A stretch of 64,000 nucleotides of DNA from a virus. The position numbers were made by a program, and so were the translations under genes. Numbering within the stretch: the first letter of the stretch is position 1; every line of letters starts with the position of its first letter. The notes beneath the pieces are model-generated. The model was given only the letters and a program-made list of their open reading frames with translations, had not been told where the DNA came from and made no database searches. The stretch is from IMG/VR virus record IMGVR_UViG_3300048851_000105, positions 1 through 64,000 of that record; one strand, written 5' to 3'. Below, one piece after another: positions 1-64,000 of this stretch.

Positions 1-1
1 G

Positions 2-469
2 GGCGGCGGTGCTGTGCGCGGCGCTCGCTCGAACGTCGACAACATCCCGGCCATGCTCACGGCGGGCGAGGTCGTCGTCCGCAAGCAGGTCGTCGACAAG
101 GTCGGCATGCGGAATCTTCTCGACTTCAACCGCGGCGTGCTCTCCTACCAGGACCTCATGCTTCGCGCGATGGCCAACTCGAACCAGAACAAGAAGAAGG
201 GCTTCACCGGTGGCGGCTCTGGTCTCTCGTTCTTCTACGGAGGCGGCGTCGCTGGAGACTCGGAGTTCAAGGCTCCGCCTCCCGGTGGTGGCGCTACGCC
301 TCCGCCCTCGGCATTCTCGGGAGCGCCTGGAAGCGGCAACGGCGACATGAACTTCGGAGACATCAACATCTACAACCCCGTGGCGGAGACTTCCTCCGAG
401 TCGATCCCCCGGGCGATCCGTCGAACTGCCTCTCTCGGGGCATTCCGGAAGGAGGGCACTGGCTCATGA
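2..469 (+). CDS. Tape measure protein, C-terminal end (5-prime truncated by window)
   Basis: Frame open from window start; NVDNIPAMLTAGEVVV motif and Gly/Ser-rich tail typical of actinophage TMP C-termini; directly precedes Dit. Confidence 0.8.
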   Translation, partial: GGGAVRGARSNVDNIPAMLTAGEVVVRKQVVDKVGMRNLLDFNRGVLSYQDLMLRAMANSNQNKKKGFTGGGSGLSFFYGGGVAGDSEFKAPPPGGGATPPPSAFSGAPGSGNGDMNFGDINIYNPVAETSSESIPRAIRRTASLGAFRKEGTGS

Positions 470-3177
470 TCGAGCAGCGCACCGTCACCCACGAGTGGGA
501 GACCAGCCCCAACGCGAGTCGATCGATCCGTCGTGCCAACGGTCAGGTCGTCGGCACCAACCACATCATCAACCCCGCCGCGGGCGGCTCGTACGTTTCT
601 CTCACTCGGGCTGTAGCGTCCGATCGGCCTCTTGGCAGTCGTCCCAGGTCGTTCCGACTCCCCACCACGAGCAGCGCCTTCTCCGATTTCCCCATGCCTA
701 CGTCCGACAAGCCCGTAGCAGCCCCGGGCGAGACGTGGTGGGGACACGCACTGATTCAGGCGGACTCGACCGTCATCGGCACGCGAGGCGTTCGCCTCAA
801 CTGTCGATTCCTGGACGGCCCTAGCGGTGCGGTTCTGGGCTCTACCAATCAGATCATCTCCACGGCGCCTCAGGGCCTCTTCCGGCGCTGGACGGGAGCA
901 GCCAACGCTAGTGCTAGTGAGGAATATTCCGCGACTGCGAAGCGCACGAACCTGGCCCCCGGTGCTCGCGGGCAGGCGGGGGTGTCTTACGGTACCGGCG
1001 AGACGGTGACTCGCAACATCGCCACGCCTATGCCGAGCCCGAATGGCTCGACGACGGCACTTCGTGTTTCGTTCACCTCAGGACTCGGCAACGTCGGGTT
1101 CAAGATTTCGGGACTTCCCGTGCCGTCTCTGGGGTACGTGTTCATCAGTGCGTGGGTGTATGCGGAGACCGCCGCTCCTCCGTCGATGGCTGTGGCAATT
1201 TCTGGAGTGGCGGCCGGAGGCACGCTTCCTCTGGTTCAGGGCCAGTGGACTCGCATCTGGGGAGTCGTACGGCAGAACTCAGGAACGACCATGGACGCAG
1301 GCATGCGAGCCGCAGGTGGCACGCAGAACGTGGGCTCTTTCCTCGTCACCGACATTCAGATCGAAGTTGTGCCTGGCGCGGCCGTAGATTTGCCGTTGTA
1401 CCCATTCTTCGACGGAGACACCAAGACTCCGCTGAGCGGCAAGGTCCGGTCCTGGGCAGGTGCAGCCAACGCAAGTGCCTCCGTCGAGAGGGGGGCGGAC
1501 AATGTCACTCGTGTCAACTACGCCGTCGATGCCACAGGCGTCGTACATCCGGAGGCGGGCGGGGGATGGCTTCGATCGCGCTGGTGGGCACAAGGCACAG
1601 GCACGTACGCCAGCGTCACCGGCATCACAGATGGCCCTCTTCCGGGCATCACTGCATACGCTCGCAAGACGTGGAACACAGCCTCTACGTCGAGCGGCGA
1701 TACAGGTTTCGAGAATTCGAGGGGAAGTACGAATGGAGTGCCCGTATCGCCTGGCGAGGTCATCTCCATCTCTTCGTACCTGCGAGCGAGTGCGCCGCAC
1801 GGAGTCGCATCGATTCAGATCAAGTGGCTCGATGCGACCGGAGCGGCCATCAACTCCGCCTACATCTCGGGCCCGAACACGCCACTGGCAGCGAATGTGT
1901 GGACGAGACTTACCCTGACTGCCACGGCTCCCGCCCTTACTGCCTACTTGCACATCGTCTCCGACGTGGACGGTAGCGAGCCCTGGCCCGCGGGCTCCAC
2001 CCTCGACGGCACGGGCCTGCTCATCGAGCGATCCGCCACGGTTGGACCGTACTTCGACGGCAGTCTGCCTTCAGAGGAAACGATTGTTCTTCCCACAGGC
2101 ACGGACACGAACATCTACGAACTCCAGGTGGCTCTTACGGCTCCGGCAGGCACTAAGAACATCGACTTCGCCATCAGCCGATTGACCACGACGATCGCGC
2201 CAGACGGTGTCCTCGATGTTTTCTGGGCAACGGAACTCGCGCTCACGAAGATGGCTCCTGGGGTGACGCCGCTCTACTTCGACGGTGACTCGCCTCAGGC
2301 GGTGGACTACGTCAACGTCGAGCGCCCCGGCGCGCTCACTACGGACGAGTGGGTGGAGATCGACGGCATCCCGCTCAACACGCTCGCGTACAACATCACC
2401 ACGTGGGGAGGCGACCGCATCAGCCCTCCGGCCGTCCGCGGCGCCAACATCGTCGTGCCCGGCCGTCCCGGCCAGCAGTTCATGGCGAAGGAACTCGACG
2501 CCAACACCCAGACGCTCAACATGTGGGTCCAGGGCACGGACACGAGCGGGCGACAGACCGATCGCTCGCTCGCGAACGAGTTCGACAAGAACTGGCGCAT
2601 GCTCCGGAATCTTCTTTTCACGCCGCGGAAGCAGCGCCGGATGACCAAGCGCTGGTACGACCCGGTGAGTCGAGCCATCCGATCGGCCACGGGCCTCGTG
2701 TCCTACGGCGGCGGCCTGGAGCCGACCATGACCGGACGCGCCCGTGGGGTGTTCCAGGTGACGCTCGTCGTCGACGGCACCTTCTTCTACGAGACCCCCT
2801 ACGTCCTGCCGGTCTCGACCACGCAGCAGAAGACGTGGACGGTCAACGTCGATGGGGACTGGCGCACGACGGCGATCAAGGCCGAAATCCGCGGTCCTCG
2901 GGTCAATCCGAAGATCACCTTCATCGACCCCTCGGGCGCCGAAATCTGGTTCCAGTACAACGGCACGCTCGTGGCGGGCGAGTACATCGAGATCGACGTC
3001 GACAACTTCTCCGTCATGCTGACCTCGAACAACACGGTGCGCTCCGTGTCCGGCCGACTGTCCCACGGAGGGGACAAGTTCTGGGGCGCGCTCGAACCCG
3101 GCGAGAACAAGATCGTGCTCACCAGCAGTAACGGTGTCGGCGGCGCGATCGTCTCCTACCAGCAGGTATGGTTCTAG
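466..3177 (+). CDS. Distal tail protein (Dit) with N-terminal carbohydrate-binding-like repeats
   Basis: C-terminal EIDGIPLNTLAYNI...VRGANIVVPGRPG Dit-like domain; repeated W.GAANASAS and FDG motifs; ATGA overlap with TMP. Confidence 0.8.
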   Translation: MIEQRTVTHEWETSPNASRSIRRANGQVVGTNHIINPAAGGSYVSLTRAVASDRPLGSRPRSFRLPTTSSAFSDFPMPTSDKPVAAPGETWWGHALIQADSTVIGTRGVRLNCRFLDGPSGAVLGSTNQIISTAPQGLFRRWTGAANASASEEYSATAKRTNLAPGARGQAGVSYGTGETVTRNIATPMPSPNGSTTALRVSFTSGLGNVGFKISGLPVPSLGYVFISAWVYAETAAPPSMAVAISGVAAGGTLPLVQGQWTRIWGVVRQNSGTTMDAGMRAAGGTQNVGSFLVTDIQIEVVPGAAVDLPLYPFFDGDTKTPLSGKVRSWAGAANASASVERGADNVTRVNYAVDATGVVHPEAGGGWLRSRWWAQGTGTYASVTGITDGPLPGITAYARKTWNTASTSSGDTGFENSRGSTNGVPVSPGEVISISSYLRASAPHGVASIQIKWLDATGAAINSAYISGPNTPLAANVWTRLTLTATAPALTAYLHIVSDVDGSEPWPAGSTLDGTGLLIERSATVGPYFDGSLPSEETIVLPTGTDTNIYELQVALTAPAGTKNIDFAISRLTTTIAPDGVLDVFWATELALTKMAPGVTPLYFDGDSPQAVDYVNVERPGALTTDEWVEIDGIPLNTLAYNITTWGGDRISPPAVRGANIVVPGRPGQQFMAKELDANTQTLNMWVQGTDTSGRQTDRSLANEFDKNWRMLRNLLFTPRKQRRMTKRWYDPVSRAIRSATGLVSYGGGLEPTMTGRARGVFQVTLVVDGTFFYETPYVLPVSTTQQKTWTVNVDGDWRTTAIKAEIRGPRVNPKITFIDPSGAEIWFQYNGTLVAGEYIEIDVDNFSVMLTSNNTVRSVSGRLSHGGDKFWGALEPGENKIVLTSSNGVGGAIVSYQQVWF

Positions 3178-3179
3178 GG

Positions 3180-6100
3180 ATGAGCGACGACTACATGGAG
3201 GTCAGTGTCTACGGGCACGAGACTCCCACCGAGCGGATGGACTACGTCCCCAACGCGCTCAGTCCCAAGTTCCTCGAAGAGATCGTCGGCGAGGGAGCGG
3301 GCCAGTTCTCGCTCTCCCTGCTCGACAAGAAGTTCCTCTCGCAGACGTCCCTCCTCGACTACCGCAACGTGGTCAAGTTGTCGTGCGGCGGAGTCGTGCG
3401 CTCGGCCTTCATCATCGGCAACGACACTCCCGACTTCATCGACCAGGCCGAGAACGCCTCCAAGACGACCACCGTCTCCGGCAGCGGCCTGAAGTCTTGG
3501 CTGGAGGGTGCCACTGTCTTTCCCGAGGGAGGGCTGAAGCAGTCCTCCCCGGACAACCGCGTCTTCTCCTGGGCCTCGAAGCGGGGAGCCTGGTTCACCG
3601 CGTCGGAGTGGAAGGCCCCGGTCAAGGTCGAGCAGTATCACATGCAGCCCGACAAGACGAAGCCGGACCTGCGCTACGTCTACTCCCCTGCGGAGTGGCC
3701 GGATGCGCCTCAGGCGTGGTGGGTCTGGTCGCAACTGCCGACCTTCTCGACCGTGGGCGGCAAGCGCATGGGGTCCACGCCCCCGGGCAACGCGTACTTC
3801 CGCTACGAGTTCACGGTGGCCCCCGGCAACGAGGGAGACTACTCACTCTTCGCCGCGGCCGATAACGCCTTCGTGGCGTTCATCGACTCCGCGCTGGCGA
3901 TCGATGCCACAACCCCCGCAGGCATGACGCACCACCGCGAAACCGTGCGATACGACTTCACTCTCGAAGCGGGACCGCACGTGCTCGCGTTCCGAGTCAC
4001 GAACTTCCAGTCCACGTCCCCCAACAACCCGGCCGCTCTCATCGCTGCGCTCTTCAAGGCAGGGGACGCGGACGCTGGGGTGGCCGCCTCTATCGTCACA
4101 GTCACGGGCGCGGCGGGCTGGCTCGTCAACGGCTACCCCACATCTGAGCCTGGATGGACGATCGGCGAAATCTGGACCACCCTTCTCCAGGAGGCGAAGG
4201 ATCGAGGCATCCGGTTCCCGAACTGGGTGATCCCGAACTTCACTGCCGATCTCGACTCCAACGGCGTGCCGTGGGCCGAGCGGCTCCCGTTCTCGTTCAA
4301 CGTCGGTGACACCTACCTCGACGTCCTGCACGTCATGGAGGACCTCGCTGTCGAGTCGTGGGTCGACCCGGACACGTACGCGCTCAACATCGTCCAGAAG
4401 CGCGGCAAGAACAAGAGCGTCGTGACCGACACCGACGACGCCGTGACTCTCCGCGAGGGATGGAACCTCACCAAGGCGAGCAGCCAGGGCGAGGCCGATC
4501 TCACGAATACGCTCCTCATGAAGACGGAGGACGGCTGGGTAGTGGCCGAGCCGTCGAGCACGGCGTCGAAGACCAAGTACGGGCGCCTGGAGGGGTCGAT
4601 CAACACCAGCGTGAGCGGAGTGCTCTCGCGGAAGTTGGCCGACAAGGTCTTCCAGACCAAGGCCTCTCCAGAGGTGGGAACGACCTACGGCCTCATTCCT
4701 CGCCCCGGCGCGGAGCCCTTCAAGGACTTCGGCATCGGCGACTACGTGCTCGCGCCCAATGCGAAGGGCGCCGACGTCGAGCGCCGCGTCATGTCGATCG
4801 CGATCACCGGAGACATCGCGGGCAACCCGCTCTACGCCGTCGAGTTCGACACGATCTTCCAGACCAAGGAGGCCGAGTACGACCGGATGGCCAAGCGCGC
4901 GTCTGGCTCGGGACTCGGCGCTGGGTTCGTCAGCGCGGACGGCGCAGGCAAGGGCGGATCGGCCCCCTCTACGGGCACCGGCACGGGCTACAAGCCTGCC
5001 GCTCCTCGCGCACCTGAGAATCTCTCCGCTGAGTCGACAGGATTCTTCACGAACTCGGGAGCGGCGCGCTCCAAGGTGGTCTTCACGTGGGACGCGACCA
5101 TCGCGGACATCAACGGCGTCGGCATCACGACCATCGATCGCTACGAGGTCCTCGGCCGCGCCGCCGACACCACGGCGTTCCAGAGCCTGGGTGTCGTGTC
5201 CGGTGCGTTCACCACCCTCACCGTGACGAACCTCGCGTCCGACATCGACTGGCTCTTCGTGATTCGAGCCTCCGTCGACAGCACCCGCGTCTCGGAATAC
5301 TCCGACCCCGCGGTGCTGCACCACACGGCCGCTCCTGCCATGCTCATGCCCGCGCCGTCGAAGCCGACACTGACGAGCAAACTCGGCACGGTCACAGTGA
5401 TGTGGAACGGGCTCCTCGGCACGGGAGTGCCTCCCGTCCAGTTCGGCTACGTCTACGCGGAGTACCGCGTGAGTCCGGCGACTGCATGGACGCAGGAGGG
5501 AGCCATCTCCGGCAAGGGCGGCATCGTCGTCACCAACCTGGCCGTGGGCACCTCCTTCGAGGCTCGACTGCGCGCGATCGACAGCCTCGGCCGTGCGTCT
5601 GATCCTTCCGCCAGCACCACGATCGTGGTCAAGGGTGTGGACACGTCTGACCTCGGCCAGGACTTCCAGGACAGCCTCGACCAGATCGAGCAGAACTCCT
5701 CCGACGCACAGACGGCAGCGGGAGAGGCAGCAACTGCCGCTCAGGAGGCCCTGGAGGCCGCTCAGGAGGCCGCAGGCAATGCGGGAGGGGTTCTGTACCA
5801 GGAGGCCGTTCCCACGGCCGAGCAGCGCCGTTTCCTGTGGATCAGGAAGTCGGACAAGAAGGCGTTCGTCTGGGACGCTACTCTCGCCACGCCTGCCTGG
5901 GTGGAGTCGACGGACCCTCGCGTCATCACGGCCGCGACGAACGCAGCGAATGCACTCGATGCCGCCACGCGCGCCGAGAACACCGCGAACGCTGCGGCCG
6001 GTCAGGCAGGCCAGGCGCTTACGGCCGCCAACGGCAAGAACCGCGTCTGGTACCTGGCCACGCCTCCGGCAGGCACGGGTCACAAGATCGATGACACGTG

Positions 6101-8168
6101 GTTCGACACCGACGACGGCAACCGCATCTACAAGTGGGACGGCGACTCGTGGGAGGTCGTCCCGCTCGGCACGAACGCCATCGCGGACCTCGCGATCACG
6201 AACTCCAAGATCGGCAACCTCGACGCAGGCAAGATCACCACGGGCTTCCTCGACGCTGGACGCATCCAGTCGGCGTCGATCTCGTCGCGCATGCTCGCTG
6301 TCGGAGATTTCAAGAATTACCTGGAGGGCTCCGACTTCGAGGGAGATGCCGCCTCGATTCCGTGGACGAACATCCCGGACGCCAACGCGCTCCTCTCGGT
6401 GAACGTCAAGCACAACGGTGCCAAGAGCGTCCAGTTGCTTCCCACGGGCCCCTACCAGGCTCCTCCGGTCACCACGGTGACCACCATCCAGCGCAACATG
6501 TTCACCAACCCAGAGGCGCAGAACGACACGGTTGGATGGGCGAGCGTTGCAGGCAGGTTGCTCACACGAGGAAACCTCGCTACGGTGGACCGCTTCCAGG
6601 GAGCCCCTACCGCGGTCTGGTTCTACCCCGGCCTGAACACCGGCTCGGCTACTCGACTTCGCACCGTGCCGTTCGTTGTGCCCGGCTCCGTCGTGTCGTT
6701 CTCCCTCGGTCTTCGGATCAACATCACCAAGGCACTCACGATCGCAGTGACGTTCATGACGGCCTCGGGAGCAGCGGACGCGGGGGCCACTCGCTACCTC
6801 GCACCCACCGTGACGCAGAGCCCGAACGTGTGGCGCGCGTGGAAGATGGAGAACCTCCAGGTTCCTCCGGACGCCAACCGCATGGTCATCGAGATTTTCA
6901 CCCCCTCGGGCGGAGGCTGGGACAGCGACAACCGCTACATCATCGCCACGGCCGTCATGCTCAACGAGGGTTCAGCCGTCCTGCCGTACTTCAACGGCAA
7001 CTCGGCGAGCACCACCGTCGACAATGGCACAACCACCACGACAACGACTCATGCGTGGACAGGTACGGCAGGCAACTCGTCCTCGACGAAGACGATCGTC
7101 ACCGAGACCATCGGAGAGGCCCCCGAGCAGCCCAACCGACTCTACGCAGCGAGCGTGGACATCCCGGTCCAGGTGGACCAGACGTTCGTCCTCACAGCGT
7201 GGATTCGAGGCGCGAACCAGTACAACGGCGACGCCTCCGGGGCCTACCTGGAGATCAGAGACGCCGAGACCTTCACCTCACTGGGTCGTGTTCTGATTGG
7301 CCGCGCCGCGGTGCCTGCCGACTTTGTCTGGACGAAGGTGTCGTGCACGGTCAAGGTTCCGGCCGGGACGAACTTCATCCGGCCGCACATCCGCGTGAAT
7401 CACACCCGAGGATTCCTCTACATCGACGACATCGCGTTCAAGAATGGCGCTGGTGTGCTCATCGAGGATGGCGCGATCACGGCCCCACTCATCGCCGCCA
7501 ACGCGATCACGGCAGACAGCATCGCCGCAGGCGCCGTCCAGACTGAGCAACTCGACGCCTATGCGATCACGTCGAAGCACACCATCACGGGCGCGCTCAT
7601 CCGCACGGCTGAGTCTGGCGCCCGCACGGAGATGAACGCCTCGGGTCTCCGGGTCGTCGGGTCGGACAACACCGACCTCGTGCGCCTCGGCTTCAACCAG
7701 GCCACGGGTATGTCGATCAAGGACCCGAACACGGGCCTGCTCACGCCGCTGGCCAACATGGCCTTCGGCACCTCGTTCTTCTTCCGCACGGCCGGACTGG
7801 CGATCCCCACCACCGCGGCGGAGAACACGTGGAGCGCGTACGTCAACGAGACCTTCGGCGGGCAGTACAACGCTCCGTCGTCGCGCGCTCTCGTCATCTA
7901 CACGGCTCTGGCCGCCAACCAGACGGTGACGCAGAACTTCAACATCGGCGGTACGCTCGACTTCATCCCCTCGTCGAACAACCCGTCGTACGTCCGCTTG
8001 AAGGCAGACATGTGGGTCACGTGGACTTCGGGCATGTACATGGGCGTCATCTCCACCGTCCCCGGCGAGACGTACACCGTGCGCAACTCGTACCGGTCCC
8101 AGCGGACGTTCTCCGGAACGGGCACCCCGAGCGTGATCGACCGCGGTTGTGTCGTCATCCCGATGTAG
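3180..8168 (+). CDS. Large minor tail / central fibre protein (Tal/gpJ-like with FN3 and CBM-like domains)
   Basis: About 1660 aa after Dit; FN3-like segments (APENLSAES...VVFTWD...YEV; PSKPTLTS...YEARLRAID); IADLAITNSKIGNLDAGKITTG host-specificity-type repeats. Confidence 0.85.
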   Translation: MSDDYMEVSVYGHETPTERMDYVPNALSPKFLEEIVGEGAGQFSLSLLDKKFLSQTSLLDYRNVVKLSCGGVVRSAFIIGNDTPDFIDQAENASKTTTVSGSGLKSWLEGATVFPEGGLKQSSPDNRVFSWASKRGAWFTASEWKAPVKVEQYHMQPDKTKPDLRYVYSPAEWPDAPQAWWVWSQLPTFSTVGGKRMGSTPPGNAYFRYEFTVAPGNEGDYSLFAAADNAFVAFIDSALAIDATTPAGMTHHRETVRYDFTLEAGPHVLAFRVTNFQSTSPNNPAALIAALFKAGDADAGVAASIVTVTGAAGWLVNGYPTSEPGWTIGEIWTTLLQEAKDRGIRFPNWVIPNFTADLDSNGVPWAERLPFSFNVGDTYLDVLHVMEDLAVESWVDPDTYALNIVQKRGKNKSVVTDTDDAVTLREGWNLTKASSQGEADLTNTLLMKTEDGWVVAEPSSTASKTKYGRLEGSINTSVSGVLSRKLADKVFQTKASPEVGTTYGLIPRPGAEPFKDFGIGDYVLAPNAKGADVERRVMSIAITGDIAGNPLYAVEFDTIFQTKEAEYDRMAKRASGSGLGAGFVSADGAGKGGSAPSTGTGTGYKPAAPRAPENLSAESTGFFTNSGAARSKVVFTWDATIADINGVGITTIDRYEVLGRAADTTAFQSLGVVSGAFTTLTVTNLASDIDWLFVIRASVDSTRVSEYSDPAVLHHTAAPAMLMPAPSKPTLTSKLGTVTVMWNGLLGTGVPPVQFGYVYAEYRVSPATAWTQEGAISGKGGIVVTNLAVGTSFEARLRAIDSLGRASDPSASTTIVVKGVDTSDLGQDFQDSLDQIEQNSSDAQTAAGEAATAAQEALEAAQEAAGNAGGVLYQEAVPTAEQRRFLWIRKSDKKAFVWDATLATPAWVESTDPRVITAATNAANALDAATRAENTANAAAGQAGQALTAANGKNRVWYLATPPAGTGHKIDDTWFDTDDGNRIYKWDGDSWEVVPLGTNAIADLAITNSKIGNLDAGKITTGFLDAGRIQSASISSRMLAVGDFKNYLEGSDFEGDAASIPWTNIPDANALLSVNVKHNGAKSVQLLPTGPYQAPPVTTVTTIQRNMFTNPEAQNDTVGWASVAGRLLTRGNLATVDRFQGAPTAVWFYPGLNTGSATRLRTVPFVVPGSVVSFSLGLRINITKALTIAVTFMTASGAADAGATRYLAPTVTQSPNVWRAWKMENLQVPPDANRMVIEIFTPSGGGWDSDNRYIIATAVMLNEGSAVLPYFNGNSASTTVDNGTTTTTTTHAWTGTAGNSSSTKTIVTETIGEAPEQPNRLYAASVDIPVQVDQTFVLTAWIRGANQYNGDASGAYLEIRDAETFTSLGRVLIGRAAVPADFVWTKVSCTVKVPAGTNFIRPHIRVNHTRGFLYIDDIAFKNGAGVLIEDGAITAPLIAANAITADSIAAGAVQTEQLDAYAITSKHTITGALIRTAESGARTEMNASGLRVVGSDNTDLVRLGFNQATGMSIKDPNTGLLTPLANMAFGTSFFFRTAGLAIPTTAAENTWSAYVNETFGGQYNAPSSRALVIYTALAANQTVTQNFNIGGTLDFIPSSNNPSYVRLKADMWVTWTSGMYMGVISTVPGETYTVRNSYRSQRTFSGTGTPSVIDRGCVVIPM

Positions 8169-8183
8169 GAAGGAACACCGATC

Positions 8184-8477
8184 ATGAGCGTGGAAGTTGA
8201 GACCACTCGGCAGGGAATTCGCTACGCCGATGGCACGTACGACTGGAATGCAGGAGCCGCGTGGGGCGACCTCGCGGACGCAGGCACGCAGGAGGCCTTC
8301 TGTGCCAACTACGAGATGCGGATGCGCAGCCTCGGCGCAGAGCCGCGTCCGATCGAGTTCGTGCAGCAGGATGTCGTCACCACGTACGGCGAGGTCTCGA
8401 TCCTCGTCCCGATGTCCCCGACCGAAGAAGGAATCGATGACGGATCAGTCACAGACGCCACGCCAGATTCAGCCTGA
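8184..8477 (+). CDS. Small tail-region hypothetical protein
   Basis: SD (aggaagg) and normal codon usage after the fibre gene. Confidence 0.6.
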   Translation: MSVEVETTRQGIRYADGTYDWNAGAAWGDLADAGTQEAFCANYEMRMRSLGAEPRPIEFVQQDVVTTYGEVSILVPMSPTEEGIDDGSVTDATPDSA

Positions 8478-8682
8478 GGAGTATCCCAGCCTCCTCGCGA
8501 TGTATCAGCAGTGGTACGCCGACGAGCAGTTGAACCGAGCCGTCGTCGAGGTGAGGTTGCAGACGGAGCGAGAGCGCTCGGCGGGCCTGGAGATGGAACT
8601 CGCGCGAGCGAACGAGGAACTGCGCATCCTCCGGTCTGTCGTCGTCACGGAAGCCGAGACCGAGGTCGTTCAGGAACTCTGA
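8437..8682 (+). CDS. Small coiled-coil tail-region protein
   Basis: ATG 8437 after gaagaagga; helical heptad pattern. Confidence 0.55.
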   Translation: MTDQSQTPRQIQPEEYPSLLAMYQQWYADEQLNRAVVEVRLQTERERSAGLEMELARANEELRILRSVVVTEAETEVVQEL

Positions 8683-8713
8683 GACTTCGCACAGCGTACC
8701 CTGTTCGTGGGGT

Positions 8714-8772
8714 CTTCTGGCCAATGGTAGGGGGGACGACTTCTGCCAATGGTAGAGGGGACAGGGTAGGGG
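8714..8772 (+). repeat. Two imperfect 23-24 bp direct repeats CTTCTG(G)CCAATGGTAG(G/A)GGGGAC plus a third GGGTAGGGG
   Basis: Copies at 8714-8737 and 8740-8762 in the gap before the membrane/holin genes. Confidence 0.75.
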
Positions 8773-8779
8773 AATCGCT

Positions 8780-9364
8780 GTGAAGGAATCAAGAAACGAT
8801 GCTCGTATCGTTCCCCCGCTTCGGGGAGCCGATTACGCGCGCGCTGCGGCGTACCTGTCGCTGGTGGGATGGGGCATCGCGTTCCTTCTCTTCCCGCCGG
8901 TGGCATTCGTGTCCGCGCTCGACGCCGGGACCAGAGTCTTCTGGATCAGCGTCACCATCCTCGGAGCCATCGGCGCCTTCGTCGGGACTCTCACGCGACT
9001 CGACCTGAAGTTGGAACTGGGCTCGCTCTACCCTCTGGTGGCAGGCCCCGGCTTCTACGCTCTGAGTCAGGCCTACTACGTGTTCGTGCCGCAGTTGGAC
9101 GCCAACGGCAATCCGTCCGATCCCACCCAGAGGATCGCACTGACCTTCTTCGCGCTCTTCGCCTTCTTCCTCTCGCTGATGCAGTTGCTCGAACTGCGTC
9201 ACCGGCGCAAGCAGACGAGGCTGGCTCGCACCACATCGGAAGCGATCGAGACGCTCACGGAGGCGCAGCAGGCGCAGCCAGGGGCGTTCCCGGACGTGGA
9301 CCTGGACATCGAAAGGGGGCGCTCTCGTGCTGACGGAACTCCTGGTACTTCTCGTAGCCAGTAG
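8780..9364 (+). CDS. Multi-pass membrane protein (lysis-cassette associated)
   Basis: About four hydrophobic helices; basic C-terminal segment. Confidence 0.65.
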   Translation: MKESRNDARIVPPLRGADYARAAAYLSLVGWGIAFLLFPPVAFVSALDAGTRVFWISVTILGAIGAFVGTLTRLDLKLELGSLYPLVAGPGFYALSQAYYVFVPQLDANGNPSDPTQRIALTFFALFAFFLSLMQLLELRHRRKQTRLARTTSEAIETLTEAQQAQPGAFPDVDLDIERGRSRADGTPGTSRSQ

Positions 9365-9881
9365 TGCTACTCCAGCCCCTGCCCCCGCGGCCCCGGGGAA
9401 TCCGTTCGACCTGAACACCATCATCTCGGGCGGCACAGGCGCCACGATCATCGGCGCGCTGTGGTACATCGGCAAGTCGATCTTCGACCGTGCTCTGCCG
9501 TCTCGCTCTGACGCTCGGGCCTCGACCCAACTCGTGCTCGAAGGCCTGAACAGCATGGTCAAGGTCCTCCAGGAGGACAAGATCGCGGACAGCGAGAGGC
9601 TGGCCGCGAAGCAGAAGCGCATCGACGAACTGGAGTCGGCCGCGGATGTCGACTACGACCGTATCCGTGAACTCCGGGACGAGATACTCGACCTCCAGAC
9701 TCGCCTCAATCAGAAGGACCGACACATCACGACGCTGGTGCGGGAACTCCGCCGGTTCGGGGCCCAGGTGACTGGCCTCGACCTGGAGGACATCGAGATC
9801 ACGCACGAGACGCGCCGCATCCAGCAGTCCATCCCCGAACTGGACGAGCAGGACACCACGGGCCCCACGCCCGCTCGCTAG
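9327..9881 (+). CDS. Membrane-anchored coiled-coil protein (lysis-cassette associated)
   Basis: N-terminal TM segment followed by long heptad region. Confidence 0.65.
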   Translation: MLTELLVLLVASSATPAPAPAAPGNPFDLNTIISGGTGATIIGALWYIGKSIFDRALPSRSDARASTQLVLEGLNSMVKVLQEDKIADSERLAAKQKRIDELESAADVDYDRIRELRDEILDLQTRLNQKDRHITTLVRELRRFGAQVTGLDLEDIEITHETRRIQQSIPELDEQDTTGPTPAR

Positions 9882-9908
9882 AAGATTCCTCACGAAAGAA
9901 GATTCCTC

Positions 9909-10502
9909 ATGTCTCACGCACTCGAACGCAAGACGCCCTACCACGCGGTGTTCTCCGCTCCCTGGTGGAAGGCCGCTGGCGTCCGCGCCGGACGCACCGC
10001 CGTCATCGTCGCCAGCACCTACCTCCCGGCCGCATACACCGAAGCGGTGCCGTGGCTCGTCCTGCTCTCCGCTGGCCTCGTGGCGGGGCTCCTGTCGATC
10101 CTCACGAGCCTCGCCGGTCTCGCTGAGGTCAACTCGGTGAGCGTGCCCTGGTTCGTCGCGATCTTCATCCGCGTCGTCAAGACCGTGGCTCAGGCTCTCG
10201 GTGCTGGTGTGCTCGCGAACGTCGTCTTCATCCAGGACATCAACTGGGAGGCCGTGCTCGCCACCACCATCGCGTCCGGATTCGGCTCCCTCCTGCTCGG
10301 CGTTCTGAAGACCCTGCCCGAGACGCAGGACCCGGTCGCTCAGGCCGTCGTGCCCGTCGTCATCCGCGACTCGGAGACCGGCGAGCCCGTCACGGCCGCC
10401 GCGACTACGGTGAACGTCTTCCAAGCAGGGGATACCACCGCGGAGGGCATCGAGGCCGGTGCGGTCGATATCAAGAATCCCGGCGACCACACGCACGACT
10501 GA
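9909..10502 (+). CDS. Holin, r1t-like with two tandem units
   Basis: WKAAGVRAGRTAV and IRVVKTVAQAL...INWEAVLATTIAS...SLL repeats typical of actinophage r1t-type holins. Confidence 0.75.
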   Translation: MSHALERKTPYHAVFSAPWWKAAGVRAGRTAVIVASTYLPAAYTEAVPWLVLLSAGLVAGLLSILTSLAGLAEVNSVSVPWFVAIFIRVVKTVAQALGAGVLANVVFIQDINWEAVLATTIASGFGSLLLGVLKTLPETQDPVAQAVVPVVIRDSETGEPVTAAATTVNVFQAGDTTAEGIEAGAVDIKNPGDHTHD

Positions 10503-10556
10503 TCCGTGCACATCACGATCGAGCCGCCTGAGGCGGCAGAAGCAGAGGACTGAGAG

Positions 10557-10799
10557 ATGAAGTTGCTCGTCGGCACCACTCCCGTTCGCATTCCGGGCGA
10601 CCGCGCGCGCCCCGTCATCCAGAACCTGGGCCCCGGCACGGTCTACGTGGACACGGACGGCGACGTGAGTGCCGACGACGGCCTCATGCTCCTCCCCAAC
10701 GCGGTCTACGAATTCCCGACCCCCAGCGCCAACAGCAAGGGCATCTGGGTGGTCGCTGACCAGGCAGGCACGGATGTCCGTGTCGTCCGGATGGGCTGA
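10557..10799 (+). CDS. Small beta-rich fibre-associated protein
   Basis: RPVIQNLGPGTVYV...DGLMLLP pattern often found beside phage fibre genes. Confidence 0.55.
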   Translation: MKLLVGTTPVRIPGDRARPVIQNLGPGTVYVDTDGDVSADDGLMLLPNAVYEFPTPSANSKGIWVVADQAGTDVRVVRMG

Positions 10800-10802
10800 G
10801 TC

Positions 10803-11774
10803 ATGCCGTTCTATCCCCCTCCCGGCAGTGGCGAAGGCGGCAGCAGCACGCCGGGCACCCCCGGCCGTTCTGCGTACCAGATCGCCGTCGCCAACGGCTT
10901 CGTCGGCACCGAGCAGCAGTGGCTCGACTCGCTGGAGGGCCCGGCCGGAGACGACGCGTACGAGATCGCTGTAGCCGAGGGCTTCGTCGGAACCCGCGCG
11001 GCGTGGATTAACTCCCTGAAGGGGCAGCCAGGCCCCGCTCCGGTGTACTCGGCAACCTCCGCGACGTCGCTCGCGATCGGTACGGGCTCCAAGACGTTCG
11101 CGATCGATGCACCTACGTCGTTCGTCGTCGGCCAGTACGTCCGCGCCACCGTCACGGCGACCCCGGCCAACTACATGGGAGGCGTCATCACGGACGTCTC
11201 CTCGACGTCGATCACGCTGAACGTGATCGACACGGTAGGCACGGGAACAGTCGCGGGGTGGACACTCGCTCTCAGCGGCGGCCGCGGCTCCGCAGGCAGC
11301 ACCGGTGCCACGCCCTCCTTCTCCGGCACGTCGACGACGTCGCTGGCACTGAGCGCTGGGTCGAAGACCATCACGACCCAGTCCGGCAAGAACTGGGTCG
11401 TCGGCCAGCGCGTTCGTATCGCGTTCACGACTGACCCTGCCGGGTCCTGGATGGAGGGTGTCGTCACGGCATACGCCACAACGTCCCTCACGGTCGCTGT
11501 GGACCTCGTGAAGGGCTCCGGCACACAGGCAGCCTGGACGATCAGTCTCATCGGCGAGCCGGGCGCTGAGGGCTCACCAGGAGATAATGGTGCGGACGCA
11601 TACGAGGTAGCAGTGTCCGAAGGATTTGTCGGCACTCGCGCTCAGTGGCTCGACTCTCTGAACGGCACTCCTGGTGCAGATGCCGACCCCGCACTCGCTC
11701 TTGATGCCAGGACGATCAACTTCGGCGCCGTGCCTCCCTCCAACGGAGTCTGGCTGGAGAGGCCTGCTCCGTGA
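10803..11774 (+). CDS. Tail fibre / collagen-like minor structural protein
   Basis: Three AY(Q/E)(I/V)AV..GFVGT...W(L/I).SL.G repeats, Gly-X-Y linkers, two SATSLAIGTGSKTF-type modules. Confidence 0.75.
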   Translation: MPFYPPPGSGEGGSSTPGTPGRSAYQIAVANGFVGTEQQWLDSLEGPAGDDAYEIAVAEGFVGTRAAWINSLKGQPGPAPVYSATSATSLAIGTGSKTFAIDAPTSFVVGQYVRATVTATPANYMGGVITDVSSTSITLNVIDTVGTGTVAGWTLALSGGRGSAGSTGATPSFSGTSTTSLALSAGSKTITTQSGKNWVVGQRVRIAFTTDPAGSWMEGVVTAYATTSLTVAVDLVKGSGTQAAWTISLIGEPGAEGSPGDNGADAYEVAVSEGFVGTRAQWLDSLNGTPGADADPALALDARTINFGAVPPSNGVWLERPAP

Positions 11775-13819
11775 CCAAGCCATTCCGCCGCGGCATTGTC
11801 GGCGACGCGAACGGCGGGCTGGAGACTGTTCCGCTCGTCCTTCCTGAGCGCGTCAACGGCGACCTCATGCTCGCGTGGGTGCAGCAGTCGTCGAGCGGAA
11901 CGAACGTCACCGATGACGCGACGAAGGGGTGGTGGCGGCTCGCCGACATCATCATGGGCACGCGCCGCGTGTTCCTGTTCGGCCGCATCTACAACGCCGC
12001 TGATCTTGCGAGCGTCTACACCCTGACTCGCAACGGCGCGTCGAACGCGGTCTTCACCGTGTCGACGATCGGCGACCATGGCGTCGATGACCCATCGGAC
12101 CTCATCATCGGCTCCCCGTGGCGCCGCGCTGACAACGGCGGTGCGGTCAATCTCATCACGATGCTGTCGCTCACGACGCCCGGCGCGGACTGGCTCGCCC
12201 TCGGCTTCACCGGCGAGGCTACGACGTCCGTCAACACGTACTCGGTGACGACGAACGCAGGCTTCACGCTGTGGGGGCAGCGCGTCGCGACCGCGAACAT
12301 CGAGGAAGTCACGACGTGGTACAAGGAGATGCCCGCCGCGGGCGCCACGGGCTCTCACTCGATCACGTACACGGGCACGGGCGTCGCCAACGGCGCCGGT
12401 ATTCAGATCGGCATCCCTCCGGCAGCGGCCCCGGTCGCGCCTTCCACCGGCCAGATCGGCGCACGCCTTTCCGCCAGCCCATCCAACGATCGCCTCTCGA
12501 TCGGCGTCGACCGTCTCGGAGGCAGCGCGGTCACAGCGATTCTCCGCAACGCCGCAGGCACGGCCGAACTCGCGCGGCAGCCGATCTCGGCAGACGCTAC
12601 GTCGGGGTGGGGGAATGTGCAGTTCGCCAGCCTCACCCCTGGCGGCACCTACAAGGTCGACTTCGAGGTCGACGGCACACCTCAGACGGACGTGTTCCTC
12701 ACCTACCGGACGCAGCCCCTCGGGGTCCTGTCCTTCCTCGCCATCGCTGGGTCGTGTCAGTTCACCGCATCGAACCACCCTGTGTGGGACCGCATCCGAG
12801 AAGAGTCTCCTCTGTTCCTGGCCCACATGGGCGACATGCACTACGGCGACGCGACCGCGGCCGATTCCTGGCGGGGGTACATGGAGCAGTCGCTGACGGC
12901 GCCGAGGTTCCGGCAACTTCTCGAAACGGTGCCGATCAACTGGACGCCCGACAACCACGATCGGATCATCACGAACCCGACCGGCACCGGCGCGGGTCTC
13001 AATCTCGGTGAGACGGACGCGTTGACGATCTCCGAGTGGCGGAAGATGGCTGGCGACACTGGCTGGCCTACCCCGCTCACCCTCGGTCGGACGTGGGTCA
13101 CCGGCCGTGTGCGCTTCATCCAGACGGACGGCTGGGCAGTGCGAGATGATGGCGACGGCGACCCTGCGCCGCGTACGTTCCTCGGGGCCGCGCAGAAGCA
13201 GTGGTTCAAGGACACCCTAGACGCCGCAACGGAGCCCCTGATCGTGTGGTTCACTCAGTGGACGACACGGAACAACGCGAACGGTCGCTGGAACTCCTTC
13301 CCTGAAGAGACCACCGAGTTGGAGGCCTTCATCAACGCCCGCCCGGGCCTGAAGGCTCGCATGGTGCTCATCGGAGGCGACTCGCACTCGCTCCAGGCTG
13401 ACTCCGGCATCTCGACCAACACGGCACGTATGGCGAGCACGGGGTTCCGCTTCAAGGGGATGCCATCGCTCAACATGTCCGGCTTCAATCGCTCGTCGGA
13501 AACGGGCGACAGCGCTCCAGCGGGCGAGTGGAACATCGGCAACGAGTCGCTCCGCACTTCGGGGCAGCCTGAGGCAGACTGGGGCGGCTACTCCCGAATG
13601 CGCTTCGACGACCGAGGCGCCGGAGGCATCGACTTCCACTGGGACGCTGTCCGTGTGGGCCCGGACGGATCGACGATGGTCATGAAGTCGTTCGATGGTG
13701 TGTTCGGAGCCACGATCCCGCGTGCAATCGAGTTCGACGGCATCATGAAGAAGCCGCTGCGCACGATCGAGTACGTCGACGGGGTCCGGACCACTCTGAC
13801 GATGAAGGAGAAGAAGTAG
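11771..13819 (+). CDS. phoD: Tail-type N-terminal domain fused to PhoD-family alkaline phosphatase/phosphodiesterase
   Basis: PhoD ligand motifs GSC, HMGDMHYGD, PDNHD, GGDSH in order; LGAAQKQWFKDTL; no signal peptide. Confidence 0.85.
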   Translation: MTKPFRRGIVGDANGGLETVPLVLPERVNGDLMLAWVQQSSSGTNVTDDATKGWWRLADIIMGTRRVFLFGRIYNAADLASVYTLTRNGASNAVFTVSTIGDHGVDDPSDLIIGSPWRRADNGGAVNLITMLSLTTPGADWLALGFTGEATTSVNTYSVTTNAGFTLWGQRVATANIEEVTTWYKEMPAAGATGSHSITYTGTGVANGAGIQIGIPPAAAPVAPSTGQIGARLSASPSNDRLSIGVDRLGGSAVTAILRNAAGTAELARQPISADATSGWGNVQFASLTPGGTYKVDFEVDGTPQTDVFLTYRTQPLGVLSFLAIAGSCQFTASNHPVWDRIREESPLFLAHMGDMHYGDATAADSWRGYMEQSLTAPRFRQLLETVPINWTPDNHDRIITNPTGTGAGLNLGETDALTISEWRKMAGDTGWPTPLTLGRTWVTGRVRFIQTDGWAVRDDGDGDPAPRTFLGAAQKQWFKDTLDAATEPLIVWFTQWTTRNNANGRWNSFPEETTELEAFINARPGLKARMVLIGGDSHSLQADSGISTNTARMASTGFRFKGMPSLNMSGFNRSSETGDSAPAGEWNIGNESLRTSGQPEADWGGYSRMRFDDRGAGGIDFHWDAVRVGPDGSTMVMKSFDGVFGATIPRAIEFDGIMKKPLRTIEYVDGVRTTLTMKEKK

Positions 13820-13878
13820 GCCCGAATCTTGTTCGTCTAACGCCCCACTTTCCCATTTCGTGGGGTAGCATCCTGCTC

Positions 13879-14043
13879 ATGGCTCCCGCAGTGATCGACC
13901 AGTACAAGCCCCTCGTCGATCACTTCGTCGACGCCATCAAGTCCGACTTCCGGGTGATCGAGGCCATCGCCTCTCGTGCGACCTCGATCCAGGCAGCCCG
14001 CGGCCCCAAGCAACTGGCAGGGAGCGCCCTCACCGGCGAATAA
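13879..14043 (+). CDS. Hypothetical protein (54 aa)
   Basis: MAPAVIDQYKPLVDHF...; phage-like codon usage; below ORF-track cutoff. Confidence 0.5.
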   Translation: MAPAVIDQYKPLVDHFVDAIKSDFRVIEAIASRATSIQAARGPKQLAGSALTGE

Positions 14044-14048
14044 CAGGC
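14017..14048 (+). promoter_or_regulatory. Phage-sigma promoter motif copy 1 (GCAG-N16-CGAATAACAGGC)
   Basis: Matches 10-copy bipartite consensus; precedes SNF2 helicase. Confidence 0.6.
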
Positions 14049-14062
14049 AGGAGGGAATCTTC

Positions 14063-15697
14063 TTGCCACTAGCATTCGACGTCCGAGGCATGCCCGATGA
14101 GCGCAGGGAATCGCTCGCGTGGATGGCTCACGAGTCCAAAGACCGCCAACTGCCACGCCTGAGCGTTTGGAACTACGATCCCTGCCCCGTGCACGAGCGC
14201 GGCTGGTACGACGAACTCGGAGCCCAGCGTTTCAGCCCCAAGCCGGACTGCCGCAACTGCGCCATCATCCCTCGTGCTCACCAGCGCGTGGGAGCCCTGT
14301 GGCTCTACCTCCGCAAGAAGGGCCTCCTCGCGGACACCACGGGTGTCGGCAAGACCACACAGGCGGGCCTGCTCATCGCCATGATGATCGAGTCCGGCGA
14401 ACTCGACTTCGTCCGAGACCTCTCCCGAGGTGCCAAGGGCCGCGTGCTCGTCGTGCCCACCGCTCCCGCGCTCGCACAGTGGGAGGCGGAACTCCACCGC
14501 ATGATGCCGACCCTCAACATCGTGGTGGCGTCCGGCGGGATGTCCGCGGCTCAGCGCCGCCAGATGTACCTCACGCCGTGGCAGGTCCTGATCATGGGCC
14601 CGGAGATGTATCGCAACGATCACGAGAGGCTGAGGAATCTTCCCCTCGCTGCGCTCATCGTCGACGACGTGGACGCGCTCCGCAATCCGGACACCCAGAC
14701 CAGCGTCACGCTCGACAACCTCGGACGCCGGATCGATCGCTACATCATCATGAACGCCACCCCGCTCCAGAAGCGGCTGATGGAACTCCACGCCACCCTC
14801 GATGCGATCGGGGGCGAGCGCGCGCTCGGCGGCCGCGACACCTTCGAGCGGATGTACATCGATCGCCGGAACGGGCAACTCTCCTACCGCAGGCTGGACG
14901 AGGTCAAGCGGAACATGGCGCCTCTCGTGCTCCGGCGCACGGCCAGCGATCTCGACGACGTCGACATGCCGCGCATCCAGCCGCTCAACCACATGCTCGA
15001 TCTCTATCCGAGGCAGCGCGACAAGTACACCGAGTTGCAGCGAGGCGTCATCCGGCTCCTGAAGGAGAACAGGGAGCAGGTCAAGCGCGTCACGGCCGTC
15101 TCGAAACTCCACTACGGAGCCGCCATCTGCGCCGGGCTCGGCTCGCTGGGCGCCGACGACATCGAAGACGGCCCGGGCATGAGTGTGAAGCACGACTGGC
15201 TCATGGACCGGGTGAATGGCGAGTTCGAGGAGGACAAGATCGTCGTCTTCGCTCGGCTGAAGAACACGATTCGAGACCTCCAGTTCCGGCTGCGGGATCA
15301 GCGTGTCGGCTTCACCACCATCTGGGGAGAGGATTCCTCCAAGGAGGGACGACTGGCCGCCCAGAACCGCTTCCGGGACGATCCGAACTGCCGCGTGCTC
15401 ATCGGCACGAGCGCGATCGTGCGAAGCCTCAACCTCCAGGTCTCGCGGCGGCTCGTCAACATCGACATGATCATGAACCAGGCGCAGATGCACCAACTCG
15501 CAGGGCGCATTGCGCGCATCGGCTCGATGCACCGGACGGTCTACGTGCACAACCTGCTCACTGTCGACACCCAGGAGGAGCGCTACCTGCCCATGCTCGA
15601 ACGCGAGAGCGCGCTGGCCGGGCACATGTGGGGCGAGGAGTCCGAGTTGTTCGAGCAACTCAGTCCCATGGCGATGCTCCAACTGATCACAGGCTAG
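14063..15697 (+). CDS. SNF2-family (SF2) helicase
   Basis: LLADTTGVGKT, IVDDVD, IMNATP, FRDDPNCRVLIG, QLAGRIARIG motifs; TTG start chosen from GGAGG SD. Confidence 0.9.
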   Translation: MPLAFDVRGMPDERRESLAWMAHESKDRQLPRLSVWNYDPCPVHERGWYDELGAQRFSPKPDCRNCAIIPRAHQRVGALWLYLRKKGLLADTTGVGKTTQAGLLIAMMIESGELDFVRDLSRGAKGRVLVVPTAPALAQWEAELHRMMPTLNIVVASGGMSAAQRRQMYLTPWQVLIMGPEMYRNDHERLRNLPLAALIVDDVDALRNPDTQTSVTLDNLGRRIDRYIIMNATPLQKRLMELHATLDAIGGERALGGRDTFERMYIDRRNGQLSYRRLDEVKRNMAPLVLRRTASDLDDVDMPRIQPLNHMLDLYPRQRDKYTELQRGVIRLLKENREQVKRVTAVSKLHYGAAICAGLGSLGADDIEDGPGMSVKHDWLMDRVNGEFEEDKIVVFARLKNTIRDLQFRLRDQRVGFTTIWGEDSSKEGRLAAQNRFRDDPNCRVLIGTSAIVRSLNLQVSRRLVNIDMIMNQAQMHQLAGRIARIGSMHRTVYVHNLLTVDTQEERYLPMLERESALAGHMWGEESELFEQLSPMAMLQLITG

Positions 15698-15707
15698 GAC
15701 GCATATC

Positions 15708-16400
15708 ATGAATCCCATGCCGACTCCCCTGACACCGCGACAGCGGGAACTCGTCGCCTCGAACAAGGGGCTGGCTGAGAAAATCTCACACGACTACCTC
15801 CAGCGTGCTCCTGGACTGGAGATCGACGAGGTGGTCGCTGTCGCCTACCAGGGCCTCATCGACGCCGCGCTCCGATTCGATCCGTCCCGTGGCGTCCCCT
15901 TCGGCGGATTCGCTCGGCAGATCATCCACTTCGCCATCCAGATGTGGCAGCGAGACGAGGACTACCTCCAGCGCAACATCCGCACGGACTACAAGAAGAT
16001 GCTGGAGAGCGGCTACACCGAGCGCGGCGGCATTAGTCCCTCCCTCGTCGAGCGGACCGGACTCACGATGAAGCGCATGGTGACCGTGGTCCGGGCCGTC
16101 GCCGCGAAGCCCACGAGCAGCGAGCATCTCGTTGAGGCAGAGGCGGTGCTCGCCCACCCCGACGTCGATGTCGAATCTTCTGTCGTGGTCTCGGCCATCC
16201 AGGGCTCCGTGGCCACCGTCTACCAGAGCCTCCCCGGCGTACAGCAGATCATCGTCGCCATGGTCTACTTCCAGGGCCTCGAACTCCGCCAGGTGGCCGA
16301 GAATCTCGGCACCAGCGTCTCCTTCGTCCGACAGTCCCACAGCGAGGCGGTCTCTCTCCTTCACGAGGAGATGGTTCGACAGGCACGCATGCCGGATTGA
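15708..16400 (+). CDS. RNA polymerase sigma factor, FliA/WhiG/SigF-like
   Basis: Region 2 (VAYQGLIDAALRFDPSRGVPFGGFA) and region 4 (IVAMVYFQGLELRQVAENLGTSVSFVRQSH). Confidence 0.9.
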   Translation: MNPMPTPLTPRQRELVASNKGLAEKISHDYLQRAPGLEIDEVVAVAYQGLIDAALRFDPSRGVPFGGFARQIIHFAIQMWQRDEDYLQRNIRTDYKKMLESGYTERGGISPSLVERTGLTMKRMVTVVRAVAAKPTSSEHLVEAEAVLAHPDVDVESSVVVSAIQGSVATVYQSLPGVQQIIVAMVYFQGLELRQVAENLGTSVSFVRQSHSEAVSLLHEEMVRQARMPD

Positions 16401-16417
16401 GGCGTACCACAGGCATG
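16383..16417 (+). promoter_or_regulatory. Phage-sigma leaderless promoter copy 2 (GCAC-N16-CGTACCACAGGC-ATG)
   Basis: Exact consensus; ATG is the start of the next gene. Confidence 0.75.
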
Positions 16418-16660
16418 GCACTCAATCCTCCCCAGTACGACCTGACCTTGGAGCAGGCGCTCGCCCGGCTCGAAGCCGAGGTCGAGAAGAACCAGCAGCA
16501 GACCGACACCCCGCTCCTCCAGGGCATGACCCCGGACCAGGCGTACAACGTGGGGTACGAGACCTGCCTGCGAGACCTCCAGTCGCTGACCGGGCCCGAC
16601 CCCATGGAGTTCGGCGTCGTGACCTTCGAGTTCGAGAAGAAGGACGAGACCAATGGCTGA
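16415..16660 (+). CDS. Hypothetical protein
   Basis: Start set by leaderless motif; normal codon usage. Confidence 0.65.
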   Translation: MALNPPQYDLTLEQALARLEAEVEKNQQQTDTPLLQGMTPDQAYNVGYETCLRDLQSLTGPDPMEFGVVTFEFEKKDETNG

Positions 16661-17228
16661 GCGCGGAACACCGACTCCCCCCGAGCAGGTCGAGCCGCTG
16701 GACGCGGCCGTCGAGAACCTCCACAAGGACGTCGTGGTCGTCACCGACATCCGCGAACTCCAGACGCTCGCGCACGACAACGCGGTGGCGAAGGGCTTCC
16801 ACAACTACGGTCACGAACTCCGTCAGCGACTTCAGCATGCACAGGAGCGCCTGGAGTTCGTCGAGGGCGTTATGGATGACGACACCGTCGAGATGGTCCG
16901 CAGCGACGTCGCCTTCCTCGAAGGCTCCTGGACGCGCTACGTCGGCAACGCCATCGCGCTGATCATCGGAGAGGCGTCTGAGGCACACGAGGAGGCCCGC
17001 AAGGGTCGGGGCGTCAACGAGACGTACTACTCGATGAAGTACGACGCCAACACCGATCTCTCCACCGCCGTCGCGAAGCCGGAAGGCTTCGTCAGCGAAC
17101 TCGTCGACCTGCTCATCCGCACGCTCGACACGGCCGAGGAGTTCGGTATCGACCTGGCGGCCGAGACGGCGCTGAAGATGCGCTACAACGCCTCGCGTCC
17201 GGCCATGCACGGCGGGAAGGTGATGTGA
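16653..17228 (+). CDS. mazG: MazG-like NTP pyrophosphohydrolase
   Basis: LIIGEASEAHEEARK...ELVDLLIRTLD...KMRYNASRP...HGGK. Confidence 0.85.
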   Translation: MAERGTPTPPEQVEPLDAAVENLHKDVVVVTDIRELQTLAHDNAVAKGFHNYGHELRQRLQHAQERLEFVEGVMDDDTVEMVRSDVAFLEGSWTRYVGNAIALIIGEASEAHEEARKGRGVNETYYSMKYDANTDLSTAVAKPEGFVSELVDLLIRTLDTAEEFGIDLAAETALKMRYNASRPAMHGGKVM

Positions 17229-17480
17229 GTGCTCCCCAAGGGACACATCCCCAAGAACCAGTTCTCGCGCCCGTCCATCGACCTCACGCCGCACAACAAG
17301 GAGTGGCAGGACCTGCCCTGGTCTGAGGTGCGCGAGGGTGATCTCGTGGCTGACCACGGCCGCGTCGTCATGATCCAGCGAGTGGCGGCCAGTCGCCTCT
17401 TCCACTTCCCGGCACAACTGCATCAAGTCGCCGATACGGACACCGATACGGTCAGGGTCTTCGCGGAGAAGCGCTCGTGA
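17229..17480 (+). CDS. Hypothetical protein
   Basis: Abuts neighbours; SH3-like EVREGDLV pattern. Confidence 0.55.
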   Translation: MLPKGHIPKNQFSRPSIDLTPHNKEWQDLPWSEVREGDLVADHGRVVMIQRVAASRLFHFPAQLHQVADTDTDTVRVFAEKRS

Positions 17481-17659
17481 GCGTCGAGTGGAAGACCACC
17501 CCCATCGAGGAGGTCAAGGTCAACGACACCCTCCGCGGGCTCGGCGTCGTGCGCGAGGTCAACGACTTCGGCACCACGATCGTCATCACCACGGACGGCG
17601 GCGACTACCCGGCCAAGAAGGGCTTCGACTTCACGGCGGAGGTCTTGATCCGTGCCTGA
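17477..17659 (+). CDS. Hypothetical protein
   Basis: GTGA overlaps; resembles preceding ORF (EEVKVNDTL). Confidence 0.55.
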   Translation: MSVEWKTTPIEEVKVNDTLRGLGVVREVNDFGTTIVITTDGGDYPAKKGFDFTAEVLIRA

Positions 17660-19133
17660 CGCCCGCGAGCATGGCGCGTTCGTGCTCGGTGCGATCGTTC
17701 CCGGCCGTAGGGACCTCCTGGAGAAGGCCACCAGGGTCCTCACTACCGAGCACTTCGTCGCCACCGAGCAGCAGATGCTCTTCGGCCTGCTCACCCAGTA
17801 CCACGACCGAGTCGGAGGAGTCCTCACCCAGGGCGCCCTCGACGATCTCACCGCGCGCATCGACGTCGGCCGCGCCGCGATCTATCGGGAGGCCTACCTC
17901 GGCTACGCCGAATCTTCTGTCGGCGACGAGCAGTTCGAGTGGTCGCTCGATCAACTCCGTGAACTGGCCAGCGAGCGCGCGACGTCCGAGGCGATCGTCA
18001 ACGCCATGGAGATTCTCCGCACCGGCCAGGAGGTCGACGGAGAGCCACTGAAGGGCGCTGAGGACGCACGATCCTACCTCTCGCTTTCCCTGGGGCAGAT
18101 CGACCGCCAGATGACCATGCAGGCGGCCCCTGAGGGCGACGTGCGGGCCGAGGAGAAGGACATCCTGTCCGACTACCAGACCCGCAAGGAGATCGCTCTG
18201 AGCGGCGCCAGTCGCGGTGTGCTCTTCGGTGTCGACGCGCTCGACCAGAAGATCGGCGGGCTCCAGCGCGGCGAAGTCGTGCTCATCGCGGGCTACTCCT
18301 CGGACGGCAAGACGACCCTGCTCACTCAACTCGCGTGGTCTGCGGCGATCGAGCAGGGCAAGAACGTCGTCTTCTTCACCACGGAGACGCTGCGAGATCA
18401 GGTCCGCAGGAAGATTCTGGCCCGGCACTCGATGCTGGAGCAGTTCGGCCTGCACGCCACTGGCGGGATCAACTCCTACGACATCAAGAACGGCACGATC
18501 CCCGAGCCCCTCGAAGACAGATTTCGAGAAATCGTCTCTGACTTCACGAATAACCCCGACTACGGCACGGTCTACATCAAGCAGGTCCCGCGCGGTGCCA
18601 GCCTCACGTACCTGGAGCAGTCGCTCGCGAGCCTGGAGCGGAAGTTCGGGGTCGACCTCGTCTGCATGGACTACCTCGCCCTCCTCACCAGCGAGCGGAA
18701 GCGTGGCACCACCCGCGAGGAACTCGCCGCGATCATGAAGGACTCGAAGCAGATCGCGACGTCCTTCGGCGGCGGCAAGGGCGTGCCCCTCGTGAGCCCG
18801 TGGCAGGTCAGTCGCGCGGCTCGTGAGAAGGCAGCAGACGCAGGCAAGTACACCAGCGCCAGCCTCAGCGAGACGGCCGAGGCCACGAACACCGCGGACC
18901 TCATCGTGGGCCTGCTCGCGCCCATCGACAACAGCGAGCGTCGCGTGCAGGTCGACATGCAGATTCTGAAGAACCGCGACGGCCCTACGGCCAACGACTT
19001 GCGCGTGGACGTGGACTACGGCACCTCGTGGTTCCGCTCGCGCGCACTCCTCGGATCGGCTGCGACCATGCAGCCCGTCCACGCCTCCATGGCACCATCT
19101 TCGGGCGACCCGCTCGCAGACCTCATCGGCTGA
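17652..19133 (+). CDS. dnaB: DnaB-like replicative helicase
   Basis: LIAGYSSDGKTT Walker A, FFTTE, CMDYLALL, QVSR, KNRDGP. Confidence 0.9.
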   Translation: MPDAREHGAFVLGAIVPGRRDLLEKATRVLTTEHFVATEQQMLFGLLTQYHDRVGGVLTQGALDDLTARIDVGRAAIYREAYLGYAESSVGDEQFEWSLDQLRELASERATSEAIVNAMEILRTGQEVDGEPLKGAEDARSYLSLSLGQIDRQMTMQAAPEGDVRAEEKDILSDYQTRKEIALSGASRGVLFGVDALDQKIGGLQRGEVVLIAGYSSDGKTTLLTQLAWSAAIEQGKNVVFFTTETLRDQVRRKILARHSMLEQFGLHATGGINSYDIKNGTIPEPLEDRFREIVSDFTNNPDYGTVYIKQVPRGASLTYLEQSLASLERKFGVDLVCMDYLALLTSERKRGTTREELAAIMKDSKQIATSFGGGKGVPLVSPWQVSRAAREKAADAGKYTSASLSETAEATNTADLIVGLLAPIDNSERRVQVDMQILKNRDGPTANDLRVDVDYGTSWFRSRALLGSAATMQPVHASMAPSSGDPLADLIG

Positions 19134-19144
19134 AAGGAATCCTC

Positions 19145-19435
19145 ATGCTGAAGCCCACCATCGGAAACATCGTCGTCAGGCTCGACCCGGCGCCCGAGAT
19201 CGACCACGTCGGACTCCTTGTGCCGGACCAGGCCAAGGAGCCGAACGACATCGGCACCGTCGTGGCCGTCAGCGATGGCGTGCGCACCTCCAAGGGTGTC
19301 GTCGTCCCCCACGGCATCGACGTCGACGAGCGAGTCCTCCTCGCCGTCCGCTACGCCGGGGCCACCATCGAGCACGAGGGCGAGACGCTGGTCGTCCTCC
19401 CCGTGTCCGAGGTCGCCGCGATCGTGGGGTTCTGA
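19145..19435 (+). CDS. groES: GroES/Cpn10-like co-chaperonin
   Basis: LKPTIGNIVV...GLLVPDQAKE...GTVVAVSDG...RYAGATIEHEGETLVVL. Confidence 0.9.
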   Translation: MLKPTIGNIVVRLDPAPEIDHVGLLVPDQAKEPNDIGTVVAVSDGVRTSKGVVVPHGIDVDERVLLAVRYAGATIEHEGETLVVLPVSEVAAIVGF

Positions 19436-20154
19436 TGACCGACCTCATTCTCCACGAGGACGTCCACGTCGAACTCGTTCAGCATGCCGGAACGGACGCG
19501 GGCATCGCTCACGCTGCGCGCGTGAGTACGCTGGCCGATGTGGCGGCCAACTTCGACTCGCCGGAGACGCTGGAGGCGGACAACGGTCTCATCCGTTACC
19601 TCATGCGAGAGCGCCACGGCACTCCGTTCGAGCACAACTCGATCACGTTCCGAGTGCACGCGCCGATCATGGTCTTCCGCGAGTGGCACAGGCACCGCAT
19701 CCAGTCCTACAACGAGCAGAGCGGGCGCTACACAGTCTTCAAGCCGGAGTTCTACGTCCCTGGCAAGGACCGACCCCTCATCAACATCGGCAAGCCCGCG
19801 AGGCCGCAGATGGCACCGGCCGACCCGGAACTGCACGACTGGTTCGTCAACGACCTCATCGAGGGCTACGAGGCGCAGTGGGCTCGCTACGAGCGCGCGC
19901 TCGAACGAGGCATCACGACGGAGATGGCTCGCATGCACCTCCAGCCCAGCATCATGTCGTCCATGTACGCCACCGCCAACCTCCGCGCGTGGCTGCATTT
20001 CCTCGGACTCCGCACCCAGGACGACCGCGCCGCGCACGTGAGTCGGCCGCAGCGGGAGATCGTGATGGCGGCCGAGAAGGTCGAGGCGCACCTCAACGAC
20101 CTCTTCCCGGTCGCGATGGAACTGTTCAACCAGTTCGGCAGAGTCGCGCCCTAG
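19435..20154 (+). CDS. thyX: Flavin-dependent thymidylate synthase
   Basis: HGTPFEH, REWHRHR, SYNEQSGRY signature. Confidence 0.95.
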   Translation: MTDLILHEDVHVELVQHAGTDAGIAHAARVSTLADVAANFDSPETLEADNGLIRYLMRERHGTPFEHNSITFRVHAPIMVFREWHRHRIQSYNEQSGRYTVFKPEFYVPGKDRPLINIGKPARPQMAPADPELHDWFVNDLIEGYEAQWARYERALERGITTEMARMHLQPSIMSSMYATANLRAWLHFLGLRTQDDRAAHVSRPQREIVMAAEKVEAHLNDLFPVAMELFNQFGRVAP

Positions 20155-20160
20155 AGTCAC

Positions 20161-20177
20161 CGTTACTGTGGTAACAT
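20161..20177 (+). promoter_or_regulatory. Extended -10 (TGgTAACAT) overlapped by 16-bp operator CGTTAC-TGTG-GTAACA
   Basis: Intergenic after thyX; matches operator family. Confidence 0.65.
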
Positions 20178-20206
20178 GGTTGTATCCCATCGAGAGGAGA
20201 CCAATC

Positions 20207-20653
20207 GTGGCCACATGCGGATCATGCAAGCAGTCCGGGGTCGACGTCGCGCACGTCAAGGCCTGCTACGGCAGAGCACCTGAGGTGCAGAAGCCGACCC
20301 CGGACTACGATCCTCGGTTCGTCGCCGAGTACGTCCCGGACAGCGACTATGCTCTCCAGGCCCCGGATGGCACGTACGCGTTCTACCGCGTTCGTCGGCC
20401 GAAGAAGGGCAAGTGGCAGGGCTTCACGTTCGTCGATCGTCTCGTAGGCCACCCCGGTGGGTGGGCCACGTACCCCGTGAAGGGCGCCAGCAAGACCGGC
20501 GTTCTCCAGGGACTCGCCACCGACCCGAAGGCACACGCCCTGGCCTTCAGCCGCGAGCACGGCGTCTGTGCGTGCTGCGGCTCCCCGCTCTCCGACCCGG
20601 AGAGCATCGCCCGAGGCTTCGGCCCCATCTGCATCGAGAGGTTCGCCGCATGA
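20207..20653 (+). CDS. DUF6011-like Zn-finger protein
   Basis: CACCGSPLSDPESIARGFGPIC C-terminal motif. Confidence 0.75.
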   Translation: MATCGSCKQSGVDVAHVKACYGRAPEVQKPTPDYDPRFVAEYVPDSDYALQAPDGTYAFYRVRRPKKGKWQGFTFVDRLVGHPGGWATYPVKGASKTGVLQGLATDPKAHALAFSREHGVCACCGSPLSDPESIARGFGPICIERFAA

Positions 20654-21102
20654 CCACCCCATACAACAACACCGAGACATCGCAGCAGCGTGCGCAGGAA
20701 CTCGACGAGAGCGGGACAGCGGCTGAGCGAGAGCAGGACATCCTCGCATACATGGTGTCGCGCGGGGCCGCAGGATCGACCTCGAAGGAGTACGCAGTCG
20801 CACGTGGGTTCCGGGCGGATGGTGTCCCGTCTTGGGTCACGGGAGCATTCTCGACCCTGCACAAGGCTAGAAAAGTCACGCGACTGAAGGAACGGCGACC
20901 GAAGGGCCGTGGGGCGGCGTATGTGTACGTCGACAACAATCACGTCAACGGTCGGCCCGTCAAGGAATTCAAGTCCAACGAAGGCATCACGGACGAAGAC
21001 CGCGAGGCCTTCCGCTGGTACGTCGACATGATCGAGGATCGCGGCGATCGTGCCTCGGCCAACGGCCGCAACCTCGCGGATCGCCTGAAGCGGTTCCTGT
21101 GA
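20650..21102 (+). CDS. Putative winged-helix DNA-binding protein
   Basis: ILAYMVSRGAAGSTSKE...VTGAFSTLHKARKVTRL pattern. Confidence 0.5.
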   Translation: MTTPYNNTETSQQRAQELDESGTAAEREQDILAYMVSRGAAGSTSKEYAVARGFRADGVPSWVTGAFSTLHKARKVTRLKERRPKGRGAAYVYVDNNHVNGRPVKEFKSNEGITDEDREAFRWYVDMIEDRGDRASANGRNLADRLKRFL

Positions 21103-21236
21103 CCAGGCAGCGCGACATCGAGGGGGCTCTCTTCGGGAGCCCCCTCGGCGCCGTCGACATGATCGTGGGTATCGTGATCATGGCCGCAGCCCCCTTCCGG
21201 ATCGGCTACCTGCTTTTCAAGAAATGGAGGCGATGA
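21099..21236 (+). CDS. Small membrane protein
   Basis: One hydrophobic helix; overlapping start/stop codons. Confidence 0.5.
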   Translation: MTRQRDIEGALFGSPLGAVDMIVGIVIMAAAPFRIGYLLFKKWRR

Positions 21237-21484
21237 TGCCGCTGATGCGAGTCATCCATTCCTCGGAGCGAGAGGGCCGAGGCTCATTCCTCGGCCCAGA
21301 CACCACGCGCCGCACTCGCTGGTACGAACTCACTCTGGAGTGTGGACACGTGGTCGAGCGCACGATGAAGTACAAGCCCCGTACGGGCCGCAAGGCCAAC
21401 GGGTGGCACCCGAGGTCCATCGATGACGCGTTGCCGCCCCCACGGCGCGCACAGTGCTCGCAGAAGCACGAGGAGGCGTCATGA
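21233..21484 (+). CDS. Hypothetical protein
   Basis: ELTLECGH...C motif; ATGA overlaps. Confidence 0.55.
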   Translation: MMPLMRVIHSSEREGRGSFLGPDTTRRTRWYELTLECGHVVERTMKYKPRTGRKANGWHPRSIDDALPPPRRAQCSQKHEEAS

Positions 21485-21792
21485 GCCCCTGGGTCGCGTA
21501 CGCTCTCGGCCTCGTCACCCTGCCCGTGCTCGCGGCCATCTGGTCGTTCGTTCGGTGGGCCACTCGACCCGGCTACGGCCAGGAGGGGTGCTATGTCTGC
21601 GACCACGCCCCGGTGGCGAAGATCGGCGAGCATCGCATGATCACCATGCGAATCTGGAGTCTCTGGCACGACTACTTCTGGTCCTACCGGAAGTGGCACC
21701 GAGACGCGTGGGCAGCACACGAGTGGAATCCGAGGAATCGTCCAGATCGGGTTCCGACCACAGCGATCTTCCCAGAGAAGAGGAGCCGATGA
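21481..21792 (+). CDS. Membrane-anchored hypothetical protein
   Basis: N-terminal TM helix; CxxC. Confidence 0.55.
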   Translation: MSPWVAYALGLVTLPVLAAIWSFVRWATRPGYGQEGCYVCDHAPVAKIGEHRMITMRIWSLWHDYFWSYRKWHRDAWAAHEWNPRNRPDRVPTTAIFPEKRSR

Positions 21793-22457
21793 GCCGAATC
21801 ACCTGCGGGGCCCTAGTCAACGGGGAGTCCTGCGTCAAGACCAAGTTCCACCGTGGCGAGCACATCACGCAAAGCGGGAAGATTCGCTGGACGGCGGACG
21901 GCGAGCCGACCTGCCCGCTTTCGCCCTGCGTTCGAGCCCCCCATGACCCGGACGACTTCCACGACAACGGGTTCGACTACTCGTGGAGGGAGCCCATCGG
22001 CATCCAACGCGAGGTCTGGCGGAAGACGTGGCGCGCGCCCGACCTGGGTATCGTCGACGAGCCCATGGCTCTGTCGCTCCTGAAGTACCGGCCAGAGGAC
22101 GATCGCCAGCCGAGCGACGAGGAGAACCACAACCTCGTGTCCTCGCACGTGCGTGGGACGAAGAAGCACGCCCCGATCATCGACCTCGACTTCGCCCACC
22201 ACTACGTGGCCACCACGCAGGACGGGCATGCCCATCTCTACCTCGACGTCCCGATCTCGAAGTGGCGCTGGGTCGCGCTCATGACGGGGCTCTACCTGGG
22301 CGGCGTCATCGAGAAGGGCTACTTCATCTGGAGCCTGCGCCGTGGCGGCAACTTCGCACGGCGGCCGGGCGTGGCCAAGGAGACCGACCAGGAGCGCGTG
22401 ACGTACACCCACGGCATGTTTTTCCGCCTCCGCGAGTTCCGAGGGAAGAAGCGATGA
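21789..22457 (+). CDS. Hypothetical protein with two Cys/His micro-motifs
   Basis: SCVKTKFHRGEH and CVRAPHDPDDFH; HAPIIDLD domain. Confidence 0.65.
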   Translation: MSRITCGALVNGESCVKTKFHRGEHITQSGKIRWTADGEPTCPLSPCVRAPHDPDDFHDNGFDYSWREPIGIQREVWRKTWRAPDLGIVDEPMALSLLKYRPEDDRQPSDEENHNLVSSHVRGTKKHAPIIDLDFAHHYVATTQDGHAHLYLDVPISKWRWVALMTGLYLGGVIEKGYFIWSLRRGGNFARRPGVAKETDQERVTYTHGMFFRLREFRGKKR

Positions 22458-22585
22458 TCGAAGACCACCTCGCCCGTCCAGGGCCCCTGTACTGGGACTT
22501 CAAGTGCCTGGTGTGCGACGGTCTCGTGGACGATCACATCGGACTCTTCCGGTTCTGGTGGCGCCGAATCTGGAGGAAGCGATGA
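22454..22585 (+). CDS. Small CxxC protein
   Basis: ATGA overlap; KCLVCDG. Confidence 0.45.
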   Translation: MIEDHLARPGPLYWDFKCLVCDGLVDDHIGLFRFWWRRIWRKR

Positions 22586-22893
22586 AGAGCGTGCAGTGGG
22601 CGCCGGACGGCAACGCTGGCAACGGCATCCCGAGTGAGATCGTCCGCCTCCTCGCGACCGAGGACGGCAAGACGTTCGGCTACGGCTACGGCCCGGGCGT
22701 GAGCATGGTCTTCGGCAGCGAGCGTGGAAGCATCACCGTCAACGCCAAGCAGTGGGTGACGCGCTTCTCGGACGGTGAGATCGTCGTCACGGACTTCCAG
22801 CCGCACGAGCACCTGTGGGAGTCATGCACGTGCGGCGCTGAGGGCTGCGCTCGCGAGATGTGCGCCTGGTGCGAGGAGGTCCGTAGTGCTTGA
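22582..22893 (+). CDS. Hypothetical protein
   Basis: ATGA overlap; NAKQWVTRFSDGEI motif; Cys-rich tail. Confidence 0.55.
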   Translation: MKSVQWAPDGNAGNGIPSEIVRLLATEDGKTFGYGYGPGVSMVFGSERGSITVNAKQWVTRFSDGEIVVTDFQPHEHLWESCTCGAEGCAREMCAWCEEVRSA

Positions 22894-22917
22894 ACACTCA
22901 GACTCTTCTGTTACGGT
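22890..22917 (+). promoter_or_regulatory. SigA-type promoter TTGAAC-N16-TACGGT, probably leaderless to GTG 22925
   Basis: -35 and extended -10 (TGt) 7 nt before the start codon. Confidence 0.55.
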
Positions 22918-22924
22918 GTCTCCT

Positions 22925-23155
22925 GTGACTGAGAAGAGCCCGCTGACGCCGGACCAGAAGATTCTGGTCGATCGGATGCGCGCGCTCGCGGACGCCCGAG
23001 ACGACTACGACGACCCGAACGTCCGCTGCGGCACAGATGCGGTTCGGCTGGTCGCGGACATCCTCGAAGGCAAGAACGAGGGATGGGGCTGGCTCCCCTC
23101 TTGGCGCTGGAGTGAGTTCGGTGTCCCCGAACCGAGCGACGATGACGACCACTGA
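22925..23155 (+). CDS. Hypothetical protein
   Basis: GTG start after promoter; normal codon usage. Confidence 0.55.
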   Translation: MTEKSPLTPDQKILVDRMRALADARDDYDDPNVRCGTDAVRLVADILEGKNEGWGWLPSWRWSEFGVPEPSDDDDH

Positions 23156-23702
23156 CGAGCGCACGCCGTACCAGATCGCCAACGACATCACGACGATCTT
23201 CACGGCCATGCAGATGTGCGACATGGAGGTGCCGGACTTCGACTACGGCACCATGAAGGTCGACTGCCCGTTCGACGAGGAGCGCGCGTTCCGCGTGTAC
23301 GCCGCGACCAACTCGGCCTACTGCTTCGCCTGCTCGAAGAAGTACACCCCCGTGAGCCTCATCGCCGAGCACCGAGGCATTACGATCGAAGAAGCCGCCC
23401 GCACTCTCCTGGAGACTGCCGGGTGGACGCCCCCAACTCCGGACGCGAGATGGGATGCTCTCATGAGCGCATCCGTCGAGATCGACCGTCCGTCAGAAGC
23501 CGAAGCGCTGAAGATGTTCTGCGCCAGGATCGACCCGGAGTGGTCAACACGTCAGTTCGAGGAGCGCATCGCCGCTCTTCTGACGAAGTGTCTGGAGCCC
23601 TTGGACAAGGTGCACACCACTGAAGACCTCCACCTCTGGAGATCGACCACGCGACGCATCATGACGACTGCGCTGACCCCACAAGGAGCACCACATGGCT
23701 GA
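23142..23702 (+). CDS. Stand-alone primase-type zinc-binding domain protein
   Basis: KVDCPFD...AYCFAC...PVSLI....GITIEEAARTL (CHC2-like); no TOPRIM domain. Confidence 0.7.
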   Translation: MTTTDERTPYQIANDITTIFTAMQMCDMEVPDFDYGTMKVDCPFDEERAFRVYAATNSAYCFACSKKYTPVSLIAEHRGITIEEAARTLLETAGWTPPTPDARWDALMSASVEIDRPSEAEALKMFCARIDPEWSTRQFEERIAALLTKCLEPLDKVHTTEDLHLWRSTTRRIMTTALTPQGAPHG

Positions 23703-23970
23703 CGCCACCACCCCCAAGACCTCGACGAGCCTGAGCGACCTCGACATCCCCGTCCTCGACGGCTGGGTCCTCATCGCCGAGGCCGCCGAGATGCTCGGTG
23801 TGACGCGCCAGCACGCCTACCGTCTCGTGCGCAACGGCGACCTCACCAACGTCCGCCGACTCGGCACGAGTTCCTTCTACGTCGTCAAGACGGCCGACGT
23901 CGACAAGCGCATCAGCGACCTCGCCGAGCGCAAGGCCGAGCGCGCCGAGAAGGCCTCCGCACCGGCCTAG
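23695..23970 (+). CDS. Excisionase/MerR-like HTH DNA-binding protein
   Basis: LIAEAAEMLGVTRQHAYRLVRNGDL. Confidence 0.8.
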   Translation: MADATTPKTSTSLSDLDIPVLDGWVLIAEAAEMLGVTRQHAYRLVRNGDLTNVRRLGTSSFYVVKTADVDKRISDLAERKAERAEKASAPA

Positions 23971-24178
23971 TCACGGTGCCGTGCGACACGCCGCTCAGGA
24001 GAGGTTGCGTGTCGCGGACGGAGTGATACTCTCCTCAGATCGGGTGTACGTCACCCTCGTAACGGAGCCACACAACCACGCTCCAGAGAGGAACCGCACT
24101 GCATCCGAATCTTCTGCTCTGGGTCTGGTAGCATCGTCTCACCTTCGTTGTGTGAGGTGGCTGTCTTGACCCACAGCA

Positions 24179-24208
24179 GGGGCTCCCCGTCTTCGGATGG
24201 GGAGCCCC
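24179..24208 (+). terminator. 13-bp hairpin with cUUCGg tetraloop in leader of second sigma gene
   Basis: GGGGCTCCCCGTC-TTCG-GATGGGGAGCCCC; no long U tract, so role uncertain. Confidence 0.55.
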
Positions 24209-24238
24209 GACTTACATCCCCTCCAGGAAGGTCAAGAC

Positions 24239-24943
24239 ATGCGCACCACCACTCCCCCCGTTCAACTGAACGTCGAGGCTCCCGGCACTCTGAAGGCCGA
24301 GATCGACGTCCGGCAGTCGAGGATCACCGACCACTCCGTCCCGGAGTCGTTCACGGAACTCTACGATCGCTACTACGGCTACGTGGTCCGGCTCGTGAAG
24401 CGTCGCGGCATCGCCCACAGTGATGTGGAAGACGTGGCCCAGACGATCTTCGCCCACTTCTATCGTCGCGGATCGCTCGAATACTTCGACGCCGAGCGTG
24501 TGGATGTGCACGACGGCAGGGAGTACACCGCCAAGTTCACGACCTTCCTCTCTGGATTCGTCGTCACGTACCTCCAGCACCACCTGACAATGCAGGAACG
24601 CAATGAGAATCGCATGGTTCGCAGCGGCGGCCTCGACAGCCTGATGGAAGACCCCACGGAGGAGAACTCCTGGGTCAACACCCGCGGACCTCGCTACGAC
24701 GACGACCACAGTCGGGTCGAGTACGTCGAGTTCGTCGAGAACCTCCACGTCCGGCTCTCCAGCGTCAAGCCGCGCTCAGCACGCACCGTCTGCGACCTGC
24801 CCGTGTTCTTCGAGGCCATCCGGAAGCAGATCGAGGTCAACGGCAAGTACGACGCCGACGAACTCGCCGCCCAGTTCGGAGTCGCGAGGCGCACGATCCA
24901 TAACTGGCTGGGCCTGCTCCGGGCCGAGTTGAACGGTCTCTGA
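24239..24943 (+). CDS. ECF-like sigma factor
   Basis: FTELYDRYYGYVVRLV...DVEDVAQTIF...KFTTFL region 2; C-terminal HTH ADELAAQFGVARRTIHNWL. Confidence 0.75.
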   Translation: MRTTTPPVQLNVEAPGTLKAEIDVRQSRITDHSVPESFTELYDRYYGYVVRLVKRRGIAHSDVEDVAQTIFAHFYRRGSLEYFDAERVDVHDGREYTAKFTTFLSGFVVTYLQHHLTMQERNENRMVRSGGLDSLMEDPTEENSWVNTRGPRYDDDHSRVEYVEFVENLHVRLSSVKPRSARTVCDLPVFFEAIRKQIEVNGKYDADELAAQFGVARRTIHNWLGLLRAELNGL

Positions 24944-24946
24944 GCC

Positions 24947-25732
24947 GTGGTCATCGGACACGCCGACATCGTCGCTCGCGTCGAGGCGGAGAAGCCTCCG
25001 GTGTCCCTGTTCCTCGGCCCATCGTCAGTCGGCAAGTGGACAGTCGCGGAGTACCTCCGGGGCGTCTGGCGCGTCGACGAGGGCGACACCCTGAGGATCG
25101 ATCACCTCAACACCGCCACGGCCCGCATGGTGGTCCACTTCGCCTCCCACGCCCCCTCACGGGACCGCAGGCTCGCGATCATCCAACTCACGGACGCCGG
25201 AGCCCACGCGCTCCACATCCTCCTGAAGACGCTGGAGGAAGGGCTCGGCTCCACCGACTTCATCCTCATCGCCGAGGAGTCGCCCCTCGCCACGATCGCG
25301 AGCCGGGCATCCGTCTACCGCTTCGGGTTCCTCACCGAGCCCGAGGTCGCCGAGGTCCTCACCGGCCGCAACTTCCAGCCCGAGGACGCCGCGCAGTACG
25401 CGAGCATGTCCGGCGGCCAGGTCTCCCGGGCCCTCTCCGTGGTCAACAACCGCGACGTCAAGCAGGGCGTCATGCAGGCCGTGAAGGCGTTTCGAGAAAT
25501 GGACCCCATAGCGTTGGAATCCGCGTCGAAGGAGTGGACCGACGAGCACAGCACGCTCCTGGCGCAGTGGTGCAGAGAATCTCTCACAGGTCGCACTCGA
25601 ATCTTCTCGACCGAAGAAATCCTCGACTCGCGCCGTATCCCGTTCAAGGTCCTCCAGGCCCTGAATGCCAACGTCCGGCCGCGGCTCTTGCTGCGGTCGA
25701 ACCTGATGTCCGTACTTCGACAGGAGGCCTGA
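24947..25732 (+). CDS. holB: Clamp-loader delta-prime (HolB)-like protein
   Basis: LFLGPSSVGK, HILLKTLEE, TIASRA; degenerate Walker B. Confidence 0.75.
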   Translation: MVIGHADIVARVEAEKPPVSLFLGPSSVGKWTVAEYLRGVWRVDEGDTLRIDHLNTATARMVVHFASHAPSRDRRLAIIQLTDAGAHALHILLKTLEEGLGSTDFILIAEESPLATIASRASVYRFGFLTEPEVAEVLTGRNFQPEDAAQYASMSGGQVSRALSVVNNRDVKQGVMQAVKAFREMDPIALESASKEWTDEHSTLLAQWCRESLTGRTRIFSTEEILDSRRIPFKVLQALNANVRPRLLLRSNLMSVLRQEA

Positions 25733-25733
25733 G

Positions 25734-26189
25734 ATGGGCTACGCAGTCTACGAGGACCGAGCCGCAGCCGATCTCGACGTCGCTCGCTGGGCAGGCTATG
25801 GCGTCCCGGCCGTCTGCGACATGCCGGATTGCGAGACGAAGATCAATCGAGGCATGGGCTATCGGTGCGAGCACGTCTACAAGGAGGCGTTCTTCCGCAA
25901 GGGCGAGCGCGTCGACATCGAGGATGACTGGGACGAAGAGCGCGTCGAGGAGCACCCCGGATGTGAGTTGCATTTCTGCGAGGAGCACCTGTACGACCAC
26001 GACAAGCACGAGGGCGTCGAGCCCAAGCCGGACACGGACGAGTGGGTGGCGTGGATGCTCACCGATCCGTCGTGGGGGCAGTGGCGCCGGGAGAACAAGA
26101 TCGACCGGAACACCCTCTATCAGCAACTGGCCGCCAAGGGCATGACTCTCCGGGATGTCAAGACCCTGGCAGTGGAGGCAGACTCATGA
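25734..26189 (+). CDS. Hypothetical Cys/His-rich protein
   Basis: GYGVPAVCD...CELHFCEEH. Confidence 0.65.
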   Translation: MGYAVYEDRAAADLDVARWAGYGVPAVCDMPDCETKINRGMGYRCEHVYKEAFFRKGERVDIEDDWDEERVEEHPGCELHFCEEHLYDHDKHEGVEPKPDTDEWVAWMLTDPSWGQWRRENKIDRNTLYQQLAAKGMTLRDVKTLAVEADS

Positions 26190-26413
26190 CGCACGTCCAC
26201 CCAGACGATCTTCGCCAGCGCGATCTCGACGAGTACGAGGTCACGCAGACCTTCCTCGCCGTCTACATCGGCCAGTGCACGATGGACAACCAGCATCCGA
26301 TCCGGCGCAACACGCGCGTCGGCCGGGTGCGCATGATCTCGAACCCGCTCATCCCGATCCCGGGCGTAGCCTGCGCCGACTGCGTGAGGCTCATGCCCCG
26401 TGCCGTGAGATGA
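26186..26413 (+). CDS. Hypothetical protein
   Basis: ATGA overlap; CADC motif. Confidence 0.55.
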   Translation: MTHVHPDDLRQRDLDEYEVTQTFLAVYIGQCTMDNQHPIRRNTRVGRVRMISNPLIPIPGVACADCVRLMPRAVR

Positions 26414-26697
26414 CTCAGGAACTGGTGTCCCTCCTCCCCATCGAAGAGGACGAGGGCGAGATCGAGTGGCGCTGCGAGATGCGCTACGACGATCCTGAGG
26501 TGAGGTGCGAGAACGAGCCCACGTGGGTCGCAGCGTTCGCGTGCACCTGCATAGGCGCAGCCTGTGACGACCACAAGAGGCTCTACACGGAGCGTCTGCG
26601 GACGATGTCCTTCCTCGGCATGGTCACCGTCAACTGCGCCGTGCACGGACGTGTGCAGTCCACCACCGAACAAGCCGTGACCTGGAGCCTGCTATGA
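26410..26697 (+). CDS. Hypothetical Cys-rich protein
   Basis: ATGA overlap; several Cys pairs. Confidence 0.55.
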   Translation: MTQELVSLLPIEEDEGEIEWRCEMRYDDPEVRCENEPTWVAAFACTCIGAACDDHKRLYTERLRTMSFLGMVTVNCAVHGRVQSTTEQAVTWSLL

Positions 26698-26936
26698 GTA
26701 ATACTCTCGTCTTCGACATTACGAATGCCCGTCCGGGAGAGTCCCAGTTGGCCCTTCTGAGAGAGCATGGGTTTGAAATCGACATGTCGGACGAGCGCAT
26801 TCGGGTCTCTACTCCTGAAGGGGCAGTAGTTCATCGGGAGGCGAGGCCCCATCAGTTCGTCTACTGCGTGCACTTTTCCAATTCCCGCGCTCTCGTGTCG
26901 TTCGACGGAGACTCTTTGGTGCAGGGGAGCGAGTAA
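26694..26936 (+). CDS. Hypothetical protein (lower GC3)
   Basis: ATGA overlap; fills the gap to the delta-like gene. Confidence 0.45.
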   Translation: MSNTLVFDITNARPGESQLALLREHGFEIDMSDERIRVSTPEGAVVHREARPHQFVYCVHFSNSRALVSFDGDSLVQGSE

Positions 26937-26939
26937 AGA

Positions 26940-27923
26940 GTGACGACCTGGAGTCAGTGGTTCGTCGCGCAGCAGAAGGAGCCGAAGGCCAAGCAGGTCA
27001 CCTTCCTCTGCGGTTCCGAGCCGATCCTCATCGACGAGGTCGTGACCCACATCACGACTCTGCTCGGCGTCAGCCCGTGGAACTACGTCGCGCTCGTGGC
27101 CGGAGAAGATTCGGACCGTGTGCTCTGGGCCGAACTGGAGCGCCATCCGATCGATCAGTCCTTCCGGCTCGTCGTCGTGCGTGACGCCGAGAAGATCAAG
27201 GACAGGGACCGGATCGAGGCCTGGGCCAAGAACAAGGCGGCCAATCCGAAGACCTACCTCGTGCTCATCTCCAACGAGCAGCGCATCCCCACCGTCCCGG
27301 CCGAGAAGCGCGGCGAGAAGCCCTCTCCCGAGCCCCACGTGGCCGCTCTCGCGCGTCGGGGGCAGGTGATCGAGTGTCGGCCCTTCACGCAGGCCACAGC
27401 CCGTCACGCGATCACCTGGGTGCGTTCCAAGGTGCACATGCCGGAGAACGTCGCAGCCCACCTGCTCAACCGAGCGAACGGAGACCTGCGCCTGGTGCGG
27501 GACACGTGCGTGAAGTTGGCCGTGCTCGATGACTCCGTCTCGATCAGCGTCATCGACGCCATGCTCAGCCAGCGCCCGCGGATCGACTTCCGGGAGGCTC
27601 TGCTTCAGCGCCGCAAGAAGGACGCCCTGTTCTCCCTCACCCGACTGGCGCCGGAGGAGTACGGCCGCGTGCTCGGACAGATCGATGCCGATCTCGACCT
27701 GGCCGGGCTCGTCTACGACCTGACCAACCAGCACGCCACGCAGGGCGAGATCGTGCGCGCCGCGGGCAAGATGGCGTTCCTCGTGCCGCACATGCAGCCG
27801 ATTGCGAAGCACTACGACCCGAAGCGCCGGACGGCCCTCCGCAGGCTCCTCGCAGTAGCGGACGAAGCGGTCCGCGGCGGAGAGAGAATCGGAGTCATGG
27901 AGAGTTTGGTGGCACAGTGGTGA
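26940..27923 (+). CDS. holA: Clamp-loader delta (HolA)-like protein
   Basis: TFLCGSEPILID, RLVVVRDAEKI, LLNRANGDLRLVRDTCVKLA. Confidence 0.75.
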   Translation: MTTWSQWFVAQQKEPKAKQVTFLCGSEPILIDEVVTHITTLLGVSPWNYVALVAGEDSDRVLWAELERHPIDQSFRLVVVRDAEKIKDRDRIEAWAKNKAANPKTYLVLISNEQRIPTVPAEKRGEKPSPEPHVAALARRGQVIECRPFTQATARHAITWVRSKVHMPENVAAHLLNRANGDLRLVRDTCVKLAVLDDSVSISVIDAMLSQRPRIDFREALLQRRKKDALFSLTRLAPEEYGRVLGQIDADLDLAGLVYDLTNQHATQGEIVRAAGKMAFLVPHMQPIAKHYDPKRRTALRRLLAVADEAVRGGERIGVMESLVAQW

Positions 27924-27946
27924 TCGAGCCGCGAATCACAGGCATG
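27912..27946 (+). promoter_or_regulatory. Phage-sigma leaderless promoter copy 3 (GCAC-N16-CGAATCACAGGC-ATG)
   Basis: Consensus match upstream of the polymerase operon. Confidence 0.7.
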
Positions 27947-28342
27947 AGCGTGGTCGGAGACATCCTGGCAGAGCCGCAAGCCGTCATCCTGTACGAGAGG
28001 GAGGACGAAGAAGCCGTTCGTGAAGTCATGCGTGACGTCACGACCGAGATGGCCGTCCAGATGGCTGTGTCCGATCCGCTCTTGTCGAGCCTCGTCGTCA
28101 TCGACAACGAGTCTCAAATCGAGAAATGGCCGGGGTGGCTGGACATCATCGTTCCGAGTGAGATCGATTCGTTGACCTTGCACTCTTCCCAGACGGTGGT
28201 GAGCCTGAGTCCTGCGTTCCTGCGGCGGCGACACTCGCTTGATCTCAGCCGCCTCGGCCGTTTCTACGCCATGACTCCAGACGCCGCGCTCGCCGAGCGC
28301 ATCAGCGTCGACACGATCATCCACCTGGAGAACGCAGCGTGA
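27944..28342 (+). CDS. Hypothetical protein
   Basis: Start set by motif; GTGA overlap with polymerase. Confidence 0.55.
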   Translation: MSVVGDILAEPQAVILYEREDEEAVREVMRDVTTEMAVQMAVSDPLLSSLVVIDNESQIEKWPGWLDIIVPSEIDSLTLHSSQTVVSLSPAFLRRRHSLDLSRLGRFYAMTPDAALAERISVDTIIHLENAA

Positions 28343-31300
28343 GCACCCGCAACTACGGCGTCGTCCGAACCGCACGAGAGTTCCTCACCCACGCACGCAG
28401 GCTGATGCAGACCCCGGAGATTCCGGTCGGGTTCGACATCGAGGCCGGTTACCGAGGCGAGGACAAGGACGGCGTCTCGCTCCTCCCCCACCACCCCGAC
28501 TGGCTCCTGGTCTCCTTCCAGTTCACCAACGGCCGCGACTGGGCCCGCATGGTGCCGATCGCTTTCGACGACACCTCGAAGAACGTGGACGACGTCGTCG
28601 CGACCGCCCGAATCTTGTGGCGGCTGGTCAACACCTGCAAGATCGTCCCCCACAACGCGAACTACGAACTCACCGGCGTCAGCCGCTGGTTCATGGAGAC
28701 GCTCGCGGATGACCCGATCGTGGGCGAGGAAGTCCGCGCCGTCGACGGATTCTTCCCGATCTTCACGGACTCGTACATCGAGGCCAAGATGCTCAACCAG
28801 TACGACCCGCTGCGCGTCGGCGCCGGTCTGAAGGGCCTGTCGAAGCACGTGCTCGGGCAGGAGATGACGGAGTTCCGCTCGCTCTTCCCCGACGAGGACA
28901 CGGACATGGGCCCGGCGACGAAGAAGTCGCGCCTGAAGTACATCCGCTTCAACACCCGCAACCCCGATAGCCCCCGGATCATCGACTACTCGTGCGAGGA
29001 CGCCACGGCGGCCTGGGAACTCAGCGACAAGCACCTCCCGGCGCTGAAGGACTCCGAGATGTGGATGATGTACCAGATCGAGATGCGCCTGCTCCCGATC
29101 CTCGTCGACATGGAGTACGAGGCGCTCGTGCTCGACTGGCCCGAGATTCATCGCCGCGCGGAGGAGATCAAGCGGTTCGGCGAACTCTACAACGAGGAGA
29201 TTCAGCAGGAGTTCGCCAAGCGCACCGGCCGCGCCACGCCTGTGCTCCTGTCGAGCCCGAAGCAGTTGGCCGACGTCCTGTTCAAGGACCCCGCCGAGGG
29301 CGGCCTCGGTCTGCCGGTCAAGAAGCGCTCGGACAAGACGCAGCAGCCGAGCACGGGCAACGACGCGCTCCGCGTCATCGCGCAGAAGGACGCGATCATC
29401 CGAGACATCCTCACCTGGCGACGCGTGAGCAAGTTGTACGGCTCCTACCTCAACAAGTACGACACCCAGTTGAACTACGCGGGCAACGGCCGTGCATACC
29501 CGAACCACAACCAGATCGGCGCAGGCACCGGCCGCATGTCGGTCGACGGCGTCCCCTACCAGCAGTGGCCGAAGCCGTACCACTTCGAGTTGAAGGACGG
29601 CACGTCGTTCGACCTCAACTTCCGTGACCTGCTCGTCTCGCCCGAGGGCTTCCGCATCGTCGGCTTCGACTACAGCCAGATCGAGTTGCGCATTCTGGCA
29701 GGCCAGGCGGGCGAGGACACCATGATCCAGGCCTTCAAGGACGGGGTGGACATTCACCGCGCCACGGCCGCGACCATGCTCCGTCGTCCGCTGGAGGACA
29801 TCGACAAGAAGCAGCGTGGCGTCGGCAAGACCTCGAACTTCGCCGTGGTCTACCAGTCCGGCGCTGAGAACATCGCCGACATGCTCACCGCCCAGGGGTC
29901 GCCCACGACCACCGAAGAGGCCGAGCAGATGCTGAAGGACTACTTCGCAGCGTTCCCCAAGTTGCGCGCCTACATGGACAAGTTGGTCACGGACGGCTCC
30001 AGCCAGCACTACATCATGACGCCGTTCGGCCGGAAGTTCACCATCTGGGAGTACAAGGACTCCCGGCAGTGGATTCGCGCCAAGGGCGATCGTCTGTGCG
30101 TCAACGCCCCCATCCAGGGTGGCGCGGCCGACTACATGAAGATCGGGCTCGTGCGGGCCTACAACGCCATCAAGAAGGCTGAGAAGGAGGGGCGCATCCC
30201 CCCGAAGAGCATCCGCCTGGTCATGAGCGTGCACGACGCGCTGGAGTTCTACGTGCACGAGTCCGTGGACACCCAGACGGTCATCGACCTGCTCGACCCC
30301 ATGGTGGCGTTCGATCACCCTGCGCTCGGAGGCGTGCCGATCCGCGCGGACTGGCACGAGGGACACCGCTGGGGACACGTCGTCGAGGTCCAGCGCGACG
30401 AGAGCGGCAAGATCACGGGTTACGTGAACGAGGACGACGATCAGGTCTTCGAGAACGTCGAGGACGCCTACGCCCGTGGGCTCGTGCTCGACGAGGAGAA
30501 GATGGCCAAGTACGCCCAGAAGATCGCCGACCGGCTCGCCCAGCAGCAGGGAGAGCAGCAGGCCGCGGCCGTCCAGGACAGCGACGACTTCGCAGACCTG
30601 CCTCACCCGTTCATCGCCGACTCGACCGAACTCTTCTGCGCCATCTGCGGGCAGGATGAGGATTCCACCAACCTGCACGATCTCGCGCTCGCCGAGGACA
30701 CCCAGAGCCTCCCCGGGCCTAGTCAGCCGGAGCCTCACCCGGGGCCCCCGTCCGACCCCGTGCCTGGTCAGGAGGAGAAGCCCAACACCGAGGAGGACCT
30801 CTTCGCGGAGATCGACGCCCTCATCGGGGTAGCGGATCAGGTCGTCCACGACCCCGAGCCTCCCATGGCGCTCGCGGAAGAAGATTCGGCGTTCACGGCA
30901 CTGGCCAAGGAGCAGGGCGAACTCCCCGGTCCGACCGTGCTCGATGCCATCGACGACGCTGTCGTTGAGGCGAAGGCGGCCGAGGCGCGCGAGCGCTTCC
31001 TGTCCGGCTCCACTACGGGCGGTCTCGACCACCAGCAGTTGAAGAGCGAGTTCTACCTGCGCTACCACAAGGAGGCCGAGCCGTTCGAGAGCCCGAGCGC
31101 GTGGCTGAAGCGTATCGGCGTCTCAGAGGACGAGGCTCGCGACGACGCGGACGCTCCCGAGTGGGCGCACACGCCCATGGAGCCGAAGACCGCACAGGAG
31201 GTGGATCAGGTCTGGGTGCTCACCGTCACCGAGATGCCCGATGAGGACCTCTACGAGGTCATGATGTCGTGGCTGAAGAAGATGGACGGCTACGTGCTTT

Positions 31301-31440
31301 CGCGAGTTATCCTCAGCACGCCCGAGGGGGACGTCGAACTGGGTGAGTTCGCGGTCGGCGCGGACAACCAGCACAAGGTCTCTCGTCTCGTGCACGGTCA
31401 GTTCGACATGGCGACTCGACCGAAGCGGGTGAACGCATGA
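28339..31440 (+). CDS. polA: Family A DNA polymerase with 3-5 exonuclease and about 350-aa C-terminal extension
   Basis: GFDIEA exo I; TGRMS, DYSQIELRILA, KTSNFAVVY, NAPIQGGAADYMK, VHDALEF. Confidence 0.93.
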   Translation: MSTRNYGVVRTAREFLTHARRLMQTPEIPVGFDIEAGYRGEDKDGVSLLPHHPDWLLVSFQFTNGRDWARMVPIAFDDTSKNVDDVVATARILWRLVNTCKIVPHNANYELTGVSRWFMETLADDPIVGEEVRAVDGFFPIFTDSYIEAKMLNQYDPLRVGAGLKGLSKHVLGQEMTEFRSLFPDEDTDMGPATKKSRLKYIRFNTRNPDSPRIIDYSCEDATAAWELSDKHLPALKDSEMWMMYQIEMRLLPILVDMEYEALVLDWPEIHRRAEEIKRFGELYNEEIQQEFAKRTGRATPVLLSSPKQLADVLFKDPAEGGLGLPVKKRSDKTQQPSTGNDALRVIAQKDAIIRDILTWRRVSKLYGSYLNKYDTQLNYAGNGRAYPNHNQIGAGTGRMSVDGVPYQQWPKPYHFELKDGTSFDLNFRDLLVSPEGFRIVGFDYSQIELRILAGQAGEDTMIQAFKDGVDIHRATAATMLRRPLEDIDKKQRGVGKTSNFAVVYQSGAENIADMLTAQGSPTTTEEAEQMLKDYFAAFPKLRAYMDKLVTDGSSQHYIMTPFGRKFTIWEYKDSRQWIRAKGDRLCVNAPIQGGAADYMKIGLVRAYNAIKKAEKEGRIPPKSIRLVMSVHDALEFYVHESVDTQTVIDLLDPMVAFDHPALGGVPIRADWHEGHRWGHVVEVQRDESGKITGYVNEDDDQVFENVEDAYARGLVLDEEKMAKYAQKIADRLAQQQGEQQAAAVQDSDDFADLPHPFIADSTELFCAICGQDEDSTNLHDLALAEDTQSLPGPSQPEPHPGPPSDPVPGQEEKPNTEEDLFAEIDALIGVADQVVHDPEPPMALAEEDSAFTALAKEQGELPGPTVLDAIDDAVVEAKAAEARERFLSGSTTGGLDHQQLKSEFYLRYHKEAEPFESPSAWLKRIGVSEDEARDDADAPEWAHTPMEPKTAQEVDQVWVLTVTEMPDEDLYEVMMSWLKKMDGYVLSRVILSTPEGDVELGEFAVGADNQHKVSRLVHGQFDMATRPKRVNA

Positions 31441-31961
31441 CGATCGTCGACAACCCCGAACTCGACCAGTACGAGGTCCCGCTGCGTAGGGCTGAGCGGA
31501 CTGCGCTCGCCTGGCGCGACGAGGCTCTCGCGCTCCGCCGAGGCATCGGTCCCGAGGTCCTGGAGGTCGAGACCGGCGCAGAGGCTCTCCTGGCCATCAG
31601 GAGGGTCGTAGCCGCCCAGGACCGGGTAGATGCCCTCTTGGAGGATTCCAGGGCTCTCATGGGCCGTATGCGCCGTGCCAGGGACGACACACGCGCTGCG
31701 GCGGAGGAGCAGGTGGACGCCGCCATCGCCAACGAGGCGGGGCGCCGGATCGAGTACCAGGGCGCGGCCGATCGTCGCGCAGCAGCCAACGTGGCGGCCG
31801 TGGAGCAGCGCCGCGCGCAGCGTCTCCTCGACCGTGCGTACGACACGCTGAAGGAGGCGTACGACTCGATCAGCGCCTCCCGCTGGCAACTGAACACCCT
31901 TCGCGAAGACCTGAGGTCGACCCTCAACGTCTTCCGATTCGAGAACTCGTTGGATCGATAG
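31437..31961 (+). CDS. Helical protein, possibly a UvsY-like recombination mediator
   Basis: All-helical; AYDSISASRWQLNTLRE...FRFE end resembles UvsY; sits before SSB and RecA. Confidence 0.4.
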   Translation: MTIVDNPELDQYEVPLRRAERTALAWRDEALALRRGIGPEVLEVETGAEALLAIRRVVAAQDRVDALLEDSRALMGRMRRARDDTRAAAEEQVDAAIANEAGRRIEYQGAADRRAAANVAAVEQRRAQRLLDRAYDTLKEAYDSISASRWQLNTLREDLRSTLNVFRFENSLDR

Positions 31962-31993
31962 GTCCAATGTCAGAGGCACCCAGTAGGGTGACC

Positions 31994-32016
31994 TTGAAAC
32001 CGTGACTCCGGTCAGC
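31994..32016 (+). promoter_or_regulatory. TTGAAA followed by operator-like CGTGAC-TCCG-GTCAGC
   Basis: Intergenic before SSB; degenerate member of the operator family. Confidence 0.4.
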
Positions 32017-32056
32017 AATCCGCAGGACCGCGTCACCCACATGAGAGAAGAAGAAC

Positions 32057-33154
32057 ATGCCTGAAATCGACTACGGCAAGGCCAACGCCAAGGTCTCGAA
32101 GATCAACTACGACTACCCCAAGTTGAAGTTGGGCAAGGACGAGAAGGCACGCATCGTGCTCATCGAGAAGAGCCCGGTCTTCGAGTGGGTGCACGAACTC
32201 CGGCGTCCCAAGATCGTCGACGGCGTCCCCCAGATGGAGACGAAGCAGCGCCGCGACAAGACCGAGTACCAGGACCACGTCATGGACTTCCTCTCGAAGC
32301 CCATCTGCCTCGGTGACGCGGGCACGCTCGACAACGACGGCCTCGACCCGAAGAACTGCCCGGTCTGCGCGCTCGCCAAGCGCAACCCGGATGCCACCAA
32401 GGCTCCGGTCCGTCGCTTCGCCACGCACGTCATCCGCTACCAGACGCGCGGCGGCACGTATGACATCACCAACCCGTTCAGCGTCGAGGTGCTCGTGTGG
32501 TCGTTCACCGAGCGCATGTTCGCCCAGATCAGCGAGTTCCGCGAGGACTGGGGCGACCTGCGTGCGAAGGACCTCAACCTGCTGTGCACGAACCAGACCT
32601 TCCAGAACTACGACATCAACGTCGCGTCGAAGACCGAGTACCTCACGGACGACGCGCGTACGCAGATCGTGAAGGCCGCGTACGCGAACAACCGCATCGA
32701 GGACCTCACGATCGCCTGCGGTCGGCAGACGGAGGAGCGCTGGCTCCTCTCGGACATCCAGAAGATCGAGGAGGCGTGGGCCGAGGTCAGCGCGATCAAG
32801 CGGGGCTCGCCGTCGACCACGTCGCTCATGGACGACCTCGGCGCCATCGCACAGCAGGACGGCCAGTGGGCCGCGCAGGCGCCCGCCGCCGACGAGCCCG
32901 CGTCCAGTGCACCGGCTCAGGCCGTGCAGCAGGCTCAGAAGCCCGCTCCTGCGGCGTCTTCGACCGACCTCGACGCTATGTTCGACGGCATCGACACGGC
33001 TCCGGCTCGTGAGAAGATCACGGACGAGCCCGCGGCCGAGGAGATCACTCCGGAAGCGCCCGCGCCCGAGGCACCGAAGTCCGCTCCCGCCGCCCCTGCT
33101 CCGGCAGCCGCGGCGAACGTGACCGACGACCTCGACGCCCTGCTCGGCGCGTAA
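32057..33154 (+). CDS. T4 gp32-like single-stranded DNA-binding protein
   Basis: HELR...PICLG...CPVC core, Ala/Pro linker, acidic tail DDLDALLGA. Confidence 0.75.
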   Translation: MPEIDYGKANAKVSKINYDYPKLKLGKDEKARIVLIEKSPVFEWVHELRRPKIVDGVPQMETKQRRDKTEYQDHVMDFLSKPICLGDAGTLDNDGLDPKNCPVCALAKRNPDATKAPVRRFATHVIRYQTRGGTYDITNPFSVEVLVWSFTERMFAQISEFREDWGDLRAKDLNLLCTNQTFQNYDINVASKTEYLTDDARTQIVKAAYANNRIEDLTIACGRQTEERWLLSDIQKIEEAWAEVSAIKRGSPSTTSLMDDLGAIAQQDGQWAAQAPAADEPASSAPAQAVQQAQKPAPAASSTDLDAMFDGIDTAPAREKITDEPAAEEITPEAPAPEAPKSAPAAPAPAAAANVTDDLDALLGA

Positions 33155-33753
33155 TGCGCGCGCTCGTCGGGGACCTGGCCGCCACCTTCTCTGCGTTCCA
33201 GATCAGGGATGGCAGCCAGGTCCTCGTCGAGTGGGACACCCGGGGGGAGACTCCCTTCGGCACGGCCAAGAAGATTCGGCGGATGGCCGACGAGTACGCG
33301 GTCGACCTGATCTTGCTGGAGACCGTCCCGCAGCGGGTCAAGTTCCATATCGACCGCATCTTTCGGCTCCAGGGCATCATCTTCGCCTACCTGCACCCGT
33401 ACTTCGAGGGCGACCGAATCTTCTTGGTGTTCCCGCAGACGTGGCAGAAGCATTACCCAGGCGTAGGGAGCATTCCCAAGGGCGTGGACGTCCCGAAGGC
33501 CCATCGAGACGCGTGGAGGGCTGAGGAGGCCCGGAAGCACGCACTGGCTCGCGGTTACGCGCCGCCCGACCTCGTCGAGCAGTACATCGCGAGCCTCCCA
33601 GAGGGGGCGAGGGTGCTGAAGAAGCACACTGACCCTCTCGCCAAGAGCATGACGGACTACGTCGATGCCTTCCTCATCGGGGACTGGCTCTACTCAATCG
33701 GCACCGTTGACGAACTGAGGCGTACCACAGGCGTACAGCCTCCCATGATCTAG
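33154..33753 (+). CDS. ruvC: RuvC-like Holliday junction resolvase
   Basis: LVGDLA, ILLETV, FPQTWQK, DYVDAFLIG. Confidence 0.65.
   Translation: MRALVGDLAATFSAFQIRDGSQVLVEWDTRGETPFGTAKKIRRMADEYAVDLILLETVPQRVKFHIDRIFRLQGIIFAYLHPYFEGDRIFLVFPQTWQKHYPGVGSIPKGVDVPKAHRDAWRAEEARKHALARGYAPPDLVEQYIASLPEGARVLKKHTDPLAKSMTDYVDAFLIGDWLYSIGTVDELRRTTGVQPPMI
33701..33732 (+). promoter_or_regulatory. Phage-sigma promoter copy 4 (GCAC-N16-CGTACCACAGGC), leadered
   Basis: Exact consensus inside the end of ruvC; upstream of the recA operon. Confidence 0.7.
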
Positions 33754-33767
33754 AGAGAAGATTCCTC

Positions 33768-34073
33768 ATGTCCGACGAGAAGAAGGTCCGCATCGTTCCG
33801 CCCGAGCAGGTCGTGCCCGACTACTTCCAGCCGTACTCGCAGGTGGAGCACGGCTACCGCAACCCCAACGGCGGTGAAATCTGGGGACCTGCCTACGTCG
33901 GCAACACGGTTGTCTCCCTCGCGGACGCGGCCGGACGCGGCCGGTTCCTGGATCATCGGCGCCGCGAGGTGGAGCGTCTCGGCGTGCTCTGGGACGCCAA
34001 GAAGATGGCTCCGGTGTTCATCCAGCGGACGCGAACGGTGACGTTCGACGAGCCGACCGAGGTGGAGGAGTGA
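33768..34073 (+). CDS. Hypothetical protein
   Basis: AGAAGATTCCTCATG start context. Confidence 0.6.
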   Translation: MSDEKKVRIVPPEQVVPDYFQPYSQVEHGYRNPNGGEIWGPAYVGNTVVSLADAAGRGRFLDHRRREVERLGVLWDAKKMAPVFIQRTRTVTFDEPTEVEE

Positions 34074-35332
34074 GCCCGGCAGCCAAGGCAGTGGCGAAGG
34101 CCAAGCCGGACGAACTCGACGCGCTCTTCGACAAGGCCGAGGCGAAGTACGGCTCCCCGGTCGGCACGCTCGACGCGATCGGCTCGGATGCCCAGTTCAT
34201 CTCGACGGGCAACATGTCCTTCGACCTCGCGCTCGGCGGCGGCTTCCCCATGGGGCGCCTCGTGGAACTGGCCGGGCCTCCCTCGTGTGGCAAGACCACG
34301 CTCGCGAGCATGGCCGTCGCGATCCTCCAGCAGATCATCCTCTCCGGGGGCGACCCCTCGCGAGGCATCAAGCCAGACGACGTCATCCTCTACCTCGACT
34401 TCGAGAACGCCGTCGACAAGCAGTACATGCGCAAACTCGGCATCGACACGAAGGACCGCAGCCTGCGCTTCACCCAGCCTGACTTCCTCGAAGACGGCGC
34501 CGCGCTCACGCTCGCAGCGATCCGCACCGGCCGCGTTCGCATGGTGGTGGTCGACTCCGTCGCGGCCATGAACCCCCGCGCGGTCGCGGAGGCAGAGGTC
34601 GGCAAGCCGCTCCCCGCGATCATGGCGAAGATTCTGACGCCGTGGGCGACCACGCTCCAGAACGAGGCCAAGGAGAACAACTGCCTGGTCATCTTCATCA
34701 ACCACCAGAAGGAGGTCATGGAGATGGGCGGCGGCAGCAAGCCGGGCGTGAAGGTCTACAACACCCCCGGCGGCTCGGCGCTGAAGTATTTCCAGTCGCA
34801 GCGGCTCTCCTTCCGTCAGGGCACGAAGAACTACACCGACTACAAGGACCCCGTGCTGAAGGAGACCGAGCGCCGGGTGACCAGCATCGACATCCGCATG
34901 ACGGTCGAGAAGAACAAGGTGGCCCCGCCCTACCGCAAGGCGCTCGCGCGCGTGCGAGAGAACCGTGGCTTCGACAACTTCTGGTCGGCCATGTCGATCC
35001 TGCTCGCGCACCGTCTCGTCGTCGGCGAGGCCGGAGGCATGTTCTACTTCCACCGCCTCGCGGAGCACGGGCTCGTCGAGGACTGGATGACGATGAGCGC
35101 GGCGAAGGCCAAGACCGAGCCACGCCCCTACATCCGCGGCCTCGACAACGTCTACGCCATGGCGGACACCCACCCCGAGTGGCGCGAGCGCGTCATCATG
35201 TTCACCGAGGGCATCCTCCCCGACATCATCAAGACGGACGAGGACATGGACGTGGCGGCGCCGATCGAAGAGGCCGACGAGACCACGACCGCAGCGCTCG
35301 CCGAGTTCGACGCCATCGAGGACGGCTCCTGA
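34070..35332 (+). CDS. recA: RecA/UvsX recombinase
   Basis: ISTGNMSFDLALGGGFPMGRLVELAGPPSCGKTT, VVDSVAA, IFINH, TPGGSALKY, EKNKVAPP. Confidence 0.95.
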   Translation: MSPAAKAVAKAKPDELDALFDKAEAKYGSPVGTLDAIGSDAQFISTGNMSFDLALGGGFPMGRLVELAGPPSCGKTTLASMAVAILQQIILSGGDPSRGIKPDDVILYLDFENAVDKQYMRKLGIDTKDRSLRFTQPDFLEDGAALTLAAIRTGRVRMVVVDSVAAMNPRAVAEAEVGKPLPAIMAKILTPWATTLQNEAKENNCLVIFINHQKEVMEMGGGSKPGVKVYNTPGGSALKYFQSQRLSFRQGTKNYTDYKDPVLKETERRVTSIDIRMTVEKNKVAPPYRKALARVRENRGFDNFWSAMSILLAHRLVVGEAGGMFYFHRLAEHGLVEDWMTMSAAKAKTEPRPYIRGLDNVYAMADTHPEWRERVIMFTEGILPDIIKTDEDMDVAAPIEEADETTTAALAEFDAIEDGS

Positions 35333-35446
35333 GATGAGCGTGGATCAGATCGCCGCTTCGACTTCACCGGGTGCGGACTGTGCATGCTGCGCTATCCGGA
35401 TGACTACGACTACTCCGAAGATTTCTCGAATTCTTGATCTCGTAGC

Positions 35447-35460
35447 CATTTCATGAAATG
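35447..35460. promoter_or_regulatory. Palindrome CATTTC-AT-GAAATG
   Basis: One of four intergenic copies. Confidence 0.6.
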
Positions 35461-35499
35461 ATCGCTTCAGGTCAAGCACACACGAACGAAGGAGATTCC

Positions 35500-36660
35500 A
35501 TGACCATCACCGTCGAGCAGATGCGGGAGAAGTTGATCCCGATCGGCGATCTCGTCGACCGCCTCGGGACCACCGAGCCGCTCAGCACGCAGGACATCAA
35601 CAACGAGACGCCCGTCCGGTTCCGTCTCCAGCCCGGCTGGGAGACGGACCTCGAAGCGACGTCGGACACCGCGCCGGTCAACGCCTTCATCACAGTCGCC
35701 GGGCAGGAGCGCCAACTCACCAAGGAGGCCGCGCTCCAGGCCACCAGCCAGGTCGGCGTTCCCATGGCGCTCGTGAAGAAGACCCCGGGCTCGCTCATCG
35801 AGCCGATCCTCAACCACTTCTGGGACTCGGGTCTCGGAGGCACGGAGTACAAGGCCCTGTCGGTCGGCGACACCGTGTCGGCGTTCACGAAGGCCACGAT
35901 CACCCCGTTCTCGAACCTCGAACTGGTCGAGCGCATCACGTCGGCCGTCGAGAAGCGCTACGGCGCCAGCGCTCGCGTGTTCGCGGACTACAAGTTCTCG
36001 CACACGCTCCAGTCGACCGACGTCCGGCTCATCCTCCCCGACATCCAGGAGACCATCCGGGACAGCGGCATGGGCGACGTGCCGGACAGCAGCGAGGACA
36101 TCTGGCTCGGTGGCATGCACCTGCACAACTCCCTCGTGGGCAAGGGCCAGACGACGATCGAGCCCTACCTGTTCCGCTGGTGGTGCACGAACGGCTGCAC
36201 GACCGAGCGCCGTGCCGGGATGGTCCACAGCCGCCTCGGCAACGCGGGCCAGGACGCCGAGGGCGCATACGCGTGGGCGGCCACGGCCGTCGACGAGGTG
36301 CTCGGCGGCATGGAGGCCGAGTTCGAGTCCGTGCAGGCCCTCACGAGCCTCTCGGTGGCGGGCAACACCGCGGACGTCCTCGCGGACATCTTCGGCCGCT
36401 ACGACCTCCCCGTGTCCCAGCGTGACGCGATCCGCGAGAACGTCGAGAACCTCACCGGTCCCCTGACGCTCTACTCGATCATGCAGTCCATCACGCAGGT
36501 GGCCAACGATCCCAACCTCGACCAGCGTCGCGCCGATCGCCTCATGCGCATCGGCGGCGCGATCCCGAGCACGGAGTTCGACCCGCTGAAGGCCCGAATC
36601 TTCCGTGAGGGTCAGTCCAACCCGTCCGGCCCCAACCCCTACGAGATTCAGCCTCTCTAG
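35500..36660 (+). CDS. DUF932-like protein
   Basis: LHNSLVG...PYLFRWWCTNG motif. Confidence 0.65.
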   Translation: MTITVEQMREKLIPIGDLVDRLGTTEPLSTQDINNETPVRFRLQPGWETDLEATSDTAPVNAFITVAGQERQLTKEAALQATSQVGVPMALVKKTPGSLIEPILNHFWDSGLGGTEYKALSVGDTVSAFTKATITPFSNLELVERITSAVEKRYGASARVFADYKFSHTLQSTDVRLILPDIQETIRDSGMGDVPDSSEDIWLGGMHLHNSLVGKGQTTIEPYLFRWWCTNGCTTERRAGMVHSRLGNAGQDAEGAYAWAATAVDEVLGGMEAEFESVQALTSLSVAGNTADVLADIFGRYDLPVSQRDAIRENVENLTGPLTLYSIMQSITQVANDPNLDQRRADRLMRIGGAIPSTEFDPLKARIFREGQSNPSGPNPYEIQPL

Positions 36661-36744
36661 GGCCCACAGACGCCAGGGCCGCGTGCTTCTTCCCCGTCGC
36701 ACGCGGCCCTGGTCCATACCCACCAGAGTCCCCAGGAGGACCGT

Positions 36745-37350
36745 ATGACCGTGCAGTTCCAGGCTCCCAAGCCACACGCCCTGTTCTGGATCGACATCGA
36801 GGCCACAGCCCTGTCGAAGAAGAACGACTTCAGCGACGTGCATCCCCTCGAATTGGCCGTCATCGTGACGGACTTCGACCTCGAACCCATGGCGGGCTAC
36901 GAAGCCGTCATCACGCCCACAGCGGAGACAGTGGCCTCCCTGCGCCGGAACCCTCAGGCGCTGGAGATGCACCGCGCCAACGGGCTCGTGGCGGCGCTGA
37001 AGGGCACCACAGAGACCGTGGAGGAGGTCGAGCAGAACCTCATCCAGATGCTGAAGACGAAGACCGCCCTCCAGCCGGGTGAGTTCATGATCGCGGGCTC
37101 CGGCGTCGCCCGCTACGACTACGGTCTCCTCGACAAGTGGATGCCCGCGCTCACCTCGTGGTTCGCCTACTACCCCTTCGACATCGGCGTCATGCGCCGG
37201 ACCGCCAAGATTCTCTCCGGCGGCCGACAGATCGTCGAGCCGAACACGGCGTCGTATGGCGACGAGAAGTTGCACCGTGCTCGTGCCGACGTCGAAGCCC
37301 ACCTGGCCGAAGCGCGCCAGTGGCAGGACTGGTTCCGGAGGGCGTCATGA
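36745..37350 (+). CDS. orn: Oligoribonuclease (DEDDh)
   Basis: LFWIDIEAT, ELAVIVTDFDL, MHRANGL, HRARADV. Confidence 0.85.
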   Translation: MTVQFQAPKPHALFWIDIEATALSKKNDFSDVHPLELAVIVTDFDLEPMAGYEAVITPTAETVASLRRNPQALEMHRANGLVAALKGTTETVEEVEQNLIQMLKTKTALQPGEFMIAGSGVARYDYGLLDKWMPALTSWFAYYPFDIGVMRRTAKILSGGRQIVEPNTASYGDEKLHRARADVEAHLAEARQWQDWFRRAS

Positions 37351-37448
37351 GAGCCTCACATGTGGTGTTCCTCGCCAGCATGGTCACGATGGCCGCCGCG
37401 CTCGCCGGGCTCTGCCTCTACATCACCGTGGAGCGCTGGACGTTCTGA
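37347..37448 (+). CDS. Small membrane peptide
   Basis: Single TM helix; ATGA overlap. Confidence 0.4.
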   Translation: MRASHVVFLASMVTMAAALAGLCLYITVERWTF

Positions 37449-37467
37449 TTCCGCAGGGGTCATGGTA

Positions 37468-37497
37468 TTGACACCGTGACCCCTGTAACGGTATCGT
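37468..37497 (+). promoter_or_regulatory. SigA-type promoter TTGACA-N18-TATCGT with operator CGTGAC-CCCT-GTAACG in the spacer
   Basis: Consensus -35; operator at 37475-37490. Confidence 0.7.
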
Positions 37498-37529
37498 CGG
37501 GAGTGGTCAAGACAGAGAGGATTCCTCGT

Positions 37530-37736
37530 ATGGACTCCAACAAATCATCGCGTGCCAGTCAGGCGCGCATCACGTATCTTGCGCTCGCCATCGCCGCTCT
37601 GCTCGGCGCCGCCCTCCATGTCGAGAGCGGAGACGCCGGTCGGGTGATCCTGCTCATGGTGCTCGCAGCCGGGTTCGTCGCGCTCGCCGTTCGAGCGGGT
37701 CAGGTCGCACGTCGGGAGGACGACCGTGGCGAGTAG
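37530..37736 (+). CDS. Two-TM membrane protein
   Basis: Two hydrophobic helices. Confidence 0.55.
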   Translation: MDSNKSSRASQARITYLALAIAALLGAALHVESGDAGRVILLMVLAAGFVALAVRAGQVARREDDRGE

Positions 37737-37896
37737 CGTCCTTTCCCAGATCGCTGAGGACTTCGCCGAGCAGAAGGTGATCACCTCCAACGTGCGAGGC
37801 ACCGATCCCGATCTCCTCCGCAGCCTGTGGAAGGCCAACGCCCTGGAGGTACTCGCTTTCGCAGTGCCACGCCTCGGCATCGAGGAGGGATCGTGA
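37726..37896 (+). CDS. Hypothetical protein (56 aa)
   Basis: GGAGGA SD, GTG start; below ORF-track cutoff. Confidence 0.5.
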   Translation: MASSVLSQIAEDFAEQKVITSNVRGTDPDLLRSLWKANALEVLAFAVPRLGIEEGS

Positions 37897-38159
37897 AGAG
37901 TCCCATCTCGTCGAAGACGACGAAGATTCTCCTCGACGGGCTCCGTCTCCAGGAGTGCTCCGTGCGGCCCACCACCAACGGCTGGCACATCCTCTTCCCG
38001 AACGGCGCGGGCACGTCGCTGCACCGCACCCTGTCCGACTGGCGGGCACTGAAGAACTTCCGCTCGATCGTGCGACAGCAGGGTCTCGTGTGGCCGCTCG
38101 ACAAAGAAGAGTTCAGCCAACTTGCACAGAAGTCCCGCAGGGGCGTACAACAGGCATGA
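37893..38159 (+). CDS. Orphan HicA-like (dsRBD-fold) protein
   Basis: VRPTTNGWHILFPNG...HRTLSDWRALKNFRSIVRQQG; no HicB neighbour. Confidence 0.55.
   Translation: MKSPISSKTTKILLDGLRLQECSVRPTTNGWHILFPNGAGTSLHRTLSDWRALKNFRSIVRQQGLVWPLDKEEFSQLAQKSRRGVQQA
38124..38158 (+). promoter_or_regulatory. Phage-sigma promoter copy 5 (GCAC-N16-CGTACAACAGGC-ATG)
   Basis: Consensus match; the ATG opens only 19 codons and a structured RNA follows. Confidence 0.7.
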
Positions 38160-38378
38160 CGTCGCAGTGCTTCCCCCCTGTCACACGACGTCAGGAGGCC
38201 CCTCACTCCCCCTGAGGGGCCTCCACCCACAGACTCGGGACGTCACCCTGGAGGGGGACGTCCCGAGGGCAGAGAGCGGAGACCTGGGGGCTTTCGCAAT
38301 GACCTGCCGGGGGCCGGAGAGGTTCGCTGTAATCGCATCGGGTGCGAGCAGCGACAGGGACTCTACGGCCCCCAACTC
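38156..38378 (+). ncRNA. Putative 6C-like small RNA, about 220 nt
   Basis: Consecutive stems of 8, 12 and 11 bp, first two with C-rich loops, then a GGGGCCG/CGGCCCC-closed domain. Confidence 0.6.
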
Positions 38379-38379
38379 C

Positions 38380-38393
38380 CATTTCTCGAAATG
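38380..38393. promoter_or_regulatory. Palindrome CATTTC-TC-GAAATG
   Basis: 2 nt upstream of -35 TGGACA. Confidence 0.6.
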
Positions 38394-38395
38394 AC

Positions 38396-38459
38396 TGGAC
38401 ACGACACCGTGACAGGTGTAACGTAGTTCATGTCAGAGAGTCCGCTTCTGGAAGGAGCA
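38396..38459 (+). promoter_or_regulatory. SigA-type promoter TGGACA-N17-TAACGT with operator and conserved CCGCTTCTGGAAGGAGCA leader
   Basis: Operator 38408-38423; leader 38442-38459. Confidence 0.7.
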
Positions 38460-38463
38460 CCCC

Positions 38464-38640
38464 GTGCCGATCATCAAACAGCGATCCCGCAATCGCTTCG
38501 CCGCCCCTCTTCGAGAGAAGACGGTGGACGAACTCCTGTGGGCCATCCGCAACGGCCGCGGTGACGCAGCCGAGGCCGCTCAGGTCCTGCGGGCTCTGGG
38601 CTGGACGGACGAGCAGATCGCCGTGCAGGTGCAGCGATGA
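38464..38640 (+). CDS. Hypothetical protein (58 aa)
   Basis: AAGGAG SD, GTG start. Confidence 0.55.
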   Translation: MPIIKQRSRNRFAAPLREKTVDELLWAIRNGRGDAAEAAQVLRALGWTDEQIAVQVQR

Positions 38641-38996
38641 GCCCCGCACGTCAGGTCGTGAAGGCGCCGTCCTGGATGACGGGTGATCCCTTCCAGGGCC
38701 ACCTCGTCGAAGTCGAGGCTCGCCCCGATCCCGGCATCTACGAGTCTGCCTACGACGTCTACATCGACGGCCGCAAGATCGCCCGCGTCGTCAGCGACCA
38801 CGTCGAATCCAACGTCCCCGCCGGACGTGGAGGAATGCTTCGCCGCGTTATCGGCCACCCGAAGAAGTGGTGGATCGATTTCGTGTACCACAACCCCAGC
38901 CACGAGGCAGTGCGCGGCCACCGACTGAAGACCGACACGCGCGCCCAGACCGTCGTCCGCGTTTTCCGCAACCACTTCGACCCCAAGGAGTCCTGA
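38637..38996 (+). CDS. Hypothetical protein
   Basis: ATGA overlap. Confidence 0.6.
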   Translation: MSPARQVVKAPSWMTGDPFQGHLVEVEARPDPGIYESAYDVYIDGRKIARVVSDHVESNVPAGRGGMLRRVIGHPKKWWIDFVYHNPSHEAVRGHRLKTDTRAQTVVRVFRNHFDPKES

Positions 38997-38999
38997 ACC

Positions 39000-39491
39000 A
39001 TGGCACGAGAACTGAAGGTCTATTCCTTCATCGGAAGTCGCGGCAGGATCGTCCGCGAGTGGCTCGGAGAGGAGTTCCGAGGACACGACCAGTCCCACGA
39101 GGTCATCGCGGCCCACTCGGCCGCTGAAGCCGTTCGGATCATCGCGCAGAGCGAGCGCTACCGCGGCATCAAGCGACCGAATCAGTTGCACAACTTCGGC
39201 GAGACGTGGAACGACAGTGACACGCAAACGGCTATGGCAGAGCCGCTCACCCTCCTCTGGGCGCCACTCTCGGAGGCTGGACTGGGAGACTTCTTCCGTC
39301 GCATTGATCTCACTCCGTCCGGCCAGGCTGAGCCTCGACTCAATCCGCTCTACATCGAAGACCCCGAGGAGCGAGCGGCTGCGATGAGCGCGAAGCGCCG
39401 CGCTGATAGCGAGGCCTACCGTGCTCGCGAGGCCGAGAAGATCGCACAGGAACGTCGCGATCGAATGGAGGCGGCCCGCAATGCCCGCTGA
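39000..39491 (+). CDS. Hypothetical protein
   Basis: Normal codon usage. Confidence 0.6.
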   Translation: MARELKVYSFIGSRGRIVREWLGEEFRGHDQSHEVIAAHSAAEAVRIIAQSERYRGIKRPNQLHNFGETWNDSDTQTAMAEPLTLLWAPLSEAGLGDFFRRIDLTPSGQAEPRLNPLYIEDPEERAAAMSAKRRADSEAYRAREAEKIAQERRDRMEAARNAR

Positions 39492-39888
39492 GACCCCCGA
39501 CTTCAGCAAGGCCCTCCCAGGCGAGTGGCTGGTCAAGAAGACGTCCCGCTTCCCCGCCGTGTACAACCGCGTGCAGGTCGTGCGGCTCACCAAGACACAG
39601 ATCATCGTCAAGGGCAAGCGCGACGTCGAGCAACGCTTTCGTCTCGACGGGAGCGAGGTCAACAAGCGCTCACGCTGGGACCTGCCTGACTGCCTGCTCT
39701 GGCCCTCCGACATGGAGGCGCGGGAGGGTCGGCACCGCCAGGGCATGGCTCGCTACAAGGTCGAGGTGATCAAGTACGCCGAGCAGTTCGCCGCGCAGCC
39801 CACGGCCTGGAACGCCACAGAGTTGAAGAGGATCGTCGGCGAGATGGCCGCGTACAACGAGCAGAACAATCCTCACCCGGAACCCTAG
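39481..39888 (+). CDS. Hypothetical protein
   Basis: VVRLTKTQIIV...QRFRLDG motif. Confidence 0.6.
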   Translation: MPAETPDFSKALPGEWLVKKTSRFPAVYNRVQVVRLTKTQIIVKGKRDVEQRFRLDGSEVNKRSRWDLPDCLLWPSDMEAREGRHRQGMARYKVEVIKYAEQFAAQPTAWNATELKRIVGEMAAYNEQNNPHPEP

Positions 39889-39914
39889 ACACGGCACCGT
39901 CACTCGTGTAACAT
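39886..39914 (+). promoter_or_regulatory. SigA-type promoter TAGACA-N17-TAACAT with operator CGTCAC-TCGT-GTAACA
   Basis: Operator 39898-39913. Confidence 0.7.
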
Positions 39915-39919
39915 TAGTG

Positions 39920-39995
39920 ATGTGGCCGCGGGTGTCCTGTCTCCGCTAATCCACCTCATGAGCCCCTGGTCTTCCCTGACTGGGGGCTCTTCCAA
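39920..39995 (+). ncRNA. Short two-hairpin RNA or leader with pyrimidine-rich loops
   Basis: GCGG/CCGC stem, then 12-bp stem 39960-39989 with TTCCCT loop. Confidence 0.4.
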
Positions 39996-40000
39996 TGCTG

Positions 40001-40035
40001 GCATCGTGGGTAAATGGGGGCGTATCACAGGCATG
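40001..40035 (+). promoter_or_regulatory. Phage-sigma leaderless promoter copy 6 (GCAT-N16-CGTATCACAGGC-ATG)
   Basis: Consensus match. Confidence 0.75.
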
Positions 40036-40344
40036 AGCCTCCGACCCGTGTACGTCATCGACGACCAGAAGCGGGTCACTCTGGGCTCTCTGGCCGAGCC
40101 GGGCGCCTACTTCGACGTGGAGGTCGACGACGGCTCGCTCGTGCTCCAGCCGAGCCCACACGGCCGCGTGAAGGTGGACGCACGCCGGAGACTCGCTCTG
40201 GGCCGGAAGGCAGCAGCGGGTGCGATGTTCCGCGCGGACGTGTACGCTGACGGCAGGATCGTTCTGGCACCTCTGTTGCTGATCGATCCGAGCACGATGT
40301 CGCCGGAACTTCTGGCTGAGGTTAGGGCTCACATCATTTCATGA
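40033..40344 (+). CDS. Tandem AbrB/MraZ-like DNA-binding protein 1
   Basis: Two swapped-hairpin units: VIDDQKRVTL...LVLQP and KVDARRRLAL...IVLAP. Confidence 0.7.
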   Translation: MSLRPVYVIDDQKRVTLGSLAEPGAYFDVEVDDGSLVLQPSPHGRVKVDARRRLALGRKAAAGAMFRADVYADGRIVLAPLLLIDPSTMSPELLAEVRAHIIS

Positions 40345-40348
40345 AATG
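40335..40348. promoter_or_regulatory. Palindrome CATTTC-AT-GAAATG (16-bp perfect with flanks)
   Basis: Overlaps the AbrB-1 stop codon, upstream of an HTH gene. Confidence 0.6.
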
Positions 40349-40413
40349 AGTGATGTGATGCAGGGTAGTAAGGTTTGTGTGACCTGCACGCCACACAGCA
40401 CCCTGGAGAAAAA

Positions 40414-40638
40414 ATGCCCCGCCATCCTGAGTCCGGTATCGTCTTCACCCTGGCCGTCGAAACGGTGCGAGATGCCGTCGCCAACAGCGAGACCAAGAAG
40501 CAGGCCTACGTCGACAGCCTGGCCGCTCGTGACGATGTCATCCGTGACGCAGCGAAGTACCTGCCCTACCCGAGGCTGATGGAGATCACCGGCCTCGGAC
40601 GCGAGACACTCAGTCGCATCGTCAACAGGCGCAAGTGA
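40414..40638 (+). CDS. HTH DNA-binding protein
   Basis: LPYPRLMEITGLGRETLSRIV. Confidence 0.7.
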   Translation: MPRHPESGIVFTLAVETVRDAVANSETKKQAYVDSLAARDDVIRDAAKYLPYPRLMEITGLGRETLSRIVNRRK

Positions 40639-40663
40639 CGATCCGACGCGTATCACAGGCATG
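40629..40663 (+). promoter_or_regulatory. Phage-sigma leaderless promoter copy 7 (GCGC-N16-CGTATCACAGGC-ATG)
   Basis: One mismatch in upstream box; ATG starts the SbcC-like gene. Confidence 0.7.
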
Positions 40664-41710
40664 CTGAACGCAATCGAGGTCAGGCACTTCCAGAGCCTCC
40701 ACCATGTCGCGCTGGAACTGGCGCCCTTCACGGTCATCGTGGGGCCCTCCTCCAGCGGCAAGAGCGCGCTCGGGCGTGCCGTGCGCATGCTCACCTCCAA
40801 CGCTCGCGGATCGTCCTTCATCACCCACGGGGAGACCGTGTGCACAGTGTCGGCTACGACCGAGCATGGCCAGGTCACCCTGCGCAAGGGCAAGGAAGAT
40901 TCCTACGTCGTCGTGCCCTCCGATCCCGAGCAGACGCAGCGCACCTTCACCAAGTTGGGTGGCGCCGTGCCGGAGGAGGTCAGCACCTTCCTGGGCATCC
41001 CGCCGAAGGACGCCATCAACTACGCCGGGCAGTTCGACCGGCCGTACCTCCTCGACGACACGGGCAATGAGGTCGCACGCACGCTGGGCGAACTGACCAA
41101 CGTCACGATGGTCTTCGAGGCCGCACGCGAGAGCCGCCGAGCAGGACTCGCGCAGTCCTCCACCCTGAAGACCCGGCGCAGTGACCTCGCGGCCGACGAG
41201 GCGCGCGTCGACGAGTACCGCGGGCTGAAGGGTCAGCGCGAGGCTCTGGACCGAGCCGAGACAGCGATCTCGGAGGCAGGCCGCATCCGTGCACGCATCG
41301 AGCGACTCACACACCTCACGACCTCCCTGGCGTCCGCAGGAGCCGCGCTGAGGGCCATCGAGGACCTGCCCGCCGTACCGGACATCCAACGCGTGCGAGA
41401 GGCGCAGAAGGTCGCACAGCGCCTCGCACGTCTCCGCGACCTCGTGGCTGGGCTGAAGCCTCTCCCGCAGGTGCCAGCCGCTCCGCCGAGCGCGGACGCA
41501 GCCCGAGCGATCGTGGCTCGCATCGATCGCTTCCAGACTCTTCGCGAGCAGATGCTCGCTACCGAGGAGATCGCCAGTGCAGCGGACGACGCCTGGCAGG
41601 CAGCCATGGAGGCTCGTGCTGACGCGGAAGCCGATCGGCTCCGAATCTTGTCTGAGGCGGGCACCTGCCCGACCTGTGGTCAGAACACCAAACACCTGGA
41701 GCACGCATGA
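40661..41710 (+). CDS. sbcC: SbcC/Rad50/gp46-like ATPase
   Basis: FTVIVGPSSSGKSAL, coiled coil, C-terminal CPTCGQ zinc hook. Confidence 0.8.
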   Translation: MLNAIEVRHFQSLHHVALELAPFTVIVGPSSSGKSALGRAVRMLTSNARGSSFITHGETVCTVSATTEHGQVTLRKGKEDSYVVVPSDPEQTQRTFTKLGGAVPEEVSTFLGIPPKDAINYAGQFDRPYLLDDTGNEVARTLGELTNVTMVFEAARESRRAGLAQSSTLKTRRSDLAADEARVDEYRGLKGQREALDRAETAISEAGRIRARIERLTHLTTSLASAGAALRAIEDLPAVPDIQRVREAQKVAQRLARLRDLVAGLKPLPQVPAAPPSADAARAIVARIDRFQTLREQMLATEEIASAADDAWQAAMEARADAEADRLRILSEAGTCPTCGQNTKHLEHA

Positions 41711-42090
41711 CCAGCATCAACGACATGCCATGGAACGGAAAGCCCGTGATCGAGAGACTCGCCGAAGAAGGAATCCTCATCCCGGCCCCTGAGCCCGTGA
41801 AGCGCCCCTGGCGCTCCCACTGGCCCTACGCCGTGTTCGGCTTCCTGTTCTCCTGTCTCATCGCTTCCTGGTACATCAGGCAGGACCACGACCTCATCGT
41901 CATGGCGATCATCGGCATCGCGCTGTTCGTGATGGGAGCGGTCACGCAGCGTGTGGCAGGCAACACCATCATCGCCATGGCCAAGGAGCGTGCGCGCCGA
42001 CAGGACGAGCAGGTGCGAGCCATCGCACAAGCCGCCATGGAATTCCGCAGAGAGAACGGCCGCTGGCCGGGAGAGGACCACACATCATGA
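41707..42090 (+). CDS. Two-TM membrane protein
   Basis: Two hydrophobic helices. Confidence 0.6.
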   Translation: MTSINDMPWNGKPVIERLAEEGILIPAPEPVKRPWRSHWPYAVFGFLFSCLIASWYIRQDHDLIVMAIIGIALFVMGAVTQRVAGNTIIAMAKERARRQDEQVRAIAQAAMEFRRENGRWPGEDHTS

Positions 42091-42359
42091 CCATCCTGGA
42101 GACCGTGATCCGGAACCAGAGCCCCACCTACAACTTGGCCATGCCCGACCTCCTGGAGTTGCTGAAGGAGGTCGAGGAACTGGCGCCACTCGTGCACGTC
42201 GAACTCACGATCGAGACCAGCATCCAGGTCTCTCGCGCTATGGTGATCGACGGTCGGACCGTGGGCGGCACCTCTAGCGTCCAGGCCTCCGTTCGCGCAT
42301 GCTTCGCGTCCACCGGGCACAACTGGGACATCCTCGCCGAGGCGGTGCTGAACGCATGA
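42087..42359 (+). CDS. Hypothetical protein
   Basis: ATGA overlaps. Confidence 0.55.
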   Translation: MTILETVIRNQSPTYNLAMPDLLELLKEVEELAPLVHVELTIETSIQVSRAMVIDGRTVGGTSSVQASVRACFASTGHNWDILAEAVLNA

Positions 42360-43087
42360 GCGAGCCGAGTCTCCCCATCGTCGGCATCGGTGGGCTGAAG
42401 GAGAGCGGCAAGGACGCGTTCGCGAGCCGCCTGGTGCGGGCGCACGGCTACCGCATACGAGGGATGAGCAACGTCCTCGACGAGATGCTCTTGGCCGTCA
42501 ACCCGCACATCGTCATCCGAGAGGGCGAGCCCGCGTTCGACATCCCCACCGGCGCCGACGTCGAGGGCAGAACAGCCGCGGTCGTGCAGTATCGAGACCT
42601 GCGCGCCTACATCTCGTACGACGAGTCCAAGAAGATTCGGGACGTACGCGAGCGCCTTCAGGGTCTAGGCACCGAGGGCGGCCGGGAACTCATCGACGAG
42701 CAGGTGTGGGTCGACCTGGCCAAGCAGAGCGCTGGTCGCATCGCAGACCGCAACTGGGACGAGGGCTACCCCACCGTCATCACGGGCATCCGCTACCCCA
42801 ACGAGTGGGAGATGATCCAGAAGCGGAACGGCGTGCTCATCTGGGTCGACCGGCCCGAGATCACCGAGCGCCACCGGATCGCACAGGCCAAGGGCGACTC
42901 GACCGCGCTGCACTCCAGTGAGAACACCCTCACCGCCGACGACTTCGACATCGTGATCACGAACGATCACGACCTGGAGCACCTGTATGACGAGGCGGAC
43001 GTGTTCGTCTCCGAGGCCCGAGGGGCACAGCAGTCGCTGGAGTTCCTCGCACGTGCGCTGACCAACTACGACCCGGAAGACATCTGA
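42356..43087 (+). CDS. Deoxynucleoside monophosphate kinase
   Basis: IVGIGGLKESGKD, LQGLGTEGGRE, VITGIRYPNE, HSSE. Confidence 0.85.
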   Translation: MSEPSLPIVGIGGLKESGKDAFASRLVRAHGYRIRGMSNVLDEMLLAVNPHIVIREGEPAFDIPTGADVEGRTAAVVQYRDLRAYISYDESKKIRDVRERLQGLGTEGGRELIDEQVWVDLAKQSAGRIADRNWDEGYPTVITGIRYPNEWEMIQKRNGVLIWVDRPEITERHRIAQAKGDSTALHSSENTLTADDFDIVITNDHDLEHLYDEADVFVSEARGAQQSLEFLARALTNYDPEDI

Positions 43088-43281
43088 TGGCCAACGCACC
43101 TACCTGGACGATCGCAGGTACGCTCACCATCGAGTCCGGCAGCACCTACGAGGACGGCACGTCTATTCAGGCCACGCTCGTGCTTCGAGCAGAGAGCGCT
43201 GTGGCGGCCATCGTGGCCTTCAAGGACTCACTGACGTGCGGCGCGGACTACGCCATCACGTCCGTCGTACAGGCACGCTGA
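43087..43281 (+). CDS. Hypothetical protein
   Basis: TGATG overlap. Confidence 0.5.
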   Translation: MANAPTWTIAGTLTIESGSTYEDGTSIQATLVLRAESAVAAIVAFKDSLTCGADYAITSVVQAR

Positions 43282-43307
43282 GCGCGGAGAGGCGTACCAC
43301 AGGCATG
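43273..43307 (+). promoter_or_regulatory. Phage-sigma leaderless promoter copy 8 (GCAC-N16-CGTACCACAGGC-ATG)
   Basis: Exact consensus. Confidence 0.75.
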
Positions 43308-43634
43308 ACTGAGCAGATCACTGACACCACAATCGAGAGCCGCCCCGGCGACCTCTACCGCATCGAGGAGCCCGACTTTTCGTTCTTCGTCCGCGAGTGG
43401 CGGGAGGCCGACCCGAGCGCGCCGGTCATCATGTTCTCGATGATCGACAAGAGTCACGAGCCCCCCATCTTCGCTCGTGAGAAGCGAGTGGTGGGAATCC
43501 GTGACGGCAACGTCGACGGCGATCGAGCGAACGCCCTGAGCCGAGCCGCTCTCGTGCTTCACGTGGCTCTGCTCTACCGCGGCGTGACTCAGGACGTCGC
43601 GAGCAGTCGAGCGCAGGAGGTGCTCGCTCTCTGA
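43305..43634 (+). CDS. Hypothetical protein
   Basis: Start set by motif. Confidence 0.6.
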   Translation: MTEQITDTTIESRPGDLYRIEEPDFSFFVREWREADPSAPVIMFSMIDKSHEPPIFAREKRVVGIRDGNVDGDRANALSRAALVLHVALLYRGVTQDVASSRAQEVLAL

Positions 43635-43981
43635 TGGACGCCATCACACGGCCCAACGGCAAGGTCTACCGGCCGCGCAAGCCTCCCGTGGCGCAGACCC
43701 TCTGGTACGAGGACGAGGGCATACACGCAGTCCTCGTGTTCGGCACTCATGATCCTGTCGTCGCACGTCCACTCGCCGAGGCAGCCGTGCAGGCCGCGGT
43801 CGACGAGTTCTACAGCGGCATCGCCGTTTCGTTCACCGACATCGAGGCACCGCGCCTGGTCTGGTACGGCACACAGATCGCTGGCACGAACGACGATGGC
43901 TCTCTTCGCGTCACGTACGGTCCCGATGCCGAGCGCGGCCGACCCGCTGTGCTCTGGGACGTGCACGAGGAGGATGCGTAG
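43634..43981 (+). CDS. Hypothetical protein
   Basis: ITRPNGKVYRPRK motif. Confidence 0.6.
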   Translation: MDAITRPNGKVYRPRKPPVAQTLWYEDEGIHAVLVFGTHDPVVARPLAEAAVQAAVDEFYSGIAVSFTDIEAPRLVWYGTQIAGTNDDGSLRVTYGPDAERGRPAVLWDVHEEDA

Positions 43982-44214
43982 TGAGCGACCTCGACGACCT
44001 CATCATCGACGCGTTCGAGGAGCGCACGCCCTACCCCGAGCCCGTGTTCCGTACGGTCAGTGAGGCATGGGGCATTGATCGACACGGCTACATCAACGCG
44101 TACAGCGATCAGAGCACCCCGATCTTCTTCGACATCGTCCAGAGCCATAACGATGCCGTGATGTCCCGACTGGTCGAGGAGTTCGGCGTCGAGAACGAGC
44201 CGAGGACGTGGTGA
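43981..44214 (+). CDS. Hypothetical protein
   Basis: Abutting starts and stops. Confidence 0.55.
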   Translation: MSDLDDLIIDAFEERTPYPEPVFRTVSEAWGIDRHGYINAYSDQSTPIFFDIVQSHNDAVMSRLVEEFGVENEPRTW

Positions 44215-45266
44215 CCTACACCGACCAGAGCATCATGCTCATCGGCGACCTGCACTTCAGGGACACGCCCCCGCGCAACGCCACGGACACGTACGTCGAC
44301 GACCTCTTCGACCTCCTCGACTGGACGATCGACTATGCCGTCGACAACAAGATTCGGACGATCGTGTGGGCCGGGGATATCTTCGACCACAAGCAGCCGA
44401 GCCGCACTAGCCATGCGCTCGTGCTCCGTCTCGTGTCACGTGTGAAGGAGATCATCGCCGCGGGTATCGAACTCATCATCGTCGTCGGCAACCACGACAT
44501 CTCGAATGACGTGGTCGAGAGCGCGTTCACCAAGCAGCCGCTCGCTCTCCTCTACGCCGCGGGCGCCAAGGCTCTCGATGGCTGGCACGACACGCTCCCC
44601 CTCTACGGCATCCCGTGGCAGCAGCGCTGGCACGCGCCCGGCGTCCTCGACACCGTGTTCGAGCGTTACCGCACAGCGTTGGGCCGAGACGAGACCGACA
44701 CGCCTGGCGTATCGAGCATGGAGGAGTCACCCGAGCAGACACTCGTGGTCACGCACGCGAGCATCTTCCCCGATGACCTGCACCGAGACATCATGTACGA
44801 GGCCTTCAGCGCCTCTGAGGTGGCCGAGGCCATGTCCGGAGCAGGGAACCTCTACCACGGGCACATCCACGACGACCACGGCGTCTACGAGGCCGGTGGA
44901 GTGCAGTTCTGCAATCCCGGCGCCCTGAGCCGAGGCAGTGCGAGCGAGAGCAACATCACGCGCACCATCCACCTCGCCGTCTGGACACCACCGCGGACGT
45001 ACGACGCTGACGGCTGGACGGATGGCGGCTTCGACATCGTCGACATCCCGATCGCCAAGAGCGCCGAGGAGACGTTCCGACTGGAGAGCGTGCGCGAGCA
45101 CCAGAGCAACCAGAAGACGCTGGAGCGGTTCCTCGCCGGGCTGGGCTCCACCGTGTTGGACATCACCGACCGACACGCCGTCGTCCGTCACATCCGTGAG
45201 AGGCAGGACATCAGCCCTCGTGTCCGTGAGAGAGCCATCGAGATGCTGGAGGCGCAGGATGCGTAA
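44208..45266 (+). CDS. sbcD: SbcD/Mre11/gp47-like metallophosphoesterase nuclease
   Basis: IGDLH, AGDIFD, VGNHD, GHIH, NPGALSR. Confidence 0.85.
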   Translation: MVTYTDQSIMLIGDLHFRDTPPRNATDTYVDDLFDLLDWTIDYAVDNKIRTIVWAGDIFDHKQPSRTSHALVLRLVSRVKEIIAAGIELIIVVGNHDISNDVVESAFTKQPLALLYAAGAKALDGWHDTLPLYGIPWQQRWHAPGVLDTVFERYRTALGRDETDTPGVSSMEESPEQTLVVTHASIFPDDLHRDIMYEAFSASEVAEAMSGAGNLYHGHIHDDHGVYEAGGVQFCNPGALSRGSASESNITRTIHLAVWTPPRTYDADGWTDGGFDIVDIPIAKSAEETFRLESVREHQSNQKTLERFLAGLGSTVLDITDRHAVVRHIRERQDISPRVRERAIEMLEAQDA

Positions 45267-45630
45267 CCACCGAGACGACGCCGTCAACTGGTTCGCGCGC
45301 ATGGACGGCGTCGTGCACGCAGCCGAGCAGGCTCTACAGAAGCACGGCGCGGATTCTCCTCAGTATCGAGCCACCCTCGCCCACTGGACGGAACTTCAGT
45401 GGGAAGAGCCTCCTATCCCGCGGAACGTCATCTGGCAGACGTTCCGAGCCGAAGAGGAGCCCCGACACGGACTGACCTCGATCACGTTCACAGCCAAGCG
45501 TGTGTTCGGCTACTGGCATCTGCCCGGGCGCGGCTTCCTGAAGCACGAGCAGCACGTTCGAGACCTGTGGGCGGCGCTGGCAGCGCGAGAGTTCGAGAAG
45601 GACCGAGAGAGACGAGAGCAGCGCGCATGA
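45259..45630 (+). CDS. Hypothetical protein
   Basis: Normal codon usage. Confidence 0.55.
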   Translation: MRNHRDDAVNWFARMDGVVHAAEQALQKHGADSPQYRATLAHWTELQWEEPPIPRNVIWQTFRAEEEPRHGLTSITFTAKRVFGYWHLPGRGFLKHEQHVRDLWAALAAREFEKDRERREQRA

Positions 45631-46166
45631 CGTACGACATGAACAACCCCGACCCCGCCAAGTCGATTACGTGGGTTGCTGATGGTGATGGCTACCGGCA
45701 ACTCACCTGGCAGGAGAAGTGCGAGCAGTTGGAGGCCGAGAACCGGCGCCTCCAGGGCTTCGCTCGCATGATCCGAGACCTGAGTCGCAACGAGTACGGA
45801 CGGCATGAGGGTGATGCCGACTTCAACGACCCCACGGGAATCAGCCAGGGGAATCCTCACATCGGTGTGGGTGAGGTGTTCGGCTACTCGATCGGTGGTC
45901 ATCGTCGAGCGTACGCACGGCCGATTCGAGAACTCGAAGGCGACCCCGAGGCGTGGATCGTCGAGGCTACCGACCCAGCACCGCGCTCCGCTGACAGCGT
46001 GGAGATCGTCACCCTCCACCGGGAGCAGCGCGTGGACGTGCCAGGAGATGGGTTCCTCTACGCCGAGGAGGCGACAGGGAGCCGGATCACGATCTTCGTG
46101 AAGGGCAGACCGCTCGTGTTCAACACGCGCCCGGGTACCGTCACCGTGAGGTACGAAAGTGAGTGA
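45627..46166 (+). CDS. Hypothetical protein
   Basis: NEYGRHEGD...SQGNP motif. Confidence 0.6.
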   Translation: MTYDMNNPDPAKSITWVADGDGYRQLTWQEKCEQLEAENRRLQGFARMIRDLSRNEYGRHEGDADFNDPTGISQGNPHIGVGEVFGYSIGGHRRAYARPIRELEGDPEAWIVEATDPAPRSADSVEIVTLHREQRVDVPGDGFLYAEEATGSRITIFVKGRPLVFNTRPGTVTVRYESE

Positions 46167-46440
46167 CGAGGCGCCGCTCATCATCGCCCCAGGCGACGTC
46201 AAGATGACGCGTGAGGCTCTCGCGATGGCGCAGCATCTCCTGAACCACGACGGGCAGCACACGCGCGCAGATCGGCTACAGCACCTCATCGACGAGTGCG
46301 ATCGTCACCGGCCGCTGGGCAGCGATGGCAAGCACGGGAACCTCCACACCTCCACGTGTGGGTGCGAGGACGTCGAGCCTCAGGTGAAGACCACTCCGTG
46401 CCGTTGCGGACACGACCACGATGGGCCTCATCTCTTCTGA
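46159..46440 (+). CDS. Hypothetical protein
   Basis: HRPLGSDGKHGNLHTSTCGC motif. Confidence 0.6.
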   Translation: MSDEAPLIIAPGDVKMTREALAMAQHLLNHDGQHTRADRLQHLIDECDRHRPLGSDGKHGNLHTSTCGCEDVEPQVKTTPCRCGHDHDGPHLF

Positions 46441-46441
46441 G

Positions 46442-46476
46442 GCACAGCCGACCGTTACAGGCGTACCACAGGCATG
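46442..46476 (+). promoter_or_regulatory. Phage-sigma leaderless promoter copy 9 (GCAC-N16-CGTACCACAGGC-ATG)
   Basis: Exact consensus. Confidence 0.75.
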
Positions 46477-47377
46477 ACTGTTCAAAGCATGCTCAACGAC
46501 GTCGTCGGTTGGGAGGAGGGGCCGAACGGGCGCACCGTCACGGTGTATGCGCGCGTTTCTGGAAACCGAATCTTCTTCTCTCGCGACGAGGCCATGGTCT
46601 ACCCCGAGCCCGGCACAATCATCCGCGCGTTCCCCTCCACCTATCTGGTCCTAGGACTGGAGCGGATGGTCAACGCTGACGTCCTCCACGTCGAGAAGGT
46701 GATGCCTCGTGGCTAAGGTCCCCGATCCATTGCCGCAGCACTCGCAGGCGGCCCGCGACGAGGCGTACAAGCGCTACCACGACGACGTGAGCGACGAGAC
46801 AGGCGCGAGCATCGACGACTACGGCTACAGCGAGACAGCACGGTCAGCGTTCCTCGCGGGAGTGCAGTGGCAGGCCGAGCGCGTGCGGGCTCTCAGTCAG
46901 AAGCGGGACAGGCTTTGGCTGAAGGTCAACGACCTTGTCGCCGCGGGCCCGGACAACATGGAGGAATACCGCGCGACCTGGGCTGAGTGGATCGCAGCCT
47001 CCAACGCACTCGACGAGGCGCAGCGTGGCTAGGTTCACCGACCCTCGCGCGATCGTTCTGCTCATGGCTAGGGAGATCGACCCGCAGCCCGAGGCGCCTG
47101 AGGACGAGGAGTACATCACCGAGTGGGTCCCCGACCACACGTGCGGGGGTCACGGCGATCCAGGGTGCGCGGCATGCTGGGTGCAGACCTACGACGACAC
47201 CGTCGAACGGCAGAACAAGATTCGGAGCACCTGAGCATGGAAGCAGTAGCCATCGCAGCCGTCACCGTCGTCCTCGTGGCGTTCGGCATCTGGCTGGACA
47301 ACCTCAGTCGACGCGTGCAGGCACTCGAACGGGCAGCAGAGCACGACGACGAGACCGAGAAGGAGAATCCCTCATGA
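46474..47377 (+). other. Four small hypothetical genes (46474-46716, 46709-47032, 47025-47234, 47237-47377)
   Basis: Overlapping or abutting + strand ORFs with phage codon usage. Confidence 0.55.
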
Positions 47378-48633
47378 GACCGATCGAGGTGTACGCCCTG
47401 GCGATCACGATCCTCCTGGGTATCAGCATCATCATGGGCATGCGCGGCGTCATCGGCAGACGATGCAGCGCACGGACCTACTACCGAGCGTGGAGCAAGA
47501 CCCTCAGGTGTGAGAAGTTCCACAAGCACGAGGGACCCCACCGATCCGGTCGATGCGAGTGGTCCGCAGACATCAAGGTAGACGCGCGGCCGCCGTTGGC
47601 AATCGCGCCGGGTGTCCCCGCTCATCTCCTGAAGAACACCGAGCCCGCCGAGCAGCCGATCGATCCGAACAACACGATCACGGCCAGGCTGAAGCGCATC
47701 GAGACAGCGGTCAACGACACGCTCACCCACATCACGAAGGCGGCACCCAGGCTTTTGGACGACGAGCCTGGAGCGCCCAAGAGCATGTCCAAGCGCCTCT
47801 CCCCGGACGAGGTGGCCGAGTGGGCGGTGAAGCGCTGGAACAACAGGCACTCCATTGGCACTCGCGTGCACCTGAAGTCCGAGCCGCCGACGCCGAGGCG
47901 CACACAGTCCAGGGCCTACGTCGATCCCACGGGCAGTGCTCTGGTCCGCGTCTCGAACATCGCCGTGCCGGTCGACATCGACGACCTCATCGTGATCGAG
48001 AAGCGAGAGGAGCCGGAGAAGTTGTCGCAGCAGGAGGACGCCAAGCGCTGGAATGAGAAGTTCCCCATCGGCACCCCCGTGCGGATGGAGTCTGACCCGC
48101 ACACGGTCAGGCGCACGACCACGCTGGCTCACGTCGCTCTGAGCGGACGAGCAGTCGTGCACATCACGGACTACCCCCACGCCGTGATGGTTCGACGACT
48201 GTGGGTCCAGCGTGAGCAGCCGGAGCCCTACCGGCCGTCCCCGTTCGCGGCCAGAGTGCTGAAGGCCAAGCGGGAGGGCACGCCCCCGGCCTATGCGCGT
48301 TTCATGAATCGAACGCCCAATCCCTCACAGGGACAGGCAGGGACTCTGTTCATCCCACCAGGCCTCGTGACCGCGCACGCTCACAACCCAGCCACGGAGG
48401 ACCCGCGCTACTTCGACGGGACCACGCCTCCCGTCGTCAAGCCGTGGTACGACCAGAGCATCGTCCGTGCCAACCACGAGGCAATCAAGAAGATTCTGGC
48501 CGAGGGTCCCCTCCGTCCCGAGATCGACCAGTGCACCAGCACCCTGGGTAAGAACCAGAGGTGCGTCAAGCCAGCAGGCCACTTCGACCACAGGCACAGG
48601 GCAGCAGAGGGATGGGAGTGGACAGAGGTATGA
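47374..48633 (+). CDS. Mosaic protein: TM anchor, two Cys/His micro-motifs and two WN..(H/F).IGT.V repeats
   Basis: WNNRHSIGTRVHL and WNEKFPIGTPVRM repeats; CEKFHKHEGPH and CVKPAGHFDHRH. Confidence 0.7.
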   Translation: MRPIEVYALAITILLGISIIMGMRGVIGRRCSARTYYRAWSKTLRCEKFHKHEGPHRSGRCEWSADIKVDARPPLAIAPGVPAHLLKNTEPAEQPIDPNNTITARLKRIETAVNDTLTHITKAAPRLLDDEPGAPKSMSKRLSPDEVAEWAVKRWNNRHSIGTRVHLKSEPPTPRRTQSRAYVDPTGSALVRVSNIAVPVDIDDLIVIEKREEPEKLSQQEDAKRWNEKFPIGTPVRMESDPHTVRRTTTLAHVALSGRAVVHITDYPHAVMVRRLWVQREQPEPYRPSPFAARVLKAKREGTPPAYARFMNRTPNPSQGQAGTLFIPPGLVTAHAHNPATEDPRYFDGTTPPVVKPWYDQSIVRANHEAIKKILAEGPLRPEIDQCTSTLGKNQRCVKPAGHFDHRHRAAEGWEWTEV

Positions 48634-49739
48634 GCATCAGAACCCTATTAGGGCAACTCTCTCCATTTTCCCATCGTCCCCATTTACCCATGATCACCCC
48701 TGCCGACTCAGTAGCAGCGATTGAGAGGCAGTTCGGCCTACCCCAGCGGCAGCCTCACTCGATTCATGAAATGCAGCCAGCCCTACCCACCCCGGGACCT
48801 CATCCCAGGTGGTTCACCTCCCCGGGTGACTTCTCCGTCATCACTCCCCACAGCACCTATCGCCGCAAGCAGTGGACCACCCACGATGAGTCCACGTGCC
48901 AGGTAGACCACAGCATCCCTCTCCAGCCCACCCATACCGTACGGACGGGAGACTACGGGGTCTCTGTGCCAGCAGCAGAGTTCTCCCCGGGGGCAGAGGG
49001 GATCACGGAGTTCATCGAGATGCTCGCCGAGCGGGACCTCACGGTGGACATGGAGCCCCAGCAGATCGAAGAGAGACTCAGACAGGAGCAGACCCATGGC
49101 GGACCCCACACCCAAGCCGATCGAGGAGATGACCACACGGGAGGTCATCCAGATGATCCGGGACGGGAAGAAGCGACTGGAGGAGAACGGCGCAGCGAAC
49201 CGAGAGCCCTGGGAGCAGCAGCCGGGGGAGGACCTGTCGCTGTATCTGGTGAGGCTCAGGATGAACGCGGGGTACTGGGCCAGTGGGCCGTACAGGATGC
49301 AGCCGGACCGGGAGAGCATGCCCGACGAGGTGGCAGCGATCCTGAGCCCCGGGGTGATCGTGGTGGGGCCCAAGCGTCCCTGAGAGGGCACAACAGCCCC
49401 AGCCACACAGGCGCGTCCCTGAGAGGGCACAACAGCCCCGATCATGATCGAGCGCCCCTCACAGGGCAGAACCGGTCCGAATACAGGCAGCGGCAAGACA
49501 GCACCCCCGCAGAAAAAGTCGAGGCGCATGCCGTCGTCGACATGCAGAAGGTGTGGGACCTGAGCCAGCCCGGCTTCACGAGATTGACCACAGCAGCCCG
49601 GGCGGTGTGCTGGGAGCACCCTCAGACGGATCGGCTCATCGCCCCCTGGCAGGGAGAGCCTCACCTCATCCGCGAGAGCCCGGCCTACGTCCTCGCAGCG
49701 CTGGACGCGATCGAGCACGACTGGGAGAAGCACTCATGA
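48630..49739 (+). CDS. Long ORF with atypical codon usage enclosing a nested gene; extent uncertain
   Basis: Plausible coding at about 48980-49095 and 49540-49739, poor in between. Confidence 0.35.
   Translation: MSIRTLLGQLSPFSHRPHLPMITPADSVAAIERQFGLPQRQPHSIHEMQPALPTPGPHPRWFTSPGDFSVITPHSTYRRKQWTTHDESTCQVDHSIPLQPTHTVRTGDYGVSVPAAEFSPGAEGITEFIEMLAERDLTVDMEPQQIEERLRQEQTHGGPHTQADRGDDHTGGHPDDPGREEATGGERRSEPRALGAAAGGGPVAVSGEAQDERGVLGQWAVQDAAGPGEHARRGGSDPEPRGDRGGAQASLRGHNSPSHTGASLRGHNSPDHDRAPLTGQNRSEYRQRQDSTPAEKVEAHAVVDMQKVWDLSQPGFTRLTTAARAVCWEHPQTDRLIAPWQGEPHLIRESPAYVLAALDAIEHDWEKHS
49096..49383 (+). CDS. Hypothetical protein nested in the +1 frame of the 48630 ORF
   Basis: AGGAG SD, strong GC3 codon usage. 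Confidence 0.65.
   Translation: MADPTPKPIEEMTTREVIQMIRDGKKRLEENGAANREPWEQQPGEDLSLYLVRLRMNAGYWASGPYRMQPDRESMPDEVAAILSPGVIVVGPKRP
49374..49475 (+). repeat. 39-bp period tandem repeat (two identical 27-bp cores plus one degenerate copy)
   Basis: GCGTCCCTGAGAGGGCACAACAGCCCC at 49374 and 49413; degenerate copy at 49452. Confidence 0.85.
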
Positions 49740-50268
49740 GCAGGCCGGACTTCGACGAATCCGTGATCGACCCCGAGGCAGCAGGAGAACCGCACATGAT
49801 CGAGACCATCGTCCTCGTAGGCACCGGCGCTCTGTGCGCGCTCGCCGGATTCGTCATCGGATCACTCACCAGCGGGCGCAGGCGATGAGAAGCCTCAGGA
49901 GCGACTACGAGGGCTTGGGGTGGGTCAGCGTACCCGAGAGTGCGGAAATCGTCTCAGACAGGCCCACAGAGCCTCCCACGTGGGGATTCACCCACCGGAC
50001 GCCCCGCAGTCGATACGTCGAGTGCATCGTGTGCGGCAGATCGGGCGCAGGGTGGACCACAGCGACACTGACGCCTCCCGTGCCGCTTCCGCAGACCGGG
50101 TTCTACCGCTGGCAGCGGAAGTGCATGGTCGAGCACACCTGGGAGTGCGCGTGCGGAATCTTCTTCCCGAGTCAGCAGGCGCTCGCCGTCCATGTGGTCA
50201 AGAACTGGCAGTACCACAAGCCCGGACACGGCCGGATGGATCGAGTCGGCAACAAGAAGCATGGGTAA
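49736..50268 (+). other. Two small genes (49736-49888 membrane peptide; 49885-50268 with CxxC and C2H2-like motif)
   Basis: ATGA overlaps; CACG...LAVHVVKNW. Confidence 0.5.
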
Positions 50269-50297
50269 ATGGGGAGTTCCCTAACAGGGCAGATGTG

Positions 50298-50313
50298 TGT
50301 TACAGTAGACACG
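50298..50313 (+). promoter_or_regulatory. Extended -10 TGtTACAGT with operator TGTTAC-AGTA-GACACG
   Basis: Same core as 51416 and 53816. Confidence 0.7.
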
Positions 50314-50610
50314 TACCAACGGCCAGCCGGTCGAGCGGAGAGTCGTCCATGGACAGGGCGGTGAGATCACCAAAATCCGGAGACCGTTGGGAACGTCCAG
50401 AGGAAGGGCCCTAGGCCGCTGAGCGTCCCGTGACGGGCTCTTCCTCGCCCCCTTACCCAGAGGCCTCAGGGCTGGAGAACTCGCGGACTTGATTGGCCGC
50501 TAATGACGTCTCCGTCCTGAGGCCTCTGCTTTGCCCTCTGAGGGAACTCTCCATTGTGGGGACTTCCCTCAGAGGGCACCCTTATGTGGGTATCCCTGCT
50601 AGGGTAAGCG
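50314..50610 (+). ncRNA. Highly paired RNA or long structured leader, about 300 nt
   Basis: Stems of 12 bp (50400-50411/50435-50446), 13 bp (50458-50470/50516-50528) and 15 bp (50532-50546/50564-50578). Confidence 0.6.
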
Positions 50611-50611
50611 C

Positions 50612-50926
50612 ATGCAACGAGAGATCAGCCGCATCGACGGCCGTAGACGAATCAAGGTTCCCGACCTGGCGCCGGGCACGCGCGTACGCACAGCAGAGGC
50701 CAATGGCCGCATGGCCGTCGTGCCTGACGAGGCCGGGCCCCTCCGTGCCGACTCCCAGAGCCGCATCACCATCCCCATCGGCAGCAGTGTGGGCATCCCC
50801 GGAGATCACCTCACTGTCGAGCAGCGCCCCAACGGGTTCGTCCTTCAGCGCGCGATCGTGGTCACGTTCCAGGACATCGGCCCGGAACTCTGGGCTACCC
50901 TCACAGGGCAGAGCGAGCAGGAGTGA
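50612..50926 (+). CDS. Tandem AbrB/MraZ-like DNA-binding protein 2
   Basis: RIDGRRRIKVP...MAVVP and RADSQSRITIP...FVLQR. Confidence 0.7.
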   Translation: MQREISRIDGRRRIKVPDLAPGTRVRTAEANGRMAVVPDEAGPLRADSQSRITIPIGSSVGIPGDHLTVEQRPNGFVLQRAIVVTFQDIGPELWATLTGQSEQE

Positions 50927-50929
50927 CCC

Positions 50930-51105
50930 CCTACCCTGTTAGGGTAAACACGTGCACCTCAGGCAGGCGCGCAGGATCGTGACCGGCCTGTCTGAGAACA
51001 GATGCTCACTGCGACAGATAGTGGGGCGGCGTAAGCCCTGAGGTGCACCTCTGTCGTCGGCGCCAATGGTCGATTCTCGAATTCGGCGAGCGCCACGACA
51101 GGCCT
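50930..51105 (-). ncRNA. Structured RNA of about 175 nt downstream of the tRNA-like RNA
   Basis: 12-bp stem 50952-50963/51037-51048 enclosing a branched domain; 7+5 bp stem 51051-51063/51090-51101; terminal hairpin 50932-50946; strand inferred from the promoter. Confidence 0.5.
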
Positions 51106-51118
51106 GGGAGGGGGAGCA

Positions 51119-51222
51119 TGCCGGGCGGTGGGATTTGAACCCACGGAGCGCTACGCGAGCGCTCACCGTATCCCGGCGCGATCGTCCGGGGGCTCACCTT
51201 AGGCCGCTCAGACACGCCCGGC
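51119..51222 (-). tRNA. Class II (Ser/Leu-type) tRNA-like RNA with non-canonical anticodon arm
   Basis: Acceptor GCCGGGCG/CGCCCGGC, D loop GAGCGGCCTAA, 7-bp variable stem, T arm GTGGG-TTCAAAT-CCCAC; about 29-nt anticodon region; no CCA. Confidence 0.7.
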
Positions 51223-51346
51223 ATGCGACCCCGAGTGTAGCAGGGGGGGGGGAGGGTTCCCCGCGCAGGGTGGGCCTGTCAGACCCCTCATCGCTGGTTC
51301 ACCGTCCGGACTCGGGGCCGGAATCCCTGCTAGGACCTCCTCTCTA

Positions 51347-51378
51347 CGTTACTATTGTAACACGTCACTGGTGTAACA
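51347..51378 (-). promoter_or_regulatory. Leftward extended -10 promoter (TGtTACAAT) under two tandem operators
   Basis: CGTTAC-TATT-GTAACA and CGTCAC-TGGT-GTAACA; the only leftward promoter seen. Confidence 0.7.
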
Positions 51379-51395
51379 CCTAATCCTGAGCAGAG

Positions 51396-51431
51396 TAGAG
51401 GTTTCCTCTGTAACCTGTTACAGTAGACACG
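51396..51431 (+). promoter_or_regulatory. Rightward early-type promoter/operator cassette
   Basis: TAGAGG-N17-TACAGT; near-identical to 53796-53831. Confidence 0.75.
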
Positions 51432-51451
51432 TACCGAGGAAAGGACACCCC

Positions 51452-52327
51452 ATGGCCTACTGGAACGGCGACGAGCCGGAGCCCGTGAAACCCCACCCCG
51501 TCTACCAAGGCGGCCCGTGCCCTGAGTGCGGCGCCCCTCGCGGCCACCAGAACCCCTGGTGCTACTCGTACGATCTGACCTGAGAGGACAGACCAATGAA
51601 GCGTTTCGCCGTCATCAATACCGAGACGGGCAATCTGAGCCCGCAGTCGTTCGACAGCCAGGCTGAAGCCGAGGCCGTCCGCGACGAGTGGAATGCCGCC
51701 TACAAGCCGCAGTTCCAGACCAACGAGGTCGTCGAGTTCGTCATCCTCCCCCGCAAGGCGGCCTGACCATGGCAATCACACTGGAGATTCTCCGAGCCGC
51801 CATCATCAAGGAGGACATCTGCCCCGTGGAGGAGTTCGACGATCTCATCGCCGACATCCGCACGCAGGCCCACGAAGGCGGCATCGACGCCGCACATGCC
51901 GGGTTCTGAACGCGCCGCGGCCGACCTCCCCCCCCCGATCGACGAGAGAGAAGATTCCTCATGACCATCCACAACGATCCCTACGCCGACCTCCCCGAGG
52001 GTATCCCCACGGGGGACTACCTCGATCGCAGCGGAGGCGAGCCCCTCATCGTCGGCGGCCCGTACGACGCAGAGATGGCCGAGCGAGCCGCGATCCAGGC
52101 GGATGCTGAGAACGAGCGCGATGGGTACCGTGACTGACACCGTCCTGTTCTTCATGGTCGAAGGACCGTTCGACGGCGAGACGCGCATGCTCCCCAAGGA
52201 CGTCTCGCACCTTCAAGTGACGCGCATGACGCAGGAGGGGCACCTCACCCTGTCCGGGCTGTATCTCCCCGCAGTGCGGATGCCGTCCGGAGATCGGGCC
52301 ATGCTGTGGCTAGCGGACGAGGATTAG
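51452..52327 (+). other. Five small genes (51452-51583, 51596-51766, 51769-51909, 51961-52137, 52121-52327)
   Basis: SD-led short ORFs after the 51396 promoter. Confidence 0.55.
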
Positions 52328-52361
52328 AGAAATCCTCCAGTCACGTGTTACACTAGACACG
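52325..52361 (+). promoter_or_regulatory. Early-type promoter/operator cassette (TGtTACACT)
   Basis: Operator TGTTAC-ACTA-GACACG at 52346-52361. Confidence 0.7.
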
Positions 52362-52381
52362 TAAGGAAGAGGAGGCCCCAA

Positions 52382-53798
52382 ATGGTCCAGGTAGCAGAAG
52401 CCCCAGTCGTCAAGATGGTCCACCACTGCCGCGAGTGCGGCAAGGAACTGGCCTACGTGCCCTTCTACGGCCCCGAATACGGTCACATGATGCCTCACGA
52501 CCTGCCCGCCGAGTTCGTCCACGCAGACGGCCCCCAAGGCCACCCCGCTGAGCCCCGCGCCTATTGCCGCGAATGCCAGATCGAGGGTGTCGGCGCCTGC
52601 CAGCACTGGGGAGCAGGACCGTGGCACTGACCGGAGGCATGCGGGTCCACTACAGCGACCGCGCCGACACGGTCACCCGCTACGGGATGACCTCCATGGC
52701 TCAGGTGATCCTGGCCATCCACGACGACGAATCTTCTGTCGTCGGCTACAGCCTCGAAGGAAGGGACTACTGATGGACACGTTCAAGCCCGGCGAGAAGG
52801 TCCGCATCGGCAAGGGCATCCGCGAGTGGGAGGTCGTCAACGACTTTCGCGATCGGGATATCCCCCTCGTGGTTCTCCGCACCCACGCTGTGCGCCGCAT
52901 GACGCGCACCCTGCTCGGGGACAGGCAGATCGCCCGTCTGGGGAGGGTCCAGTGACCATGAGCATCACCGAGGCGCCTGTCCTCCTGACGATCGCCAGCG
53001 GCGGGCACTGGATTCCTGTCCCTCGATCGACTCTCCTCGCAGCCGTGCGTACTGCCAACGCGATCGACACGCGCCCCTCGACCTTCGACCGCGCGCCCCG
53101 CTTCTGGGTGCCCGTCAAGCGCTACCGTGTCGCCCAGGAGGCCGGGAAGGTGCATGTCACGAGCGAGGGCAAGACGCTCTACACGAGCGACACCCATGCG
53201 GAAGCGTGGGCATGGCTGAGCGCAGGAGGAGTGCTGTGAGCGACCCCACACCCACCCCCCTGGAAATCATCCAGAAGTCACTGGACCGGGCGCCGTCAAA
53301 CGCGCGTACCGCACGGCGCATCCTGATCGACCTGGAGCGCGCGGGCTACGTCGTCCGCGAGCAGGCGCCTACGCCCCTGAATGAGCGCATCGTCCTCATC
53401 GGCCGGGACATGCGCGAGTGGTTCACCGCGAAGTCCGACGCGATCCTGGACCGCATCCAGACGAGCACGACTCAGGACGTCATGCTCTACCACGACGCAG
53501 TTGGCGTTCTCGTGGCCGCACGCCAACTGGTGGAACTGACGGCTCAGGGCACCCTGGAGGGGGAACTCACCCCCGAGCAGCAGCGTGCCCTCTCAGGGGA
53601 GCGCGAGGTGACCGGGTGAGCAGGCGGCGCCGAACCCCCGCAGAGATGGCCGTCGTCCACCTGGGGCGCGCTCTGAGTAGCCTCATCCGCAGCGGGCTAG
53701 GCGAATCGTCTCCCCAGTACACGAAGGCCATTCGACTGGTCGCTGAAGCGAGCGATGCTCTCCTGGACGCGATCGAGAGCGGCGAGCCTGAGGACTAG
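52382..53798 (+). other. Six small genes (52382-52630, about 52639-52773, 52773-52955, 52952-53239, 53236-53619, 53616-53798)
   Basis: Translationally coupled short ORFs. Confidence 0.55.
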
Positions 53799-53859
53799 AG
53801 GTTTCCTCTGTCACGTGTTACAGTAGACACGTACCGATTCTCCGCTTCTGGAAGGAGCA
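53796..53859 (+). promoter_or_regulatory. Early-type promoter/operator cassette plus CCGCTTCTGGAAGGAGCA leader
   Basis: Operator 53816-53831; leader 53842-53859. Confidence 0.75.
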
Positions 53860-53863
53860 CCCC

Positions 53864-55404
53864 GTGGTCACCACGATGGACAAGTTCATGGACTACCGCG
53901 TCTCGCCGTACAGCGACAAGCCGAAGCAGGACGTCGAGGTTCTGGACGAGCCGTTCCACTGCCGGGCCGATGGGGAAGTCATCACCCTGATCCAGAGCAG
54001 CAACTACGACCCCTCCAAGTGGGTCCACGAAGCCGGGGTCGACTGCACGAGCCCCTGGCCCCGTCCCAAGTGCGCCTACTGCGGCACCGACGAGGTCGGA
54101 GTCGTCGTCGATCGGCAGCACGCCTACCACGACGCCCGTGAGTGCAGCCGCTGCGGTGGCGTCACTGGCTTCGCGATCGGAGACTGAGCCATGGCCACCG
54201 ACTTCAGCGTCAAGACGCAGGCAGCCGCCTTCCAGGACGGTTACCAGCGTGCACTGGGCGACATCGCAGCAGCCTTCGAGAGCGGCGGCTACCATGCCGC
54301 TCTCGAATGGATTGCCAACAACCACACCCAGAAGGGGGCCTGAGATGGCCGCACACCACGACCACGAGCGATGGATGCTCCAGGAGAGCGCCCAGGGAGG
54401 CCTCTACTGCGCCCCCTGCGGGCAGCACATCCCCTTCCGCACCCCCGAGCAGGTTCGGCGCCTGGAGACGCTCAGAGCCCACGAGGAGGGCCTCTCCGAG
54501 GACATCGCCACCTACCGCGCCGAGGGACGGGACCGCAGCGAACTCATCGCCCTTCGGAATGAGGTCCGCGCCGAGATGCGCGACATCGAGAACAACACGG
54601 CCGTCCAGGAAGGGACCCCCGCATGACCGGGACACAGCGCCGCATCGAGACCCTTCGCGCGCATCAGGTCCTCGACGACTACGCCACCGAGGACGAGCGT
54701 CAGAGTGACCTTGTCGAACTGCGTGCTCTGGAGCGCCAGCAGGCGATCGTGATGGACGGCCAGTCCGTCCCGCTCCCCGAGGCCGCCGAGCGCATCATGT
54801 ACTGGGCCATCAACGAGGGCCCGCATCGACAGAGCACGTTCGAGGAGTGGCTCGAAGCCGAGCGCGCGAGGGCGTGGGAAGCGGGCTACCAGCAAGGGCA
54901 TCGACTCGGCCGCAACCTCAACCCCCACGCACCGAAGAAGGTCCGCTGATGAACGTCTGTTCCGAGTGTCACGTCCTCGACGGTCACAAGTTCTCCTGCT
55001 CCCAGCGCCCTGGCAAGGGGGCCCGCATCCCTGTGCAGCGCGTCAAGTGCCCGACTCAGGGACCACACGCCCCTCATGCGTGGCGCATCTCTCCTGAGGT
55101 CTCGCAGCACTGCGTCGGTGTGCCCCCTCAGGCGGGCCTCCTGACAGACGACGAGAAGATGGTCGCCGATCTCCTCCTGACGACCCAGCATGAGATCGAG
55201 CGGAAGCAGTCCGAGCGCATTACGTCCCTCCGGCCCAACGATCCGGGCTTCGATCACGAGGCATGGGAGCGCGAGCACCCCTTCCCTGGGTCGGTCACTG
55301 ATGCACAGGCCCGTGCGGTAGCAGCGTTGCTCCAGAGGGAGCGCGCGAAGGCATGGGAGGGCGGCCGTACGACCGACATCCCCAACCCCTACAAGGAGGC
55401 TTGA
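53864..55404 (+). other. Five small genes (53864-54187, about 54191-54343, 54345-54626, 54623-54949, 54949-55404)
   Basis: Coupled ORFs; the last two carry ERA(R/K)AWE.G...NP(Y/H) motifs. Confidence 0.55.
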
Positions 55405-55407
55405 CCC

Positions 55408-55821
55408 GTGACGAACACCGAGAAGATTCGGGCCGCCTACATCCGGTCGTTCGCTAGTCACGCGGTTCTGGAGACCGCAGCAGCGAAGCAGTTCGACGAG
55501 TGGCTTCAGCGCGAGCGTGCGAGGGCATGGGAGGAGGGCAAGGACGAGGCTCTGGGCGCCGGAGATCGGGATGCTCTGATCAATCCCTACGACCCTCCCA
55601 GGGAAGCCTCTCCTGTGGACCTCGACCTGCCTGAGGGTGGGCTCGCTGTCGGCACAGTCGTCTCGTACTACCGTGATCCCTCCATCCGCGGGAAGGTGAG
55701 TCTCGCGCAGGTTTCCGGTGACCACTGGGCCTATGCAGTGGCCTGGGACTACGCCCCCGAGCGCTCCACAGGCTGGTACACCCGCTCCATGCTTCGACCC
55801 GAGACCGAACAGAAGGACTGA
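55408..55821 (+). CDS. Paralogue-family protein (FDEWL..ERARAWEEG...NPY) with SH3-like C-terminus
   Basis: Motif shared with neighbours. Confidence 0.65.
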   Translation: MTNTEKIRAAYIRSFASHAVLETAAAKQFDEWLQRERARAWEEGKDEALGAGDRDALINPYDPPREASPVDLDLPEGGLAVGTVVSYYRDPSIRGKVSLAQVSGDHWAYAVAWDYAPERSTGWYTRSMLRPETEQKD

Positions 55822-55823
55822 CC

Positions 55824-56132
55824 ATGGCACGCATCGAGCCCGACTACACCCCCACCACTGAGGAGGTGAAGGACGCCTATGGACTGGGCGGCGACGGCGC
55901 TGACTTCAAGGCCGAATACTGGGCCCGCAGAGAGGCGTTCGATCGCTGGCTGGCTGCGCACGACGCCGAGAAGGACGCGGAGATCGCGCGCCTGTCGCAG
56001 CGGCCGACCGTCGAAGAGGTGGCGCGGTCGGTGGGTTGGCAACATCCCCGAGTCCCCCATGACGAACTGAGGTCGATCGTGTCTGCCGTGCTCGCCCTGT
56101 TCCCCACCCCCAAGGAGACCCCCCGTGGCTGA
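55824..56132 (+). CDS. Paralogue-family protein (PTTEEV...FDRWLAAHDAE)
   Basis: DNA-level similarity to the next gene. Confidence 0.7.
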   Translation: MARIEPDYTPTTEEVKDAYGLGGDGADFKAEYWARREAFDRWLAAHDAEKDAEIARLSQRPTVEEVARSVGWQHPRVPHDELRSIVSAVLALFPTPKETPRG

Positions 56133-56655
56133 GCACACCCCCACCACCGAAGAGGTCCGGCAGCGGTACGCCTACGACGAGTGGACAGACCCACAGGAGA
56201 GCGACTACGCAGCGTTCGACCGCTGGCTGGCCGCCCACGACGCCGAGGTACTGCGCGACGGAGGCTTGGTCCGTGTCGAGACCGCCGAGAAGTACCGCCA
56301 GCGGTGGGAGGATGCCCAGGCTGAGGTGCGTCGCCTGTCCCAGCGGCCCGCCATCGAAGAAGTCGTGCGAAGGCTTTGGACCGAGAACGCGAGCCTGACC
56401 AACATGCAGGCACGGAACCTCGTCGAGGACGTGCTCGCCCTGTTCCCCGCACCCAGGGAGACCGCCGATGAGCGCACTCGTTGCCTGTCCGTTCATCGGG
56501 GTGTGCAGTGTCAGGGGTACTGGGAGCACCACCTGGACGAGACCACCCACTTCCATCAGGGTGACGAGGAGTACGGCGGCCCCAGCCACAACCACCACTG
56601 GGAGGGCCCGTCCTGGCGCTCTCTCCGCACCCGCTTGGAGGAGACCCATGCCTGA
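56125..56655 (+). CDS. Paralogue-family protein (PTTEEV...FDRWLAAHDAE) with C-terminal Cys/His motif
   Basis: Tandem duplicate of the 55824 gene plus added module. Confidence 0.7.
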   Translation: MAEHTPTTEEVRQRYAYDEWTDPQESDYAAFDRWLAAHDAEVLRDGGLVRVETAEKYRQRWEDAQAEVRRLSQRPAIEEVVRRLWTENASLTNMQARNLVEDVLALFPAPRETADERTRCLSVHRGVQCQGYWEHHLDETTHFHQGDEEYGGPSHNHHWEGPSWRSLRTRLEETHA

Positions 56656-57064
56656 GCACGTCCCTACGAGGGAAGAGATCGAGACCGCGTACGCCGGGGG
56701 GTGGAGCGAGGACTCGATCCCTGGCAAGAACGCCCGTGAGGAGTTCGCCGCCTGGCTGGCCGATCACGACGCTCAGGTCTTGGACATCGCTCGCCGCCCC
56801 CGCATGATCGCCGCCGAGAGAGAGGCCAACGCCGCCGATGAGAAGACCGTGATCCGGGACGTCAACGGCGACGTCTTCGAGAAGGTCTCAGGCCGAGGCT
56901 GGGAGATGACAGGAGAGTCCGGACGCTGGGGGCCGACCTGGATCAAGTACCCCGCCACTGTGCTCTGGGCGCCGCTCTACGGCCGCATGGAGGTGGCACC
57001 CGTCGATCTCCAGCAGCACCCCACACAACCCCGTCCTGAGGGCTACCAGGGAAGCCCCGCGTGA
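56648..57064 (+). CDS. Paralogue-family protein (PTREEI...FAAWLADHDAQ)
   Basis: Same N-terminal module, different C-terminus. Confidence 0.7.
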   Translation: MPEHVPTREEIETAYAGGWSEDSIPGKNAREEFAAWLADHDAQVLDIARRPRMIAAEREANAADEKTVIRDVNGDVFEKVSGRGWEMTGESGRWGPTWIKYPATVLWAPLYGRMEVAPVDLQQHPTQPRPEGYQGSPA

Positions 57065-57315
57065 CCGAGCCCCTGAGCCCCCTCGACAGGGAGGTGAGCG
57101 ATGGCACGCGCTACCTCCTCTGGCCGGACGCCGAGATCGCCTGGCGCTGTCATTGGTGCAGGCTGGTCTACTCCGACCCGAAGGCGCACTTCCGCTCCTA
57201 TCCCCAGTGCCGATCATGACGTGTCCATCGTGCGGGGGTTCTGTGGCCCCTGAGAGCCTCTACAACGGCTCAGGGACACCTGTGGCCACCGTCGACAGAT
57301 GCGTGCGCTGTGGGC

Positions 57316-57350
57316 GCATGGAAGCCCGCTGAGGGCGTATCACAGGCATG
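57316..57350 (+). promoter_or_regulatory. Phage-sigma leaderless promoter copy 10 (GCAT-N16-CGTATCACAGGC-ATG)
   Basis: Consensus match. Confidence 0.75.
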
Positions 57351-57545
57351 ACGAGCAAGAAGACGACGGAAACGGCCTACCTTCTGGGCATGAAGCCGAA
57401 CTCCCGCACGGGGTTCTATCACGTTCACTCCGCCTCGTACGAGTGCGGGATGGCCTATCGAGGACACGACGAACTCTGGTGGCCGTGCTCACGCCTGGTG
57501 AATCACGAGGGGCCGTGCGGGTACGAGGACAACACGGCGTACTGA
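57348..57545 (+). CDS. Small Cys/His protein
   Basis: CSRLVNHEGPC motif; start set by motif. Confidence 0.6.
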   Translation: MTSKKTTETAYLLGMKPNSRTGFYHVHSASYECGMAYRGHDELWWPCSRLVNHEGPCGYEDNTAY

Positions 57546-57550
57546 GTTTC

Positions 57551-57583
57551 TCGATTTCTCTGTAACGTGTTACAGTAGTAACG
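57551..57583 (+). promoter_or_regulatory. Early-type promoter/operator cassette (TGtTACAGT)
   Basis: Operator TGTTAC-AGTA-GTAACG at 57568-57583. Confidence 0.7.
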
Positions 57584-57597
57584 TATCCAGAGAGAGG

Positions 57598-60082
57598 ATG
57601 GACCCCATGGCTTCCATGACCTGCCCCGGATCGGGCTCCCAGCCCGTCGTCCCCGCCAACGTCAACATCGGCGAGAACGACAAGGGCCTGGCGTCGACCT
57701 GGCCCCACTACCGCGGCCTGTGTGGCCACTGCAACGGCTTCTACGCCCCCAACAGGGACGGCAGCCTGCGCAAGCACGTGTTCTACAGCGGCCCCAGCAC
57801 GGAGTACGAGGCCGAGCACCGGAATGCCTGGTTCGCCCAGCACGGCGTGAAGGAGGTGGCCTGAGATGGCTCTCAAAGGACTGAAGCCCAGCGCCGAGCA
57901 GGTCAAGCGCGTGCGGCAGAAGCAGCGCACCGAGAACACCCTGGCCATCGAGGCCCTGAAGCGCGGTGACGCCGAGGGCTTCCACCGCCACGCCGACGAG
58001 GCCGCTGTGTGCGCCTCGTGGATCAGGACGTACGTCTGATGGACATCACGTTCCAGCCGTCGAGGTTCTCCCACCGCATCTTCGGGGTCTTCATCGACGG
58101 TAAGCCCGTCGGCATCGTCCGAAAGACCGGACACGTACTGTGGCGCGCTCGCGTCTCAGTCCCCAACATGATCGGAATCGGTGTCGGCTACGGCCTCACA
58201 CCCAGAGCAGCGGTCGAGGCCGCGTGGAAGAAGGTGACCCAGTGAGCATCGATGAACTGCCCGACATCCTGGAGCGCGAGGCCCAGAAGCACTCGACCCA
58301 CGTCGCCAACGGCACTTCACTGGGCGGGGAAAGCCCAGCCTGGAACGAGGGCGCTGCGGCCGGACTGCGAGCCGCAGCGTCCCTGGTGCGTGGCGTCATC
58401 GCCGAGCGCGACAAGTCTCAGACCCCAGCCGAGCACGCCGCTGAGGCGTTCCTCACAGGACGCGTTCCCTCCACACACCCCGATCCTGGCTACACACACG
58501 CCGACCTCGCTCTCGACGAGTGGGAGGAGAAGTCATGAGGAAGTACACACGCGGGCAGCGGGTCCGCATCATCTCCACCGGAGAGGTGGGGATCGTCGAC
58601 TACGTCGGCGACGACAGCAGAGCCGTCCGCCCCTACTGCGTCCGCCTCGACGGCCGCACTCCCTGGCATGCCGAGGATGAGTTGGAGGCCATCGAGGTGG
58701 CTCGCACTCTCCTGTACGAGGACCTCCCCCGCAGCGAGGCGGTGCAGTACCAGATGGCCGTCGAAGCCGCCTGGGCCGACCTCGCCATGGCAGAGGCCCG
58801 ACACGGCCGCGTCGCCACTCCCGCCCAGATCATTCAAGCCGTTCTGTCGGCACTCCCCGCGATCTTCCCCATCGAGAAGGAACTCCAGTGACCAAGACAT
58901 TCACCGCCCGCACGGCGCGCAAAGCCCCGACCGACACCAAGGGGTCGGTCATCACGGTCTACGCAGAGGGGCGCCAGCAGACGGTGCCGTGGGACTACAA
59001 CGCCGACGATCCCCACCGCGCGGCCGTCCTGGTCATGTTCCCAGGCGCCACCCTGAAGCACCGCGGCACCACCACGTACGGCCACCTCTACGTGGTCACG
59101 ATCGAGCCCGAGAGGAAGACGTCATGACCGACATCGACGCCCCGTTCTACGACACGCACCTGCGCGACCACCCCACGACGCTCACAGGCTCTGTGACGCC
59201 GGGGGTGAACGTCGACCCCATCGACGTCTCCGCAGGGCTCCAGATGGCCGCCACGATCGGCTACAGCGACTGGCAGGCGCAGATGGTGGCCGAGCACGCG
59301 CTCCTCCGCTGGAAGCGCGGCGAGGAGACCAGCGGGCAGCGCCTCTGGCTGAGCGAGTACCCCAACGACCTCACGTCCTGGACCATGATCCTGGCCGCCG
59401 CGCAGGCAGGAGCGACGAACCCCTCTGACTGGGATGAGCAGCGAGAAGATGAAGCGAATCGTCGTCTCGACCAAGACACGGCAGGAGCACCGCTGTGAGC
59501 ACGTACTGGTACTTCGAGTGCATGGAGCACGACCCGCCCCTTCGGAGCGATGAGGAGTTCACCCAGCACACCAACGACGCCTCGTTCGAGCGCGCTGTCG
59601 CCCTGGCATGGATGAGGCCGCTCGTCGAAGACCCCGAGGTATTCGGAAGTGTCGCTGCGGACTACTTCGAGAGGAATGCTCACGCCTTCCTGGTCAAGCA
59701 CCCGCACTGCCGCGTCGAGATGGTCTCCGAGTACGGCGTTCGCCAGGCACTGGAGGATCACACGTGGACCCTCTCTGGGCCTGTGCGGGTGAAGACGCCC
59801 GAGCAAATCGCCAACGACTACATCGGGACCATCCCCGGCATGGCGCCGACCGATACGGCCGTGAACCTCAGGATGGACGTCGACAATCTGCGCGCGGCGA
59901 TCGTCAGCGCGATCGAGGCCGACAGGAAGCAGCGAGATGCCGCCATCGCTGAGGTGCTGCGCATGCCCGACCGACACGAGGCCGTCCCCGTCGAGGAGCC
60001 CCAGCGCCGACACGACTACCTGCGGGGCTACCGCGCGTTCCGTGACGAGGTCCGCGCCATCCTGGGGGGCGACCCCAGGTGA
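57598..60082 (+). other. Run of small genes (57598-57864 CPGSG Zn ribbon; 58009-58245; 58242-58538; 58535-58891; 58888-59127; 59124-59498; 59495-60082)
   Basis: Coupled ORFs with phage codon usage. Confidence 0.55.
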
Positions 60083-60236
60083 CACATCAGCGTGTGCGTA
60101 GTAGGCAGATCACCTACCTGAACGGCTACGACAGAGACGTCGAGGCTATCCGTGTGGAGCGCTGGCACAAGGGCGAGTGGAAGTTCCTGTTCGTCCGCGT
60201 CGCCCCCGAGTGGGATGTTCTGACAAGGAGACGATC

Positions 60237-60548
60237 GTGACTGAGTACGTGCCTACCACCGAAGACGCGCTGCGCGAGTTGCGATACGCCGCCACTCACT
60301 TCGACGCCATGATGCCCCCCGAGGGCTTCAACGCAGCGCTTGCCGCACACGATGCCGAGGTGCTGCGCCCCTTCCGCGATGAACTCGCGACACAGGGACT
60401 TCCTGAGACCGCCACCCTCGCCGACCTGATTCGACACCACCGCGGCAACGCAGCGGCGGCTGCGGCATTCGACTCACTGGCTCAGCAGCAGCCGAAGGGG
60501 AAGTGGGTATTCGACGGCGACGTGGACGTCTGGGTGCCGGAGCAGTGA
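60237..60548 (+). CDS. Paralogue-family protein (YVPTTED...FNAALAAHDAE)
   Basis: Shares the N-terminal module with the 55824-57064 genes. Confidence 0.65.
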   Translation: MTEYVPTTEDALRELRYAATHFDAMMPPEGFNAALAAHDAEVLRPFRDELATQGLPETATLADLIRHHRGNAAAAAAFDSLAQQQPKGKWVFDGDVDVWVPEQ

Positions 60549-60690
60549 CGGCTTGCGAGGGCTGCGGGCACGGCGAGAACTCCCACCGCTACATGGCCGG
60601 AATCCTGGGGTTCTGCGAAGAGGGTCGGTGCTCCTGCCCCTTCTACACGATCACTCTGCCCGACCCCGGCGATTTCGGAGGGATGAGCAC

Positions 60691-61314
60691 GTGAAGTTGG
60701 TGGTCTGCGACCCTGACGAGCCCACCCCTGAGGAGAAGCGCCGGGAGGAGTGGGATCGGAAGCACCCTCGCTGCGGCGAGTGTGGGCAGTTCCTCCGCAG
60801 GCGCAAACCCCGACACCCGGACGCGCTTAACTTCGGCCTGCGCGAGGACGAGTGGATCGGGCATCACTTCCAGGACTACTGGGGAGAGTGGGACCATGTC
60901 TGACCCCGTCAACCTGTCCGACTACCGCAACCAGAAGATCGTCGAGTCGTTCCCCGAGGGTTCGGTCGGTGCCATTCTGAGAGACCTGCGTGCGTCACAG
61001 GGGCGCACGCTCTACGTCGTTCCCGAGGAGGAGCAATGAGTGAGCGCGCTCAGCCGAACCGGCGCCGGTGCCTGACGACGGGTTGCAACCCCGTGCTGCA
61101 CGGTGACGACCAGGCCGCAGCACACACGGCCGAGACGGGGCACCGCACGGCAGCGTGGCCGGTGCGCTCCGCCGAGGGGAAGCGCCGGGCGCGCGCGCGG
61201 AACCGGACAGGCTACTACGACCGCTACAACGTCGGCGCCAAGTCCCCCGAAGCGCGTGGACTTCGACGCGGCGGGGACGGCTTCGGCGAGTGGGACGGCC
61301 ACAAGACCGATTAG
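60691..61314 (+). other. Three small genes (60691-60903, 60896-61039, 61036-61314)
   Basis: Coupled ORFs. Confidence 0.5.
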
Positions 61315-61367
61315 GAGAAATCCTCTGTATCGGTTACACTGGTAACGTACCGCTTCTGGAAGGAGCA
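61313..61367 (+). promoter_or_regulatory. Early-type promoter/operator cassette plus CCGCTTCTGGAAGGAGCA leader
   Basis: Operator GGTTAC-ACTG-GTAACG 61332-61347; leader 61350-61367. Confidence 0.7.
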
Positions 61368-61371
61368 TCTC

Positions 61372-62665
61372 ATGGCCGCCAAGCCTCGCATCTTCGCTAG
61401 CACTCCACACGGCAAGGTCGTGAATCCCATTCTCCGCGAACTGCGCGAGAAGAAGCGGGACGTCTACGATCTCCTGATGGACCTGGATTCCATGTGGGCC
61501 GACCAGTTCAGCGATGCCCAGGTCTGGCACGCACGCGAGGTTCTCTCACTCTTGGGCTCGCTCCGAACCGTCAAGGGGGCGTCGTGAACTACGCGATCGG
61601 CGTCTGTGCCCTGATCCTGGCCTACGTGCTCGCAGCGTGCGCTCTGGTCTCCGTGGTCGGCGCCGCCTTCCGCGGCACATTCCCGGCCGAGGAGGTCGCG
61701 TCCGTGGTTCCCCTGGCCGTCATGGCCGCTCTCGTCTGGGGTGCAGGACGCGCCCTGACACACACGAAGGAGTCGGCCGAGTGAGCAAGCAGATCGAGTC
61801 CATCCGCATCTGGACGGACGCGGACTGGCATGTGCACATTCGCCTGCGGTCCGATATGCGGAACACTCCGCAGAAGTTGCAGCGCTTTGCGCGCAGCCTC
61901 ATCGTCGATCATGTCGCCCGAGCCGAGCAGCAACTCGGAGAGCGTCTGGTTGTCGCAGCCAGGCGCGTCACCCAGAGCATCTATGTCCCCATCACCCCGG
62001 CGATCGTCCACGAGGACGGCACTGTGGAGTTCATCGAAGGAGCCCGCCCATGACCACCTCACAGCCCGTAGCAGCCCGTCTGACGCCCAAACACGGCTGG
62101 AACATCGACCAGCACCAGGACGGCACGTTCACGTGCTCACGAGGCGATGTGTCGCTTCGCGTGACGGTCATTCACGACTCCGTGCACTTCCAGGACGCTC
62201 GCCCCGGCACGGTGAACGCAGACCAGTACACCTACCTCGCCGAGCAGATCGGGGAGATGCAGAACCAGCAGATGATCACCGCCGCCATGCAGGAGAAGAT
62301 TTGATGGTCGAATCAACTGAGCGTCGTCGCGAGCGTGCACGACTGAAGGCGCGGCTCTTTCCTCACATCTACGGCACAGACCCCGTCCGCCGAGAGGCCG
62401 CCACCAAGGCCATTCAGAACTTCGACGCTGAGACGCGGGAGAAGGGTCTGTGAATCCGGAGACGATCCCCGAGATGCAGGTGCACGGCTGGCTCATCGAT
62501 CACGCAGGCGCCGACACGTTCCGAGCCACCAAAGGCGACGTGACCGTCAGCATCGAGTACGAGGACCCGACCACGTTCGTGCACACCCCGGACGTCATGC
62601 CTGCGGATGAGCGAGCGACTGTGGAGGACGCCATCGTCAACACCTGGCCAATCGAGTCATGGTGA
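61372..62665 (+). other. Six small genes (61372-61587, 61584-61784 membrane, 61781-62053, 62050-62304, 62304-62453, 62450-62665)
   Basis: Coupled ORFs; 62050 and 62450 share a (W).ID....(G/D)TF...(R/K)GDV(S/T) motif. Confidence 0.55.
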
Positions 62666-63024
62666 GAGGCTTCGACGTCCCCTTCGGCTGGGAGGACGAG
62701 CACCTGCGGATGCCCCGTCCTGTTCCACATCGGCGTGTGCGCTTCATGGAGTACGTCGAGTCGGTCACTGAGGACGGCCGCCGCAACGTGGCCATGCGCG
62801 CGCTCGTGGTGCCCAACGTCGCGGTCCTTCAGTGGGAGGTCGTCAGCGGCGAGATCGACTACGTGCGCGTGTACGCCCCGTACCAGCGTCAAGGCATCGC
62901 GACTCGGCTGTGGTGCGCGGCGAATCTTCTTCAGCCGGTGCTGCACTCGGCCTGGAGGAGCACGGACGGGGACGCCTGGGCTCGCGCAGTCGGCGGCGAC
63001 CTGCCGAAGAACGAGTGGCACTGA
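62659..63024 (+). CDS. GNAT-family acetyltransferase
   Basis: IDYVRVYAPYQRQGIATRL motif A; DGDAWARA end. Confidence 0.8.
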   Translation: MVRGFDVPFGWEDEHLRMPRPVPHRRVRFMEYVESVTEDGRRNVAMRALVVPNVAVLQWEVVSGEIDYVRVYAPYQRQGIATRLWCAANLLQPVLHSAWRSTDGDAWARAVGGDLPKNEWH

Positions 63025-63026
63025 AC

Positions 63027-63073
63027 CATTTCTTGAAATGAGTGTAGACACCGTGACTACTGTCACGTATACT
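63027..63073 (+). promoter_or_regulatory. CATTTC-TT-GAAATG palindrome, then TAGACA-N17-TATACT promoter with perfect operator CGTGAC-TACT-GTCACG; leaderless to hicA
   Basis: -35 63045-63050, operator 63052-63067, -10 63068-63073, GTG 63080. Confidence 0.8.
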
Positions 63074-63079
63074 GAATTC

Positions 63080-63286
63080 GTGAGACAGTTCAGCGCCCAA
63101 GACATCGTTCGGGCCTTGCGCAAGCGAGGCGCCGAGTTGGTCCGTCAGAAGGGCAGCCACGCGACCTACCGCGTCGGCAACTGCCAGGCCACGGTCGCCA
63201 TGCACAAGGGTGACGTGCCTCGTGGAACTGTCCGAGCGATCGAGCGGGCCTTCGAGCCCGAGTTGGGTGAAGGGTGGTTGAAGTGA
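63080..63286 (+). CDS. hicA: HicA-family mRNA interferase toxin
   Basis: IVRALRKRGAELVRQKGSHATY...TVAMHKGDVPRGTVRAIER. Confidence 0.9.
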   Translation: MRQFSAQDIVRALRKRGAELVRQKGSHATYRVGNCQATVAMHKGDVPRGTVRAIERAFEPELGEGWLK

Positions 63287-63603
63287 GAATTACTCAGGCA
63301 GACCTGGACATGAGTCGGTACTTCGACGCGAAGGTCACGAGAGAGGGCGAGCGCTATCTCGCCGCCGTCGACGAGTGCAACGCGTTCACGTACGCCGACT
63401 CGGTCACGGAACTCCGCGCCAACGTGATGGAGGCCGTCGAGGCCGCCACGGGCGTTGCTCCTCTCCACGTGAGCCTCCAGTACCAGTGGACGGACGACTC
63501 CGGCGAGGTCTACGGCATCACGGAAGAGAACGAGCAGGTCGCTCGCACGGTTCTCTACCACCAGGGCGCCGACTACGCCTCTCTCCGGCCGGTGACCTCG
63601 TGA
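63283..63603 (+). CDS. hicB: HicB-like antitoxin (RNase H-like domain only)
   Basis: VTREGERYLAAVDECNAFTYADSVTELRANVMEAV; GTGA overlap with hicA. Confidence 0.75.
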   Translation: MRITQADLDMSRYFDAKVTREGERYLAAVDECNAFTYADSVTELRANVMEAVEAATGVAPLHVSLQYQWTDDSGEVYGITEENEQVARTVLYHQGADYASLRPVTS

Positions 63604-64000
63604 CCGCCGAGGAGGTCGAGCAGAAGGCTCTCGACGCCACGGCCGACAAGATTCTGCGGGACCTCGAAGGCTTCCTCCAGAGCGCCTACTCGATCTACGA
63701 CGTCGCCAAGGCGATCCCGCATCCCTACGACGCGATCGGCGACATGGGCCAGCGGTTCCTGCACGACTTCCGCGGCTTCGCCTTCACTCTGGAGACGTAC
63801 GTCGAGAGCACCCGACCCAAGCCTGAGCCCGAAGTGCCTGAGATCGAGTGGGAGTACGGCTTCTACGACACCGACGACCACCAGAGTCCGGCACGCGTGT
63901 ACTGGTCGACATTCGGCGGCCCCGTCGGGTTCGACACACCGGAGTCCGCAGCGGGCACCGCCAGCAAGAGCGTGACAGGCCAGGCCGTCATCGTTCGCCG
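63600..64000 (+). CDS. Hypothetical protein, 3-prime truncated by window
   Basis: GTGA overlap with hicB; frame open to window end. Confidence 0.45.
   Translation, partial: MTAEEVEQKALDATADKILRDLEGFLQSAYSIYDVAKAIPHPYDAIGDMGQRFLHDFRGFAFTLETYVESTRPKPEPEVPEIEWEYGFYDTDDHQSPARVYWSTFGGPVGFDTPESAAGTASKSVTGQAVIVR

Follow-up and report, generated by a model that had tools for sequence, protein, structure and literature searches.

What is the role of a stretch of about 1.2 kb that carries only one short coding sequence in the otherwise densely coding genome of a large phage, and what is made from it? To address this question, we analyzed the island at positions 50,270-51,450 of a 64,000-nucleotide window, that is, the whole stretch of DNA that was analyzed (positions 1 to 64,000 of IMG/VR record IMGVR_UViG_3300048851_000105), which comes from an uncultured 126-kb actinobacterial phage. 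A frame plot of third-codon-position GC (GC3), used as a test of coding in each frame, separated two non-coding stretches (50270-50611 and 50930-51450) from a coding ORF of 104 aa between them (50612-50926, plus strand; GC3 0.80), which agrees with the non-coding island reported in the preliminary description of this DNA. The 1.2-kb island is a real, mostly non-coding control region of the phage. It lies in a block of small orphan accessory genes, the gene upstream of it has no family match, and no recognizable defence or counter-defence gene is found nearby. The genome had also been described as one-directional, which is not wholly correct: a leftward block at 87.3-88.5 kb holds a TetR gene (87531-87896, minus strand; confirmed by Pfam; TetR_N, E 5e-14) and a beta-clamp-like gene. 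The label of an RNA module, on the other hand, is a fair one, as the island holds non-coding RNA-type features under their own predicted promoters, one of which is derived from a tRNA and unable to decode.

The predicted promoters of the island are of the extended -10 type, with TGn directly before TAnnnT ahead of genes, and no sigma-70-type pair of -35 and -10 hexamers (16-18 nt spacing) occurs in 48-54 kb. Extended -10 promoters are common in Actinobacteria. The rightward promoter proposed earlier is borne out as P_R1 (50298-50317, plus strand; TGT-TACAGT, then AGACACGTACC; predicted start ~50313), the motif of which is the 19-mer GTTACAGTAGACACGTACC. This 19-mer is found in three exact copies (50299, 51417, and 53817) and as variants at 52347, 57569, and 61333, where zero copies are expected by chance, and all copies except that at 50299 are followed by an RBS and ATG 20-35 nt downstream. 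In all, the motif recurs ahead of six downstream genes. The copy at 51417 belongs to P_R2, an early-type promoter (51393-51435, plus strand; motif 51416-51435) that precedes an RBS and the ATG at 51452. On the minus strand, the proposed leftward promoter under two operators was recovered as P_L1 (51346-51379), in which the extended -10 TGT-TACAAT (reverse complement of 51354-51362) sits within two direct repeats of 16 bp each (51346-51361 and 51362-51377) and is accompanied by the upstream element GTTACACCAGTGACGTGT. P_L1 shares some 30 nt with the promoter that precedes the phage's own leftward TetR-family repressor gene (~87.9 kb) and is built in the same manner. The core of P_L1, GTTAC-N4-GTAAC, is a palindrome and can also be read rightward as a weaker -10.

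P_L1 had been called the only leftward promoter, which holds within the window but not genome-wide, given the TetR-gene promoter, and a second leftward extended -10 is present in P_L2 (TGC-TACACT, reverse complement of 51234-51242, minus strand). The motif of P_L2 ends 7 nt ahead of the outer helix of the tRNA-like RNA described below, and its predicted start (~51226) is the first base of that helix. The sequence TGnTAnAnT has only 8 sites in 252 kb (both strands of the 126-kb genome), seven of which are placed as promoters (five rightward early promoters, P_L1, and the TetR-gene promoter); the eighth is P_L2. The expected C-rich leader is likewise present, with the run CCCUCCCCCCCCCC readable from the sequence at 51243-51256 on the minus strand, and the 110-nt leftward leader as a whole is without structure (z +0.2). 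Minus-strand ORFs under P_L1 were considered and rejected, as a GGAGG is found without a start codon behind it and GC3 is ambiguous.

In addition to promoters, the region is rich in operator-like DNA. CCCT-N3-AGGG palindromes overlap or flank every promoter of the island, and 12 of their 17 genomic copies fall within 2.6 kb (48322-50944). One palindrome, CCCTGCTAGGG (50594-50611, plus strand), overlaps TGC-TAGGGT (50597-50605), with 6 nt left to the ATG of the 104-aa gene, and is, by its sequence, a candidate leaderless promoter plus operator of that gene, although its AGGG could alternatively be a weak RBS. It is duplicated at 50934-50951 (plus strand), where TGT-TAGGGT (50937-50945) lies 6 nt before a GTG at 50952; this copy is 83% identical to 50594-50616 over 23 nt, with the start codon at an equal offset. 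The hairpin at 50932-50946, put forward earlier as a possible terminator of both directions, coincides with this copy. It has 6 bp and a 3-nt loop, lacks a U-tract on either strand, and goes undetected in a terminator scan, and we read it as a duplicate of the promoter/operator ahead of the 104-aa gene instead of a bidirectional terminator. A further operator-like copy (GGAATCCCTGCTAGG, 51320-51335) matches 10 of 11 positions of the palindrome, is 93% identical to 50589-50603, and lies 3' of the P_L1 start. Just 5' of P_R1, an operator-like composite motif (TGGGTAAATGGGG, AGTT, CCCTAACAGGGCA) occupies 50262-50291 (plus strand). Its 13-mer is exact at 40007(+), 50262(+), and 48678(-), the composite motif (22-35 nt) is found near 48.65 kb and near 50.27 kb, with both orientations represented, and copies of a 22-24-nt motif lie at 50532-50555(-), 50557-50578(+), and 48643-48672(-). 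Three 26-nt repeats with 39-bp spacing are found at 49375-49480. Because palindromes crowd the region and overlap the promoter of the 104-aa gene, control by a repressor is likely, perhaps by the 104-aa protein itself.

The 104-aa protein contains two D-x-x-x-R-[IV]-x-[IVL] repeats and is predicted to adopt a tandem SpoVT/AbrB (MraZ-like) fold. Its earlier description as AbrB-like finds support in predicted structures, as its structural neighbours in the ESM-Atlas carry MazE_antitoxin/MraZ domains (TM 0.68-0.71), but not by other comparisons. No Pfam family matched the protein, and PF04014 and PF02381 gave no hit up to E 10 with it, its weak paralog (40033-40344), or a 90-aa relative; PDB sequences gave no match to the protein; and its AF2 model (pLDDT 36 from the single sequence, 71 with three sequences) had no match in the PDB by Foldseek and VIA at pLDDT 71. 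The 90-aa relative (E 1e-5) was the only one found by HMMER among 1.84 billion representatives, and a word search of 5.8 billion proteins returned only the 104-aa protein itself. Proteins of the MraZ and SpoVT-AbrB families (PF02381; PF04014) are also about 100 aa long, with two tandem repeats in which D-x-x-x-R precedes a beta-hairpin, and the 104-aa gene, like theirs, stands behind repeated DNA motifs. In contrast to these families, the protein has no HMM match, no division genes or toxin adjoin its gene, and the DNA motifs are palindromes rather than the direct TGGGN repeats of the MraZ type. No toxin gene lies in the same operon, downstream of which there is only non-coding DNA and a 29-aa ORF.

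Two parts of the island fold into RNA-type structures on either side of this gene. Of the roughly 300 nt of paired RNA reported downstream of the rightward promoter, a structured non-coding RNA at 50313-50580 (plus strand; z -6.4 for the whole) without a GC3 coding signal could be confirmed, and its stability is carried by the hairpins H2 (50458-50528, z -7.6) and H3 (50532-50578, z -7.6), whereas H1 (50400-50447, z -2.1) is modest and the first 86 nt of the ~300-nt leader are unstructured. As read from the sequence, this RNA would be either a leader or a separate sRNA of 215-265 nt. Folding favours neither strand for 50313-50580, because the stems are near-perfect palindromes, and H3 is itself an inverted pair of the recurring operator-like 22-nt DNA motif. 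A leader peptide (21-aa ORF from 50349) was rejected as non-coding (GC3 ~50% by hand count). The recurrence of CCTCAGG/CCTGAGG in long stems on both sides of the gene was reproduced (50464/50516 and 50957/51037), but the genome holds 46 of these heptamers and their enrichment is modest. The further structure of 175 nt noted earlier stands out only marginally, with z -2.1 to -2.7 for the two strands. It includes a branched domain with a perfect 12-bp closing helix (50952-51048, z -2.2 to -2.4), which starts 26 nt past the stop codon of the 104-aa gene and contains the 29-aa GTG ORF (50952-51041), and a second hairpin of 7+5 bp (51050-51101, z -2.1 to -2.7). The branched domain is a candidate terminator for both directions or a candidate rightward sRNA. 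Perfect stems of at least 12 bp number 15 in the genome, three of them in a 600-bp part of the island; others follow the gene ends at 36673, 70331, and 115715 at a distance of 6-15 nt and likewise have no U-tracts. H2, H3, and the branched domain resemble these U-tract-less hairpins 3' of other genes, and the sole call of a terminator scan of 48-54 kb falls inside H2. As no hairpin of the island has a U-tract, a terminator function is argued from analogy within the genome.

The tRNA-like RNA announced in the preliminary description is present at 51116-51226 on the minus strand (~111 nt, z -4.9). Its outer helix of 12 perfect bp comprises an 8-bp acceptor and 4-5 pairs past the discriminator, and is followed by U8-G9, a D loop of the Ser type (GAGCGGCCUAA, with A14 and G18-G19), a 7-bp variable stem, and a canonical T arm (GUGGG-UUCAAAU-CCCAC). 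The anticodon arm has been replaced by a 5-bp stem and a 9-nt loop (ACGAUCGCG). The helices of 12, 5, 7, and 5 bp are all perfect; the exception is the D stem, which is weakened by one mismatch and one wobble and could thereby show a sign of decay. A 7-nt anticodon loop with U33 and a purine at position 37 is absent and comes into register only if 4 nt are skipped, and there is no free 3' end, as the discriminator is paired within the helix and no CCA is encoded. Compared with actinobacterial tRNA-Ser, 21 of 23 bases of the D arm and 23 of 24 of the T arm are identical, and U8-G9, the long variable arm, and the order of the arms are shared. The differences are an anticodon arm that measures 25 nt rather than 17, its 9-nt loop, the missing CCA, the weakened D stem, four acceptor pairs that have changed and are all still paired, the extension past the discriminator, and the 7-bp variable stem. 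Related phages have tRNA-Ser genes that are much less similar to the element than actinobacterial tRNA-Ser is, and on these sequence grounds the element descends from an actinobacterial-type tRNA-Ser.

This element is the sole tRNA-related sequence of the phage, as plain ARAGORN finds no tRNA gene in the window or the whole genome. With the intron option at default stringency, ARAGORN reports it as a 'tRNA-Ala(cgc) with a 4-nt intron'. In Rfam, no match to tRNA (RF00005) was found up to E 10 and nothing reached gathering scores, and the partial match to tRNA-Sec (RF01852) scored 21.4 bits against a threshold of 47. Like tRNA-Sec, the element combines an 8-bp acceptor with a T stem of 5 bp and has a long variable arm. 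Its loop has no UCA. Several other identities were rejected: a tmRNA (none found by ARAGORN), an attP site at a tRNA gene (the phage genome has no integrase; PF00589 and PF00239 were absent while positive controls matched), and an antisense RNA to the 104-aa mRNA through the 9-nt loop (10 nt at 50850), since the genome contains 12 copies of the 9-mer.

When compared with known RNAs, the tRNA-derived RNA most likely belongs with tRNA-like stable RNAs of the type of phage T5 RNA1, which is annotated as 'tRNA-like stable RNA with unknown functions' (AY543070.1, 30501-30644). Both are phage-encoded and have a class II tRNA body (T5 RNA1 as folded by us) with an acceptor, a D arm, a long variable arm, and a canonical T arm, together with an enlarged, non-decoding anticodon arm; the likeness is one of architecture. 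T5 RNA1 is of the Leu type, measures 144 nt, and lies inside a tRNA cluster in the direction of its neighbours, whereas the present element is of the Ser type, measures ~111 nt, stands alone in its genome against the flow with its own predicted promoters, and has 8 extra anticodon-arm nt and a sealed 12-bp outer helix. The long acceptor stem, long variable arm, and Ser-type identity features are also found in tRNA-Sec (8/5) and in allo-tRNAs, some of which are inactive in translation and located near toxin-antitoxin genes (Mukai et al., 2016; PMC5389517); the neighbour of the present element has a predicted MazE/AbrB-type fold. The acceptor/T-stem stack here is 8/5, or 13 bp, against 8/4 and 9/3, or 12 bp, in allo-tRNAs (PMC5389517), and, unlike tRNA-Sec and allo-tRNAs, the element lacks a readable anticodon, scores below the Rfam threshold, and has no toxin partner. 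A tRNA-like module within a non-coding RNA is likewise known from YrlA-type Y RNAs (Ro60/Rsr), yet here the RNA ends at the acceptor helix instead of the anticodon side and has no Rfam match. A Y RNA reading was rejected, as the genome has no TROVE/Ro gene (PF05731 absent; controls matched). In the related Microbacterium phage Magritte, a gene for a Ro-like protein adjoins the tRNA array.

No relative of the locus was found in any collection searched, and no homologous locus was available for covariation. Specifically, no homologous locus appeared when the island DNA was compared with 50,697 phage records, or the 104-aa and flanking proteins with viral and metagenome contigs. Related phages (PolA 45-55% identical) have common modules with this genome only at 0-45 kb and 93-125 kb, and nothing at 45-57 kb is common to them. 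A covariance model of the tRNA-like RNA matched only itself in G000-G004. A scan for the tRNA-Ser-type D/T-loop pattern with an enlarged middle in 185,579 species genomes and metagenome contigs gave no bacterial or phage analogue and matched only intron-bearing archaeal tRNA-Ser; the viral scan for the tRNA-Ser D/T-loop pattern matched only normal tRNA-Ser genes at prophage ends.

We propose, with a probability of roughly 40% for the model as a whole, that the island is a transcription-control junction that heads the phage's block of small orphan genes and is divided into several short transcription units, with the tRNA-derived RNA as a non-decoding mimic. Here we infer where transcription starts and ends, which protein acts at which site, and what the RNAs do. 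P_R1 would fire rightward into a very stable non-coding RNA, and H2 and H3 would most likely serve as U-tract-less terminators or attenuators that give rise to an RNA of 215-265 nt and insulate the units downstream. The 104-aa gene would use an extended -10 promoter of its own to express a small DNA-binding protein with a tandem AbrB/MraZ fold, and its mRNA may be leaderless. P_L1 and P_L2 would converge on these rightward units and both drive the tRNA-Ser-derived RNA, while the hairpins at 50952-51101 would stop transcription from both sides between the converging units. The tRNA-derived RNA, which keeps the elbow (D and T loops) and long variable arm, lacks a readable anticodon, and has a sealed acceptor, would most likely be a stable, non-decoding mimic that uses the tRNA shape for processing, for stability, or for docking a tRNA-binding protein. 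The pR/pL region of coliphage 186 is a face-to-face promoter switch of a temperate phage, and such switches likewise have converging promoters, operators, and a small repressor-type gene between them. In the island, however, the promoters are 740-1030 bp apart with hairpins between them, there is no integrase or other sign of lysogeny, and the leftward product is an RNA and not a repressor gene.

Against this model, the long stems are near-perfect palindromes that fold equally on both strands and could act as DNA. The whole of 48.3-51.4 kb might then be a nucleoprotein site (a replication origin, a partition or packaging site, or a looping regulatory complex), with the RNA structures as by-products of DNA symmetry. 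The clustering of 12 of 17 palindromes in 2.6 kb, the 26-nt repeats, the composite motif in both orientations, the inverted motif pair in H3, and the strand-neutral folding would all fit such a site. However, the T and D loops assign the tRNA-like element to one strand, support for the promoters is good, and the island has no AT-rich unwinding stretch, no turn in GC skew, and no adjoining initiator, ParB, or terminase gene, so that we find this explanation doubtful. It is conceivable, though on balance unlikely, that no trans-acting RNA is made at all, and that the locus combines plain terminators with a dead relic, left over either from a host tRNA-Ser that was captured or from the relatives' tRNA array. 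Related phages carry 19-28 tRNAs and this phage none, which indicates that tRNA loss has occurred; the D stem has degenerated, the anticodon loop has the look of a 4-nt insertion, and the island hairpins have U-tract-less counterparts 3' of other genes. Decay does not produce 4-5 extra perfect acceptor pairs, though, and all helices but the D stem are perfect, the RNA is preceded exactly by a rare extended -10 motif, the element resembles host-type tRNA-Ser instead of that of the phage lineage, and the tRNA arrays of relatives sit elsewhere on the genome map.

If the RNA is alive, it might still act in other ways than in our proposed model. The preliminary description proposed a dedicated early RNA module that perhaps counters tRNA-targeting or RNA-sensing defences or hijacks translation; in such a system, the tRNA mimic could be a decoy or a substitute. 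Known anticodon nucleases recognize the anticodon loop, which is exactly the part that was replaced here. Phage tRNAs are described as countering anticodon nucleases (PMC10264068), and a tRNA body without a readable anticodon, with its own predicted promoters, in the orphan accessory block of a phage that lacks tRNAs would suit such a purpose. We nevertheless consider it rather improbable, because no recognizable defence or counter-defence gene lies nearby, the early timing follows from promoter type only, and CGCGATCGT, the complement of the 9-nt loop, occurs 12 times in the genome, so that it points to no specific target. Another reading is a working but irregular tRNA of the Sec-like (8/5) or allo-tRNA-like kind, charged by SerRS and decoding through an enlarged anticodon loop. 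SerRS recognizes its tRNAs without reading the anticodon. Irregular tRNAs have been described from phages and from the vicinity of toxin-antitoxin genes (PMC5389517), the stem lengths and long variable arm are those of bacterial tRNA-Sec with a partial Rfam match, and the intron option of ARAGORN calls the element at default stringency. Set against this are the score of 21.4 bits for a threshold of 47, the missing UCA anticodon, a 9-nt loop without U33 or purine 37 in register unless 4 nt are skipped, an acceptor paired through the discriminator without an encoded CCA, and a stack of 13 bp (8 + 5) instead of the 12 bp (8/4, 9/3) of allo-tRNAs, which together make a decoding role very hard to credit.

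Extending the preferred reading of a non-decoding mimic, we speculate that a host tRNA-Ser was captured and rebuilt to act in trans on a tRNA-binding host factor, although we regard this as a long shot. Candidates for the factor would be a tRNA-directed defence nuclease, SerRS, or a processing enzyme; the RNA would be expressed against the genome flow from promoters wired like that of the phage's TetR repressor gene, and the MraZ-like protein and the palindromes would time its expression. If this is true, the element would form a Ser-type branch within a class of phage tRNA look-alikes that is as yet uncharacterised. Non-decoding, tRNA-bodied phage RNAs have been on record since T5 RNA1, and to our knowledge no function has been assigned to any of them. 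The present element offers an unusually clean case for the bench, as it is a single copy of clear host-type tRNA-Ser origin in a phage without real tRNAs, with predicted promoters and ends, a candidate regulator, and candidate operators, all within 1.2 kb. Should it prove a functional mimic, it would help to show the purpose of such RNAs; should it not, the island would still show, in compact form, how promoters, operators, and U-tract-less terminator signals are laid out in a group of large, uncultured actinobacterial phages.

The window with the island at 50270-51450 covers bases 1-64000 of an IMG/VR record (125,778 bp, terminal repeats, rated complete; GC ~65%). Of the named phages, Microbacterium phage Magritte comes closest (48% identity in PolA), and 15 uncultured relatives have PolA identities of 45-55%. 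A tblastn map against two uncultured relatives, G002 and G004 (GC 55%), showed regions in common over 0-45 and 93-125 kb, with almost nothing shared at 45-93 kb; the island therefore sits in a variable block, whose small orphan genes matched no Pfam or PHROG families. Two genes, for an ATPase that combines a Walker A motif with a long coiled-coil-like region (40661-41710) and for a calcineurin-like phosphoesterase (44208-45266; Metallophos, E 5e-10), resemble an SbcC/SbcD-type pair where the conserved replication/recombination module ends. Plotting GC3 by frame gave a clear coding signal at 49834-50268, at 50612-50926 and from 51452 onward, and none at 50270-50611 or 50930-51450, which bears out a 1.2-kb region holding one small gene. 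The feature is real, and the parts listed for it in the preliminary description are largely right.

On the minus strand, from 51226 to 51116, we found the leftward-facing tRNA-like RNA that had been proposed (fold energy against shuffled sequences, z -4.9), its strand being fixed by its T and D loops. After a perfect 12-bp outer helix come, in order, U-G, a D loop of Ser type GAGCGGCCUAA whose stem is weak, a 5-bp stem capped by a 9-nt loop ACGAUCGCG, an unpaired stretch of seven bases, a variable stem of 7 bp and a canonical T arm. ARAGORN reported no canonical tRNA genes in the entire phage genome when run plainly, and with its intron option it called this element 'tRNA-Ala(cgc) with a 4-nt intron', drawn with an 8-bp acceptor stem; Rfam gave a partial tRNA-Sec match (21.4 bits, threshold 47) and no families at gathering scores across the whole window. 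The relatives carry 19-28 tRNAs, compared with no canonical ones here; ARAGORN lists 26 for Magritte in the 49-kb stretch examined, and in G002 a class II call at 70393-70476 reads 'tRNA-Pyl(cta)', i.e. an amber-suppressor-type tRNA. In a class II alignment, the element was far closer to actinobacterial-type tRNA-Ser from prophage ends (21/23 D-arm and 23/24 T-arm bases match) than to the tRNA-Ser of Magritte, G002 or G004, which suggests capture of a host-type tRNA-Ser rather than survival of a remnant of the lineage's own array. The arrays of G004 and G002 lie at other map positions. Compared with tRNA-Ser, the anticodon arm is enlarged (25 nt versus 17) and unreadable, four acceptor-stem pairs are changed with pairing kept throughout, and the helix extends four to five pairs beyond the discriminator, with no CCA. 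Across 185,579 species genomes and metagenome contigs, the same D and T loops around an enlarged middle occurred only in archaeal intron-bearing tRNA-Ser, so far as exact-motif scans can tell making the element a singleton. These matches (L056-L103) are tRNA-Ser of Thermoproteota, whose acceptor stem (GCCGGGG) is one base apart from that of the tRNA-like RNA (GCCGGGC), a likeness that is probably coincidence.

The predicted promoters that flank these elements are of the extended -10 type. A 19-mer, GTTACAGTAGACACGTACC, which includes the extended -10 TGT-TACAGT, occurs on the plus strand only, exactly at 50299, 51417 and 53817 and as close variants at 52347, 57569 and 61333 (0 copies expected by chance). 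The pattern TGnTAnAnT occurs eight times in the whole genome on both strands, five times as rightward GTTACAGTAGACACGTACC-type sites and three times leftward. All rightward copies except that at 50299 are followed by a ribosome-binding site and ATG within 20-35 nt and are predicted to be ordinary gene promoters; the 50299 copy, which gives substance to the claimed rightward promoter (P_R1, 50298-50317), opens onto some 300 nt that hold no gene. A standard -35/-10 scan found no promoters, which fits this promoter type; extended -10 promoters are common in Actinobacteria. Facing left, P_L1 (51346-51379) carries TGT-TACAAT (reverse complement of 51354-51362) inside two 16-bp direct repeats and corresponds to the leftward promoter of the preliminary description; its palindromic core GTTAC-N4-GTAAC precedes at least 10 genes, which makes the orientation of the site important. 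For a leftward reading speak about 30 nt in common with a site at 87.96 kb that precedes a leftward TetR gene. This gene, for a regulator of the TetR family (TetR_N E 5e-14; 121 aa), belongs to a leftward block at 87300-88550, outside the window, together with a small ORF and an adjoining gene for a 190-aa protein like the DNA polymerase III beta clamp; the otherwise rightward genome is therefore not wholly one-directional as had been stated, and P_L1 is the only leftward promoter of the window but not of the phage. A further leftward site absent from the earlier account, P_L2 (TGC-TACACT, reverse complement of 51234-51242), stops 7 nt short of the position at which the tRNA-like outer helix begins. 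The GTTAC-N4-GTAAC palindromes (20162, 51348, 57569, 61333, 75146, 77673, 81105, 82055 and 105122) stand 10-40 nt ahead of many start codons, usually around a TAnnnT -10, and may be operators for a single phage repressor, with the TetR-like protein as a candidate. A 17-nt promoter core, TGTTACAGTAGACACGT, is found exactly in five otherwise unrelated viral contigs (IMG/VR, 15-43 kb, GC ~60%), followed each time by CTCCCCTCC and a small hairpin; this combination may represent a host-specific signal, of a promoter or an sRNA, that these contigs have in common.

A second palindrome, CCCT-N3-AGGG, is concentrated around the island: 12 of its 17 genomic copies fall between 48322 and 50944 (binomial estimate for a given 2.6-kb window ~5e-17), spread over four consecutive intergenic gaps and three genes, with an additional 10/11 copy at 51325, just downstream of the predicted P_L1 start. 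Within the island, copies cover the -35 region of P_R1 (50279) and the -10 before the 104-aa gene (50594), lie in both arms of hairpin H3, and occur within (50898) and just after (50934) that gene. Upstream, three intergenic 26-nt repeats CGTCCCTGAGAGGGCACAACAGCCCC (49375-49480), 39 bp apart and the third diverged, also contain the palindrome, and the first holds the stop codon of the gene ending at 49383. The arrangement resembles a set of operators serving a single dimeric DNA-binding protein. A 13-mer, TGGGTAAATGGGG, occurs exactly three times, once before the region of each of the two tandem-repeat (AbrB-like) genes (40007-40019 and 50262-50274) and once inverted (48678-48690, minus), with variants at 81036, 91625 and 13843; together with the palindrome it forms a composite of about 35 nt, whose opposite orientations at 48.65 and 50.27 kb bracket the genes at 48691-50268.

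The stretch entered from P_R1 (50310-50615) folds far better than shuffled sequences (z -6.4), yet the 300 nt of paired RNA described earlier are unevenly structured: nothing stands out in the first 86 nt (z -0.5) and H1 (50400-50447) is modest (z -2.1), whereas H2 (50458-50528), with a perfect 13-bp base, and H3 (50532-50578), with 22 pairs and two interruptions, both reach z -7.6. For H2 and H3 the opposite strand folds almost equally well, so folding names no strand for them. Perfect stems of at least 12 bp with loops of at most 80 nt number 15 in the genome, three of them in the island; others, 13-16-bp hairpins also without U-tracts, stand 6-15 nt past gene ends (36673-36712, 70331-70427 and 115715-115744) and are probably the phage's usual terminators. 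By analogy, we read H2 and H3 chiefly as putative U-tract-less terminators or attenuators, and P_R1 with H1-H3 as predicted to give either an RNA of about 215-265 nt that is complete in itself or a leader whose read-through is gated. The 115715 hairpin and H2 both contain CAGAGGCC. H3 consists of two opposed copies of a 22-nt motif (TGGGGAsTT-CCCT-nAn-AGGG-CA), found again immediately before P_R1 and, in inverted orientation, at 48.65 kb; H3 may be no less a DNA site than an RNA hairpin.

The hairpin at 50932-50946, which was thought able to terminate transcription in both directions, has a 6-bp stem, a 3-nt loop and a T run on neither side, and a terminator scan did not call it. It lies within a 23-nt copy, 83% identical, of the element preceding the 104-aa gene, with the extended -10 (TGT-TAGGGT) and start codon (GTG 50952) kept at the same offset, and is better read as a putative second promoter/operator copy. 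The predicted start of this duplicate is the first base of both a 29-aa GTG ORF (50952-51041, GC3 ~79%) and a perfect 12-bp helix closing a 97-nt branched domain (50952-51048); the ORF's first 12 nt and stop codon lie in opposite strands of that helix. Together with a second hairpin (51050-51101), this domain accounts for the further structure reported beyond the tRNA-like RNA; both fold just slightly more stably than shuffled sequences (z -2.1 to -2.7). Beginning 26 nt past the stop codon of the 104-aa gene, the usual hairpin place in this genome, the two are candidates for stopping both converging transcripts.

The 104-aa protein (50612-50926, plus strand) contains two D-x-x-x-R-[IV]-x-[IVL] repeats, also present in a weak paralog at 40033-40344 and in its sole distant relative among 1.84 billion representatives (P0002, E 1e-5). 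Its earlier designation as AbrB-like draws on predicted structure, as the neighbours of its ESM Atlas model include clusters with MazE_antitoxin and MraZ domains (TM 0.68-0.71); no sequence method recognised the protein and our own model (pLDDT 71) had no PDB match; 'AbrB/MraZ-like' is therefore a reasonable lead rather than a finding. The gene has no toxin partner. A TGC-TAGGGT ending 6 nt before its ATG fits a leaderless mRNA; alternatively, the AGGG could serve a longer transcript as a weak ribosome-binding site.

Among known systems, T5 RNA1, annotated as 'tRNA-like stable RNA with unknown functions', is the closest documented case; its fold is a class II body of Leu type in which the anticodon arm is enlarged, whereas the island element is Ser-type. 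Irregular tRNAs, such as tRNA-Sec (8/5) and allo-tRNAs, have features in common with the element, but their defining ones do not hold for it. Allo-tRNAs are 8/4 and 9/3, and some are inactive and near toxin-antitoxin genes (PMC5389517). An attP at a tRNA gene was ruled out by the lack of an integrase in the genome, and a YrlA-type RNA by the lack of a Ro gene; Magritte encodes a Ro-like protein. The tRNA-derived RNA cannot decode, and it retains the elbow and long variable arm by which tRNA-handling proteins recognise tRNAs. Its helices are intact as well, and we therefore favour a functional non-decoding mimic over a fossil by roughly 2 to 1; a role as a specific decoy is possible but unsupported.

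Overall, we propose that the island is a control junction of short transcription units, with all transcription starts, ends and binding partners predicted from sequence and no relatives found for covariation of its RNAs. P_R1 would drive a structured RNA ended by H2/H3, an operator-covered promoter would drive a small AbrB/MraZ-fold regulator, and the TetR-promoter-like P_L1, with P_L2, would drive the converging tRNA-Ser-derived RNA, the hairpins at 50952-51101 lying between the converging units. A role for the island as a single counter-defence system is unproven. The tRNA-like RNA is a Ser-type form of a known, uncharacterised kind of phage RNA, set amid an unusually dense region of promoters, operators and hairpins.

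Follow-up and report, generated by a model that had tools for sequence, protein, structure and literature searches.

A tRNA-Ser-shaped element without an anticodon arm in a soil phage genome, a candidate non-decoding mimic of the tRNA body

Among the phage-encoded RNAs that resemble a tRNA, the species 1 stable RNA of phage T4 (rnaC, 139 nt) carries a canonical T arm (CCGGG-UUCGAAU-CCCGG) beside a helix that closes its 5′ and 3′ ends, and it has a long extra arm and, in place of the normal anticodon arm, a central domain that is enlarged. A wider set of non-decoding RNAs, comprising YrlA, bacterial and phage Y RNAs, mascRNA and the t-elements, has likewise kept the tRNA elbow and is bound by tRNA-binding or tRNA-processing proteins. 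In YrlA, the ends of the RNA form the Ro-binding stem, which is located where a tRNA has its anticodon arm, and the RNA accompanies an rsr (TROVE) gene. mascRNA and the plant mitochondrial t-elements are excised from longer transcripts by RNase P and a 3′ endonuclease and are eukaryotic or organellar, unlike the element presented here. Among tRNAs of unusual build, tRNA-Sec combines an 8/5 branch and a UCA anticodon with a D stem of 6 bp that ends in a 4-nt loop, and the allo-tRNAs have a 12-bp acceptor branch, arranged as 8/4 or 9/3, together with a normal anticodon loop (PMC7609411). Here, we analyse a tRNA-shaped element on the minus strand of a phage genome, at 51117-51225, for which rnaC is the closest design inspected and a precedent as a stable, non-decoding, tRNA-like phage RNA. 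Both RNAs have the extra arm and lack a normal anticodon arm; the likeness is one of design, and no sequence relationship was seen. The two differ in that rnaC is found at the end of the T4 cluster of tRNAs, in their orientation, and has an imperfect closing helix, whereas the element stands alone, antisense to its neighbours and behind a promoter of its own, and its closing helix is perfect.

The element belongs to the virus record IMGVR_UViG_3300048851_000105, a complete genome of 125,778 bp with direct terminal repeats and 65% G+C that was assembled from a soil metagenome; the window analysed here is the first 64 kb of this 125.8-kb record. Searching with the DNA polymerase I recovered 15 IMG/VR records at 45–55% identity and, as the nearest cultured phage, Microbacterium phage Magritte (48%), and these sequence relationships place the phage among the actinobacteriophages. 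According to codon-position G+C, essentially all genes around the element are encoded on the plus strand, and positions 50927-51451 are without a credible ORF and form a 525-bp non-coding gap. Within this gap, the element lies on the minus strand, opposite to all neighbouring genes; a coding ORF across it was rejected on the basis of its GC2 value (0.66 vs a genome mean of 0.46). It is the sole tRNA-like sequence in the complete 125.8-kb genome, in which ARAGORN at default settings detected no canonical tRNA. Six-frame searches of the whole genome yielded no CCA-adding enzyme, PTH2, Ro/TROVE or RtcB and no tyrosine or serine integrase. Nothing tRNA-related was found with Pfam or PHROGs among the 39 ORFs scanned, and the proteins scanned included no synthetase-like or transferase partner.

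The element is the central part of a dedicated and apparently regulated leftward non-coding unit of about 400 nt, consisting of leader, element and trailer. A leftward promoter region is predicted on the minus strand at 51347..51432, where a TACAAT −10 box (51354-51359) is preceded by TGT and overlapped by two to three palindromic operator sites of the GTTAC type. The promoter was read by eye as an extended −10 promoter, and the operators are the inverted repeats I1, I3 and I5; a consensus scanner reported no two-hexamer promoter in the promoter region. The leader of about 120 nt (51226..51346, minus strand) starts with GAGAGGAGG and contains a C-rich tract (CCCUCCCCCCCCCCUG) and the inverted repeat I6, and no ORF with a coding signature was found in it. 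On the other side of the element, a structured non-coding trailer of about 170 nt follows on the same strand (50947..51116), which begins with the C-rich stretch CUCCCCCUCCC and can form a perfect 12-bp long-range helix (50952-50963 / 51037-51048, inverted repeat I4); it matched no Rfam family. A hairpin UACCCU-AAC-AGGGUA (50932..50946) comes just after the rightward gene 50612-50926 and its stop codon; it has no U run and is absent from the output of the terminator scan, and it may constitute the shared end of two convergent transcripts.

An earlier note on this DNA, made from the letters alone, had described an 11-bp perfect outer helix (CAUGCCGGGCG/CGCCCGGCAUG) at 51117-51225 on the minus strand. 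This helix is present and can be refined to 12 perfect base pairs, and an 18-nt inverted repeat (89% complementary) extends it to GGGG/CCCC; the closing helix exceeds a normal acceptor stem by 4–5 bp, or by 9 bp on a looser count. Its 5′ strand (51215..51225) reads CCGGGCG in a 7-bp register or GCCGGGCG in an 8-bp register, with pair probabilities of 0.94–1.0, and its 3′ strand (51117..51127) provides a discriminator C in the 7-bp register or A in the 8-bp register and is not followed by an encoded CCA. The U8-G9 linker and the D arm (51197..51214; UCU / GAGCGGCCUA / AGG) contribute A14, G15, G18, G19 and A21. A module of about 31 nt (51165..51196), which the earlier note had put at about 29 nt, occupies the position of the 17-nt anticodon arm and contains the described CCCGG/CCGGG stem with its 9-nt loop ACGAUCGCG, flanked by GCC/GGU and an AUAC bulge. 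The long variable arm (51146..51164) is of Ser-type orientation and has a perfect 7-bp stem (GAGCGCU/AGCGCUC; p 0.72–1.0) and a 5-nt loop, from which a single C (51145) leads to the T arm GUGGG-UUCAAAU-CCCAC (51128..51144; p 0.98–0.99). All of these parts lie on the minus strand, and U8-G9, the D loop GAGCGGCCUAA, the variable stem, the T arm and the missing CCA were found in the sequence as they had been reported. The three core helices comprise 24 bp, all of them perfect. Tested against the features of a canonical tRNA, the element has a perfect acceptor of at least 7 bp stacked on a 5-bp T stem, a T loop of the UUCRANY type, and the bases engaged in tertiary contacts, i.e., U8, A14, the Levitt-pair partners G15/C48, G18-G19, A21, U54-A58 and G53-C61; a normal anticodon arm is missing. 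It is, accordingly described, a Ser-type tRNA body without an anticodon arm.

The best matches to this body were found in actinobacterial tRNA-Ser(CGA) genes, from Rhodococcus, Nocardioidaceae, Aeromicrobium, Cellulomonadaceae and others. Besides an identical D loop GAGCGGCCUAA, there is agreement at 21 of 23 positions in the D-loop block (GCG-UG-UC.-GAGCGGCCUAAGG.G) and at 23 of 24 positions in the block of the T arm and its flanks. Also common to the element and tRNA-Ser are U8-G9, the long variable arm, the single C before the T stem and the 12-bp stack of acceptor and T stem. Judged from these matches, the scaffold is taken from an actinobacterial-type tRNA-Ser; descent from the tRNA-Ser genes of the related phages was rejected, as no similarity to them was found. 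The differences are equally distinct. Both strands differ in the three outermost pairs of the acceptor (GGU/ACC in the nearest tRNA-Ser found vs CCG/CGG in the element), so it is the pairing and not the sequence that the two have in common. The variable stem has 7 bp vs 6 bp in the host-type tRNA-Ser and an unrelated sequence, with the one-nucleotide spacer kept. The closing helix is extended to at least 12 bp, unlike that of tRNA-Ser, and the hairpin module of about 31 nt stands where tRNA-Ser has a 17-nt anticodon arm. The established identity set of SerRS comprises G1-C72, G2-C71 and the discriminator G73, and all 66 distinct tRNA-Ser sequences compared start with G1-G2. This acceptor identity is absent from the element, which has C1-G72/C2-G71 and C73 in the 7-bp register and G1/C2 and A73 in the 8-bp register.

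To what extent such a structure is expected by chance was assessed with shuffled genomes. A perfect T arm (5 bp + TTCRANY + 5 bp) occurs once in the genome vs 0.3 expected per shuffle. Among 200 dinucleotide shuffles of the genome, the combination of such an arm with a directly adjoining perfect 7-bp acceptor arose once. When a normal tRNA-Ser anticodon arm was grafted in silico onto the element, ARAGORN at default settings called tRNA-Ser(cga), with a three-pair D stem and the register shifted by one base. Together with the block matches to tRNA-Ser, the shuffling and grafting results argue that the element is a serine-tRNA scaffold and not a chance fold. As a structure-bearing sequence the element is real; as an RNA it is predicted.

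The ungrafted element escapes ARAGORN, one of the programs that the earlier note had called upon, as well as Rfam: neither in the window nor in the whole genome did ARAGORN report a tRNA or (with -m) a tmRNA at the default threshold, and neither RF00005 nor any other Rfam family matched at normal thresholds. ARAGORN in intron mode (-i) gave a single match in the genome, which coincides with the element and was labelled tRNA-Ala(cgc), its acceptor being drawn with 8 bp and a 4-nt 'intron' being assumed; dinucleotide-shuffled genomes gave 0.73 such matches each, and the match was therefore discarded as evidence. The tRNA-Sec model RF01852 scored 21.4 bits vs a gathering threshold of 47, in a local alignment that took the internal GCCGGG as the 5′ strand and skipped the D and anticodon arms. 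An 8/5 fold like that of tRNA-Sec, as raised earlier, is possible insofar as the acceptor can be read with 8 bp, but this is only one register of several; with this score, a Ser-type D arm and no UCA, tRNA-Sec itself was rejected. tRNA-Sec and the allo-tRNAs do have a long variable arm, a possible 8-bp acceptor, a Ser-type body and an origin from soil in common with the element (RF01852; PMC5389517, PMC7609411). The allo-tRNAs were rejected because the T stem of the element has 5 bp (4 or 3 in allo-tRNAs) and a normal anticodon loop is missing. A tmRNA, with its tRNA-like domain, tag-peptide frame and pseudoknots, was rejected on the negative ARAGORN -m and Rfam results, and YrlA or another Y RNA because the ends of the element lie at the acceptor helix, the genome encodes no TROVE protein and no Rfam family matched. 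An archaeal-type intron was rejected in view of the bacterial host and the lack of a bulge-helix-bulge motif.

With the tRNA core enforced, the predicted fold had −52.4 kcal/mol and the module consisted of GCC/GGU, the 4-nt AUAC bulge, CCCGG/CCGGG, a bulged A, and CG/CG with an AUCG cap. With a one-base register shift, the D stem gains three pairs (U.G, C-G and U-A). Modelled in this way, the module is probably a sealed hairpin arm of about twice the normal arm length. No register of the replaced part combines a 7-nt loop, U33 and a purine 37 with a stem of 5 bp; what is available is a 5-bp stem whose loop has 9 nt or closes into a sealed tetraloop, with 4–5 extra nucleotides on each side. Hence the predicted RNA cannot read codons, its anticodon arm being exchanged for a longer and probably sealed hairpin. 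Without constraints, the fold reached −58.7 kcal/mol, and the competing helix GUCUG/CGGAC (p ~0.91) prevailed over CCCGG/CCGGG (p ~0.08); this pairing buries G18-G19 in a non-cloverleaf structure. The outer helix and the T arm, and broadly also the variable stem, were predicted with p > 0.9 with or without the cloverleaf. Real tRNAs are often mis-folded by thermodynamic models, and we therefore treat the competing fold as a caveat and not as a refutation. The suggestion that the self-complementary loop mediates a kissing-loop dimer has lost ground, as CGATCG is about 4.6-fold over-represented genome-wide and the loop can close into a tetraloop; the CGAUCG palindrome being common in the genome, its significance was rejected.

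Searches for homologues covered several collections. None was found when the region was compared with 50,697 phage records by megablast and blastn, or with three exact or degenerate patterns in IMG/VR. A long-gap pattern of D loop and T loop in metagenome contigs returned, among the matches listed, only archaeal and fungal intron-bearing tRNA-Ser/Leu, and a pattern of D loop and T arm, applied to 185,579 species genomes, retrieved ordinary tRNA-Ser and a single intron-bearing archaeal tRNA, with no homologue. BLAST with the element and with the whole island and a single-sequence covariance model found only ordinary tRNAs in the 15 related phage records and Magritte. Searches via the neighbouring proteins likewise led to no homologue of the element; one of these neighbours, a protein of 56 aa, has one remote relative, which is encoded on a 1,583-nt Logan contig. 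The element is thus a singleton without covariation support, and selection on the element itself is not proven. A relative from a leaf-litter metagenome is about 98% identical over 51268-51436, i.e., promoter and leader, with three differences and one gap, and 88–95% identical in the flanks; its contig stops at 51268, 43 nt short of the element, and is silent on the element itself. The numbers of canonical tRNAs in the related phages are 0, 1, 2, 18, 24, 26, 28 or 44 per genome, compared with 0 here. One relative (G012) has its tRNA array between the homologues of the window genes 36745-37350 and 40661-41710, and another (G002) elsewhere; the element is at neither of these positions and on the strand opposite to the arrays. 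These two relatives lack a counterpart to the genome segment that spans 45–64 kb of the window and continues to about 86 kb, and the region of the element is shared by none of the related phages compared.

We tentatively favour, with a probability of roughly 0.35, the reading that the element is a non-decoding mimic of the tRNA-Ser body that engages host tRNA-binding proteins. It is favoured because the features that were kept (perfect acceptor, elbow and Ser-oriented variable arm) are those which such proteins read without the anticodon. SerRS, for instance, recognises tRNA-Ser without touching the anticodon. In the mycobacterial toxin MenT3, the bias towards tRNA-Ser and away from tRNA-Leu is set by the variable arm and a one-nucleotide spacer to the T stem (PMC11541572), and the preferred spacer is present in the element. 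Actinobacterial VapC nucleases cut serine tRNAs within the anticodon, and it has been argued that the tRNAs of phages counteract defences directed at tRNA (PMC10264068). Early transcription would proceed leftward from the operator-controlled, host-type promoter and yield the element within the non-coding RNA of about 400 nt, the intact tRNA body of which would be recognised by host tRNA enzymes (RNase P, 3′ trimming and the CCA-adding enzyme). The product would then act by shape alone, occupying or diverting a host protein that reads the tRNA-Ser body and variable arm and not the anticodon. Candidate targets would be a tRNA-directed defence toxin (a nucleotidyltransferase of the MenT/AbiEii type or an anticodon nuclease) or SerRS.

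The previous interpretation as a tRNA mimic rather than a decoder fits the class II, Ser-type body, the tRNA-Ser call after grafting, the lack of an anticodon-loop register and the failure of the tRNA models. In favour of the body mimic, at the tentative level given above, are the tRNA-Ser-derived and non-decoding scaffold, the promoter and leader conserved at about 98%, and the T4 rnaC precedent. Its weak points are that the element is a singleton, that the unconstrained fold buries G18-G19 and that no phage-encoded partner enzyme was detected. Moreover, the SerRS acceptor identity (G1-G2 and G73) is absent, and the extended closing helix could be an obstacle to RNase P and 3′ processing. A more specific version, which we regard as speculative, is that a lytic actinophage without decoding tRNAs keeps an early, repressor-controlled tRNA-Ser dummy, which the Ser-oriented variable arm and the intact acceptor would make a bait for an abortive-infection enzyme that disables serine tRNAs, either a 3′-end nucleotidyltransferase of the MenT/AbiEii type or an anticodon nuclease of the VapC type, with the sealed arm keeping it out of both translation and anticodon cleavage. 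If true, this would be a so far undescribed kind of RNA decoy against host defence. Seeing phage tRNA genes as countermeasures to host tRNA-directed defences is becoming more common, and a phage RNA that retained only the protein-recognised body of tRNA-Ser and gave up decoding would extend this idea from replacement tRNAs to pure decoys and provide a simple reagent for finding the host proteins that recognise the shape of class II tRNAs. With a single sequence behind it, the element has its value as a concrete and cheaply testable candidate, not as an established system.

Nearly as likely as the body mimic is that the tRNA fold serves processing or stability in the manner of a t-element or mascRNA, i.e., as a signal at which RNase P and a 3′ endonuclease cut or as a cap that protects the RNA, and that the C-rich leader and the 170-nt trailer are the working small RNAs. 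The element is embedded in a non-coding unit of about 400 nt with structured RNA on both sides, C-rich tracts resembling an anti-Shine-Dalgarno sequence flank it directly, and promoter and leader are the part that is conserved in the leaf-litter relative. tRNA-like structures are, moreover, known as end-formation signals in plant mitochondria (PMC1920247) and in MALAT1/mascRNA. However, acceptor, T arm and elbow are all that a cutting signal requires, which leaves the variable arm and the replaced anticodon arm unexplained; the extended closing helix is expected to hamper RNase P, and the flanking RNAs are putative as separate species. More doubtful is a relic without present function, namely a tRNA-Ser gene that was captured or inherited and then lost its anticodon arm to an insertion or duplication. 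Such an origin would suit phages that gain and lose tRNA genes freely (0–44 per genome among the relatives, none here), and the short internal direct repeats of the element (GCCGGG and GGUGAGC, each present twice) hint at duplication or slippage as the source of the extra 14 nt; the cloverleaf is less stable than the alternative fold, and in a singleton selection cannot be shown. Yet decay would be expected to affect stems and loops alike, whereas the 24 core base pairs are perfect and the elbow is identical to that of functional, host-type tRNA-Ser, which bears out the earlier argument against simple decay. The acceptor changes are compensated on both strands, and a relic would account poorly for a position away from the tRNA arrays of the relatives, on the strand opposite to these arrays and to the neighbouring genes, and behind a private, operator-covered promoter.

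A working but highly irregular tRNA is improbable, whether one that is aminoacylated and decodes with an enlarged anticodon loop of 9 nt (11 nt in the ARAGORN drawing, which has a 4-nt 'intron' and the anticodon CGC) or one that donates its aminoacyl group to a non-ribosomal reaction. The tRNA-Ala(cgc) with an 8-bp acceptor reported in ARAGORN intron mode points in this direction, and so do the irregular tRNAs of the relatives (in G004 a tRNA-Tyr of the 8/4 type and a tRNA whose loop has 8 nt, in G002 and G012 suppressor-type anticodons) and the irregular Ser-type allo-tRNAs that occur in soil bacteria (PMC7609411). Against it, shuffled genomes give intron-mode matches at the rate stated above, no register provides a loop with U33 and purine 37 and the stem has extra nucleotides on both sides; the RF00005 and RF01852 scores are far under threshold, the acceptor and discriminator identity for SerRS is missing, and neither a synthetase-like nor a transferase partner turned up among the proteins scanned. 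Least probable of all is the remnant of an integration site, an attP that contains part of a host tRNA-Ser gene. The 24-nt block of T arm and start of the 3′ acceptor strand, 23 of 24 positions of which are identical to tRNA-Ser(CGA), would be compatible with it. The complete genome lacks a tyrosine or serine integrase, however, and the identity ends before the last four acceptor bases, so that integration would not rebuild the tRNA; on these two grounds the attP reading was rejected. In addition, the locus contains both acceptor strands and the whole tRNA body, which an attP core does not need.

Among the related IMG/VR phage records G001-G013, recovered via their DNA polymerase I, and the nearest cultured phage, Microbacterium phage Magritte, the number of canonical tRNAs ranged from 0 to 44 per phage; the DNA polymerases of these phages are about 50% identical. 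The position of the tRNA array in the genome differed between G012 and G002, and both arrays include a suppressor-type tRNA: a class II tRNA of 84 nt with the anticodon CUA in G002 (70393-70476) and one of 69 nt with the anticodon UCA in G012 (73861-73929). tRNAs are nearly absent from G004; three irregular ones lie side by side at positions 15343-15656 of its record. One has an anticodon loop of 8 nt (ACAA), another is a tRNA-Tyr(GUA) and the remaining one a tRNA-Leu(CAA). As drawn by ARAGORN, the tRNA-Tyr(GUA) combines an 8-bp acceptor with a 4-bp T stem, in which it resembles allo-tRNAs.

The palindrome CGATCG occurs in about 197 copies in the whole phage genome, where about 42 would be expected from base composition, unlike GCATGC, whose count is close to expectation.

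Within the non-coding gap that surrounds the tRNA-Ser-like element, one contig of the leaf-litter relative, a phage seen as metagenome contigs aligning to the window, steps back by 47 bases at 51390-51436. Judged from this alignment, the leaf-litter phage probably carries one further duplication of the operator region there. In the non-coding trailer of 170 nt, 3' of the element, GUGCACCUCAGG and its complement form a predicted perfect long-range helix of 12 bp (50952-50963/51037-51048), for which an Rfam search returned no match.

An ORF of 392 codons at 48561-49739 lacks a coding signature. It had no matches in Pfam or PHROG, the protein collection yielded neither a homologue nor the ORF's own product, and the alignment of the leaf-litter relative to it contains 46 gaps. 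This stretch may be non-coding or may carry smaller genes. The AT skew of the whole window also peaks here.
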